A stretch of DNA of 64,000 bases, from the NCBI GenBank assembly GCA_038496445.1, contig JALMLS010000370.1:62001-126000 (forward strand), given 5' to 3'. The DNA is from Trichosphaerium sp. ATCC 40318 (taxonomy: Eukaryota > Protista > Tubulinea). The notes under the pieces are model-generated. The model was not told where the DNA came from, did not search any database, and saw nothing but the letters and a program-made list of their open reading frames with translations. Positions 1-64,000 of this stretch are shown piece after piece. Within the stretch, counting starts at the first letter, position 1. Each line of letters opens with the position of its first letter. The position numbers and the translations under genes were made by a program.

Positions 1-33
1 AAAAAATAAGAAAACAAAACCTAACATGTGGTA

Positions 34-475
34 GTTGACAAAGTCGGCTTGGGCCTGGTTAAACGCACCATCAATGCGTGCGCAGCACTTAAACAAATTT
101 TATAGATCTATGGATTTAGTGTTGGCTCCTAATGTCAAAGCGCGGTCCATTAAGTTATGGGAGGTACATTAAGTTCAACACAGTCAACTCAATATTTTTA
201 TTGACATTTGACTTTTAGAATTTCTGGTTGCGATGGGATTTGCAGTACAAGCCATCCAGTATTTGGAGTGAGTGTGAGGAAGCCTTCACCGAAGAAACAC
301 GGATACAAACAGAACTGGTATGTACCTTTATTAACGAGTCACTTCCTTGCAGATGTGTAATTTGACTCACTCCTTCGTTTCATAGGCACTTGAGGTGCAG
401 CGGTTAACAGAACGCTTACAAAAGCTAAAATCAGAGGCAATGAATCATAGTAACGTTGCATCTCGGTCATTGTAA
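34..475 (+). CDS. 3' end of a myotubularin-related phosphatase (5' part outside window), 3 exons visible
   Basis: Spliced translation LTKSAWAWLNAPSMRAQHLNKFYRSMDLVLAPNVKARSIKLWE|NFWLRWD...coiled coil...SRSL* (TAA 473-475) matches the myotubularin C-terminal pattern TxSxW..N..Y..L.P....LW...xRW plus coiled coil. Confidence 0.7.
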
Positions 476-769
476 ATTAAACATTATTAATATCACGTTA
501 AAACGCATGTCAACCGTCTACAACGACCAATGCCAACCCTCTTGTTGATGTCTTCAATTCTACAAGAACAAATGACGTTGACATCTTCCTTGTATTCCTT
601 CCAAAACCACTTTACAAGTCGTCAACGACTTCTTGGGTCAACCAGGAGCTTACTTCGGTTTCCAGCACATCTTTTTACTAACTTGAACGGTCCAGACTTT
701 GGGTATTTGAGCGCAAAACCTAAACTCGAGAATTTCAAAAAAAAGTCGTTGCGTGGCTTTACACTGGCC

Positions 770-3647
770 ATGAGACCGTTATTACTGGCCATAGTACTCG
801 CTCTATGGATATACGCGTGTTCGGGTCTGGGGTGCAACCCTATAGAAATTAAAACCGCATGCCAGTACGCGAATAAAACAGACCCCTTATCCATATTTGT
901 GCCCTATGCTGATCAACAAACGCTGTTATTAAATTATTCGGGCGTTTCGTGGTCTATCGCTAAAACCCTTTCAGCCAGTAGGCGGTACGTAGTGTTACTT
1001 TGCTTTTTTTAAATCGACAACCACAAATGGCTTCCCTTGCTCCAAAACCAATTTTGGCAAGTCCTCGTATTTACAATCTAACCAGTGACGTAGCTGTGGG
1101 CAGTTAGCAAAAGATTTACTTTGCAAGGTAAAAAAACACATCAAAAAATCCTTTTTTGGACAAAAATTTGAGGCGATCAATAAAAGCTTACATATTTAGC
1201 GTGTATATCGCCCTTGTGAAGGATTTAATACACAAAGAGCATGTAAAAGCACATGTGAGACATTCATTAATGAATGTAGTCGTCTCCTTGCTTATGTACA
1301 AGCACCAAATTGTTCAGAAACTGAAACTTTCTTTGGTACGTTTTTTTTTTGATTGACCCAAGTTTGGTCCTTTATCTCCGTACAAATTTTTTATATTCTC
1401 TATGTAGGTATTACAAACGATGCCTATGATTCAAACCCTGATACGTGCAATCAATTAGAGGTTTCGGTACAGCCTCAAGATTGTATGTCTCCTTTTAAAT
1501 GGGATCCTCAAGCTGGTCCAGATGAACCTCCTTGTGGTCTACCCTGTCCTGTATTAACAAAAGATGATTGTACCACAACTTATTGGGTATGTGAAAATGT
1601 CACATAGTTGGTGATTCCTTTTGCTGACTGCTAGTAGTTGGAGGTTATTTTGGTGCCATTGTCAACTATTTTTGGTCTTTTTGCTGCCATAACGTTGACT
1701 TCTCGTAAAGAGTATGCAGCTACATTTCACCTTCATAATTAAGATACTTACATGGGTATATAGGAGGCGCCAATTTCCGCAAAATATTTACCTTTGTGCT
1801 GTGTGGTACGACCATAATTTGATTGTGCACAAAACCTTTCTCGCTTGTCTCTGTTTCTTAAGCAATTCACAGGGCTGCTATCATTGCCACGCTTCCACAC
1901 TACCCTACTATTGTGATACCACGTGATAAATTAATGTGCAGAAATACTGCACGTCATCGTATAGATTTTCATCCTGAAAACACGTGGTGCATCCTACAAG
2001 GTACCATTGGAACTTCCAAACATGACTTTTTTAACATTTTTTTGTTTTTCAGGATCTGCTATTGTCTATTTCGGATTAGTTGCTGAATACTACTGGGTGA
2101 CATTAGGTATACTGATGTCTATATCTTTGTACAAACTTAGAATCAGATGGTCACCTGCTATCAAGTACGAATTCAGATCATTTTTTTTTGTGCTTAAACT
2201 GCTGCTCTAGATGGTTGTGCTATCTTGGAGCCCCTGTTGTTGCTTTTGCATTTTCTATTGTAACATTTTCAGTGGGTAGTTATGGAGCTAACCCAAGCTG
2301 CTTACCTTTTTGCTTCATTAATGCAATACCGCCAAATAATGAAGCTCTTCTCTATGGATTCGTCCTTCCTCTTGTTATAGGGCTCTTTGCGAATCTTTTT
2401 GCTATTGCTTATATCTCATTTGCATTATGCAATGCTTACAAGAGTGCAAAGAGACTTCAATCGACTTCATGTACGTGTCTCGAAGGAGGAAAATCCATCG
2501 CTCTTCTTTTTTTCTTACTCAAGATTTTTTTAGCAACCAAGAGCCAGAGAGGATATCTACACGCACAGTGGGGTATGTGGGTATATTTAATATGTGTCAT
2601 GGTTGATATTCTTGTGATTGTGTCTGCTTGTATCATTGCCTATTCAAAGAGTTTCGAAGAGCTTGAAGCTCAGGGTATTGTATGGGCTGACTGCAACGCA
2701 CAACTTGGCGATAAATGTGCTCAACGTATGGTCACATATTACTATGCCATAAAACTTAACTTTGTTGCTCTCTAGCTTTCCCTTCAGTGTGGAATAAGGT
2801 CACATTGAACGCCCTTGTATTTGGGGCAGCTATTTTACCACTTCTCGCGTTTATAACGGCTCTAGGTACGTTGATTGTAGTTGTTGACACTTGTATTTTG
2901 TAATCATTCATTTAGGATTCCCTGATTTCATTCCGACAATAAAGCGTAATTGGTATGTATAGTACTTACCACTCTTAGGTATAAATTGTACTCATTTGGA
3001 CTAGGTATTATATTACAGGTCGTAAGGATCAGTGGAAGGAACAGCGAGATTCTCATTCTCATCCGCCTTCGAGTGCGTCTTACAATCTGCCTATTATTAG
3101 GCTACCAACATTACAACTAACCCATTTTGTTTAAAGGCAGAAACGTACCTTTAGAACAACGTATGTCACAAAAATACGAAACTACAGCGAGGTACTTTGC
3201 TCTAAAGGATTGCACCTTGTTCCTTATATATTACTCAATAGGGCAGCGTTAGATATGTGCAATATTGATGGTAGCCAGCCAATGGCAAAAGGAGACTACA
3301 CACTGGTTGACACAATGTCACCAGGCTCTTCTAAGGCTCTAGGAAATTCAGCAGTTACAATGGTATCACTACAAGGCGACTACACGCCGCCTATTACACC
3401 GCGGACAGAAGGCACAGCACCTACATTGGGCTATGATGTGGCAACAGCTTACAGCAGTCCACTCACACCACGATCAGCAGTGACATGTGCGACATCATCT
3501 GTTGGTGATATTGTGTTTTCTCCTTCTCGCCTTGATAATCTCAACCGAGACAATGAAGCTGTAACTGACAGCAGTAACAAATCAGTACAAGAAGCGCCAT
3601 ATAGCACCGACACATCAAGCAGACGCAACAAACTTCGTAATGTTTGA
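770..3647 (+). CDS. Frizzled/Smoothened-like 7TM receptor with N-terminal cysteine-rich domain (multi-exon)
   Basis: Signal peptide MRPLLLAIVLALWIYACSG; CRD cysteines CNPIEIKTAC / CGQLAKDLLCK / CKSTCETFINEC / PNC / CGLPCP; TM segments including WCILQG..FGLVAEYYWV; PTIKRNW after last TM; Ser/Thr-rich tail ending RNV*. Confidence 0.75.
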
Positions 3648-3756
3648 TTTCACTACACCTTTTTTTTTTTCTCTCGTTTATTTGCTATTGTACATTGTTT
3701 TTGCTGCAAAAGGAAAAAAAATAAATTGCTTCTTCCCTTTCTATTTCTTCGTTCCT

Positions 3757-4662
3757 TTAGCGTTGTCTATAGTAAGCAAGTACTGAACGGATCCGCTTGA
3801 AGGCAACATTTAGGTCAGGATGGTCCTATATACAATTGTTAGTGCCTAGTTGTTATCGTTGTTGGTAGTGACGGCTGTATGACGCACAACTTGAGCAGTA
3901 AGCAGTATATCTCCTCTTGAAAAAATCTGAATAATGACGTTTGGTTCCTCCATCCTGTAAATGAGTGCAGGGAAGAGTTCAGGTTCATACTAAAAAGTAA
4001 TTGATTGGTACATTTTTTTTTGACAAGTCGACATTCTATGGCATAAAAATGAGACGTACGCTTGCCGATCTGGTATGCGCAAAGGCTAGCTTCTCTAGAT
4101 GAATTGAATAATCAACCTTGCATTTTGCCACTACTTTACATATTTGAAAGTGTCTAGAAATGCGTTGTGAGGCGTATAGTTGTCGTGTAAATGGCTGGCA
4201 TTTCATTCAAGAAAAAATAACGCACTCGAATGCTATTTTGGCGCCGGTGCGTTGTATAAGCGCAGCAAATGTCTTGGCTTTTGTTCGTGAAGCTGCAACG
4301 GACGTAGCGCCATAACATATCTGAATATTTTTAAAACTCGATATTTTAGGCGCCATGGCGTTTTTTAGAGGTGTACCATTTTCCCATCCGGAAATACGAG
4401 CGCTTCTGTAGTATCATCTGGCAAGTAGAGTAATACGCCTTCAAATTGCTATGACACGCGTTCATTTGGTGTAATTTACGCAATGACGCACGGCTGGGTT
4501 ATATTCACAATTATCTTTCAGTTCATTTGATATTTTCACAAAATCGAGGTCCCCAGAGCCCAGAGATACTGTATACATTAGAATGGGTGGTTACTGTTAC
4601 CTAGCCTTACCAGTAGAAATAACGTTCACAATTTTAACGCCGTTATTACTAGAGCGCTCCAT
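3757..4662 (-). CDS. Divergent TATA-binding-protein-like factor (about 180 aa, multi-exon)
   Basis: Spliced: MERSSNNGVKIVNVIST...CEYNPAQFEGVLLYLPDDTTEALVFPDGKMICYGA...FQICKVVAKCKVDYSIHLEKLA...YEPELFPALIYRMEEPNVIIQIFSRGDILLTAQ...AFKRIRSVLAYYRQR*; both TBP repeats recognisable. Confidence 0.85.
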
Positions 4663-4766
4663 GCTTACACCACCATTAGCAACTGTTGATCAAATTGTAT
4701 TTGACCGAGTTTGACAGCGCTTGGCTGAAAACGAGTTTAAAATAATACATTTTACGCGCCGTTTTA

Positions 4767-5543
4767 ATGGAGCGTTCAAAGAGGTCTCTTGAGCACCAAC
4801 AGCAATTATGTAGGCGCGTGTTTTTGTTTCCTACTTTTACTGACAGTCTTTGTAGCCTCCTATCGCTACCTCTAGAGCTGCAACACATTATTTTTAACTT
4901 ACACAGTGCTTCTTACATCTCTTGGCCATGTCTCAACCGAAAAAGCGCATTTACGTCTCGTTTTGACAATAAATACAATAAACACGGCGAATGGAGGAGA
5001 TACAACGCTGCCAGAACAATAATAATACGTTGTCAGTTTTCCGGTGGCAAGAAGCATGGTGCTTACTGTACTTGGCATTCTACAACGCTACACAAGAGTA
5101 TGGAGTGCAAATACGTTGATGACATAAAACAAGGACAATACCAGTCATGGCACGAGGATGGCGCTGCCTTGAAATCTTGTAGTTTCTTGGATGGCAAACA
5201 ACATGGCGTGGTGACGTCGTGGCATCAAAATGGTCACGTGTGGAAACGTGGTAGATACAATTATGGTAAGCGTAGTGGTGTCCACGTGATATTTTATAAT
5301 ACAGGACAACTATGGACGAGTTGTGAATATGTGCAAGATAAAAAACATGGTAACTATCTTCAATGGCTACTTAACGGAGATTTAAGGATATGTTGCAAGT
5401 ACAGTAACAATCTGAGGCATGGTCCGTATGTTATGCTAAATAGATCTATTGTTATAAAGAAATGTGTTTACAAATCTGGTGTTGAACAACCACTTGTCAA
5501 GAAGAACAACAAACAGACTTTGGTTGACAAAGAAATATATTAG
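4767..5543 (+). CDS. Intronless MORN-variant (YwqK-like) repeat protein with F-box-like N-terminal motif
   Basis: Open 258-aa ORF; LLSLPLELQHIIF F-box-like motif; about 7 repeats of about 24 aa (KHGEWRRY, KHGAYCTWH, KQGQYQSWH, QHGVVTSWHQNG, RSGVHVIFYNTG, KHGNYLQWLLNG, RHGPY). Confidence 0.75.
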   Translation: MERSKRSLEHQQQLCRRVFLFPTFTDSLCSLLSLPLELQHIIFNLHSASYISWPCLNRKSAFTSRFDNKYNKHGEWRRYNAARTIIIRCQFSGGKKHGAYCTWHSTTLHKSMECKYVDDIKQGQYQSWHEDGAALKSCSFLDGKQHGVVTSWHQNGHVWKRGRYNYGKRSGVHVIFYNTGQLWTSCEYVQDKKHGNYLQWLLNGDLRICCKYSNNLRHGPYVMLNRSIVIKKCVYKSGVEQPLVKKNNKQTLVDKEIY

Positions 5544-5770
5544 TATTCTTGAGAAAAAATAATCTGGATTGTGTTTATTGAAGAAACGGGGAACAACAGA
5601 ACATTCGTTCGTTCTCCAATGTACATACACAATACAAGATAAAGGTCTGCTTTTTTTCTGCTTCGTGAACAATAAAAGAACCAAGGTACACCCACATGTA
5701 GGTTAGTTGTTCTTTTTTTTTTTTGAATACAAAAATTAAAAAAGAGACCGGGGTTTGTCCTTTGTACTAA

Positions 5771-8700
5771 CTAGTACAGAGCGTAAAAGCGCATATTTTC
5801 TCTGTGTTTCTTGCCATTGTAGTGGTCCAAGAGATGCTTATAGCTTGGGCAACTAATGTCGCACAGCTCACAGTAAAACTCAGTTTTACCTCCAAAACGA
5901 CTCGAGCTCTAAAGGGTAATTAAAAAAAAAAGCTTAGCACGTGCGTGAAAAAAAAAAAAAGCAAAAAATATCGTACCGGTGGTGTCTCTTTAGGATGCCA
6001 TTGAAGATTGACTTCTAAGTCTGGCGAGTATTTCTTGTGGTACTGTGATAACAAATATGAGCCTTGTGGAAGAAAAACAACTTTAGATTTCGCCTGCGTA
6101 CCTCGTATGCTCTATTAGCTGATTCTGCATCTGCCATATTAATAAACCCACAATTAGCCTGTGGAAGATAACGAACGCTCTAAGTTTAAAAAAATAAGCC
6201 ACTATTGGTACTGAAAAAAGGATTGATTACCTCTACTTCACCAAACGACTTTGCTAAACCTTTCAAAAAGCCAGAGCCGTCGTTGTGGACAATATACTTG
6301 GGTAATCTACCGACCCACAGAGTTCGTTTTCCTGTACACAAGGCGATAAGAACAAGTGACACGTCAATCTAAAAAAAAGTGATTTACCTCTTGATGATTC
6401 TCGTGATCTCGATCTAGATCTTGACCTGTCACGTGGTGACCTGCTTCGGTCGCTAGATCGGGGCGACCTGATATTCCCCGCAGAAAAATTAGATGTTAAA
6501 TTGGGAAATTTAAGCTGTAGGATTTTCCCTGCTAGTATTGCGTCCGACACGGAACCAAAGTGACTAAAAAAAAGCCAAAATGTTAGTATTTCTTGTTTTG
6601 AAATAGTTGCTATTACAACGTACATAAAGTACTTTGTTTTATCTCCCCAATACTGGACGCATTTAGTAGGATTTATAGGAACGATAGATTTCTTAATTGC
6701 GGCCATTTCATCGTCATCTTTGACTTTGCAAAGTAGTAGACAATCTATGAAAAAAAGTCAATTTATTAAAAAACAAAGAATATCAAAAAAAATTTACGTG
6801 CCTGTAGCTTGTTTAGAAACTTCCAGGTCAGGATTCTTTTCCTTGACAGGAGAGGCAGGTTTTTCTTTTCTAGTCTCAGATGATCGCTTCCTGCGAGATA
6901 AATGTTAGTAATGAAATAGGGCACGTGCTTTCTTTTTTTTTTCTTACTTTTCAGATTCGCGATCTTCTTTTCTTCCTCTGCGCTCTTCTCTCCTATCATC
7001 CCTTTTATCTTCTCTCCTATCGTCTCTTTTATCCTCTCTTTTAATATCTCTTCTATCATCTCTAATCCTGTCTGATCTCTTATCATCCCGTTTATCGAGC
7101 CTTCGATCATCTCTTTTATCTTCTCTTCTGTCATCCCTTTTATCTTCTCTTCTATCATCCCTTTTGACTTCTTTTCTCTCAGGTTTTCTTTCTTCACGTG
7201 GCTTCACATCCTCCATTTTAACATGTTTCTTTTCGGTTATTCTTCTATCGATCTTAGGAGAAGAAGACTTTAACCTTCTTTCCTTCTTTTCAGAGTCACG
7301 TTCTACTCTATCGTCCTTAGACCTCGTGGATATATCAGGTTTTTTGTCTTCTTTTCTTTCACTTTTTAATTCGCTCCTTTTCTCGGCTTTAACCTCAACC
7401 CTTCTACTTGAAGAACTTTTCTCAGCATCTTCGAGTCTTCTTCGAGAAGTACGTGATGAAGACCTTGACTCCCTTTCTCTGGAGCGCTCTGAACGTGAAT
7501 CTCTGAGCCTTGACGAGGAAGATAACCTCTTCTCGAAGTCTACAAAGTCTTTGCCTTCGTTCTTGAATAGCTCCATCAAATGCACAATTAGCGCAATTTT
7601 TTCATTATTCAATCGTGTAAGGAATATATGATTATTCACGTCCACTTCGCTTGGTTGTAACACCTTTTCTGACGGAGGTGTCATTTTAGAAGGATAAGGG
7701 CCTGCTATTGGCTTTGGTTCTATGTCCATTGAATCCTGTACAGAAGTATGTAAGACAAAGGGGAAATCAATATAAAACTGGCTTTATAAAAAAAATCGTA
7801 CACCTGATTTTTCTGTGGTTGGAGGCTTTTCAGGTACTTGTTCATTGGTCTTCTTATCTTCTTCCTTTTTCATATTTTCAAATATGCTTGTAAGGAAGTT
7901 ATCAATTCCGTCAGGTTCAGTTTTGTTCGCTTCCTTGTTACTATCCTCTAATAGAAAATGAGCACGTGTTTGACAACAAACCCTCAAAAAAATCACGTGC
8001 CTTGTTTATCTTCCTTGGTAGGACCTACTGGAGGCGATGGTCCCCTAACGTTGGTTTAGCGAACGTTTAAAACGAAGAGAGATGGTAAAGTACATTATAG
8101 GTTTGTCATCGTTTGATTTTGGTTTATCCTCTACTTTGGTGTTAACCACCTTACTTTGGTCATTCATAACGCTAGACTTCGTTTAGCAATGTGAAACATA
8201 ATTTTACGATCGTAAAAAGTTGTAACGCACTTTGCAAACGCCATGCGTTTTCCTTCGAGCTCAGTGACTATTTTCTTCATCTTTACATAGAAGCCCTTTA
8301 TATAGGCCGACATATTATCGATTTTATGTTGGCGCTTGCGCAACCGCCTTTTTTGATCGTGGACATCCTTACTTCTGTCCTCACAATCATGCTTTAACTC
8401 GGTATAACGATCAAGTTGATCTTCCAATTGGCTACGTAATTGTTGGTTTCGAGCGAAACAATCGTCTAATTGACGGCGGAGATCTGCTCGTTCAGAAAGG
8501 AGCCTATCCTCTTCGCATCGATATCTACAGCGTGTGTAAGAACAAAATTAAAAAAACGCAGAACCTTAATTTTTCTAAATCACGTGCCTTTCGATACGTT
8601 CATCCCTCTCGAATATATCTGCTTCCAGATCCCGTGTGCGTCTTGTCTCAGTGTCTAGACTGAGGCGCAAACGCTAAATACCATTAGCATTAACAAATAA

Positions 8701-8995
8701 GCGAGTCTAGCGGCGTTTCTTGAACATACCTCGTTCTTGTGTTGTAATTTCGTTTTTTCTTCCATCAAAGCCACTTCCAACTCACTGAGTGTGCTATTTA
8801 CGATAAGAGAATGCTTAAACAAAGACATGTGCTGTCAAGCGCCAAATTAAAATGAAAACAGCAGAGAAAAAGATAAATGTCTCTAACGTACGCCCCATGA
8901 GCCCTAAGGACTGCTGATGCGACCTTTTTAGGTGGGTCGCCTCTACCTTCATCGCTTGCGTCTCGTTTACGTTTATTACTGTACTTCTCGCTCAT
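5771..8995 (-). CDS. Large RNA-binding protein: coiled coil, R/D/E/K-rich repeats, RS segment, RRM(s), C-terminal matrin/U1C-type zinc finger
   Basis: Exons join in frame from MSEKYSNKRKR; DDRREDKR repeats; RSRSRSR; RNP2-like RTLWVGRLP and RNP1-like NCGFINM; FYCELCDISCPSYKHLLDHYNGKKH; stop TAG 5771-5773. Confidence 0.7.
6985..7165 (-). repeat. Coding 24-bp tandem repeat (DDRREDKR, about 7 degenerate copies)
   Basis: Repeated ctctcctatcatcccttttatctt-like units on + strand; seen in ORF 6944..7729. Confidence 0.85.
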
Positions 8996-9166
8996 AACGA
9001 ACAGAAAAGTTTTATAAACAGCTGCGGTTGGTTGGTGGCACTGTGATTTATGGTGCTGTCATATTGTGATACGATAACTTGTGGACAATTACAATGATAT
9101 TCAGTCCACATTACAAAAAACCCGTAAAGTACAGGTGAGCTGCAAAAAAAACAGCGGCGGGCCGTT

Positions 9167-10419
9167 TTAAGACTTGTACGTCTTGTGCCATTCAACGACA
9201 GAATTATATCCTAAATCACCTCCAAATATATCTAGGGCACTCCCAACTGTAACGTGGACGCGGTTTTTACCCAGCTACAAGGCTAGTAAGAAAGCGATTT
9301 ATAGGTCATAGCCTTCGTTGGGCACACGTACACTTCGTACTCGTTCCAGATCTGCAATGGATCTCACACCACCTGCGTACGTTACTGGAATAGTTGACAT
9401 CTCTCCTAGCTAAAATAGCGGTTAGCTTCGCGTGCAACCGTTACAAATTTTGGGTCACGTGCCATTGAAACAAGTTCTTCAATAATCCCAGTACGTGTTC
9501 CTTCCACATCTACTCCATGAACCAGAAATTCGTTGCAATAATTTGATAGTTTCTGGTTACGTAAGTAACCGTTTAACAAAAAAAGGAGTTGAGTACCTCT
9601 AAGTTCTGTTTGGTGATTGCAAAATCTGTGTATTTTTGCCAGCGATCAGTTACAACGTAATAATCTCCTTCAGGCGTCTTTTTTCTACATGACAGGTCGA
9701 GAACCAGTCTATACTTTAGCAGTCAGATATCTTTGAAGCCAATACAACAATACGCGTACTTTGATGCGCCTACGACCGAAACAAGTGCCTTGGCGCAGAA
9801 GAACATTAGAGAAAAAAAACCATCAGCGTGTTTTGTTTAAATTACCTCCAGCTTGTCCCAAGCAATTTTCCCGTCTTTGAATACATATGAAGTGACAATA
9901 ACGTGACTCGCTCCAGCATCTGATGTTTGGTTATTAAGGACATTTCTGGCTTGTTAGAAATTTTGACATCATACCCAAGTATTTTTTAGCGTTATTGGGG
10001 TTAATGCCACCTCCAACCTAAGCGAACAATGAAATGGCACTTGGATGTCACTTTACTAACCTGAAAACCTCCAGGATAAGTGCGAAGCGCTAAAGTAAAG
10101 CGTCAGGGCGTGCGGTACGCAGTTTTGTGTACCAAGCATAACAGCGTCTTCATTTCCAGGCCCAAGCATAATTACATGGCCACCAGTCAGTTTATCTTTC
10201 TATTTCTGGTTAATAGAGCGCTAAAACAGCAGTCACGCACTTGGTACAGGGATGCAAAGTATTTGGAGTCTTTATCTGACTCAAAGTTTGTCTCAGGTTT
10301 CTCAGTATCATTTAAAGTGCTGCCAACGATTTGTTTCACCTTTCCATCGTGTAAATCTTCATTCAGCGTAAGAATAGTGTACACGGTATAACTTACATGC
10401 CTATACACGGCCTAAACAT
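9167..10419 (-). CDS. HIS6: ProFAR isomerase, eukaryotic-type HisA (histidine biosynthesis)
   Basis: [91 protein letters not shown]. Confidence 0.93.
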
Positions 10420-10550
10420 TACAATAACAAATGTCAGAGCAAATAGTTCTCAATTGAAAAAGAGTTACTTAACTTCAATTTACTGACGCCTTAACAAGCC
10501 AACAAACGCTTCATTACTAAAATCGCGTAGCGACAAACGACTACATATTC

Positions 10551-13172
10551 TTATACATTTTGTAAATCAGTCATAGACTTCTCTAATCCAGCTTTGACTG
10601 AAGGCCAATTTGGATCTTTAGGTGTTGGTTCTAGTTGTAACCATGTCTTGACTTCATCAAGATTATCTTGTTTTACTTGCTTTAGTTGCTTAACAATCGT
10701 TTGTGCTTGTTTCACGCGACCAACATCAAAGTCATTCCACAATAAGACTCCAGAAACAAAGTCGTTATCATCAAGGTAGTAAATAACACCTCGATCGTAT
10801 CGCTCGTCTTGTTCCCAAAGACGTTCTTCACCATCACTGGCCTCTAATTCGCCAGCTTGCCATACAGCAACTGTGCGCTGTGAGGAGTCGCATATACCCA
10901 AGGTTGTGTAACGGTCGCCAGCGATAACATGTCTAACTCTTTGTTTAGCTGGAGATCAAGCAGTACATCTAACGTACGAGTTTCTTAGTACTTGGGTGAG
11001 AACATCTGCTCTTTGGTATACTTTTCCTGTCATCCACTCACCTGCAACAAAACCAGAATGGAACGAAGGAAAGTGACCTGATAGACTAGCACGTTTGTTC
11101 AAATGAGGGACATGCACGGAAGCTAGATTGCCAGCCTACTCTTTGAGTCAACAACCCCCATCTAAACTATAAGGAAATCTAATTGACGTACCACCCAGAG
11201 GTTTGGGAATGTAGACAAACAAGGAGACGTTTCAACTTTGAAATTCTTTTTATCAAATGTGCAGTATTCATGGAATGGCAATACTCGTGGGAACACGTTC
11301 TCTCCAAGTGTAACAACTGGATGTGTTTAGTACTTTTATCAACATAGAAATTGTGTCAAAAAAAAAAGGTACCTAAAACATCGCTCTTCAATTTCTTTCC
11401 ATTCTTCAATGTAATATCAACAGAATCTTCACTTGTACGTTTTACAGCGCCCATATCTTGTCTGATAACATTAACACCAACTATGCAATAGGTTAAATAA
11501 TTGTTTACAAGTAGTCGTTTGCTTACTTTGTTCAAGATTCTGTTCTACACGATTGACTAGGTAGTCAGGAAGCACATGGCCAAGCACACCAGCTGGGCTG
11601 GCTACTTGTGTAATATTGAGTGGTTGTTCTCTGCGTTGAGAAAACTTAGAGAGACTTTGAACAAGGGTAGATGTCCATTCATCTGATCCCAAAATTGTGA
11701 CATTCTTTGTTTCAGGCTTGGATAATTGAGAGTGTAATGATTTAAAGTCATCCGCCTAATAATTAATTAATACTCAATTATTGATGTATTAGGAGGGTAC
11801 ATACTGTTGCAAATGTCATGATATTATCGTGGTAATCTTCAGTTTTGATTCCTGAGTGCTTGAGTGGACCAGCACCTAATTTACTAGTGTAAGCACAACA
11901 ATTAACTCTGCTTTTTTTTTATGCACCTGTTGCCCATAGACATTTGTCGTATGTAACTCTGATACCATCGGCATACATTGAACGTGCTTCAGGGTCAAGT
12001 CTCTGAAAAAAAAAAAAGTTAGTGTCAAAATGTTGTACGGAATGTTATGTGACATTTGGATGCGCTCGTACCTGTGGCTTCTTGCCAGGGATGATAAAAA
12101 AATTATCAACATTTGGGAGGTCGTAAAGAGATCGCAATTTCTTCCCTGTAGATGTTTTAAATTGTAGCTTCTCAGGATCTGCTGTTTCATCCCACATGTT
12201 CTAACATCGGTAAGAAATTTGTTTTACCATGACATTGAAAGACAGCAACAATAAATTGAACATGGGAACCTAGAATCAGTACGTACACGTGCAAGCGCAT
12301 ACTTTATCACGAAAGGATCATCTTCTTGGCAAACAACGAGGATCTACGTGCTTTATTAGCCAACGTTAAAAGTGACACGCAAATAAATAAGGAAATAGCG
12401 TTGGGCAATATAAAATGTCTTTGTAACGCCAATACATAAAGAAGCGGACAAATAAACGGAAGGTACGTACTGAACCCTCTTTGTCTATGCTACGTATTTT
12501 ACTGATGGCTCCAAAAGCTGCCTCTGTGGCACCTACGACTAGATACTTTGTTTTTAGAAGTGTATTAGCGTCCTTGGCGTCCTAGAAATTAAACCATTAA
12601 TAAGTGAAGTCAGCGCAGTTGAAATATGTAATTTCGCAATGCCGTCTGCGTTTAGAAGCGTATGATCGAATTTCTTACCTCTTTTTGTGTAGTCATTTTC
12701 TCGATCTCTGTTTCTAGCTCTCGTGCGACTCTGATGTCTTCTGATATCTCAAAGGCTGATTTAAGCACCTCTCTTTTCCTTGCTTCTGGAAGATTGTCCC
12801 AATTGCCTTCCGCAGGCAATTTGTCTTCGACCAAGCCGAGCAGTGGGTTTTCGTAGAGAAAATAGCTCAACTCATCAGTAGCGTAGGCTGCAGTTTCATT
12901 TTCCGCAATTTTTTCGTCCTTGTCACTCTGTTCTGCTTCAGCAACATAGTTGTAAGCTAAATAAGCAAACTATAACGACGTTACGCAATACAAAAGTGTA
13001 AAAACCTTACGACTCCAACAGCTGCTGCAAACGGAGCTGCTACGCTTGAAAACCTCGTAGTAGAAGTTGCGGCAACACTATGATACCGTTTCCCGGTTGT
13101 TGCCTTTGTGCGGTATTGCTTCGATTTGATGGCTCGTTTCGCTATTGAGCGCTGACAAGTGCGTAACCACAT
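10551..13172 (-). CDS. Apoptosis-inducing-factor (AIF)-like mitochondrial flavoprotein homolog with degenerate cofactor motifs
   Basis: R/S/T-rich presequence MWLRTCQRSIAKRAIKSKQYR; KYLVVGATEAAFGAISKIRSIDKEG; DDFKSL..NVTILGSDEW; AIF C-terminal motifs LGICDSSQRTVAVW and YDRGVIYYL..VSGVLLWN. Confidence 0.75.
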
Positions 13173-13256
13173 GTGTAGCAAAGTACAATCTGAGTTTGGC
13201 TCAAGGCACGACAACAATTATTCCAACTTAACATCAAAACTTCAAAAATATCTAAC

Positions 13257-16200
13257 ATGGCGGAGCAGAGCAGAAAAAACGAATTTACATGGCCTGTGTG
13301 GTCCGTTGAACAAGCTGAAAAGAAACTTGCAACAGATTACAAACAAAGACTTGCTGTTTGGAATGAAAAGCTACAGCAACATGTATGTGACAATTGCTTT
13401 CTGTAACAGCAAGAATTTCGTGCTAACAGATTGATAGGTGCCAAAAGAGTATCATACCATTATTGAAGATGGTCTACGCGAAGCAGTTACACAAGGTACT
13501 TATTTTAAACGTATTCTGAGCGAAAACATTCGAACTAGCTTAAAAACGCCCTAAAATTTACTTTCAACGCTCCACGGCTATAAACAAAACGTCTTGAAGA
13601 AAATTCAGAGAAGTTAACTATAAAGGCGGAAACCAATACTCAAATTCAGAAATTTGTGTCATTTTAAAAACCGTTTACTGATGACCCTCCTCTAGCTCCT
13701 ACTTTAAAAGATCAGGGAGTGACTAAGAAGTTTTACAACTTTTTGACATATCACAACAATGTGACGATGATGAAGGAGAATTGGAAAGGTTTCACTAACG
13801 TACGTCAACATTATATCAAACACCCTTTGTTTACGCCGAGGAATACTTTCATTAGTTCTATTTTAAGCACTGGCCACACTCTAACCGTATGTTATAGTTT
13901 ACAGGATCGAGTTTTAAAGTTGGTGGCAAACGTTCACGTCGTAAAATGGGCGACGATTCGATTTATCGCGCCAACCCTGAACTGGTTCAACTGCTTCCAA
14001 GGGGATTAACAATTATCAGGGGTACAGACATTCAGAATAAACGTTTTGATGTGCTTACTTGTCGCCTCTAGATTCTAAAACGCAGCACTCAGAGGTTGTT
14101 GTGTTTGCTAACAGGAAATTTTTTGGGCGTCAAGAAGGTGACGATGATGACACTGACCTCTGTTCTTCGTCCATGCAAGAAGGTAATTTTTGTTGTTGCA
14201 TTGCATGTAAAGTACAAACACGTGTTTAGATGCCTTTAAAAAGTTTTTGGTTTCGATTAAAGCCAACGGTGAAAATTGCCAGGTTCGTCATTCGTTCGTT
14301 CAAATGTCTTGTCATTAAAATCATTGATAGATTGGTGTCATGCCTGACGGCAAAGGGTGGTGTATTGGCTCGAAGAATCGTAAAATATTGGCGTTAACAA
14401 AAGACGATGTGAAGAGATTTAAAGATGATCAAATGTACTTCAAACATATTTCAAATCAACATTGTCCACGTGACTGACTTTCTTTGAGGTATTCTTATGC
14501 TAGTGAGATGGCCCTCGGGTTTTTCGCATACCTTGAGAAGATGGGAAAAGAAAAAGAGCAGGTAAGTCAGCGGACTAGTTAACTGTACATACAAGTATTG
14601 ATGTATCTCTCTTTACAGGAGTTGATAGACTTTTTGTTGGCGACACGACTCACCCTCAATTTCGAATTTGAAAGCCCTGCTCATCAACATTTGGTATTGC
14701 TCAAGGAAGAAAGGCTAGTCATGATTGCAGTCACTGGTATACATATTCAAAACAAAGCATTGCATCCTATCTTCAGTACGTTCTCAGAAAACAGTCTTCA
14801 CTTGACTTATACCGTCTAATAGCTTCTGCCATTGGCAAGTATTTCGGATTCCCTTCAGCTCTTGAAGACACCACAACCTATGACAAGGTACATTACTATT
14901 ACTGCTCTCAGTTGAGTTCTAAGTCGTGTTATTAGAGTAGCGCAGATGAGATCTGTACAAAGATAATCCATGAGTTTGATTGTGAGGGAGGTGTACTCAT
15001 TTTACTTGACAAAGACATGCAAGTATTTGATTTTGTCAAGGTAAACTAATCATCAAGTTGACCTACTCCATGGTATGCTAAATATTTGTTTGTAGGTTAA
15101 AACGTACTGGTATATAGCTCTCCGAGCAATACGTGAAAAAGTGAAGCATTTGGCTAATAATGCAACGTTGTACAAGGCGTGTAATGGCATTCAATCAAGG
15201 CTTCAGATGTTACAGCAACAACGTAATTTGTCTAGGACCCTCATTGACAAATTTGTTAAACTTGGTGTATGCTTTGCTGAGTGGCTAACACAAGATAAGG
15301 CGCATCTCGAAGAGTATGTCCAGACGACTACTTAAACCCTACTCACTCTTTTTTTCACAGCTTGGTCGATCACTATCCTCTCAGGTGGCACCAATTCCTC
15401 GTTGCAAAGAAGTATCCGCTTGATAAGAGCCTGCTATCAATCCCAGATGCGGATATCCCTGTTGTGAAATTCAGTAAAGATGACTTGCCTCTCCTTGTAA
15501 TTATACAAGGTATACCAGGACTCGGTAAATCATTCGTTTGCAGCAAAGTACGTTGGTTAATTACATCGTTTTGAAACTGATACACCTCCAAGCTTGTCGA
15601 AACTTTAAGTGACCACACTCAAGGTGTCCCTATCTCCGCTGTGGCTGTGGCTCAAGATGACTTTGTCAAAGAACACGGCAAGGTAATGTTGGATGCTTTG
15701 TATTCTGTTTTTCTTTACTGATTATGTGTAGAAGAGTGGTCAATTTTGTGTGAAACACGTTCGTCAGTTATGTGCTGACAAGAAACACAAAGTAATCATC
15801 TTGGCGAGGAATAACGGCAACAAACAACAATATAAAAATTATCTAAACGTGGAATCCGATGGATTGTGTCGTGTCATCTTTATTGCACCTGAAGAAATGA
15901 CAACAAAGATCGAAGAGCTCGTTTATTTGTCCATGGTACCAATCATCCATTTTCTCAATGTTGAGTTAGTCTAACAATCCTTTAGGCATCAGTACTTTAC
16001 AGACAAGTCTCTAAAGAAGCACATCCTACAGGTATTTGAATAGCCTGTTATTGTAGTTGAAAGCCATACTAATGTTTATTTTAAGACTCGATGAAACAGA
16101 CAGCACTGGCGTCACTTCCTCTCAAGTTCCTCGGAGAGTTTAAACAACACCCAGCAGCGTTTACTGTGAAGTATGTTAATGGCAAAGTTACTGTACCATC

Positions 16201-17005
16201 GTTCAACAAATTCAAGCAATTCATCAAGCCTTTCAAGGTACGGAAATATTGCTCTTGTTTCAATTTCGATATCACTAAATTTTGTTTCTTTAGAGCAGAG
16301 GATTCAAGTCCAAGGATGCAACGCAAAAGGACTTGCAAATGTATGGTCTTGTGGGGAAAGATGCTATTGCAACCGTCGTTGAGAAGGGTCATCGTCCAGC
16401 TGAGAGTACAGCTAAAGCAATGGCGGCAATAATTAGAAAAATACTACCTGTTCAAATACCTCAAACTGGTAAGCCTCCATCACCCATCTCAGCTCACAAA
16501 ACTCACTATTTGCAGGATCATACATCGGCGTCAAACTAAGTCTGGAGACATCCAAGTTGCTCATGCAAAAATGCACAGCTTTATTGGATGCATCTTCTAT
16601 CGCCAAGTGGCAAAAACATGGCAACCATGTTACCTTTGCGCATGCCAATAACTTCTTTGATATCCAAGACTTGTGGTCAAAGGTGGAAAGCAAACTCGGA
16701 GAAGAGATCACAATCAATATCACTGGTTTAGTCCATGATGCAAAGAGCTTGGCTGCTGTCACCTTGAATCTCGTTGGCAGTGATGGCACATCTCTAGACA
16801 GCTTAGTACATACAGGCGTACCGCATATCACCATCGTTACAGCACCAGGTATTATCATTTTCAAGCGACTCTTTTACATCTGTTTTGACACCATTTGTTA
16901 GGCGTGCCAGCCTACAGGTCTTCCACTGTTATAAAAGAAGGTAAAGCAGAAAAGAAGGCTCTAAAAATGAAGATAACAGGCCGTGTCCACATGTTTTCGT
17001 ACTGA
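13257..17005 (+). CDS. Trl1-like trifunctional RNA/tRNA ligase (ATP-dependent ligase - polynucleotide kinase - 2H cyclic phosphodiesterase)
   Basis: Ligase motifs I SIKANGE, Ia GSKN, III NFEF, IV CEGGVL, V VKVKTYWY..R..RE; P-loop GIPGLGKS with AQDDF and ARNN; 2H motifs HVTF and HITI; stop TGA 17003-17005. Confidence 0.8.
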
Positions 17006-17085
17006 TTTGGGGTTTTTTTGTTGTTGTTTGTCGTTATTAATAAAGTTTGTTTTCATTATGTACAAGGTTGTTTTATTTACAAATA

Positions 17086-18836
17086 TCAGTACAATTTGAG
17101 ACCAGCTATTAAGGAGTCTAAAGCCGATCTGTTGCATGGTCCAAAGGCAATGGCTGTTTGTGTACCTTCCTTAACTTGTGTCGCTCCTGCGTCTACCACC
17201 AGAAAATGAGGAACGTTAAGTTTTGCAGCTTCTGTTGCCCTTGTATCCAATGAACCTGTTGTTTTGACTATAATTTTTCTTTGTCCGGTATTTAGCCATT
17301 CTTCAGCTACTGACGGACTGTTTTTCTGAACTTCCAGATATCCGCCCATCGTAGCGTGGCAGCATTGCGATGCTATCTTACCTTTGGACATTTTTATATC
17401 TGTTCTTACGCATATGGCCATGATCACTTGTTCCTTAACAGCTGGTTCAAATCCAGGATCGTAATGGACGAGCTTAGTTTCTCCTGTTTTCTTAAAATCA
17501 CGTGGACAGCAAGGACAGGCTTCGACGCCACTATGAAGTTTGGCTAAGAATGACGCTGATGGTTTGAAAAACTTGGTAGGCAGGAGAAGATCGAACATCT
17601 TGTGTACTTTCATTCCTGTATCAATTGTTAGTTTAAGAACAATGTATAGCTCCCATCATACCTTTTCTAAGTACCCGAAAATCGGGGCGATCAGCATTAT
17701 TCAGGCCGTATAGAATATCACGGTCCAACTCCCATGAGTACAACTGGCTTCCAGTCGATGAGTATGGCCCAAATCTACGAGGATATTAGGACACAACTTG
17801 AAAAATGTTTGTACGTACGGATTATATTCGCATAGTGTAGCTGTGTTGCTGCTTTGGTTGTATATAATGTCCATGATGTAATTAGGCCATGGTACCAACG
17901 GGTCTGTTATTTTGAATACTTGCAGTGCCGCGTCAATCACCTTATCTCCAAATTCTGGTTTCTCAAAAGCAGGCATGTAGTTTGGGTAACACATTGGATT
18001 GATTGCTGTCATTTTGTTGTTATACACCCAACACCTAAATTCCATCTTGCTTGGGAATTCTACCTGTAAAGAAAAGCGTATTAATACCAACATGTTGTAT
18101 TAGATGACTTACCCAATGTTGTATAACAAGATTAAGTGTCGGGTCGTGCTCTGGCTTCACTTTAAGTTGCAAATAGCTCCGACAATCCTCTGCAGTTCTT
18201 TTGCTTGATACTAATGCCTTCACAACTTGTAGTGTAGTTCTAGCTTGACAACGCTTCAAAGGAGGTTCCTTGTCTGTTGCCTTTATGAGAGCGTTCATCA
18301 ATTGCTGTTCTTTGTAAAATAAACTATCCTTTGGGCTTCGTGTTGATAGTTTGAAAAAGAATGAAGGTTTCTCACTTGTAGACGCTTCACTGAGGTTCAA
18401 GGTTTTTAGCGCTTCTTCCACTTGAGGCTTTAATGTGGCTGCCAATTCAAATATTTTTGACATTGCGTCCTCTAAACTCAGTCAGCAAGACGCTGTACTT
18501 CAATAATACTTACGTAGATACACTCCTCTATCGGTTTCGAGATGTAGGTTATATATGGATTCAAGTGTGTCACGGGTTAATGGGATGAGTGCTGCTGGCG
18601 GCACTATTGGCTTTTCGTTGATAGTTTTCTTGGATATAGCAGGATACCACGTGTCATAATTGAACGAGTTCGCATACAAAAGATATAACTGAGCCATGAG
18701 ATCCTCGATACCAAAATCAGACGATTGCGTAAAAATAGAATGATAAAATTCTGTCTTCTCTAAATGGTAGTCAATAAAACATACATGTCTCGCGTGATGT
18801 ACCTTCTTCTGGCGTTCTTGGAGTTATTGTACTCAT
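17086..18836 (-). CDS. CDC123/R2K-family ATP-grasp domain fused to C-terminal PTH2-type peptidyl-tRNA hydrolase (start may extend to about 19189)
   Basis: ATP-grasp motifs FFKLSTRSPKD, EFRCWV, YIMDI, CEYNPFG, LYSWELD; phase-1 GT-AG intron 17661-17616 joins ..RVLRK-G-MKVHK.. in frame to PTH2 motifs VRTDIKMSKGKIASQCCHA, WLNTGQRKIIVK, VVDAGATQ, AFGP, LKLY*. Confidence 0.8.
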
Positions 18837-19322
18837 TTTTTCTTTTGGGAGCAACTTTGGTGGTGTCAATTTAACTGAAAGCTGATTGATTAAGGCGCAA
18901 CAGCTTTTGGGGTATGCGACCAGCAACAGAGACGAATTTGGTTCCAAAGCTTGTACATGGAACGGCAAATACTTGTATATGTTGTGTTGGCACACAGGTA
19001 TACGCGTGCTGTCCGCAAAGCTAAGTTTACGGTTTTCCTTCTTAGATAGCTTCGGTTGGATAGCGAACGCTACGGAACAGTTATAGCTGGATTTTATACG
19101 TATAAAGTACCTTCTGCTAGCGTATTAAACTCAAAAGGGGGAGTTGTGGTCATAAGAGGCTGTGTTGTAACTTTGAATAAGTAGAACATGTTGTTCTCTG
19201 AAAATATGACGAAAAAGTTAGAAAAGAGTTGTGAACAAATTTCAAGTAGATTGTCTCCTTGATCAATAATACATTGTAAACAGTTCTGTACAGTTTTTAT
19301 TGTTGCGTATAGCAGCAGTTAT

Positions 19323-21445
<2,123 letters not shown>

Positions 21446-21783
21446 GTCTTTCCGAGATCGCGTGGGTCTATTGTTCAAAATCTTTAGCTTTACAGATCAG
21501 AGCCTTCTTATTGAACTATACTGTAACTTGTGCCAGTATGTAGATACTCAATGACAAAATACAAGGCCCGTTAAGGAATGCGCCGATACAATAAGCCCAC
21601 GCCAACGGTCAGCGCCAATTTTAAGTATAAATTTCGTATTACATACGGCACGCGTATGCAATATAACAACAGCTGATTCAAATGCCCACCATTAACCTCA
21701 CAAAACGCGAGTGAATGAAACTGTTTATTTTAAACCACCTTTAACAAAGGGTACAAGAGTGCGTATGAAATATACGGTTACAT

Positions 21784-22377
21784 TTATAACTCTGTCTTTG
21801 AATCCTCTTCATCAAGCTTTTTTCTATCGTACTTGGACAAATCGATTCCTGACAAATCTTTCTTTAGCTCGTCCATGTTAGGTTCCTTCCATAGTATTAG
21901 CGATAAGAGGTTTTTTTTTCCTTATTTGTGGTTCGGACGCACCTCGAATTTGGCAGAACCAAATAAAGAGCTCCAAGAAGATCTGAGCCAGTCCATGGTC
22001 TTGCTAACAACAGAATCGTCTGCGCAAATGTTGTTGCATAGCGTAGGAGCTACCGTACAGTACTTACAATATTTGCAATACTCACAATTTGGTTGAGACT
22101 CTGATTTCTCGCTGTAATATGTTAGAACAAGGGTAAATGCGCACTAGATAACAGTACCATGGACACTGATCGCAATACTACAATGTGTGAGTGATCAAAC
22201 TAGTTTTCAGTACTTTAAACAGGCAGCAACAACGCAAATAGCGTGGCTGGAGCCTTGCTTACGTGGCAAATTGTAAAAACGTACGTGACAGAACTCTGCG
22301 TACTCGCAATACTCGCATAATGCGTGTGTGGTTACAAACAAAGTTGCTAAGAGGAGAAGTAGCGACACAAATTTCAT
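21784..22377 (-). CDS. Small secreted/ER-retained Cys-rich protein resembling the C-terminal domain of histidine-rich calcium-binding protein (HRC)
   Basis: Spliced (4 exons): MKFVSLLLLLATLFVTTHA-LCEYCEYAEFCHYCDQCPCEKSESQPNCEYCKYCKYCTVAPTLCNNICADDSVV...EEDSKTEL*; signal peptide plus KTEL; not in ORF track. Confidence 0.7.
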
Positions 22378-22546
22378 TTTGAGAAGTTGGTTTTTTAGTT
22401 GTAAAATAGCGCGGATAAAAAAAACTGTAAAAAGTCAACATGTTTAGCACAATGCACTTGATTAATTTAACGTTACAGACTAATTAATGCGTAGCGAGAG
22501 CTACTACCAGCGTTGATATATATAATTGCAATTCTATTCGGCAGAA

Positions 22547-25500
22547 ATGGGTAATAACTTTACAGCCAACACTAATATCCATCTCGACTTTCTACATGAG
22601 CTACAAGGCATAACTAAGCGTGAAGTGCTCAGTGATGGCCGCTTCTTGAAAACTATACGCTGTATGCATGACGAAGGCACAGTGCTTGTAAAAGTGTACC
22701 TAAAACACGAAAAAATAGAGCTTAAGGAACAAATGAAAGATCTTGAAGGTATTATCCTGCTCCCAGTATTTTAAATGATCATAATCTAACGTATTCTTGT
22801 AGAGATACGCGACACGTGCCACGCCAGGAAAGCGCGTAATGTAATACCTTTTCAACAGTTTGTTGAGACAGAAAAAGCTGGTTACATGATCAGGCAGTAC
22901 TTCCATAACAATCTCTACGATCGCATTAGGTACAGATTTTTCGTGTCAATTGTTGTTGACAGTTCTCTCACTATTTTTTTAACTAGTACACGACCTTTTC
23001 TCAGCACCCTAGAGAAGAAATGGATAACGTACCAACTACTAACAGCACTCGAACAAAACCATTTTTATGGGATTTGGCATGGCGATTTAAAAAACGAAAA
23101 TGTCATGGTCACCAGGCACGCCAAAATTATATGAAAGTATAAAAAAAATTGACATCTTTTTGGCATACAGTTGGAATTGGGTATATTTGTCAGACTTTGC
23201 AACGTATAAGGTACACTATCCTGTGCTTTGTTTTCATTGGCTGCATCCTTCTAACCTAAGGCTAGCCCACGTACATACCGGAAGACAACCCAGCACATTT
23301 TTCGTACTACTTTGACACTTCTGGTCGTCGTACATGCTTTCTTGCACCAGAGAGATTTTATAGCAAAAATCAGAAACCAGTAGCAGATGATACTGGTAAT
23401 GGAGAGCCTTTGTTGACCCCTCGAATGGATATTTTTTCTCTTGGATGTTGTATTGCAGAGCTTTGGCTTGATGGCATGTCAATATTCAATTTTTCAGAGC
23501 TGTTACGATACAGGACAGGCGATTATGATCCGACGCCCAAGTACTATTTAGAATTTTTCACATTTAAGTCTTTTTCTAACCGTGCGCGCACAGAGTCAAC
23601 AGGATCCCAGATGAAAACTTGCGTGAGTTGGTTTTACAGTATGTTGCCTTTTGAGACAATGTTTGTACTAACAACATATATTATAGTATGATACAACGTG
23701 ATCCTGAGAAGCGTTTGTCTGCTAGCAGCTATCTTCACGAATGGAAAACACAAATATTTCCAGACTACTTCCCGTACGTGTTTTGCCTTGCATTGTCATT
23801 CTTTGTACGTATATTGGCTAATGTGTGTTCTATGTATTAGATATTTACATACAAAGATATTTGAGTTGATGCAAATGGCACCTGACAATAGGTTATACGC
23901 CATAAGGGACGGTTTTCAAGACATATTGGAGCATGTTAGGCCAAGTCACCTTCGTGTCAACAAAGAAGAGATTAAGAGGACAATCTTAAAAGACTTTACG
24001 TCTGTTCTACCTTCAGAACCTCAGCAAGAAGAAGCTCCAGCGATGAAAGTTAGACGATCAGTGTCTTCCGCACAAAAAGCGATGCATGCAACACAAAAAT
24101 TGCTGCTAGATACGGATGCCTTGGTGCATAAGATTATGACCCAAGAGACTTTACCTAGTAAATCTGACAAAACTCAAACTGAGGACAATGTACGCAATAG
24201 ACTGCCTATATTGAATCGGCTGGCTAACTACTGTTTAGTCTTTGCTTAAGGCTGTCAATGATTCTCAGCAAGCCCGAGATACCTCCAAAGGACCAAACAA
24301 AGAGTTAGATATTCAAGAAGCGCAAGGGATGGCCCTTATCGCCAGTCTTGTTTGTGCCATGCTAAGGCACGTGCGTACGCCATTGGCGAAGATGTGTGGA
24401 TTAGAGGTTCTGTCAATGTCTGCCGAACATCTAGACGATGAAGTAAAGTTGATGTGGCTGCTGCCATATATTGTCTCGCTCCTCACACCACCTGATTCGT
24501 CAGCGCTGGTCCGTGCTGTTGCAATCAAGACGTTATCTCATGTTGTACGCTTTTTACACACTATACTAGCAAATGCTGAACAGTGCTTACAACGGTTAGT
24601 TGAGCATGGTAAAGACAGTACCGCCTCATGAGGCGCCACTGTTTCCAGAGTATTTATTGCCAATATTAAACCAATATGTACGCTCTGAAAAAGAGGAGCT
24701 AGTACGCGAAGCTTATGCGTCTTGCCTTCCAACCCTTGCAGAGAATGCTAAAAGATTCCTTGAAGTAACATTTATTCAAAAAACAACTAAGGATCCCAAA
24801 CAAGTGCGTCCACTTTCTTCAACACCTTAGATACTCGATAGTAATACATGTGTTAGTCTACATTTGGTGAAGAGATTAAACGGTTGAGAGAGTCATTTAA
24901 AGAAGTTGCTGAGCAGATGTTATCGAAAGACAGCTCGAAGGCAGTTAAGAAAGCTATTCTATTAGACATCGCTCGACTTTGTGGTTTCTTTGGGGAGGAT
25001 GGTACTGAGTTGTTATTGCTTCCTTTGATCATTGGTTGTCTGGATGATCGAGACTGGGAGCTGGAGTGCGTCTTTTTCCAAAATATAGTGGGTGTGAGTG
25101 AGGTTGCAACTGTTGAAACCATAGAACAAATTGTAGATGTCCACGTCCTCCCAAAAGTTTATGGTACGACCCCCTTGCTCTATGTGGTAACATGAATTAT
25201 TAATTGATTTATATCTAGACGAAAAGGACTTTGTTGTTGATAAAGCATTGAACTGTTTGACGTCGCTTGTACTGCAAAACACCAAAATGTTCAACAAACG
25301 ATATCTCATTGAAGTTGTCACAATTTCAGCGCCTTTGCTTCTTCATCCAAACTCTTGGATACGATACGCTGTTATAGGACTTTTCGACGCCATAGCTAAA
25401 AGGTTGTCACTGGAAGAAACGCATATTTGGTTTATACCTATTTTGGTCCCATTTTTAACAATGAGGATAGCCACAATCACTCGCCAAGCCCTTATTCGCG

Positions 25501-27757
25501 CCGTACACCCACCGACAACTAAAGAAGCTTATAAAAAAGCAATCACAGCTGACTACACCAGCGTTGTCAAGGTAGAGCGTGCTCAGTCACTGTTCAATAC
25601 CGTATTACGCAAACCGCTCGGATCCAGTGCACCAGTCTCAGATGACCACCTGTTTGTTAATTCTCAAGGCCAAGACTTTAAAATTCTTCCAAGTGGATAC
25701 ACTACCCAAACAGTGCTTGGTGAAACCAGATCCAACTCTCAAGTGTCAGATATTTCGACTGGAGCTATATCATACATGATGGTCATAGCAAATTTAGTAC
25801 CACAAGAAGAGCAGCATAAATTATTGTTGATGCATGACTACATCCGTGCCGTTTCGAAAAACGTGTCCAAACACAAAAAAAAATCAAATGGTAGTACCTT
25901 GACGTCACTGCACTCTAACTTTAGCACAAACCGAATACAGAAACAACGCTTGACAGCATCTTCATCCATTGACGAATCAAGTGGGAGCGCAGTGGATGAC
26001 ATCAATGAGGAGGAAGCCAACGAAGAATGGCGAGACTTTTTTGACAACACATACCGGTCGCCCAAGGTCAGGAAAAATGTCAGCCAGCGCAAAGGCAATG
26101 GCACGCCAAAAATAACAAAGAGTAAGAGTAAACGGCCAAGGACCAGTAGCAATCTCGAGACCAATCCTGAAGTCGGCATGTCGCTTCTACCTCCGCCACC
26201 ACCAGTACTTGGTAGCATGGCGCACCTCTCGGAGAACGTAGTCTTGTCTTTGCCATTGCGTGGAGAATCGCTGCAAGGATGGCGACCACAAGGCGTGCTT
26301 GTTGCGCATCTTAAGGAACATCGCGCCTCCGTAAATGAAATAGCAGTTGCGCAAGACAATGTATTCTTTGCAACAGCCTCTGATGACGGTACAGTCAAGA
26401 TATGGGATTGTTTGCGTCTTGAGAAGAACGTTGCCAATAGATCTCGACTCACATACTCTTCACACAGTACGCAGTCCGCCACCAAGTCTTTATTTTATTA
26501 ACCCAAGCATTGCAGGTGGCAGGATCACTTCCATTTGTGCCTGTGAGGAATCTCATAGTATCTGTTCAGCCAGTAGTAACGGTACAATACACGTGTCTCG
26601 TGTTGAGTATATTCCACGGCAAAAATCAAAACACAACAAGCCAGGTACGTAATTCAACCTTTTTTTAGCTACATCTACTTTTTGACACCTCTTCCAAGAA
26701 TACCCTGGTTTGACGCGCCTCCGACAGATTCGTGGCGACGACGGCATACCTCTCAAAGTTCGTCATTACAAAACCAACTCGCAGTCGCTAGTAGTTTGCA
26801 TTACGAGCCAAGGAGTGATTGAGGGTTATGATCTCAGAGCAAAGAATCCCGCCTTCAGAATGAGGAGTCCTCCACCTGCTGGCCTTCCTACCGACCTGCT
26901 AATGGATCCAGACCACTATTGGATCGTGCATGGTACACTGCGTGGTTACCTTCAGGCGTGGGATCTACGTTTTCACATACCATTTGGTACTGGTGTAATT
27001 CTTGTTGCAATTTGGCTAACATACGTGCTTAGCGTGCTGGCGATGCCATCAAAAAGCCGGTATCAGACGTTTGGCGCACTGTAATATCCCATCCGCTAAA
27101 CCTACGTGGATATTCGCGTCAGACACATTGGGTAATCTCACTGTATACGATCTGACTACAACTCAACCAACACACTTGTTTCGTGTGCTCCCTCAAAGGT
27201 ACTCAAGCGATCTAATATGCACGCCCTCTGACCACCTGCACTGTAGACCACAAACACAAAGCGATGCTGTTAAACCTCCTCTCTTGTTCCCGATAGCAGG
27301 GTACCCAGACACAACGGATTATGGCGTAGAGGATTTAGACAGCTCCTTGTATAGTAATGCATCGCCAACTGAAAATGCTTCCAGTCCAGCACCTTACGTA
27401 ACATCAATCATCAGCCCTGTCAACTCCAATTACGTCCTGACTGGATCGTCTGACAAGTGCATCCGCTATTGGGACGTCAACAGTCCTACAAATTCATATC
27501 AAATGTCGTCACAACTGGTTGAAGGCCAAGTACTCTACAATAGATACAAACACAAGAACGTTACAGTTGTTGAGGAGAAGGTACTGCCAAAACCTGCAGA
27601 TGAATTGATACAGCTAAGAAAACCAAACACGTCGTTCCTATCCGCTCAGGCGCCTCCATGCCACCAAGATACTATTCTAGACATGCAAGCACTTGAGTTG
27701 CCGCACCGTATGCTTGTCTCTGCTGGTCGTGATGGTATTGTCAAAGTGTGGAAGTGA
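22547..27757 (+). CDS. VPS15: Phosphoinositide 3-kinase regulatory subunit VPS15 (PIK3R4)
   Basis: MGN myristoylation start, [57 protein letters not shown] repeats, [16 protein letters not shown]40s ending [12 protein letters not shown]. Confidence 0.95.
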
Positions 27758-28101
27758 CATTTGGATCGCCGCCACTTAGTAAAAATATGACAAAAATAAA
27801 CCTCCTTGTAAATTACAACCAAATTGTTTGGTATTTGTGCATTGCCAGTGCAGTAAAAAAAAACATGAGAATATTAACTAGCTAGTACACAGAAAGGGGA
27901 ATTGGGATACAACTTGATAAACTCTGTTGTTCTTACATTGCACACTGTCACGTGAACACGTGTTTAATGATGGACAAGTCTTGGACAATACAGACTGTTA
28001 CTAATACCCACACGAGGATGCAACCGAAAATAAGAAAGGTGCAAATGAGATGTCTCCATTAAAGCTGTTTACTTATATTGCACGTAACGATGCTACAAAA
28101 A

Positions 28102-29785
28102 TTACCAGCTAAGTTTGCGGACGGCCATAAACGCGTCAACGATATCTTCCGTTACCTACAAATCTTGATGTTAACAAAGAAATTAAAAGATGATGAATCT
28201 TACGGCTGCACGGGCTTTTTGATGCTGTTTGGTTTTCTCGATGATAATATCTATTAAAATCTTTTTGACTTCTCCTGTCAGCAATTTACCAGTGGAGTAG
28301 TCCTAATAATCAATATAAATACACTCCCTTTCAACAAGAACGCCGGTTTTGGCAGGGCTTACCTCCTTTATCTTCAAGAGCTTTTCGTCGTCTTCCATAA
28401 AGAAGGTGAGGTATTGGTATGGAATATCAACTTCTAGGTTAGCGCCTAATTTACGTTGCTCTGCTGCGGAAACTTGTCCACCAGAGAATGCTTTTTCATT
28501 GATCTACAGGTTTGCTTAGCGACCACTCAATGTGCAGCAGATATTACCTTGCGTGCAATCTCTTTTGGGGAATCCGTTAAATAGATGGCAGTGTCGGCCA
28601 CACTAGCACTCATCTTTGTTCCATTTCCTTGTAATGCAGGGAAGAATTTACTGTGAATTAAAGCTGGCTTTACCCATCCTAATCGAGGCGCCACATCACG
28701 TGTCATCCTAAAGTATGGATCCTATTAAATATAAATAAGATTAGCACTCATGATTACACAGGCAAAGGGAAACCAAAGTGGTTACCTGATCGATAGCACA
28801 AGGAATCAAACAGCGAAGGTTACTATGCTTTCCAAAAATGTGGGCAAAGCTAGAAGAGAAGGAAGGAGCTGCTTGGATAGCTGGAAATGCGCATTGACCA
28901 ATGTTTTTGCTGTCTGTGAAACCAAAACAGCCCTTGGCCTGATTCATTGTGATGCACTTTTGTATTTTGACAATGTTAGGATACATGTGACTAAGAATCT
29001 TTGGTTAGTAACAAATCATACTGAACATTGCGTCGTACCCAACGTATTCTAGATTCGAAAAAATCTTGGTACTTGTCAAGGTTAAAATAATCTTATGGTA
29101 TGTTATGTTTCGGGGTCAGTCAATAAAGACTTGACACCCAAAAAAAAAAGAACAATTATTTCTGAGGATACAAATGTTTTGTTGACGTCAAAACCAATTG
29201 CAATGATATCCTTAACATTTTCTCTGCCGTATTTGTAGCAGTCCTCCATTTTGATGTTTTTCCACAAGTACTTTTCGTCATCAGTCATTTGCACTACCAG
29301 TGGTACACCAAACGCATCTTGGAGGTATCTTGGGGAGTGTCAATAGCGAAAAACATAAAACCTCAAGTACTTTGTGAACAAGAACGGAATTAAATGGCCA
29401 AAATGTAATGAAGCGCTTGAAGGGCCTCTTCCAGTGCTAATGAAACGTTATTTTCACTAAACACAACCAAATCCAATACGTACTACAAATAAAACGGCTC
29501 GCCACGCTCGTAGGCGTCCAAAATAGCTGTAAGATCTCTGAAATACGTGTTAGATAGCGACTACAGCAAAACTTACCTGTGAGAAAAGAAGTAGCCGCGT
29601 TTTAACCATGGGTGTGCTGGTTTACCAGTCACTTTTTCAATCCTCGCGATGAGAGCTGGATCAATAAGTTGAGAACCAAATGTATTAACTAGCTTGTAGT
29701 AATCAATGCCATCTGGTGCCTCAATCTCCCAAGGGTCGATTTTTTGCTCAGTGGTCTTTTTTGTTTGTGTTGTGTCTTCGGTCAT
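28102..29785 (-). CDS. WARS1: Cytosolic tryptophanyl-tRNA synthetase
   Basis: [31 protein letters not shown] (HIGH), [36 protein letters not shown] (KMSKS), AFSGG. Confidence 0.96.
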
Positions 29786-30026
29786 TTGATATCAATAATT
29801 TATTAGTTTGTACAAAAAAGTAAAGCAACGTCAAATTTACGTGGCTTAAGCGGTTTTCTCTTAAATTTCCTATAAGGAAGCCATTAACGTGTTGACACGT
29901 TGCAACACAAGCCGAGAATTGGTTCAGACTGGTATACAATTGGAACTCAAGTCAATTTGATAAGTATTTGACATGGTTTATTATTATTCAACTAATTTAC
30001 AAGCACTGTACACGTGATTTACATTA

Positions 30027-31189
30027 CTACAAGGCTGGCGAATCGCCGTCAGGTGGTACATCTCCAGGATCCAAAATTGACTTACAGACAGTTAACGCAA
30101 AAAACGAAATTGGATTGTATCCATGTACGTACGTATTGATCCATCAACTTCTTGTACTCCTTTGTAAGAGCTGTGTTGTGTATACTCTTGGACAAGTTAG
30201 CCATCAAGTGGTACATTAGTTTTCTATCAGGTGGTTCTAGCATATTAAGGTTACAGCTATTAGGAGAATCACGCATTTTGAACAACCGTGCCAAAAACTG
30301 GTATATTCGAGGGAAGTTAGGTTCTTGCTGTGCTTCAGTTTCTCCGTTGGCACTTCGCAGTTGCTCCGTCATTTGAGCCGCCAGAGATTCTGCACGAGTA
30401 AGGTGAGCCGCTGCTGCGGAATGGGATGCCTACTATTTGTTAATAAAATAACTAATCAACAACTTTTCTCCTGTATTACTGCATGCATTAAATAGCTACG
30501 TACAGCATGATTTGATGGTTTATTAACGCCGGAACCAGGCATAACACCAGGTGTAACACCGGGAAGAGGTTGTGGTTGTTCTGCTTCAGGTTCCTTATCT
30601 ATAGTCGTCGTTAAAATAAGGTATGAATATGGCGCAGTAAAAGTGTCACATGTCTACCTTCATTTTCTGTAAGTAGCCCATTTGAGAGCATCCAAGCTTT
30701 AAAGTTGCCTCTGTCTACGATAAAGCTATCATTGTCCCTTGCATCTGAACCGCTACACTCCGTCAGCCTAGGAGCCTACATCACGTGATAATTCCAATTA
30801 CCTTAACCAAGGTATAATACGTTCAGTGCTTTCTACCGGGGCTTCGGGACCATGTTGTTTAACTTTTTCAAAGTGTTTTTGTGCGTGGCTCCTTATCTAA
30901 GACAGAAATGCGTCAATACTCGCAAACTTGGGCCTTGAGAATAATCCTCTGAGCTGTGTACGCCATAGTACCTGATTCACTGTCTTTGTTCCCACATACG
31001 CTTCGATTTTCTTCCAGTCACGGCCTTAATCTTTTAAAAATTTCGTTTACAAACTACTTCGGCGTTGTAGGACTTACCATACGCATTCAAGGCATGCAGA
31101 AATTTGTTGTGTTCTAATTCAGTCCAATTTTCACGTTGCTTCCGTAAAGTGTACGGGCGAGACGGTCCCTGCCGTCCTGTCTGCGACAT
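30027..31189 (-). CDS. SHAQKY-class single MYB transcription factor, RVE8/LCL-like
   Basis: [51 protein letters not shown]; C-terminal PNFPRIYQFLARLF...LMANLS. Confidence 0.85.
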
Positions 31190-31285
31190 TTGCGTGTAGA
31201 AATTTGTAAAGACCATATATTGACCAGGGCTAGGCCGTTTGTTATTGTTATTTGTACGCGATCTAAACAATAAAACACTCAAAAA

Positions 31286-31965
31286 ATGGCGTACGTGTAA
31301 TAGGTACTTTGCTACCAACTTATATGGTCGTAGACATGCTCCAGTTTTGTGGGCTCAAAGAAAAGGTATTAATCGTACCCAGAATTGGATTAACAAGTGT
31401 AGATAAATTGTTTGTAACCATTGACTTGCCCGATATTACTGAGGAAACAATACAACTCACAGAGGACAAGTTGTCGGTTACTGGCAAGTCTGGAGATGCA
31501 AAAAAAGAGTTTGCAGGTAATATTAATGAAAGCTGGCGGTTTGTTAACTCACAATGTCAACAGTTGAAATGGAGTTTTTTAAGCCCATCAAGACAGACGT
31601 ATGTTCATTTACACTACAATGTGGCGCGTGTAAACCATTAATTTAGAACGTAAAACAATCAGTGTTCGGCAGCGCAGCAAAGTTTGTCATTTGGAAGAAA
31701 GAGCGCGAAGAGGAGCACTGGTACGCGTCCTACATCAGCGTTGGTATAACACGTGTAGGCCTCGAATTCTCAAAGTGAAGGGCAAACATCATTGGCTAAA
31801 GGTTGATTGGAACAAGTGGGTTGATGAAGACGAAGAAGAGGACGAGGAGAACGAGTTCTGGAAGGACTGGAAAGACAAAGATTTTGGCAGTAAGTAATCT
31901 CCTGAATTTCGTATCCACTAACCCCAGTAGACGTTGATGCAGGTCAAGAAGCGCCTGGCGCGTAA
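31286..31965 (+). CDS. Hsp90 co-chaperone p23 (Sba1/PTGES3 family)
   Basis: MAHAPVLWAQRKDKLFVTIDL...HWPRILK...WLKVDWNKWVDEDEE. Confidence 0.9.
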
Positions 31966-32118
31966 ACTAGATATCAGTTTTAGCTTCGTTAGTGGCCCAG
32001 ACTCTAGTGTGTCTCACAAATAAAGCTGAGTTCTCAATCTGAACGTGCCTTATGTTTGTTCTTTTTTTTTATACGGCTTAAACTCAAGTAAATTAACACC
32101 TCAAGTGACAATGAAGCA

Positions 32119-35100
32119 ATGATTGGTGCTCAAGCAAGATTTTTAAGCATGCGACAGGCACATGTAATATAAAACAAAAATACCACGTTACATATTCACC
32201 TGTTAGGGTCTGAACCACCGTTCTCGCGTTGAGTCATCGCTGCGTGAGAGCCAACGGCGCTGCTGGTTTCACAGTAGCAGAATTTCACGAAGATATTTAA
32301 CTACAGATCAACGGCTTCCAATATCGAAGCTCATAGACGCCTACCGTGACCATGGTCACAAGTTTGCAAACGTTAATCCGTTGCACGAGGTACAGCTAAA
32401 CGTCATTGTATAAAACATCTTTAAAATGTGACGTTTGCGTTATAAATACTAACAGGTTCATGTAGGTAGCGCGTTTACCAGGTATGCGCCCGAAGCTATT
32501 TACTCCCTCAAAGTATGGCCTCAACAACAAAGGCGATACTCCGGTACACGAAGCAAATGGTGCGTTATTATTACTGGTTGTTTCAGGCGTTTTCTGATCA
32601 AGTAAGGTAGAATTCCTGAACGGCGCTCCAATACCCGGTAATGTAACTCTAGCACAACTGGAGGATCGATTACTGGGCTCGTACGTTGATCATATCGGCT
32701 TAGAAGCGAACCACCTTGTACGTACTCATACACGTTTGAACTCGCATCCAACCATTACAATTAGCCGCCTGAAGAAAGGGACTGGATACACAAAAAATTT
32801 GAGGCTGCTTACCCGGCCAACATTGAAAGAGTCCGTTCAGAGAAAGGAAAACACCTCTGGACGGCACTACAAAGCGCTGAAGACTTTGACACATTTATGC
32901 AAAAAAAGTTTCCTGCCTTCAAGCGTTATGGTCTCTCTGGCCTCGAAGGTATAATCGCGTCCCTCAGCGAAATATTTGAAAGTGCTTCAGACCATGGTTT
33001 GGATGGCATTGTACTCGGCATGCCCCACAGAGGTAGGCTAAATATCATGAACACATTTTTACAATGGGACATGTACGTAAAGTGCTACTATAATGCATCC
33101 GCGTCTAACCCAGGCACTTGTAGGGAAGCTCTTTTCTGGAGGGTTATGACAGGAAGGTCGCTCTTTGAAGGACATATTCCTGGCATAGATGATGTTGTAT
33201 CCCATTTTTGTAAGTCTAGCAGTATACTATGTTGTAGGTACTAATCTCATCGCGCTCTAGCACAATCCGTAGAAGTTGATGTAAACGGAAAAAAGGTAAA
33301 CAAATTATATGGACGTAACCTTCAATCCAAGTACTAACTTAGATACCGTCTTGTAGATACACGTATCGCTACTAAACAATCCGTCGCACCTGGAAGCAGT
33401 GTATCCTGTGGCACTTGGTAAGACGAAAGCTAAACACGACATTGATAAGAGCAACCACATGGCACTAGTATGTATAATCACATCATCATAAACAAAGTTT
33501 GTTGGTTGTCATCCATTTAATGTCGCCTTTAGATTTTACATGGTGACGCTGCTGTTTCGGCACAGGGCGTTATTTATGAGGCAGCACAGTTGTCGTATTT
33601 AGACGGTTATAACGTTGGTGGCGCATTTCACATGGTCTGTAACAACAATATAGGCTTCACAACGGAGTCTAGGTGAGTCCATATCTTCCTCATTCCTGCC
33701 ACCCAAATTAACACAAATGTGACGCATTTCAGCCAGGCTAAATCAGGACAATATGCTACAGATGTTGCAAAAATTATAGAAGCGCCAGTGATGCACGTGA
33801 ATGGCGAAGATGTTGAAGCCATCATTATTGCTACGCGTATATTAGCTGAGTTCAGGAACAAGTTTAAGAAAGACGTATTTTTGGACGTCATTGGCTATCG
33901 TAAAATGGGTCACAACGAGAGTACGTACTTTTTTCGTTTAAATTGACGTTGAGTGGTTGTTAACATGCGTTTGTTTGTTATAGTCGATGATCCATCCATG
34001 ACACAGCCACGAATCTACAAAAACATCGCCAACCGATCCTCCTTGGCTACTACGTATCTAGAGAGATTAAAAGCGGATAACATAGTAGATGAACATTTAG
34101 AAAATAGTGTCAAGGCTGCAAACAAAGCTGACTTGGAGGAAAGGTTCAGAAAAGCCACTGAACGCAAAGACGATGTGGCAGATCAGGTACGCCATACATA
34201 TCTCAACTTTCTTAGTCAGCGACCACGGTGCTAACAGTTGTTTTCAGGCCTGGCTCCCAAAACGATTCACAGACAAGTGGGCTAACATGTCATTTCAAAC
34301 ACCTGATGACGTTAACACAATCACAGGCATTCCTAAAGATGCCATTGTTAGAATCGGAGCTGCTTCAGTGACAACTCCACAAGACTTTACAATACATCCT
34401 CGACTCGCCAAGCTCTTTGTAAAAAACCGAAACAAGCTAATGGATAACCTTCATGACGCACATCTCGATTGGGCCACTTGCGAAGCAATTGCGTTTGGCA
34501 GTCTACTCGATGAAGGATACGATGTAAGGTTAACTGGACAGGACGTCGGGCGTGGCACATATTCACATCGGCATGCTGTCCTTACAGACAACGTAACAGC
34601 GAAAAAATACGTGCCATTGAACAACCTGCACAAGGATCAAGGCCAATTCCACGTCATTAATTCGCCACTCACAGAACTTGCAAGTATGGCTTTTGAATAT
34701 GGCTACAGTATAGAGACTCCAAACACTCTAGTTATGTGGGAAGGTACGCAGTTTATCATCATGTCTTTTTTTTCGGATCATTATTAAACCGATTGTTAAC
34801 TGCTTTCCCAAGCACAATTTGGTGACTTTGTCAACGGCGCTCAGCTCGTTTTTGACGCCTTTGTTGCTGCTTCTGAAGGTACGCCCTGGTTTTCGTATTG
34901 CTTTTTCGTGTATTAATGCTTACGTCGTATTTCAGCCAAGTGGTGCCGCCAAAATGGATTAGTGTTGAATTTACCTCATGGCTATGATGGTGCTGGTCCA
35001 GAACACAGTAGTTGTAGGACAGAGCGATTCTTACAAATGGTAAACACACCAATGAGTGATGGTCCACACACCAAGGAGGATTTGAATTTTCAAGTGATCA

Positions 35101-35756
35101 CACCGTCTACGCCAAGTAACTACTTTCATGCACTCAGACGTCAGCTTGTTCGAAAATATCGAAAGCCTCTTGTCATTGTGGGTCCCAAGACATTGCTCCG
35201 CCATCCTCTCGCAGTGAGCTCTTGGAAGGACATTGCAGAAGGTACGCTCCAACCCATGAGAATATTGACCTTAATCTAATATACGAATACCTAGGATCAA
35301 CATACGAACCGGTTATTGCAGACCCAAAACTGGACTTGGATGTTTCAGCAGTGGACACCATCATCTTTACTTGTGGAAAATTCTTTTACGATCTCTACGT
35401 CAAACGAAATGATTTAAATAAGAACACAACCGCAATTGTGCGCTTAGAGGTACACACTCTATTACAAACTATACCATCGCGTAGTTGGCTCATGTACATG
35501 TTAGGAACTCGCTCCATTCCCACAAGACGCTATTAATCGCGTATTTGAGCTATATGGCAACGCCACAAAGTTCTTGTGGGTTCAAGAAGAGCCGTGTAAT
35601 ATGGGTGCTTGGACTTATGTTGAGACACGCTTCAATAACTGCATCGGTAAACCTCTACGCTATGTCGGGCCTCCTCCACTATCGGCACCTGCTCCTGGCA
35701 CTTCGCAGGAATTAAAACGGAATATAGAAGCCGTTCTTGATGCGGCATTCAACTAG
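32119..35756 (+). CDS. DHTKD1: 2-oxoacid dehydrogenase E1, DHTKD1 (2-oxoadipate dehydrogenase)-like, mitochondrial
   Basis: AYRDHGH, KRYGLSG, GMPHRGRLN, NPSHLEAV, HGDAAVSAQG, NNNIGFTT, GHNE, DWATCEA, GQDVGRGT (G not E), LPHGYDGAGPEHSSCR, QEEP.NMGAW. Confidence 0.8.
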
Positions 35757-36049
35757 CCACAATCCCCTGGGTTTTTTGTTGTGTGACAACCCTTTTTGTA
35801 CATTACCTGTTATGTCTACCTCCAATAATATATTAGTCGCCGACAAAATTGCATACCCCAAGTCCTTAACAATATTGAGAATGACGAATCCGCCTTTTCA
35901 GCATTTTCATGGCAAACATGCACATTTGACGGACAACTATTTACTTACTGAATGCACGGCTGATATTAAGGGTAGCGGATAGGAAGAAAGAGAACGAGTT
36001 ACAGTTAAGTATTGTGGATTTAGCAGTACCTTAGTTAGCTCACCCAAAC

Positions 36050-37466
36050 ATGGTAACTACAACTCGTCTTTTTGTACTTTTTTGTATTAACCTCGCATTA
36101 GGCCAAAAAGTACTGTTAAACAAGGTTGTGTTAAATAGCGCTATTTACTTTTATACAGATGTTGCACCGAGTGCTCAACGATGCTATTCGTAACCGTACT
36201 ACTCGTGATTGTGTATGCAATTGGTATCTCGCTTTATATCACGGCTGCAGTGTATCACACCCACGGTCCTGATTCTACACGTAACTACGAGGTGACTATG
36301 GCGCCAACATTCACCCTAGTTGGGTGTCCAGGTACGAGACTGACTTAGCGCCTTACTGCAATAGCTAAACCGCGTAGAAAACACTGTGGGCTATCTATCA
36401 CGACTCCCAACAAATACAACGTCAAACAGCACAACCAGATTTTTTTTGGTACACTCTTTTTTGAATTTCATTTCCGCTCTTGCTAACATTTCAAAAAGCC
36501 GTCAGAGTCATTTACATACAGTTCAATATCGTTTGACGACAATGTCATTTATAACATGATCCTTCTATTGCCGACTACAACTCCCCCAAAGAATGTTTCA
36601 ATGGCAATGTCATTAGCAGACGCACAAGTACTGCTTGCTTTGACAGGTTTTGCAAAACAATAATCCTGACAGTTGCACTAGGGCACTTTTCTTTTAAGCA
36701 AGCAAATGATTGATACAGTAACCCTCAGCGAGCTCAAGACGTACGCTATAAGATAAAAAAATAAGCTGACAGGATTTGATAGCGGAGCCACTGTTTCTAC
36801 CAAAACCAAGCTAGCTGTGGTCCTTACTGAAGATAGTGACACGCAATCTGGTGCACAAGTAGATGCTGAACGTGCGTAGTGGGAAATGTTGACGTAATAA
36901 TAATAAGTCCTCCTGCTAACTGTTGGCGCGTTAGTTAAACCGAATGTAACCATGACCAAGTTTAGAGTGGGTGCCACACAATTCGAGGTACGTGGGCGCA
37001 CCCAACCCGACAAAGTTGTCCTTGCACTATGCTAATACTAGTTGTACAGTACATCCAAGACAATGTGGTGGAGCCAATGACATTGCAGTTCGAGATTCAA
37101 ATGTGCTTGCCTTTTGGCGCGAATGGTGGTCAAATTTTTTTGACATTTGAACCAGACAATCCTCGTCTAACTGTACGCACACTACTTTTGTTGGTCAACT
37201 TGTTAATTTGTTTGTGTAGCTCATTTTCTTGTTTTCATTCATCGGAGGAGGTTTATTGATTTTCTGCACGCTCTTGAGCATAGGTACCTTTTTTTTTTTC
37301 TGTTTTTGATTGGTGTCCTGACTATTGTCTCCTCCGTATAGCCTATCTCAGGGAGTTCTGCATCACAGAGTACCACGTCAGATCTAAGATTAAGAACTAC
37401 GAAAAGTTGCATGGTAAAGAACCGAATGACAACGAGTTAGTTGATATCGACACGCAAAATGAATAA
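36050..37466 (+). CDS. Hypothetical membrane protein, two predicted TM segments flanking a large loop (start uncertain)
   Basis: Exons give MLFVTVLLVIVYAIGISLYITAAVY near the N-terminus and LIFLFSFIGGGLLIFCTLLSIAYL near the C-terminus; ends DTQNE* with AATAAA overlapping the stop. Confidence 0.5.
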
Positions 37467-37588
37467 AGCAATCCATTTTTTTTTGTTGGAATAATTCTTT
37501 TTGTTTTACAACGCCTGTGTATGGATGAATTGGTTCTGAAGTATGAGTTTCGGTTGTAGGCAAGCGCTTTTTTTCAAGTTGAAATAAA

Positions 37589-37956
37589 TTACATCATATC
37601 TGCGTCGTCTTGGACTGGTGGAGGACCGCAAGGCGATAACATACGCTAAATAAATGTATTAGACAGGTGTTGGCGTCTGTGTAAGCTTAATTACCTCTAG
37701 TAGTTGGTATTTTGTTCTGCCTATTGCCTCTCCCTTCGCAATCGCTATGTAAGACAATAAACCATGATGTCCCATGTAGCTAGCAATACTATCTCTTTGT
37801 ATATTCACGCCCCATTCACTACACTAATCAACAGCTGCAAAAAACCCGAATATGTAATACATACAAACGACTTGTGTCTGGATGGCCTGTACCAACGAAT
37901 TTGGCTTGTAGATGCTCCAATTGGGAGGCTAGCGTATCTCTAGTAGCTGCGCTCAT
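37589..37956 (-). CDS. SF3B5: Splicing factor 3B subunit 5
   Basis: SQLEHLQAKFVGTGHPDT..EWGVNIQRDSIASYMGH..RMLSPCGPPP; 3 exons; not in ORF track. Confidence 0.92.
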
Positions 37957-38131
37957 TGTTATTCGCTTTGGGAGTTAAGTGGAGGTAGCAACAAGCGTTA
38001 TTGAACGAACCAATCCTTTTTTTGTAAATGACTTAACCTATAGTTTGGTTATTGCGTTTGTAAAAGCAGCTGTTACAGCGATTGTGCGCGTCAGTAGCTA
38101 GTTATAGAAAGTGACATTTAATGTAGGTAAA

Positions 38132-39547
38132 ATGGGCAATTGTTGCGGGTCAGATAGCACAAGTGAAGCTACAGCCCAGACTAACGCACCAGAGAAGAAA
38201 AAGCTAAAAACCATCCTTGTTGGAGAATTTGGTTATTATTGTACTCGCACACTTGATTGTACTTATGCCATATAGGTGTTGGCAAGACGTCGCTGCTCGT
38301 GCGATTTTGCGTGCGTATTAAATTAGCATTTTGTTTCGGCTGTTTTATATTGTCTCATCGCCTCTAAACTACGTTAGGACAACGAATTTGATGGCAGTCA
38401 GCAAACAGTTAGCATAGAGGGCGAGTTTGTAAGTTTTTGGCGACGGATTTATGGCGTTTTCTCCGCTGGTACTCACCGCTAGTAGAAACAAATGGATATA
38501 GAAGTAAATACAGGCGCAAGTAAACAAATTGTGACAATTCAGGTGTGTCTGAAACAAAATTTACCTCATGCACGCGCAGTGTTGATGCAGCGCATTTTTA
38601 TCGGAGCAGCTTTTATTTTTGGCGTTGGAAGCAGAAATGGTTTTTGTATTTTTTTTTTTACATCGTCCGTTGTTGTTTACACGCGTGTAGGTGTGGGACA
38701 GCGATGGCCAAGAGCGGTAGGCGATACCAAAAAAAACCAAAAGTGGTTTTTCCTAAATTCTTTTTTAATTAGGATCAAGACGATTACATCTGGCAGTTAT
38801 GACTCCTCTGATATTATATTCCTTGTCTTTAGCATGGCTGACGAGTCCAGCTTCAAGGCTATGGACGTATGTTTGTTATTTTTTATGTTTTTTAAAAAAA
38901 CATGTTGTTTGGGTTTGTCACAGCTCTGTACAACCCACACACTTTGTTTTTCACAGTTGTTTTTAAGACTTTTTTTTTCGTGTGTTGATGCTTTTTAGAA
39001 TTGGTACCGCGAAGTAGAGAGGTATGGTCCAGAAAAATCAGTGGTCATGCTGCTAGGAAACAAACTGGTACGTCTCCAAAGCAAACGAGTAAATCTACAT
39101 ACCACATTTTAGCTGGTTGTAGTTAAAAAGAAAAACAAATCCCCCTTGTGGCACAGCTAACACATTACTCTTTTTATCCTAAACGCAATGTAGGACAAGG
39201 TTAACAAAGAACAAGCACAAGTGATGCGAGAAAAAGCGAAACAGTGGATGGCAGATAACAAAATCAACATTTCTCGTTATTTCGAAACGTCGGCCATGGG
39301 TACGTGCGACAATACTTTTGTTAGTGGAGCACCTGGCTGTCTTGAATTTACACCACGATCTTTTTGTTTTTATAATTATTCTCCTGTTGTTTTGTATAAA
39401 TTGCGGAATTTATTTTGATTGGCTTTTAATTCGAAAAGTAACTTGGTTTTTTGTTACTTAGAGGGCAGTAATGTTGGCCAAGCATTTTCAGAAGCAGCAA
39501 AAGCGGCCATAGCAAAACAAAGCAATTTTGAACCAGAGGAGTGGTAG
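38132..39547 (+). CDS. Rab-like small GTPase with N-terminal MGNCC acylation motif and no C-terminal cysteines
   Basis: GEFGVGKTS (G1), WDSDGQER (G3), ITSGSY, WYREVERY, LGNKLD (G4), FETSA (G5); ends FEPEEW*. Confidence 0.85.
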
Positions 39548-39655
39548 TAAAAGGCTGTATATGTATGCATCCATTGTCACATTAGAACACAAAAACAACA
39601 ACAAAAAAAAACTATAGCTTGTACAGAAGGAAAGAAGTAATGAAAACCAACCTAT

Positions 39656-41640
39656 TTACGCTATTTTCATTGGATCGTAAAACGGGTCGCCACAGTCTTG
39701 CGATTGCAAACTACCACATGCATCCTCGGTCAAGTCTAACTCCATATCATGACTGCCGGAAACAGTCGTTGTTTGCGAGGATTCAGCCTCCAAATGCGAT
39801 GCCACAGGCTGTTTAGGCGCTGGAACTGCTTGGTATTGTATTGTCTGGCAGGTATTGTGATGCACTGGTACGCTCTCTCCATAGGGATTGTGCACGTGTT
39901 GCATCATGCTGTCATACACAACGTCCATCACTTGATCGCCTATTATGCCGTTTTAGCTTGTTTTCAGTTGCGCGGCACATGGGTAAACGGTACCTGACAC
40001 GCCTTTGTTTGTAGGGTCAGTGAGGGATAGCGCCAAGGTTGATTTGAATTCTTCGTTACAGGTTGTTTGCAGTACTAAGTTTTAAAGCTGAGCCTCAAAC
40101 ATAAACACGCACGTGGGTATGTAGTAAGTACCGTGTTGAAGTGCCATTGCAATTTCTTTGCTTGCATTGTGGTATTCTCGAAGTCTCTAAGTCTTTGTTG
40201 TGAGCGTTCACAAAAGTAGTCAGTCGTTTCTGTAAGTAGTCGTACTTGTAACTCCTCTTTGCTCGCAAATTTTGCCATATTGCTAGCCTTGAGCCTATCG
40301 AATGCAATCTTGAAAACTTGTCCAATGCGTGCATGTATGATTGTGAGGTATTTGCCTGTCCATACATTAGTGCGCCCTACTCGTGATTGCTACAGTTAGT
40401 GCCACACTCTTTTTTTATATACTCCACGACGTACGCTCATCGGAATGTATATTGACAACAACGACAATATTGTCAAGGGCTGCAGCGGTACTGGCAAATC
40501 CGACATTCAAACAAGTGCCGCCGAACCAATTACAATCTACCGCCGCTATGTCGCCCACAGTGAGTCCCTTGGCATGTATACGAACTGAACGCAGAAAGCA
40601 GTTAAGTACTCCAGTCGGCTGAATTGGGATATCATTGTGGTAGCCTACGATCTAAACACCCACGATAAGTAAACATCAAACTGGGTGTTGCTGTACTTGT
40701 ATTATTCCCTTTGGTGTGTGCTCTTTGGCTGCATTAATGCCAATATAGCAAGTAATTCCTTGACATATTGTATTAGCGTGGTGCCTGTATATCATAGTAC
40801 CTACGCCTTGACCCGGCCATATCACGAGATTCTACAGTCATTGCTTCGGGCTTGAGATGACAACAAAGTACTGATGCTGTGCTCCGGAAAGGCTCCAGTA
40901 TCCATTCTTTCAGCTGTGAATTACACTTCCATACAATCTATAAACGTGTGAGTATCAGATTGTTGTTTGCATGATGAATACTAGTACATTGGGATTAAGA
41001 AGAGACAAGTCTGACAAATGTGAGAGTATGCTCTTTATCAGAAATGTTTCTGTCATGTGCTCAAGTAGTACTATCAAAGTTGTTCCGGTCTCTTTTGGAG
41101 GGGATGTGCCGATTGTGGGGCATGTAATTTTATTTATCTTCGGCACTTGTCTTCCCCTGCGTTGTATGGTAGTAACACCATACGCTACTAAAGGATAATA
41201 AGTAAACTAGCCCTTTTGGATCAATACCTGTTTCTCTTGAGTTCCGCAATACTATCAATGGCATGTTTAATCTTATATCAACAAATGCTTCTGTAACAAG
41301 ATGACGTATGCCGGACTCAGTGAATAAGCCGCTGCAATTGACTTTGCCGTGTTAACGTCCACTGATTTAAGGACACGTACTTAGTGTGGCTACAGCGTGT
41401 TCTGTTCTGGCTGAACAATAGTTAGTATTTTACATTTCTCGTGTCGCACATATTTCTACGCTCACAAATTTTGAATGCGTCCCAGGCCTCTCGTGTGTAA
41501 TACAGTTGTTCAATACCTAATTAACTGTTTGACGGCGATGTTGTGTAGGATGTTACTTTTTTTATGAATAGAATACACTTGTTCGCACTACTGGGTCGTA
41601 GAAACTTGCGCCTTCGGCGCGTGTGCCATGCTCGCTTCAT
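39656..41640 (-). CDS. Probable topoisomerase VIB-like (TOP6BL/MTOPVIB-like) protein
   Basis: Degenerate GHKL-like segment INCSG...KETGTTLIVLL...ILSHLSDLSLLNPNV; transducer-like helix KKLQWHFNTVLTTYPLLQTTCNEEFKSTLALSL...DQVMDVVYDSM; disordered tail; recognised by pattern only. Confidence 0.45.
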
Positions 41641-41687
41641 TTAAGAAAAAGCGTCTTAACTGAGTAAATTTGCACGACTACGCAAGC

Positions 41688-42632
41688 ATGGAACAACTCA
41701 TCGGCAATCTGGCGCAGCTCGAACAAGCAAGACATTCATTCGGATGAGATGAATCTAACTAATTGTAGCTGTACAAAGACAGAACTTTGGAGGTTAGCAA
41801 CGCAAAACTTGCTTTGAGGCAGGTGGAACCAACGCTAAACGCAGTACAAGGTCAGGTTTTTTTAAAGTGAGATGCTGACTATACAAAGGGAAATGCAAAG
41901 AGCTGCAAAAAGGTACAGGATTTAATTAGGATGCTCTGACTGTGTAGAAAACAAACGATTGCGCGAACTTACCCAAACCTTACAACGGGCCGCCAAATCT
42001 ACAACTAGAATATCTGAATCGGTACGCAATCGCTCAACACCCGCTGACAGTGTCAGGTCGAGTCGTTACACAAGGATATTACTGCGCTAGAACACGCAAC
42101 CTTTGACTTGCAAAAACATAAAACAGCCCTGACGAGAGAAATAGCTCAATTGGAGGAAAAACATGAAGCGTGTATGCTTCAAGCAACTGCCGAGAAAGAA
42201 ACATTAGCCTCTTCCTTAAAGGCAACTTATACACTGCAAGAAGCACAGCTTATGGCTTTGTTGCAAGACAAAGACGATACAATCTTGGATCTCAAACAAC
42301 AAATACAGGCAATGACAGAGAGCAAGCAAGGTACGAAAACAGTTGCTACATGATAAAACTCAATACCACAACGCAGAAAACCAAAGCGTACTCCAACCTG
42401 CAGTGACTACACACGACCTTGAAGAAGAAATTATACAGCTACGCCAACAGCTTGCAAACGTGACAAGGCGCAGTGAACGTGAATTACAGGAAGCCAGAAG
42501 CACGGTGCGTAGCTGACATACATTTTATATTACCCTCGTCCGTGCTGAAAAAAAAAGAAGAATTCTAACGGTTGTTTACAGTATGAGCAGCATTTGATAG
42601 ATTTTACTCGGTCTAACAAAGTACAAAATTAG
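41688..42632 (+). CDS. Small coiled-coil protein of unknown function
   Basis: Multi-exon heptad-rich translation MEQLIGNLAQLEQ|LYKDRTLEV...LQKHKTALTREIAQLEEK...NKVQN*. Confidence 0.6.
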
Positions 42633-42666
42633 TCGACAACTGTATTCTGTCTGTTTGATAAAAAAA

Positions 42667-44995
42667 TCAACGAAGAGGATAAGCTCGTTTGCCTACACCC
42701 AGCGTGTTCACTTTGGGTTGACTATAAATGGTAACTAGTTCTTCGAAGGGATCCTGTGTTGTTTCAGAAAGTGTCATTTGTCCTTTCATCTCGTCTTCTG
42801 TCAACAAACAGCTCGCAAATTTATCAAGCAACCGTTCCATGTCCATTTTTCCTGCTTCACCAAATATCATAAACTCTTGTCGTACTAAAAAAAAGGACAG
42901 CGTCAATAATCTGCCAAAAGAGAGTTTGTTGTGTTACGTACTATCTCCAAAATCGGCATTCCAAATACCAGACACTCTCAGTTCTTCTGCATTCATTTTC
43001 ATACTTGTTTGCAGTTCTTTGTATTCATTCACAGACCGTTTTAAGTGCGGAGACGTAACCTTTTTATCTATAATAATTGGTTTTGTTAGTGTGTTTGGGT
43101 TGTTAATTATAAACGTGTGTTTGTGTACGTTTGCTCAGGTAGTTTTGACAATCCTTAATCTTCTCAAGACACCAATGCCGTTTCTTGAAATTACTCTAAC
43201 ACTAAAGTTTAGCGTACAACCACATACGTGACTTGGTGTATAGGCACTTACTGTATTTGGTGTTGCTTCCCAAACATACTTGTTGAGGCTGCCAGCAAAG
43301 TAGAATACACCTCGGGCATACAACAAGCCTTGAGAATACTGATTCCATTCCTCAGTTAAAAATTTAAAAATGCGTTCTGGGTGAAAAGCTGCTGGATTTC
43401 TGAACACGTGAGAAATAATGCCATCTTTGTCCATTGTTTGAATTGCCCTGATGTGTATTAGTCAGTATACTGGTCAAAAAACGATTTGCGTGGGATAGAG
43501 CTAACCTGGTATCAAGTTCCTCCCACATGACACGATGAATGTAGTCCATATAAGGTGCGTATTCTCCCTTGGGTCCGAGGAAGTAGTCTTTTGGTATCCT
43601 GCCTTTGTGATCTGCAAGTACCAGCGAAGCTAGAGGGTTCACACGTCCAAGAAAAGCGATTAGGAGGCGTAAGTCGTCTTCTTCAGCGTCATTTGGATTT
43701 GTAATGGCCAGTACTGTTGCGTTCTGTATTTGGTCCATCATTACTGAGGCTAGCTTGAACTAACAAAAATAAAAAAGTAAGTAACTAAACGTCTTACCAC
43801 TAGGCAAATTTTGCACACACATAGCGACAACAAACTAAATGTGCGTGACCATCGTACCCCTCGTTTATTTACATGCCTCAGATCATTTCTTGAGCACAAA
43901 TTATGTCGCCAGTTGGTTGCATCTACTGTACATATGACGCGGTCGAGTTTGCAATTCTACAATTGTTAAAACTTTAGACTGTATACATTCATTTGGTGTT
44001 GACTGACCCGTGCTATAGTGGGGAATGTTACTGTTTGTTTAAGAGGCGTTATTGTCCCAAGTGGATCTGATTCGAATATAACCCACTCGTATTCGGCAAG
44101 CTCACCTTCTTTGTACATAAACTTTATCTAAAGCAAAACGAAATTGATGAGAACAACTGCAACAAAAATTGTTCGCGAAAGAAACAACAAATGCAACATT
44201 GGACCAAGGAGACCAAGGAACAACATTGTTGCAATCGCCTTTAGCAAACGTGTACCCCTTCATGTAAATCTGTGCGCAATACCATATGATTTGCACCTCT
44301 CCAATCATACAAGTAATGTTCGTTAGGCGGGATGTTGATGACTAACAATCAAATCAAAAAAAGACTTAAAACCACACACGTCTTATTGTCAAGCAGATTA
44401 AGGACGGCACCACTGCGTACTGTGAGGGTAGGGAACTTTCCGCTTTGCGTCATTGGTAAGGAGGAGTGAGGTAATTTTTTCAACTTTGTTCTCTTCAATG
44501 AGATACTCTATTAATGGGGTTTGACCTAACACTTAACGTTAATGGCCAAAAAATTTTCTGGACTCTATTGTACCTGAAAACGGTAAACCAGCTATCTAAT
44601 ATAAAAAAGCAATGAGCTCAAGCAAGGTGCACTAAGTTGGTACGTACGACCGTTAATGGTGGTCTATCGGCAGGATACATGTCAGGGCTGTCAGGCGTCA
44701 GCCCTTTCGGTATATTTTCGGCTGCACCCACTCCAGCGGGATCCTCTAGAGGCGCATCACCAACAAAACGTGCCAACTTCGTTTGTGCTTTCATTTTTCG
44801 TGTAGCTTGTAAAGTTGCATAGCGAGCACGAGGTTTAACACGCTTTCGTTTCTTAAAGCGTGTTTCAATAGCTTGTTGGCGCAATTCCTCGCGACGTTCT
44901 GCGTCTGAGCTTCTCCAACGCCTAGAAGATGCGAAAGCGCCACTCTGGGCTTTATAGCTCCCAAGCTGCCTACGAGCGCATCGCAACCTTAACAT
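42667..44995 (-). CDS. CobW/COG0523 (ZNG1/YciC-like) family protein, mitochondrion-targeted, degenerate GTPase motifs
   Basis: Presequence MLRLRCARRQLG; PLTVIAGLPFSGQTPLI; VIFESDP; TVDATNW; DQIQNATVL; VNPLA; GIISHVFR..AFHPER; RGVFY; FGD.RQE..IFG; CLLTEDE. Confidence 0.8.
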
Positions 44996-45210
44996 ACGAT
45001 AGCGAACCTTTTTTTAGCGCGTTAGCAGCTTTTATGAGGTAGATTTGTTTGTTTTACAAAATGTTGTGAGAATCGGAACCTTATAGACTTAAAGTACCGC
45101 TTAAGCCGCCCTGTCACGTGGATGTTGCATCCACTCATATCAAGCTACATGGGTTTTAAACTGTCATGTACCAGGAAAGGATCAGACGTGCTACAAGTAT
45201 TCTGGTACAA

Positions 45211-45250
45211 AGATGATGATGATGATCATGATGATCACCCTGATGATGAC
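45211..45250 (+). repeat. Imperfect (GAT)n microsatellite in the divergent intergenic region
   Basis: gatgatgatgatgatcatgatgatcaccctgatgatgac. Confidence 0.7.
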
Positions 45251-45310
45251 GGACCGACCGCATACGACTGAAAAGGCAATTGTTACACATAATCCCAATA
45301 GCACCAGCAA

Positions 45311-47195
45311 ATGGCTTACAACGATTTGAATGACGAGGAGTTGCGTGCAAAAGCGCGTTCACAGTATGCTTCGGAAAACTATCAAGGTGCAATAACAACG
45401 TATTCCCAGCTCCTGGCAAAGGTATTTATACGACCAAACAATCTATACGTTAATGTGTGATGCAGGAATCACAAGGCGTGTTGTACTTGCATAGATCAGT
45501 TTGCTACGCTAAAGTAAAGGACTACAACGCAATGAAGGCAGACATTATGAAATTTGTAACCATTTACCCCGATTGGCCCAAAGTACGCAGTAACTTACTG
45601 TAACACGTATAATATAGAAGCTCACGCCAATGCAGGAGAATCCGAGTAAATGTGGCTATCTGAAGAAAGAAAATCCAACAAAAACAAAGGGAACCAAACG
45701 CCGCTATTTCTACCTCAAAAATCAGTTTCTCTTTTACTACAAGCGCCCAATTGTACGATTTGCTGTTTGTTTTCTGAATGACATAACAAACAAAGGCAAT
45801 TGCTAATTGTGTGTAGGACGCAGCGCCAATAGCAGGCATGTATTTGGATTCCGCTTTTGCTGTCAAATCCAAACCTAAGAAGTGCAAGTTGGAGCTCAAG
45901 ACCCCTGGGCGTACCTATGTACTATTTGCTAGCACGGATGGAGACCGTGACGAATGGGTGGCATTGCTCAGCAACGTACGTATCCCAATTCAGTTCATTT
46001 TTTCGTTGTCTCTGTGACTACGACCTGACACATCAGCTCAGGCCGTTTCTATTAAACTTGCAGATCTCAACGACCGATTTTTTGAAGGGCACGTCCGCAC
46101 CACTACTCCTGGAACACTTGTAAGCACTCTATAACACTCTATTGCACTCAGTACTGTTGTTTTAAAACAGTTGCAAAATAGGCTATAACCAAGACGGGCT
46201 ATCTCAACAAGCGAGGCAAGAAGAAAAATCAACCGTACCGCCTCAGATGGTTTTACATCCAAGGGCATTGCCTCAAGTATAGTGAAAATCCTGACGTACG
46301 TTGATTTGCTGGTAATGAGACTACAATACTGCCATTACACGCCTTTTTTCTACTTTGCAACCTAACGGTAAACACAGGACAAGGACTTGCTAGGCACTAT
46401 CGACCTTGGCCTTCTTATAGACTGCAAAAAGAGCGACACAAAGGAGGACGATAAACACTACTTTGAAGTACGTTTCCAGCCTCAATGCGTTTACGTTGCG
46501 TAGTCATCATCACACACTTACTTTTCTCAACTGTAGATCAACATCCAAGGCAGAACCTACTACCTGTATGCGGATTCAGAAGCGGACAGAACATCGTGGA
46601 TGAGTGCCATTGTGTCAACCTCCAACGAAGTGGATGCTGATTTTCGGCGAAATACAATACTCGATGATGAAGAGTCCGACTCTGAATCTGCTAGCTGGCG
46701 CTTCTCAAACCCTGGATTGCAGCCCACTTTGTCAGAATCAGATCATTTGATGGACGAAGCGACACGAAGCAGCGAAGAAAAGTCAGAATCTGATTCCAAA
46801 GAGTGGTCTGGTCAATCCAGCTCATTTCAGCGAGGTACTACCTAGCTCTCAAAAAACAAGCAGGCTTACAGTTGACATTTTTGCAGTTGATCACGATGAG
46901 AACTCTCACCTTGAACTTCAGAATCTATCCACGTCCAGGGCATCAAACAGCTCCATGTCGGACCTAGACAAAGAACTGGAGCGAGATCGTCGCGCAGCTG
47001 CGCTTGCTAAAAAGAAAAACTATGAAAGCATGGATGCGGTATGTCCACACTTTTTTTTTTGTTTGCCACTAAATAATAATTCTCTAACAAAATGCCAAGT
47101 CGTTGCAAGAACCATTTATGCCCAGGGAACGCTCAGAGTCTTCCTGGGAGCAGCTTCAATCACGATTCGCAGACTGTTCCTGTGATATCATGTAG
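45311..47195 (+). CDS. TPR + tandem PH-domain protein with C-terminal CaaX-like motif
   Basis: TPR-like ELRAKARSQYASENYQGAITTYS..LYLHRSVCYAK; PH1 KCGYLKKE..RRYFYLK..LKTPGRTYVLFA..RDEWV; PH2 KTGYLNKRG..RWFYI..IQGRTYYLYA..RTSWMSAI; ends DCSCDIM*. Confidence 0.75.
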
Positions 47196-47345
47196 AGACG
47201 ACGCTAACCACCACACTGTCTATAGCATTCTATTGTTTGTTTTCTAATAAAACCGTATTATTTGTTTCCTTTGTCTACTGCTTCTAGTGTGATTGGGGAA
47301 TTTTTTTTGAATTTTACAAAGGGGAGTGGAGCATTTTTGTTTGTT

Positions 47346-48336
47346 TTACAATTGATCGGCAATGATTGGGCTCAATGTTTGCAATCGAGAGAATATTTTT
47401 CCAGGTGGTGTACCTAAAAGAAGCAATATTAGCCGAGTGGTGTTTTGTTATTTCTTGTTGGGCGTGTTGCTGGGGCACCAACCAGAATAATTGAAAAAAA
47501 AAGTTGAATAAGAATTTTTTTGTGGTACCTATGATCAACCTACAAACACAATCACGTGCTATTTTACAATTGGAAGGAGAACCCATGATGGTTACACGCT
47601 TGCCATCAACGACTATCCTGGTCTTTGTTGTGTTTTCCATCGTAAATTTGATCCTACCATTCAAACCGATGATTCGACCCAATGAACGAAGTGTGTGATC
47701 GCCATGAAGCGTTTGTCGCACTAGTAGAAATTCAGTACATACGTTGATTGCAATTGGCGCCCTAGGCTCTCTGTACAAGAGTCATCTGCGCACCTTCATC
47801 GGTTGTAAAAGTTTCTATAGTGAGGTTCTCGACACGCAACAGAGCAACTGCATCCTGTAACTCAAATCCATACACAAATGCCCGCACAAAATCTCTCGCT
47901 TTGTTTATAGCGCCTGCATCATCAGTGTGTTGAGATGTCTAGTGATCATTTCAGCGCTTTTTTGGGTTTTTTTTTGAATAAATTTCTGGCTCTATGTACG
48001 CACGCGTATTTCTACAGATTTTGAGTTTTGGTTGAACCTTATCTGCAATTTCATGTGTTTAACGATTGGCGTGTAAATATCCATCCAATTGTCTCTCAAC
48101 GCGAAAATACGCTTACGGGGTATCAAAACGCGCACGTATAGTTGTTTTTCATTCATCTTGATGCGTTTAGATAACTTCTACAGTTTTTCCTGACGTACTC
48201 TTGGCATTTCGCCACCAGACATGGGTGGAAATGTTACAACCTCATTTGTGTCGCCTTGTTAATTTGTTAACTATGTAATATTATTTAAAACGCGCGTCAA
48301 CCAACCTTCTACGTCCATTGCGTTTGCTTGTTGCAT
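47346..48336 (-). CDS. PNO1: Ribosome biogenesis KH-domain protein Pno1/Dim2
   Basis: LRDNWMDIYTPIVKHMKLQIRFN, DAVALLR, LHGDH..RSLGRIIGLNGRIKFTMEN.TKTRIV, GTPPGKI. Confidence 0.93.
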
Positions 48337-48486
48337 TGTTGTAATCAAAATAGGTTGTACGTTTTTTCTAGTGTAATTCTCGCCTAAAATTATTCAAAAA
48401 AAAAAACCCTACAAGTTTTACAAGTCAAAATCACTTCCACCTTTGCTTTTTCCGCCACTGACACATTAGTGCAACAGACTACAGCC

Positions 48487-50038
<1,552 letters not shown>

Positions 50039-50399
50039 TTAGCTAGTGCCAACTGTCGACTATTGAGACTTAACACGAGATTCAAAAGTAAAAAAAGCTG
50101 GCTCAAACAGTAGAGCGCTGTGGTTCGATGGCCTCACCGTAGTCTCACAACTCCATTTAAAAAATCAAACTGCCTTGTCACTTTGCGGTGACCTGCCCTT
50201 GCTGATTCCACTTTTCAACTGCAGTGGATTCCAATATGCTTGGCCTTCTTGTAACAATAAATATTTTGCGCAGTTTACAACCAACATTGATTGGGATTGA
50301 ATAATATTCACTTTTTTGACCAAAACGTTTTTTTGTAATTTTAGTCAAAAACGGATAAGGCACTGTATTAATACCCGTTATAACCACTTGGTTGCAGAC

Positions 50400-52168
50400 A
50401 TGAATAGAACACTTAGTTGCATAGAGTTCTACGAACGCTTGACATTGAATGCAGCGCCGTATGAAATACCCCAAGGGTTTCAACTACAGCACCAATCTCA
50501 ACATAGCACAAACGAAAGGACGCATAGGGGACAGCTGAGGGAGCGAAAAGAGCGTGTATTTCTCCAAATGGATACACCTATCACACAACCGCTCAAGAAA
50601 CGCCGTAGCTTGTCTCACGTACGCTAAATATATCTCCAGACTATTTTCTTACGTAGTTTAAATGTAGCCAACTATAGCACGGGCTCAAGGTCCACGCGGG
50701 CGCCGCTTACCGTCAAAGTACGCCGCAGCGATACGTAATAGACTGCAATCAGATATAATGGCTGTGTTACCCAACAAACCAGTCTCACCATGTCGACAAG
50801 CGGGTGGAATAAACCCCAAGCCATTTGTGGTGCGTTACAAAGGCGTTTTTTAGTACCTCGTGTGTTGGTTTGTGACATGTGCGATGAATCTAGGAATCCA
50901 CCATATCGCTTCAAACTCCCGACTTCACTCAACAAATCCACTCTTTACAGCGCAGGGTAGATGATTTGTGCGCAGAAAGGCGCCAGTACGAAATGCAACA
51001 ATTCCACGACGCTCAGGAGATCCAAAGGCTAAAACAAATAATAAATCGTTCTATGGCTTCTTCTCAGGTAACCTGATCCACAAACAAGTAACAAAACCAC
51101 CATACAAAGCTAACAGTCCACGTTGTAGCCAGAGAACGGTGCTGTAGATCGCGTAGAAAGGCGTTTGTGGCATTACAAATCGAGATTTACCGAGTTACGC
51201 AGAACACTAAACAATACACAAGCTCAACTCAGGTCTAAAACAAGACTGTCAGATAATTTGCGCCTGCGCCTCACTACTGAGAAGCAACATGTCGTCAGTA
51301 CGAAAAGAGATGTTGCTTCGGCTCTATCAGAACTTGACGTGTTGCGCTATCAGCTTGATACTATTCAAGCCTCGTTGGAGCATGACATTGACAGCACTGA
51401 CAATGTTGCCATGATAAAAGCGCAACTTGCAAACGTGCAACAACATGGATCTAGGCACACAGGGGTACGCTTTTGTAAATCTAGTCAATGGCAAAAATTT
51501 TCCCTTGTTGTTTTTATGTTGTCCACATGGGATACTAAAAAGTTGTGTCAGTTGGTGCAACAAGTATACGACTTGAAGAGGAGTATGGCGCAAATGAGCA
51601 AAGACCTCAACAACATGAGGTTGGAATCTGCTGCATTACACAAAGAAAATAAATCTTTGAAGCAGCACAAGAAGCAGCTAACATTGGATTTAAAGGTAAC
51701 TAACCTTTAAAACAACTCTGACCTGTCACTCTTGATCTCTCTTGTTGACGTATTCCATAGACTACACAGCTGCGATTGTTGGGTTTGCAAGTACAGAACA
51801 ATGCTGTAGCGGAACAACACATGGACATTAGCATGTCAAGTGTCAGGCATTCCATTAATGATGAAAACATGTCTCCTGTAAAGAAGGCCAAGTTAGCGCA
51901 GGTGCGTGAGCAAATAGCCGCCAGTTTTGCATCATGCAAATACTAACATATTTGTGCGTTGCAGGTAGGTAAATTAGGGTACAATAGAGCTCCAGGAAGC
52001 GATTATTCGCCAACGTTTAGGCGAAAAAAGCACATGCAGATGCAAACAAATATTAGTTCTACTCCTCCTAAGCTCGGATCACGTGCGTGGGCAACTATCT
52101 AATTATATCTGAACCATAGTTTAGGTAGATCGCGTGCTAGTAACATGATTCAACGGCCAAGCATTTGA
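50400..52168 (+). CDS. Hypothetical coiled-coil protein (start uncertain, 50400 or 50568)
   Basis: Series of GT-AG-bounded exons with heptad-rich translation (ORF 51165..51710) and NLS-like PLKKRR; ends QRPSI*. Confidence 0.5.
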
Positions 52169-52463
52169 TGTTGGCGGTCGAATTCAAAATAACCATCCCT
52201 TTGCACTTGTAAATAAATTCCAACAGTTAAGTACAAATGTTTCGTAGGTAATTTGAAGTTGTTTTGGTTTTTTTTTGAAAGCAAATGCAAAGAAAAGCGC
52301 GAATTTTAATTTACAAACTTTATCAATCAGCAACCTCTGCTACTGCGGCGCGAACTACATACGTGCAACGGTGGTTATTTGATTGATTTTGTAAATTCCA
52401 GGTTAAGGCGGGAAACCGTACAAAATAAGTGTTTCACACAACATCTAGCACGTATAAACAACA

Positions 52464-55400
52464 ATGGAACAAGCTATTAGAGCGGTTGAGGGGTGTTTGC
52501 AACACGCGAACAATCCAAGTGCGTTTTGTGGCCCGTTAATCGCTACCCACTGATATCTGGTGGCTTCTTCCTCTAAGTACTTTGTTAGATCCAGCTTATG
52601 CCCAAAAAGCTATGGAACAACTCGACAGTATGCAAAACGAGAATTATGTACGTGATCAGCCAGATCAGCAAAAGGTGGTCTCTGGGAAGTAAGCGATATC
52701 TGTGTACCGCCATAATGAAATTTCACGCGTACACGAGCCCAACCCAGCCAGTTTTTCAGAATCTGTTCCTGACGTATGAAGTGACACTTTTATGTAGCCC
52801 ATGTTTCTTGGTGCCTTGACCAGCATCTTTGCAAACGGTAACAAACCACCTGCAGCTCGCTTTGTTGCTGCATTAACTTTGAAAAATACTCTTACATCTA
52901 AGGTACGCGTATAATACCCGTATATGTAGTCGAGAGAAAGAAATAATCATTCTCGCGGGCTTTTTTCCGATCCAGAAAATACGTGCTTACCCGCTTAGAA
53001 TCCTGCTCGTAAGGACGAAATCAAGCGTAGATGGTTCTCTGTTAATGAAAACGATAGAAATCAAGTCAAGGGAGCTGTACGTAGTAGCTGAGAATTCCGA
53101 GAGTTTCTGTTTTGCTTTTAGTGTCTGCCCCCGTACAGTTTCCATAGGGTTAATGACCATTAGGTTCTCAATCTATTCAGAAACCCAGATCCTACAGTTA
53201 GCAAAGCTGCACCACAGGTACGTTCTTAGTGGCGCTACCAGTCCTACCGTTTATTTGCTCCATTTCGTGCTAGCAATTGATTTTTTTGATTTAAATACGC
53301 CGCCAATTGTAACTCTATCTTTTGTGTAGTGTGTTGCAGCCATAGCGTTATTGGAATTGCCAGAGCGCCAATGGGTAGGATTGATTGATCAAGTACTATT
53401 GCCTTACATGACTGATCAAACTGCTCCTCTACCAATCAAAGTGGCTACACTTAAAACGCTCCAGTACATCACGGAAGAAATTGTACGTTTTGTTTGAGCG
53501 ATTAGTATATAATATACGCCTCTTGTTCTAACGCTTTTACGTCAGAACCCTGCCGTACTCGTTGACAGCGCCAACTCCATCCTTACTGCTGTCATTCAAG
53601 GTATACGTAACAACAACAACGATGTAAAAATGGCTGGTATGCAAGCACTGTACGGTGCTCTCGAGTTTTCAAAGTACGTTCTGGTTGCTTTTGCTTTTTT
53701 TTTTTTTTTTGTCCTACAGTTCACGTGGAGATGTACTCGGATCTTTCTTATGTGTTGACGCTATTCATTTTGTTGATTTTATTCTTCGCAGAGGCAATTT
53801 TGAAAAGGACGGCGAGCGCAAATTCATCATGGACCTTATTGTTGAGTGCTGTGGTCACCCACTTGAAGATATAAGATGCAAAGCCTACGAGCTCCTTGTG
53901 AAGATTGCGAGTTTGTACTATCAATTTCTACCTATGCACATGCACCAAATATTCGAAGTGCGTATTCCGAGTTTCAGCTCCCATTTGTACGTATGTGCGC
54001 CCTTACGGTTAACCTAGCGTTCTCTCCAATCCATGCAAAAGGATGAAGAATCTGTTGGTTTGCAAGCTATTGAGTTCTGGTCCACTTTATGTGATGAAGA
54101 ACTTCTCATTCTTGATGAGGTAGAAGATTGCCTTTTATTACAAGTACGTGCAACCCTTTTGTTTTTTTTTCTTTTCTTTGATTCTGTGCATGTCTACAAT
54201 AGTTTGTACTGTACAGTGGCGTTTAATTGACACGATTTTACTAGATTACTCCACCTCGCAAATGCCATTACTTTGTATCCGGTGCACTTGAATTCATTAT
54301 TCCTGTGTTAGCTGAATGTTTGACACGCCAAGATGAAGAACCTGATTTGGAGAATTGGAATGTAGCTATGGCCGCTGGTACTTGCCTAGGCCTCATCGCT
54401 GCTGTTGTACGTTTTATTTTTATTTGTTTGATGTGTCGTGTGTTTTAACCCCTTCAACAACATTCGTGATACATTGTATGCTCATGACTCCTAATTCTCA
54501 TTTTCTATTGTTTTTAGGTTGAGGATAAAATTGTGGAACAGGTTATGCCGTTTGTAAAGACTCACTTTGAAAGCCAGAACTGGAAATATCGTGAAGCGTC
54601 ATTGCTCGCTTTTGGATCTATTTTGGAAGGACCAAATAAGGCTATCAAGAATCTTGTCGCTGAAGCCGTACCACATTTGTTGACCAGACACTTGCAAGAT
54701 CAACACCCATACGTCAAGGACACTGCTTCTTGGGCGATTGGTCGTATCACATCTTTGCATCCAGATGCTATTCCAAATGTCCGTGAAATGCTTCAAAAAG
54801 TCGGACTATCTCTACAAGACACACCTCGCGTTGCTGGTAACTGTTGCTGGGCAATCTCTAATCTAGCCAGTAACTGCAAGCGTGGAGAAGGCAATCCTGT
54901 CACAGAGTACTTTTCTCACCTAGTTGAAGCTTTGCTAAACGTAACAGCGAGGTAAATTAATGGCTAATTCATTTTTCTTCTTCTCCTGCAGCTCACTAAC
55001 TCGTCTTGCTAAGAACTGATGGTGCCAACACAACGCTCATTCCATCCGCCTACGAAGCATTGAATGTGCTCGTACAAACAGCCCCTGACAAACTTCTTCC
55101 TGACGTCGAAAAACTTCTTGGCATTATTCTCGCCAAAATTGATGCGTCAGTACGCCAACAACAACAGGTACAGCGCTGTTCTCTATAATACAGCCATAAT
55201 GGGTTGCAATGCGGTTTGTGTGCTGACAGTGCGTGTGTAGCGACCAAATGAAGATCGCGAAAGAAGAGGTGTATACCACGGCTTGCTTTGCAGTGTATTA
55301 CACACCATCACAACTAGACTACGTACGTCCACAGTTTTATTATTGTTTCAGGCATTCGTATCTAATGTAGATTCATCCTTTAGAGCACAATGTTCGCAAA

Positions 55401-56581
55401 CACGCTGATAGTATAATGCACAGTATTCTTGGTGTTGTAGCACCAGGTCAAAGCTCTTTACAAGAAGAGGCGCTAATGGCCATGGGTGCCATCGCTGGAG
55501 GTACGAACAGTCGCATACAGTCTACTAGTTTATTCACTCGTTTGTGTTATTATAGTCGTTGGCCAAGACTTTACAAAATACATGCAGCGGGTGGAACCAA
55601 TCCTAAGCGCTGGTCTTAAAAATTATGAATTCCCACAGGTAATCGCTTTTTTTATTTCTATTTTTATCTTTGTATTTATTGTTGACACCTTGCAATTAGG
55701 TGTGCTCTTGCGCTATTGGTACAGTGGGCGACATTGCTCGTGCACTTGAAAAGAACATAATTCCTTACAGCGACAATTTTGTAAAATTACTACTGGGCGA
55801 TCTTCAGGTGCGGCTTCAAAACACTTCATTACCAATTCAAAAAAAAAAAAACACGAGAGCCTTACCTTCTTATAGGCTCCTATGTTGAATCGAACTGTTA
55901 AACCGCCAATTCTTTCTTGTTTTGGTGATATAGCCATGGCTGTTGGCGGTGGTTTTGAGCGCTACTTGCAAGTAGTTGTAAATATGCTGCAGCAAGCGTC
56001 TACAACGGCCACTGCACAAAAGCTAGATGAAACAGAAGATTATGATCTGGTAGATTACATAAATCAATTGCGAGAGGGCATACTTGATGCCTACACTGGT
56101 ATATTACAAGGCTTGCGGGAGGCTAATAAGGGTACGATTGCCTTATTTTACTCTGTCTTCATTTTGTTTTTTTGGGCTAACTTTATGCTTTAAGCTCAAC
56201 AATTACTCCCTGTTGTTGAACATATATTAAATTTGATTGGTTTCACATACAGTGATCGAACCACATCACCTGAGGTGGTTCGTGCACTTGTTGGTTTGCT
56301 AGGGTATGTGGGGATTCTTTTGATATCTGTTTTGCTTCTCCTCTTTTCTCTTTTCTTTAACAGCATTACTAATCGTGGTATGTAGTGATTTGGCTATGGC
56401 CATAGGTAGTCCTGCCAAACAACTCCTCCAACAAAAATTCGTACTTGATATCTTAGTGGAGTGTACACGTAATCCAGAGCCCTCAATTTCCCAAATTGCT
56501 GATTGGGCAAAAACAGTACGTCACCTCGTATTCTAAGCAATGTTTGTTGATTTTTTTTACTAGAAAATTGGCTCTCTCTGA
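52464..56581 (+). CDS. KPNB1: Importin subunit beta-1 (karyopherin beta)
   Basis: [120 protein letters not shown]. Confidence 0.95.
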
Positions 56582-57279
56582 GTGTGTAATAAAATTAAGT
56601 TCATCAAACTTTTTCTATGTTTGCTGCTGTGCAATGTCAAATACAATTTTTATAGGTTGCAAACACATAGTTGTAGTTTTTGTGTAAATGGTTTTTTGGT
56701 TTTACAATGTTGAAAGGTCTTCATAGTTTTTTGTTGAAAGTTCACAAATGCTCAACTGGTATCTTTTAAAGCTAGGCCAGACAAACACCAACTTTTTATC
56801 CTTACAGCAATGCATAGTTGTTTATTAGTACTCATTAAGTAATCCAAGTATTTTGCATTGTTGGGCTAACCAATTGTTTTTGCCATCAAATTGCCTTGTA
56901 ATTTTAAACTTCAAAGCCTAATATTTGGGCCAAATAGTAAGCAAATGGTGCATATACACACTCAATGCCTAGTTAGTGCCTGTAAATTTTAGACTGGCAA
57001 TGCATAAAAAAACTAGGCAGACATTACTTAAAACCCCCAATACATTGCAACAATTACAGCAATGTCCAACAAAGTTTTATTTCAATGCCTGATTTTTGCT
57101 TTTGTTGCCATTGTCTTTGCAAAATCAGGCATTAAGTAGTGGAATTGGACAACACATGAATGCATGTTTTGGACACATTTTGGAATGCATATTTGCCACA
57201 CATATCACATGTTTTGGGCATGCATGAAACACCACTTATAGAGGGGGAAAACAATAACAATTTACGATACATAACACAT

Positions 57280-57587
57280 CAGTGGTGGAATCGGGCAAAA
57301 TACACATGCCTAAAACGTGCCATTTGCATGGAAAATAAACGTGTCCAAAACGTGCCATTTGTTTGTTGTATATTTGCAATAAACGTGCCCAAAATGTGCC
57401 CAAAATGTGCCATTTATGTGTTGTATTTGCAATAAATGTGCTCAAAACATGCCATTTGCGTGTTTTAACCAATTCCTATCCTTAATAGAAATTTGGTCAA
57501 AAATTCAAAATAAAAAAAATGACAAACTCAAAACTCAACCATCTCACCCCAAAGCTGATTGCCTCTGATTGTTAACAATAAAACATG
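57280..57587 (+). repeat. Transposon-end repeat copy 1 (copy 2 at 59714-59965)
   Basis: Both start CAGTGG(T/C)GGAATCGG, contain internal AAAACGTGCCATTTG repeats, and end ...aaagctgat(t/c)gcctctgat(t/c)gt(t/c)aacaataaaacat. Confidence 0.85.
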
Positions 57588-57756
57588 TATTTTCACCCAA
57601 GTAAGCAGTAGTTAGGTTTGTATTGGCATGGCGTTAAAAGTAGGTGGAAAAATCTAAAAATACCCAAAAACCAACAATTTCTTGATTTTCCTATTTTTTG
57701 TGAATAACTCAGGTCTACTAGTACAAATCCTTTAAAAAACAAAGTATGGCCCACTA

Positions 57757-58675
57757 TTAGGTACGATGCATGGTTTCGTGGTGGTTTGGGGATCAAAAAC
57801 AATAGAAAATAGATATTTAGGGTAGTTTAAGGATATTATGGCTCAATAACTCCATTAAACCCCTTTTTAAAGACAATTATTGAATTTGAGATTTTTTGCC
57901 TAATTAAGTAAGTTCTTGCTTAAGTATTTACAATAAGGCAGGATTGGTGTAAAAAGCAGGCAAAAACCAGATAGATATTATTGTACAAAATTGTTCAGTA
58001 CTGGAATCGGGATTTTGACCCGTACTAAACCTGTACTTTTGACCTGTACTTAACTCGTACGGGTTCCGTATTGTTGACCCATACTCTACCCGTACAGGTT
58101 ACGTACGGGATCCGTACGGATAGAGTACAATTAAATAATATGAAAAATTGTAATTATTGGATACAGAACATACTCCTCTTTTTTCCATACAATGTATGTG
58201 TACACATATATCACATGTGTGCCAAAACCACAACCATCAGTATACACTTGCAATCAAAAAAAAAATTTGGCCATCAAATTTTGTTTGGATTTGGCAATCA
58301 AAAAATCCAAAAAAAAATTACAGCAATTAAATGGCAGCTTGTAATCGTAAGGTATAAAAACATGTATTATTAATAGATGAGGGTGTTTTAAGGTTATTAG
58401 GGCATTTACTTAAAAACTAGAGGAGAAAACTTAATAAAGTGCAAAATGTAGCTTTTTGCTGAATTTTGTTGTTTTATTGCATAACTTTGGTCTGACTGTA
58501 CGAACTGCTCAGAAAATGTAGCATTAGGTATATTTAGGTATGATGCATGGTTTCATGGTGGTTTGGGGATCAACTCACCATTTTTAGGCAAAAACGACAG
58601 AAAATATGTATTTGGAGTAGTTTAAGGATATTATGGCCTAATAGCTCTATTAAACCACTTTTTAAAGGCGATTAT
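57757..58675 (+). repeat. Direct repeat pair of about 120-140 bp (57757-57880 and 58534-58675)
   Basis: ttaggta(c/t)gatgcatggtttc(g/a)tggtggtttggggatcaa...gtagtttaaggatattatgg...attaaacc...tttttaaag. Confidence 0.8.
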
Positions 58676-58797
58676 GGGTTTCAAGCATTTTTCTGAAATA
58701 GTTGTTAAGTTGTGGATATTAAGTTGGGTTTTAGGACAATTAAGGCATGATGTCTAAAATATCTCCTCAAACAGGTCAAAAACATGGTCGTTTAGTG

Positions 58798-58860
58798 GTA
58801 ATGGGGTTGTAATGTAATGTAATGTATTGTAATGTGTTGTAATGTAAATGTACCTGTAAT
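58798..58860 (+). repeat. Degenerate (TGTAA)n simple repeat
   Basis: gtaatgtaatgtaatgtattgtaatgtgttgtaatgtaaatg. Confidence 0.7.
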
Positions 58861-59322
58861 AGTTAAGAAAACAATAAACCAATCCATCGTTTTTACTATT
58901 TTGTGTACACAATTATAACTGCCAACACATATTTTGACCCATACCTAACCCATACGGGTTCCATACTTTTGAAAAACATTGTTGGACCTCAGAATACAAC
59001 ATATTTATTATCACATGTTTTTTCCAAAAATAAATTTAAAAGTATTTTGGTAATTCATTGACATATCTGTGATGTCAAACATGGCATAAAAGGAAGCTAC
59101 ACCAGATTCTTCATGGTGTTCACAATTATACACATGTATAAAAGTCTATCCAACAATAAGCAACATTAGCAGACATGTTAGCCTCTGTTACACATGTTGA
59201 GGTGCACTTCAAACCACTTGCCCTGAGTTTGGTTAAACCTCTATATTTTACCTACCCCTTTATTAACATGTTACCAAAGGTGCATAAAATTAATGGCTAT
59301 GCATAATATGTTGGCATTTTAA

Positions 59323-60987
59323 GTTACAAGCTTTGTTTTATTTCATGTTGTTAGTCTTAAAATAATTGTAGATTCTGCCAATCATTGTTATTAACTAAAA
59401 ACTTTTGCTTTATAAGTGTAGTTTTATGTGGAAACATGCCTTTTGCATGAAAAATAAACATGTCCAAAATGTGCAATGCTGTCCAATTCCACCACTGTAC
59501 TGTATCAATAAACTCTCCTTCATTGTCAGTATGAACAATTTGTGAGTATCCAAAACGTGCTGAAATACTTTGAACACAAGTAACTCTCTTTTCCAGTCTT
59601 TGAGCACAATGGTTTTGTCCAAATACAATTTGTATGGTGTGCCACAAAGTTCAGTGCATACTTGAATCCATTTGCTCACCTTTATACATGAAGCATATAA
59701 GAAACAAATGCCTCAGTGGCGGAATCGGACAATACGTGTGCCTAAAACGTGCCATTTGCGTGGAAAATAAACGTGCCCAAAACGTGCCATTTGTGTGTTG
59801 TATATTTGCAATAAATGTGCCCAAAACGTGCCATTTGCGTGTTTTAACCATGACCTGTCTTTAATAGAAATTTGGAGAAAAATTCAAAATAAAAAAATTG
59901 ACAAACTCAAAACTCAACCATCTCACCCCAAAGCTGATCGCCTCTGATCGTCAACAATAAAACATGGCATCAAATGGCAAAATCAAGGCATTTGCATTTG
60001 GCATTGCTCAATAAAGTAAGGCATTTTTACAAAAAGGCAATGCCTTCATCAAAAAGACATTAAAATGAGGCATTTTTGGACATTTTTTGGCATTGCATAA
60101 AATCAAGTAATGTCCTGTATTGCAATACTTTATGTTTTTATTATGTCTTAGTTTTTTTAAGCATTATACAGAGTTGGCATTACCTATCAAATGCTGGCAT
60201 TTGGTTGAAATCAGGCATAATGAAGCATAAAATAGGCATTTCATGGAACACAAGTACCAATTGCTTATGAAATGCCTGCATTTTTTTGGCCTGGCATTAA
60301 TCAAGCATTTAAAACATGCCACCTTGGCATATGCAGGCAATGCCAAAATTTTAGTTCAATGAAGGGATGTTACAAGCTTTGTTTCATTTCATGTAGTTAG
60401 CCTAAAATAATTGTAGATTCTGCCAATCATTGTTATCAACTAAAAATTTTTTCTTTATAAGTGTAGTTTTATGTGAAAACATGTCTTTTGCATGAAAAAT
60501 AAACATCAAAATGTGCAATGCTGTCCAATTCCACCACTGTACTGTATCAATAAACTCTCCTTCATTATCAGTATAAACAATTTGTGAGTATCCAAAACGT
60601 GTTGAAATACTCTTTGAACACAAGTAACTCTCCTTTCCAGTCTTTGAGCACAATGGTTTTGTCCAAGTACAATTTGTATGGTGTGCCACAAAGTTCAGTG
60701 CATACTTGAATTCATTTGCTCACCTTTATACATGAAGCATATAAGAAACAAATGTCTTAAAAAATGATGCATATTTTTAACATTGGCATCAAATGGCAAA
60801 ATCAAGGCATTTGCATTTGGCATTGCTCAATAAAGTAAGGCATTTTTACAAAAAGGCAATGCCTTCATCAAAAAGGCATTAAAATGAGGCATTTTTGGAC
60901 ATTTTTTGGCATTGCATAAAATCAAGTAATGTCCTGTATTGCAAGTACTTTATGCTTTATTATGCCTTATTTTTTTTAAGCATTATA
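59323..60987 (+). repeat. Tandem segmental duplication (59323-60168 and 60369-60987); copy 1 carries an extra about 250-bp element
   Basis: Near-identical text from gttacaagctttgttt to ttttttaagcattata in both copies. Confidence 0.85.
59498..59680 (-). pseudogene. DDE (rve) integrase core fragment, Ginger2/KRBA2-like; second copy at about 60540-60720
   Basis: NGFKYALNFVAHHTNCIWTKPLCSKTGKE...SISARFGYSQIVHTDNEGEF; frameshifted, truncated by a CAGTGG element just after the TDN motif. Confidence 0.7.
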
Positions 60988-61669
60988 TGCCTTGTATTTT
61001 AATCCATATATAAGGTATTGCCTCTACTATATCATAGAGACTGATCACTTTAAGGTGTGTTTTAAGGTAAGTAACAGTCAAACAACTTTTACTCTTTTTT
61101 TTCCACATCACCTACTGATGTTTTATATAGACAGGCACCTAGCACTTTTAGTAATTGATGAAATTAGACGAAACCGCCGCCAATCGAACTGCAGCACCCT
61201 AATTCACTTACAACAGTAGTAAGAGTGAACTCCGCAATATTTCCAGGACCACAGAATTCTAACAATGTCAAGTGCCCTACTTTACAAACTATCAGACTTT
61301 AATGCCTCATGAATAGATTGAAAAGTTGGTTTACCACCATCTCTTGAACCTTCACCTCTACCAACACTATCTTCCAAAAACTCTACATCAACACTATCAA
61401 TTTCCCTTCACCTATGTTCATTTACATATAAATCTAACAGAAAAAGAAATAACTGTGGCTTAGACTATGAAAACTCAAACTGTGACAACTCTGATGAATG
61501 GAATTTAGATCCTTATTTTGAATTGTATTCCATGTATTAAAATGCACATGTGGTTATTGTCATCCATAGCACAATAAACTTTCTTTAAAAAACCCATGAA
61601 TGTGGCAACTGTTAAAAAATAACATTTAAAAATATAGCAAATGCAAATGAAAATAATTAAATAAAGCTG

Positions 61670-63060
61670 TCATTTATTAAAACTTATTTTGTATGTAGTA
61701 GGACAAGTTTTTGCCATAATCAACCCAATTAAACTAATATGCTTAATACTGTAATTTACAACTTGGTATACCTGTTTTGTTTTATTTGTTGATTATTTGT
61801 TTTTTTACTCCACAATTGTACTCCAAAACTAATTGGTTTAATGATAATTATAATATCCTCACTTACGTTGATTGTTGTAATAAATTAAAATCATCAACAG
61901 TGGATGTTTTAAATAATGGTTTCCAATTTCTCCTAAACCAAAAATAAAATAACTTTATCAACAATGAACATACCAATTATAAGGATAAAATGTGTTTGGT
62001 TGTACTATGCAAAATTAATGACAATTCAAAGATAATGTATACAAATAGTAATATTCCAATTAAATCCATCAATAACTCTAGATAGCAAATTTGGTCCAAT
62101 CCATCCCCTAGTATTTTTACATTAAATGCCATTTTTTATGTTATTGTACCATTTTTTGTTAATGTTACCAACTGGTACCACTGCTGAGGCCATGGCATCA
62201 TAAAAAGCATGTATAAAAGTGTTATTGGGCTCAAAATTCACTAAAACTCCATTGGTGGTATGAGCTTTTTTTTTATTGCTTTGTTTAACAACCACCTACA
62301 ACAAATAACCAAATAATAGTTAAATATGAAAGTACTTTATTTAGCGAGTGTATTGGTTTGAGCAATATTTCATCCCAATCCAAATAAGTTCCACCATATT
62401 TAAGTAACAAAGCAATTCTCCAAAGATCAGACTGAAAGGCTAAATGCAATTGCACACTTTGCCAAGTATTACTGTTAGTAGTAAAGTGATTTAACCATTT
62501 CTTGTTTAAAGACAACAAGGAATGTTTATCCAATATTTGTTCATTGACATTTGGTAGTAATCTAAGTCGTGGGTCTTGATGTAAATTCAGTGCACCATCA
62601 TTTTTGTTTCTAGTTTGTGATAAATAACATAAACTAATGCACCTCACCTCCAGCATGTGACTTTATGTTGTGGGTGGAAGCGGGCAGCAGCTTCAATTGC
62701 ACACGCTGTTCTTGTTGATAATTGTTTGACACCTTAATACATTTAACACTTCACACACGTGAAATTCATACCCAAACAAACAAAATGAATTTGACGGGAG
62801 TAATGCTCTTTCTCAGTAATAGACTATCACCGTTAGCTTTAAAAATGAAGCGTACGAACAATGGGTGTAAGGTATGAAGCGTTTTCCACACGCACGTAAG
62901 TATGCGGTCTATAATCCAAATCACGAGCGTTTAGGATAGGCTGAATTGTAAAGAACACAATTACAGTACTCAACACAAGCAATCCAACAATGTTTCGCGT
63001 AGTTCCCTTTTACCAGTTAGACAGACCACCAAAATATCCTCACACCTTGCTGCAACGCAT
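61670..63060 (-). CDS. GT32 alpha-1,4-glycosyltransferase (A4GALT/A4GNT-like), type II membrane protein
   Basis: MRCSK|GTTRNIVGLLVLSTVIVFFTI (TM), RTACAIEAAARFHP, SDLWRIALLLKYGGTYLDWD (DxD), NGVLVNF, GWIGPNLLSRV, FYPYNW, QLWSK, CPTTY; all exons join in frame. Confidence 0.88.
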
Positions 63061-63190
63061 AGAACAACAGGCGCCAGTTCAAATAAACACGTGTTTTGAC
63101 TGAGACGGTCACAATAGCAACTTAAGCGCTAAATAGCTAAATATTTTTTTACAAATTTATACAAAAGCTTCTATCACAGATTTGATGAAC

Positions 63191-64000
63191 CTACGGTATT
63201 GTGTAGGTTGTAAAAAACTCAATCTCTGTGTTTCGTCGGCCTATTGTCGCTGGTCTGTTTCCTAAGGAAACTCCTGGCGTATTAGTGCGCTTTAAACGCC
63301 TTGGGCTACTCTGAAATTCTCCAATTTCATTTTTGTGAGAGCTGGGGGACAAGATTTGCGGTGGTTTAAGGCCAGAAATCGTTTCATCACCAAACATCCT
63401 GAAAGTGCTTTGACGGCCTAGCACTGTCTCAGTTGCCTTTGGCACAATGCCCAGTCCTAACGAGAAAAGTTGTTGCTTTGTCTCTGGCTCCTAGAAAAGG
63501 AGTTGGCACAAGTTGATTGGCAGAGATAACGTGCCGTTTCACCATTTTCTTGCAGCTCGATATCGCTGTCACTACTTGTGTACCCTCCTATGGGTATCTC
63601 AACCTCCTTTGTTGGGTTAACTTGAATGGATGACGTCGATACACTCAAAATCCAAAAAAGAATCATGTACCAACATAATTTCGTCTTCAGAGCTGCTGCT
63701 GTAACTATCCTGCACGTCCCCGGTTACTTCAAAGTTCTAAATTCGGATAGTGAGCTTTCGGATTTTGATGGCAAACTGGATAACGAGCAAAATAGCTATG
63801 CACCATTTCTTCGTCGGAAACATCGCTTGATGAATCATCAGCGGCGTGGTAACAGCTGCGCAATAACGATTGGCCAAAATGTAACTTTTTGTGCGTTGAT
63901 TGTTCTGTAACTGATTGTAAGTAACCTCACATTGTTGTTGCATGCACGAACCTCCGCCGTTACCGATTATGAGAACTTTTCTGTTAAATCTCACGCCCAC
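63191..64000 (-). CDS. 3' part of a hypothetical low-complexity Ser/Glu-rich protein (5' end outside window)
   Basis: Minus-strand open segments SSSSEDE, TSSDSDIE, SSPRRLKR separated by GT-AG-like spacers; no family recognised. Confidence 0.35.

Follow-up and report, generated by a model that had tools for sequence, protein, structure and literature searches.

Does the minus strand of this locus encode one protein in which a CDC123-like ATP-grasp module is joined to a peptidyl-tRNA hydrolase of the PTH2 type and, if so, what might such a protein do? The first-pass annotation of the window, by which we mean the whole 64,000-nucleotide stretch of Trichosphaerium sp. ATCC 40318 DNA that was analysed, had proposed a single polypeptide combining a CDC123/R2K-type ATP-grasp with PTH2, both with intact catalytic sets, and at the level of sequence this proposal stands. 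CDC123 is essential and conserved across eukaryotes, peptidyl-tRNA is the only substrate known for PTH2, and when two enzymes are fused in nature and the fusion is conserved, this is classically read as a sign that they share a substrate.

A spliced gene on the minus strand

The fusion gene runs from 19189 to 17086 on the minus strand and contains six short introns, Table 1, giving a coding sequence of 1839 nt for 612 amino acids, and the model, which is based on reading of the sequence and on tblastn homology, joins without an internal stop. The exons were searched one by one, while the full-length work was carried out on the orthologue P0003, which is encoded without interruption on a Logan assembly contig of 2514 nt. 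The ATG at 18836, previously taken as the start, proved to be an internal Met of exon 1, since homology to P0003, P0030 and P0029 continues upstream and places the beginning of the gene at about 19189. Exon 0 has a second in-frame ATG at 19153 and encodes the F-x-T-L-x-E motif with which the family opens; the homology of exon 1 covers residues 19-119 of P0003 and 116-230 of P0030. Intron 0 was placed as listed because FNTLAE must join AFAIQPK, as it does in P0003, P0030 and P0029.

The 3' part of the model can be compared directly with public contigs. The X3 contig (920 nt) covers 17061-17614, 17661-17774 and 17819-18064 and thus lacks exactly introns 5 and 4, from which we conclude that the joined mRNA exists. 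Intron 5 is bridged by this single contig, from one run; it is the 46-nt intron at 17661-17616 that had been described as splicing in frame into a 530-nt PTH2 exon, and the contig is indeed spliced there, with both halves on one mRNA. The splice is of phase 1 (AAA G/GA ATG). Further upstream, an X1 contig ends at 18471, followed by the last 13 bases of exon 2 as a loose end. Compared with the window, the X3 and X1 contigs show seven nucleotide differences, six of which are synonymous. The gene is single-copy and of ordinary composition, and that it is a single spliced, transcribed gene comprising a CDC123-like module and PTH2, in identity as well as in fusion, is near certain. The neighbouring gene has a sub-threshold Pfam match to a tRNA-ligase CPD domain alone.

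Table 1 Features of the fusion gene, with positions in the window, and the content or support of each
Feature	Position	Strand	Content or support
Exon 0	19111..19189	-	Start ATG at 19189; tblastn of P0003 and P0030, and sequence reading; no read support
Intron 0 (41 nt, GT..AG)	19070..19110	-	Homology alone, no read support
Exon 1	18803..19069	-	Family-specific N-terminal extension (IPVCQHNIY..., TPEE); frame open throughout
Intron 1 (43 nt, GT..AG)	18760..18802	-	Frame restored by removal; no read support
Exon 2	18514..18759	-	CDC123-like module begins (DLMAQLYLLYANSFNYDTWY); aligns with P0003 and P0030
Intron 2 (42 nt)	18472..18513	-	X1 contig
Exon 3	18113..18471	-	ATP-grasp N-lobe with R2K signature FFFKLSTRSPKD; 52% identity to P0003
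Intron 3 (49 nt)	18064..18112	-	Missing from an X1 contig
Exon 4	17819..18063	-	ATP-grasp C-lobe: EFRCWV (ExR), IMDIIY (Asp), CEYN (start of ExN)
Intron 4 (44 nt)	17775..17818	-	Missing from X3 contig
Exon 5	17662..17774	-	PFGPYSSTGSQLYSWELD...PDFRVLRK, end of CDC123-like core; 65% identity to P0003; in X3 contig
Intron 5 (46 nt, GTATGA..CTAAC..ACAG)	17616..17661	-	Fusion junction; missing from X3 contig
Exon 6, first part	17425..17615	-	Tail of D123 homology and connector (MFDL..PSASFL..CPCCPR..TKLVH)
Exon 6, second part	17086..17424	-	PTH2 domain; stop TGA at 17088-17086
3' UTR start, minimum extent	17061..17085	-	X3 contig extends to 17061

Relatives and the fusion junction

The same architecture, which it had been suggested to seek in other genomes, was found in Pelomyxa and a few environmental protist sequences: Pelomyxa schiedti KAH3756117.1 (a record named 'unconventional myosin-VI'), one intron-free Logan contig from a public run, and three environmental sequences. 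The predicted proteins constitute a small family, conserved among protists, whose parts always follow one another in the same order: a family-specific N-terminal extension (about 115 aa), a CDC123-like (R2K.1) ATP-grasp, a CPCCPR connector and PTH2. P0003, P0004, P0030 and P0152 exceed the Pfam cut-offs for both D123 and PTH2, and they have the junction and the CPCCPR block in common. Other searches added little: scanning metagenomes gave the P0004 contig and one D123-only locus, and nothing more; word-based protein searches with P0003 or alignment A2 recovered P0003 itself only, to which restriction to residues 275-500 added P0152; and the protein atlas offered nothing usable for either exon 3 or the first 175 residues of P0003. 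The architecture is already catalogued in the sense that D123 and PTH2 occur together as a precomputed Pfam pair in public protein sets, where it has neither a name nor a function. The first-pass annotation knew of no published account of it, and our literature search likewise found no description of a CDC123-PTH2 fusion, nor any paper for the run and accession numbers.

With these relatives at hand, one can ask whether the locus might instead hold two adjacent genes, the ATP-grasp ending inside the 'intron' and PTH2 starting from the ATG at 17613, with the splice being coincidental or a rare read-through. The local sequence has features that would suit such an arrangement: when intron 5 is retained the ATP-grasp frame stops 9 codons in, the ATG lies 2 nt past the acceptor, and this junction Met is conserved in all members of the family, while a gene caller split the P0089 contig into a 480-aa D123 ORF and a 305-aa PTH2 ORF 103 nt apart. 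However, the sole contig that covers the junction is spliced, the ORFs of P0003, P0004 and P0152 continue across it uninterrupted, and D123 homology passes it, so that the two-gene reading is already largely refuted and retains next to no probability. The residues on either side of intron 5 (FRVLRK-G-MKVHKMFDL) are conserved in P0003, P0004, P0030 and P0152, and in Pelomyxa this Gly codon is likewise interrupted by an intron, followed by the same single last exon. We also considered whether the junction Met could be the relic of the start codon of a once-separate CPCC-PTH2 gene; this idea is weakened by the Pfam D123 matches, which extend 4-24 residues beyond the Met (24 in P0152), and it is weaker still because the seemingly 'standalone' P0089 has its D123 ORF 103 nt upstream.

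The stretch with the CPCC motif had been regarded as a linker, but rather than a loose linker it is a conserved family block, retained in six members, although in structure comparison of the P0003 and exon 6 models the connector region gave no fold match. The last exon consists of the end of the D123 homology, the conserved CPCCPR block and PTH2. It had further been suggested that the intronless PTH2 exon was captured by retroposition or horizontal transfer, a scenario that finds no support in the shared last exon, the Pelomyxa intron, the composition, which does not differ between the PTH2 part and the remainder of the gene, or the nearest named relatives of the PTH2 part, which are eukaryotic standalone PTH2s. 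A tree of PTH2 domains (79 rows, 117 columns) was unresolved and did not recover the fused PTH2s as one clade; a single clade was not rejected (AU test, p 0.36), and a single origin of the fused PTH2s is therefore allowed.

The two predicted enzymes

All the motifs named in the first-pass annotation are located as claimed (KLSTRSPKD, EFRCWV, MDII, EYNP/FG, LYSW, CPCC, KGK, QCCHA, DAGAT). Exon 6 matches Pfam PTH2 (PF01981) with 114.5 bits (E 3.8e-33, cut-off 23) and TIGR00283 with 100 bits (cut-off 82), while its 110.5 bits against the archaeal equivalog NF003314 lie below the cut-off of 126. Structure prediction, which had been proposed as a check, gives a PTH2 fold for exon 6 (pLDDT 86.6) that superimposes on 1wn2, 1q7s and 1xty with Z scores of 21.5, 20.4 and 20.2 and an rmsd of 1.1-1.2 Å, at 35-40% sequence identity to solved PTH2 structures. 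All invariant or near-invariant PTH2 columns are retained in exon 6, and its putative catalytic residues K79, D141 and T145 occupy columns in which conservation among 47 sequences is complete or no lower than 90%. They align with KGK and DAGKT of 1xty, whose catalytic residues in S. solfataricus we take to be Lys18 and the Asp86 and Thr90 of DAGxT. The Ala in DAGAT is present as described, but the column is variable (R29, H6, L5, K3, A2, F1, S1 in the 47 sequences), and we rejected the idea that the Ala is a defect. The peptidyl-tRNA hydrolase thus looks intact, and hydrolysis is predicted. The canonical copies that it had been suggested to look for are also found in this genome, as a classical-looking CDC123 locus and two other PTH2 genes, both intron-bearing, which makes the fusion a third, extra PTH2.

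In the ATP-grasp half, exon 4 alone reaches 19.9 bits (E 4.4e-4) against Pfam D123 (PF07065), below the gathering cut-off of 24 bits, which the orthologues exceed (P0003 54, P0004 52.5, P0030 42.4, P0152 68 bits), and simple sequence searches reached Cdc123 from no single exon. The family profile, in contrast, matches human CDC123 (8phd) with an E value of 1.2e-9, aligning ExR, Asp and ExN, that is, the EFRCWV, IMDIIY and CEYNP columns with human EFRCFV, FVFDIY and DFNPFG. The R2K signature, a conserved Lys in RAGNYA strand 2 with a second Lys/Arg in the next loop (PMC4431377), occurs in exon 3 and as the same motif in P0003 and P0030, and K..R..K, ExR, D and ExN are all kept in the window. 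The P0003 model (pLDDT 66, moderate) is predicted to be a Cdc123-type ATP-grasp: residues 171-445/451 match Cdc123 structures 4zgp (Z 12.7) and 8phd (Z 11.8), with RimK, the next-best fold, and Ddl well below at Z 6-7.

We rejected the possibility that the fusion is itself the classical CDC123 orthologue, because the best D123 locus of the genome lies elsewhere (C20:370555-371688, profile positions 1-278) and the fusion gene, which has three extra regions, is the lowest-scoring among the matches listed. Alongside the classical-looking locus the genome has at least 13 further D123-like loci, and the fusion ATP-grasp is, judged from its sequence, a distant paralogue of that classical-looking CDC123.

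Candidate functions and known systems

As a tentative explanation, which we hold at somewhat less than an even chance, both halves would act on one translation-linked substrate complex in translation quality control or regulation. The PTH2 half would cut the ester bond of a peptidyl-tRNA or an N-blocked aminoacyl-tRNA, and the CDC123-like half would spend ATP to recognise, hold or modify a client that carries or receives the tRNA-bound chain. By analogy with CDC123, this client might be a translation GTPase of the eIF2-gamma type or a stalled-ribosome product, and the job would be to regulate translation or control its quality. PTH2 domains play non-catalytic roles in other organisms, which counts against a mechanism of shared substrate. 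The predicted targets of the fast-evolving amoebal CDC123 paralogues are non-translational, the cytoskeleton for example (PMC4431377), and count against a translation-linked one.

The distribution of catalytic residues within the family bears on this question. Both sets are intact in the window, P0003, P0004 and P0030, while P0029 has an intact PTH2 and has lost the ATP-grasp catalytic motifs, and P0152 keeps the ATP-grasp motifs and has lost DAGxT; whichever half has lost catalysis can thus be retained as a partner, a pattern that may speak for a shared substrate. The intact sets would also suit a scheme, put forward in the first-pass annotation, in which a peptide, or an N-blocked amino acid, is first released from tRNA by PTH2 and then linked to an amine by the ATP-grasp, which activates the new C-terminal carboxylate to an acyl-phosphate, yielding a C-terminal tag or conjugate such as a mark on stalled nascent chains, and R2K enzymes do nest among the RimK/TTL-type ATP-grasps that form peptide bonds, with protein carboxylates as targets (PMC4431377), RimK being also the next-best fold here. 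Nevertheless, such a scheme is rather unlikely, as the energy of the ester bond would be thrown away only for ATP to be spent, the single active halves of P0029 and P0152 indicate that the family can do without strict two-step chemistry, and no protein of the CDC123 family has ever been demonstrated to make a ligation product (PMC12860950).

One could also speculate that the pair sets the level of a reversible mark, the ATP-grasp adding an aminoacyl or peptidyl group to a hydroxyl or amine of protein or RNA and PTH2, as a general aminoacyl-esterase, removing it. A parallel pairing of ligase and bond breaker lends this some appeal: at C60 of the same genome a D123-like match precedes a GGACT domain by 440 nt, both on one strand (an adjacency of two matches), and GGACT cleaves gamma-glutamyl-amine bonds. 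Yet the one activity known for PTH2 is that of a peptidyl-tRNA esterase, the domain in the window keeps the whole PTH2 signature with no sign of an altered pocket, and there is no evidence of ester formation by R2K enzymes, which leaves the proposal improbable. The D123-like module near an unrelated partner may also mean that it is a general ligase without a tie to translation factors.

A role in conflict or defence, in which the protein stops translation, or counters a parasite that does so, by deacylating tRNAs on a targeted translation factor, would fit the grouping of fast-evolving amoebal CDC123 paralogues with Legionella and NCLDV (giant virus) versions and the location of the bacterial ones in toxin loci (PMC4431377), as well as the at least 14 further D123-like loci of the genome (the classical-looking one included) and the patchiness of a family whose members are only 35-52% identical. 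On the other hand, a scan of viral contigs found no relative, the gene is single-copy with ordinary composition, between close strains it seems to evolve under purifying selection (6 synonymous differences vs 1), and no toxin-immunity context was seen, so that we consider this role very unlikely.

Returning to the shared translation-linked substrate, the fusion of a CDC123-type module to PTH2 forms a physical link between tRNA-bound chains and at least one branch of the clade, because the only known substrate of the partner is peptidyl-tRNA, and it provides a compact, soluble, single-polypeptide system in which to test R2K.1 enzyme activity. CDC123 has the full catalytic residue set of a peptide ligase, yet what has been demonstrated so far is chaperoning of eIF2 that depends on its ATPase, and no product of ligation is known (PMC12860950). 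It is a long shot that ATP-grasps of the CDC123 type truly ligate, taking as their carboxylate substrate the chain that has just left the tRNA, which would make this family a ribosome-linked 'release-and-tag' enzyme; if true, stalled nascent peptides could be marked or conjugated without CAT-tailing or ubiquitin, hinting at the missing chemistry of CDC123 itself.

Among known systems, classical CDC123 (Pfam D123, R2K.1), an ATPase chaperone of eIF2 assembly that binds domain III of eIF2-gamma (PMC12860950; also PDB titles), has the fold predicted for P0003 and the same catalytic motifs, to which the fusion adds the N-terminal extension of about 115 aa, the CPCCPR connector and PTH2. The fast-evolving multi-copy CDC123 paralogues of amoeboid eukaryotes, Legionella and NCLDVs are alike in their amoeba-type hosts, many divergent copies and retained catalytic residues, but in their survey by Burroughs, Zhang and Aravind (2015) neither PTH2 nor any other hydrolase is described as a fusion partner (PMC4431377). 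With PTH2/Bit1 (PTRH2) the fusion shares the full-length domain, the catalytic Lys (GK) and the Asp and Thr of DAGxT, whereas it lacks the N-terminal membrane anchor, which the C204 copy of this genome has, and follows an ATP-grasp and a Cys-motif connector. The fusions of Peptidase_C15 (pyroglutamyl peptidase), UBA and PTH2 in P0059 and P0119 likewise have a C-terminal PTH2 behind a peptide-end enzyme, but with another partner and no CPCCPR connector, and are related to the CDC123-PTH2 family through the PTH2 domain only. Finally, the D123-GGACT pair at C60 resembles the fusion in placing a CDC123-like module before a bond-breaking enzyme on the same strand, but with another hydrolase (gamma-glutamylamine cyclotransferase) and another D123 paralogue, and together the two suggest that amoebae have assembled a set of tools in which CDC123-like modules are paired with enzymes that break bonds.

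Gene model and spliced copies

The fusion gene, in which CDC123-like ATP-grasp exons are joined by a connector to a PTH2 domain, is eukaryotic in character and interrupted by very short GT-AG introns (table below). The five introns proposed in the first-pass annotation (1 to 5) are all correct. Its start at ATG 18836 had to be moved, since in tblastn the homology of relatives extends farther upstream in the same open frame, and an F-N-T-L-A-E motif lies beyond one more intron. The full model has a CDS of 1839 nt (612 aa), with zero internal stops when the exons are joined computationally. Intron 5, at the junction between the two halves, is in phase 1 (AAA G, then GA ATG); the spliced product reads ...FRVLRK-G-MKVHKMFDL..., and retention brings a stop nine codons inside the intron.

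Parts of the stretch are present in four public sequencing runs, whose contigs we mapped onto 16900-19100 of the window. A 920-nt contig of run X3 maps to 17061-17614, 17661-17774 and 17819-18064, with exactly introns 5 and 4 missing, so that the in-frame splice originally postulated between the halves is seen directly. One contig of run X1 lacks intron 3; in a second, whose match stops at 18471, the final 13 bases of exon 2 follow, so that intron 2 has been removed there too. The missing introns are most readily accounted for if these contigs were copied from spliced RNA; intron 5 is bridged by one contig in one run, and no reads were found covering exons 0-1. The contigs show seven coding differences from the window, six of them synonymous.

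Coordinates of the fusion gene, its introns and other features (window positions unless a contig is named)
Feature	Position	Strand	Details
Fusion gene	17086-19189	minus	ATG 19189 (alternatively 19153) to TGA 17086
Intron 0	19110-19070	minus	41 nt; between F-N-T-L-A-E motif and downstream frame
Intron 1	18802-18760	minus	43 nt
Intron 2	18513-18472	minus	42 nt
Intron 3	18112-18064	minus	49 nt
Intron 4	17818-17775	minus	44 nt
Intron 5	17661-17616	minus	46 nt; GTATGA donor, CTAAC branch-point-like site, ACAG acceptor
Neighbouring open frames	15299-16901	plus	P-loop GIPGLGKS at ~15500
H-x-T motifs	16557-16901	plus	HVTF, HITI; downstream of P-loop
Low-GC segment	56001-62000		GC 0.31-0.35; ~0.40-0.43 in rest of window
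D123-like hit and GGACT domain	C60:58358-59187	plus	GGACT domain 440 nt downstream, same strand
eIF2-gamma domain III matches	C35:99553-99795; C40:227455-227727
Further D123/CDC123-like matches	C20, C1, C124, C34, C7, C9, C113, C87, C207, C31, C60, C35, C14, C125, C11, C79:201856

The two catalytic modules

The identification of the last exon as PTH2 is borne out by Pfam (114.5 bits, E 3.8e-33), by TIGR00283 (100 bits, cut-off 82) and by fold: the closest solved structures are human Bit1/PTH2 and archaeal Pth2, and residues 60-175 of its AlphaFold model (pLDDT 86.6) fit 1wn2, 1q7s and 1xty with Z 20-21.5 and rmsd ~1.1 A. In a 47-sequence alignment exon 6 keeps all invariant or at least 90%-conserved columns, among them those of the GK Lys and of Asp and Thr in DAGxT. 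The Ala of its DAGAT was considered as a defect and ruled out, as the fourth position is variable across the alignment (R29, H6, L5, K3, A2, F1, S1); the S. solfataricus enzyme has Lys there, and that of P. horikoshii has Leu.

Searched one at a time, the ATP-grasp exons proved too divergent: exon 4 matched D123, the Pfam family of CDC123, with an E of 4.4e-4, under the cut-off, and neither exon 3 nor exon 4 recovered a Cdc123 chain. A profile built on the ATP-grasp part of the family matches human CDC123 (8phd, E 1.2e-9) and S. pombe Cdc123 (E 4e-6), aligning ExRC(W/F)V with EFRCFV, YILDxxY with FVFDIY and CEYNPFG with DFNPFG in the human protein. These motifs correspond to the ExR, Asp and ExN of the R2K clade (PMC4431377), and the fusion gene retains all three together with the strand-2 Lys and the loop Arg/Lys (KLSTRSPKD). 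In the AlphaFold model of P0003, a relative recovered by database search (pLDDT 66 overall, above 90 in the PTH2 part), residues 171-445/451 match Cdc123 structures with Z 12-12.7, followed by RimK and D-Ala-D-Ala ligases with Z 6-7, and residues 510-625 match PTH2 structures with Z ~20; for roughly residues 1-125 and for the connector there was no structure match. Sequence and model together thus indicate that the family's ATP-grasp is CDC123-like, in line with the CDC123/R2K-type assignment made at first.

Relatives, connector and origin

Searching exon 6 against 1.84 billion representative proteins returned ordinary PTH2s of 110-250 aa and, among them, several long proteins. Three of these carry both D123 and PTH2 above the Pfam cut-offs, P0003 (625 aa), P0004 (382 aa, partial) and P0030 (781 aa), and a later search added P0152 (362 aa, partial) with the same pair of families, so the architecture does recur elsewhere. 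The P0003 ORF lies uninterrupted on a 2514-nt contig, possibly a transcript, which Logan assembled from a public run; environmental contigs at JGI are the source of P0004 and P0152. P0030 is NCBI KAH3756117.1 of Pelomyxa schiedti (L035:6001-8762), a record named 'unconventional myosin-VI' in which Pfam detects D123 and PTH2 only. P0029 (521 aa) carries the connector and two PTH2s, one intact and one decayed, along with an ATP-grasp that is likewise decayed. P0089 (305 aa) corresponds to the fusion gene's last exon, and a 480-aa D123 ORF lies 103 nt upstream on the same strand; the two are probably one gene, split by the gene caller at the same intron.

Members share blocks along their entire length, namely DLMAQLY..ANSFN..WY, FFFKL(S/N)xRSxKD, RCQAR, ExRCWV, YILDxxY, CE(Y/I/F)NP(F/W)GP..STGS.LYSW.LD and PDFRxL. 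Directly across intron 5 the family conserves G-M-x-V-x-x-MFDL, and the spliced junction is therefore the conserved reading. What had been taken for a linker is itself conserved in the family, with a block ...PSxxFL...CPCCPRxW...PPTxLVH following the junction. P0089 carries a Cys-rich, C1-like zinc-finger insertion at residues ~66-115, after its CPCCAR motif (Pfam C1_2, E 9e-4), which suggests that the connector may be a metal-binding region. Other PTH2 arrangements were also recovered: P0059 (410 aa) and P0119 (346 aa) combine Peptidase_C15 (pyroglutamyl peptidase), a UBA-like region and PTH2, and P0001 (285 aa, eukprot) and P0002 (264 aa, Mastigamoeba balamuthi) contain an internal repeat of the N-terminal PTH2 half and its preceding linker, judged near-exact by eye; the repeat stems either from tandem duplication of an exon or from an artefact of the gene model or the assembly.

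Capture of the PTH2 exon by retroposition or horizontal transfer, suggested earlier, finds no support in its composition, which is the same as in the remainder of the gene (GC 0.43, GC3 0.35), or in its nearest named relatives. These are eukaryotic PTH2s that stand alone and share 40-46% identity with it; they include the genome's C204 copy and proteins of Physarum, a green alga, a foraminiferan and a yeast. Identity to the PTH2 domains of other fused proteins is lower, 35-37%; a tree of 79 PTH2 domains was unresolved, and a single clade of fused PTH2s was not rejected by the AU test (p 0.36). The Pelomyxa gene has an intron in the same Gly codon (phase 2 there, phase 1 here) and again encodes connector and PTH2 in one single last exon. 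Because connector and intron site are shared, one old fusion is the simplest reading of these sequences.

Genomic setting and possible function

The fusion gene is single-copy in the 70-Mb assembly, its closest paralogue being 28% identical across exon 4. CDC123 is single-copy in most eukaryotes; here D123 matches occur at ~15 further loci, many retaining KLxxRSPKD and EFRxFV, which amounts to a large expansion. The best match, on C20 (profile positions 1-278), looks like the classical CDC123, and two other PTH2 genes are present, both intron-interrupted, one with an N-terminal membrane anchor and DAGHT, the other with DAGRT. Separate counterparts of the two halves are thus present, and the fusion gene adds a further copy of each. 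On C60 a GGACT (gamma-glutamylamine cyclotransferase) domain lies downstream of a D123-like hit, and the adjacency of these matches makes this a putative second case of a CDC123-like module paired with a hydrolase. Domain III of eIF2-gamma matches at two loci, the C35 copy presumably somewhat divergent from the human sequence, so this genome rich in CDC123-like genes may hold two eIF2-gamma-like genes.

Convergent with the fusion gene's 3' end, the neighbouring open frames resemble a polynucleotide kinase plus 2H phosphoesterase; their sole database hint is the CPD domain of fungal tRNA ligase, sub-threshold at E 0.066. They may represent an RNA-repair-type gene adjoining the tRNA hydrolase fusion, and the Pelomyxa fusion locus has no neighbour like it. 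The window also contains a segment of low GC.

Full-text literature searches that paired PTH2 with ATP-grasp, or Cdc123/D123 with either PTH2 or peptidyl-tRNA hydrolase, gave no description of the fusion, and none appears in the founding R2K paper (PMC4431377). Such proteins already lie unnamed or misnamed in public sets, and D123-PTH2 combines two known families in a new architecture.

Both catalytic sets are retained in four family members, one member has only an intact PTH2 and another only an intact ATP-grasp, a pattern that fits two modules binding one substrate complex, either being usable as a non-catalytic partner. PTH2 has no known substrate other than peptidyl-tRNA. A release-and-ligate enzyme, a writer-eraser pair and a conflict effector are rival readings of the fusion. 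Classical CDC123 is an ATPase chaperone that binds eIF2-gamma domain III (PMC12860950). The pattern of retained halves, this role of CDC123 and the substrate of PTH2 lead us to favour, tentatively and at somewhat less than even odds, a translation-linked enzyme in which the CDC123-like half would recruit or prepare a client and the PTH2 half would cleave the tRNA ester.
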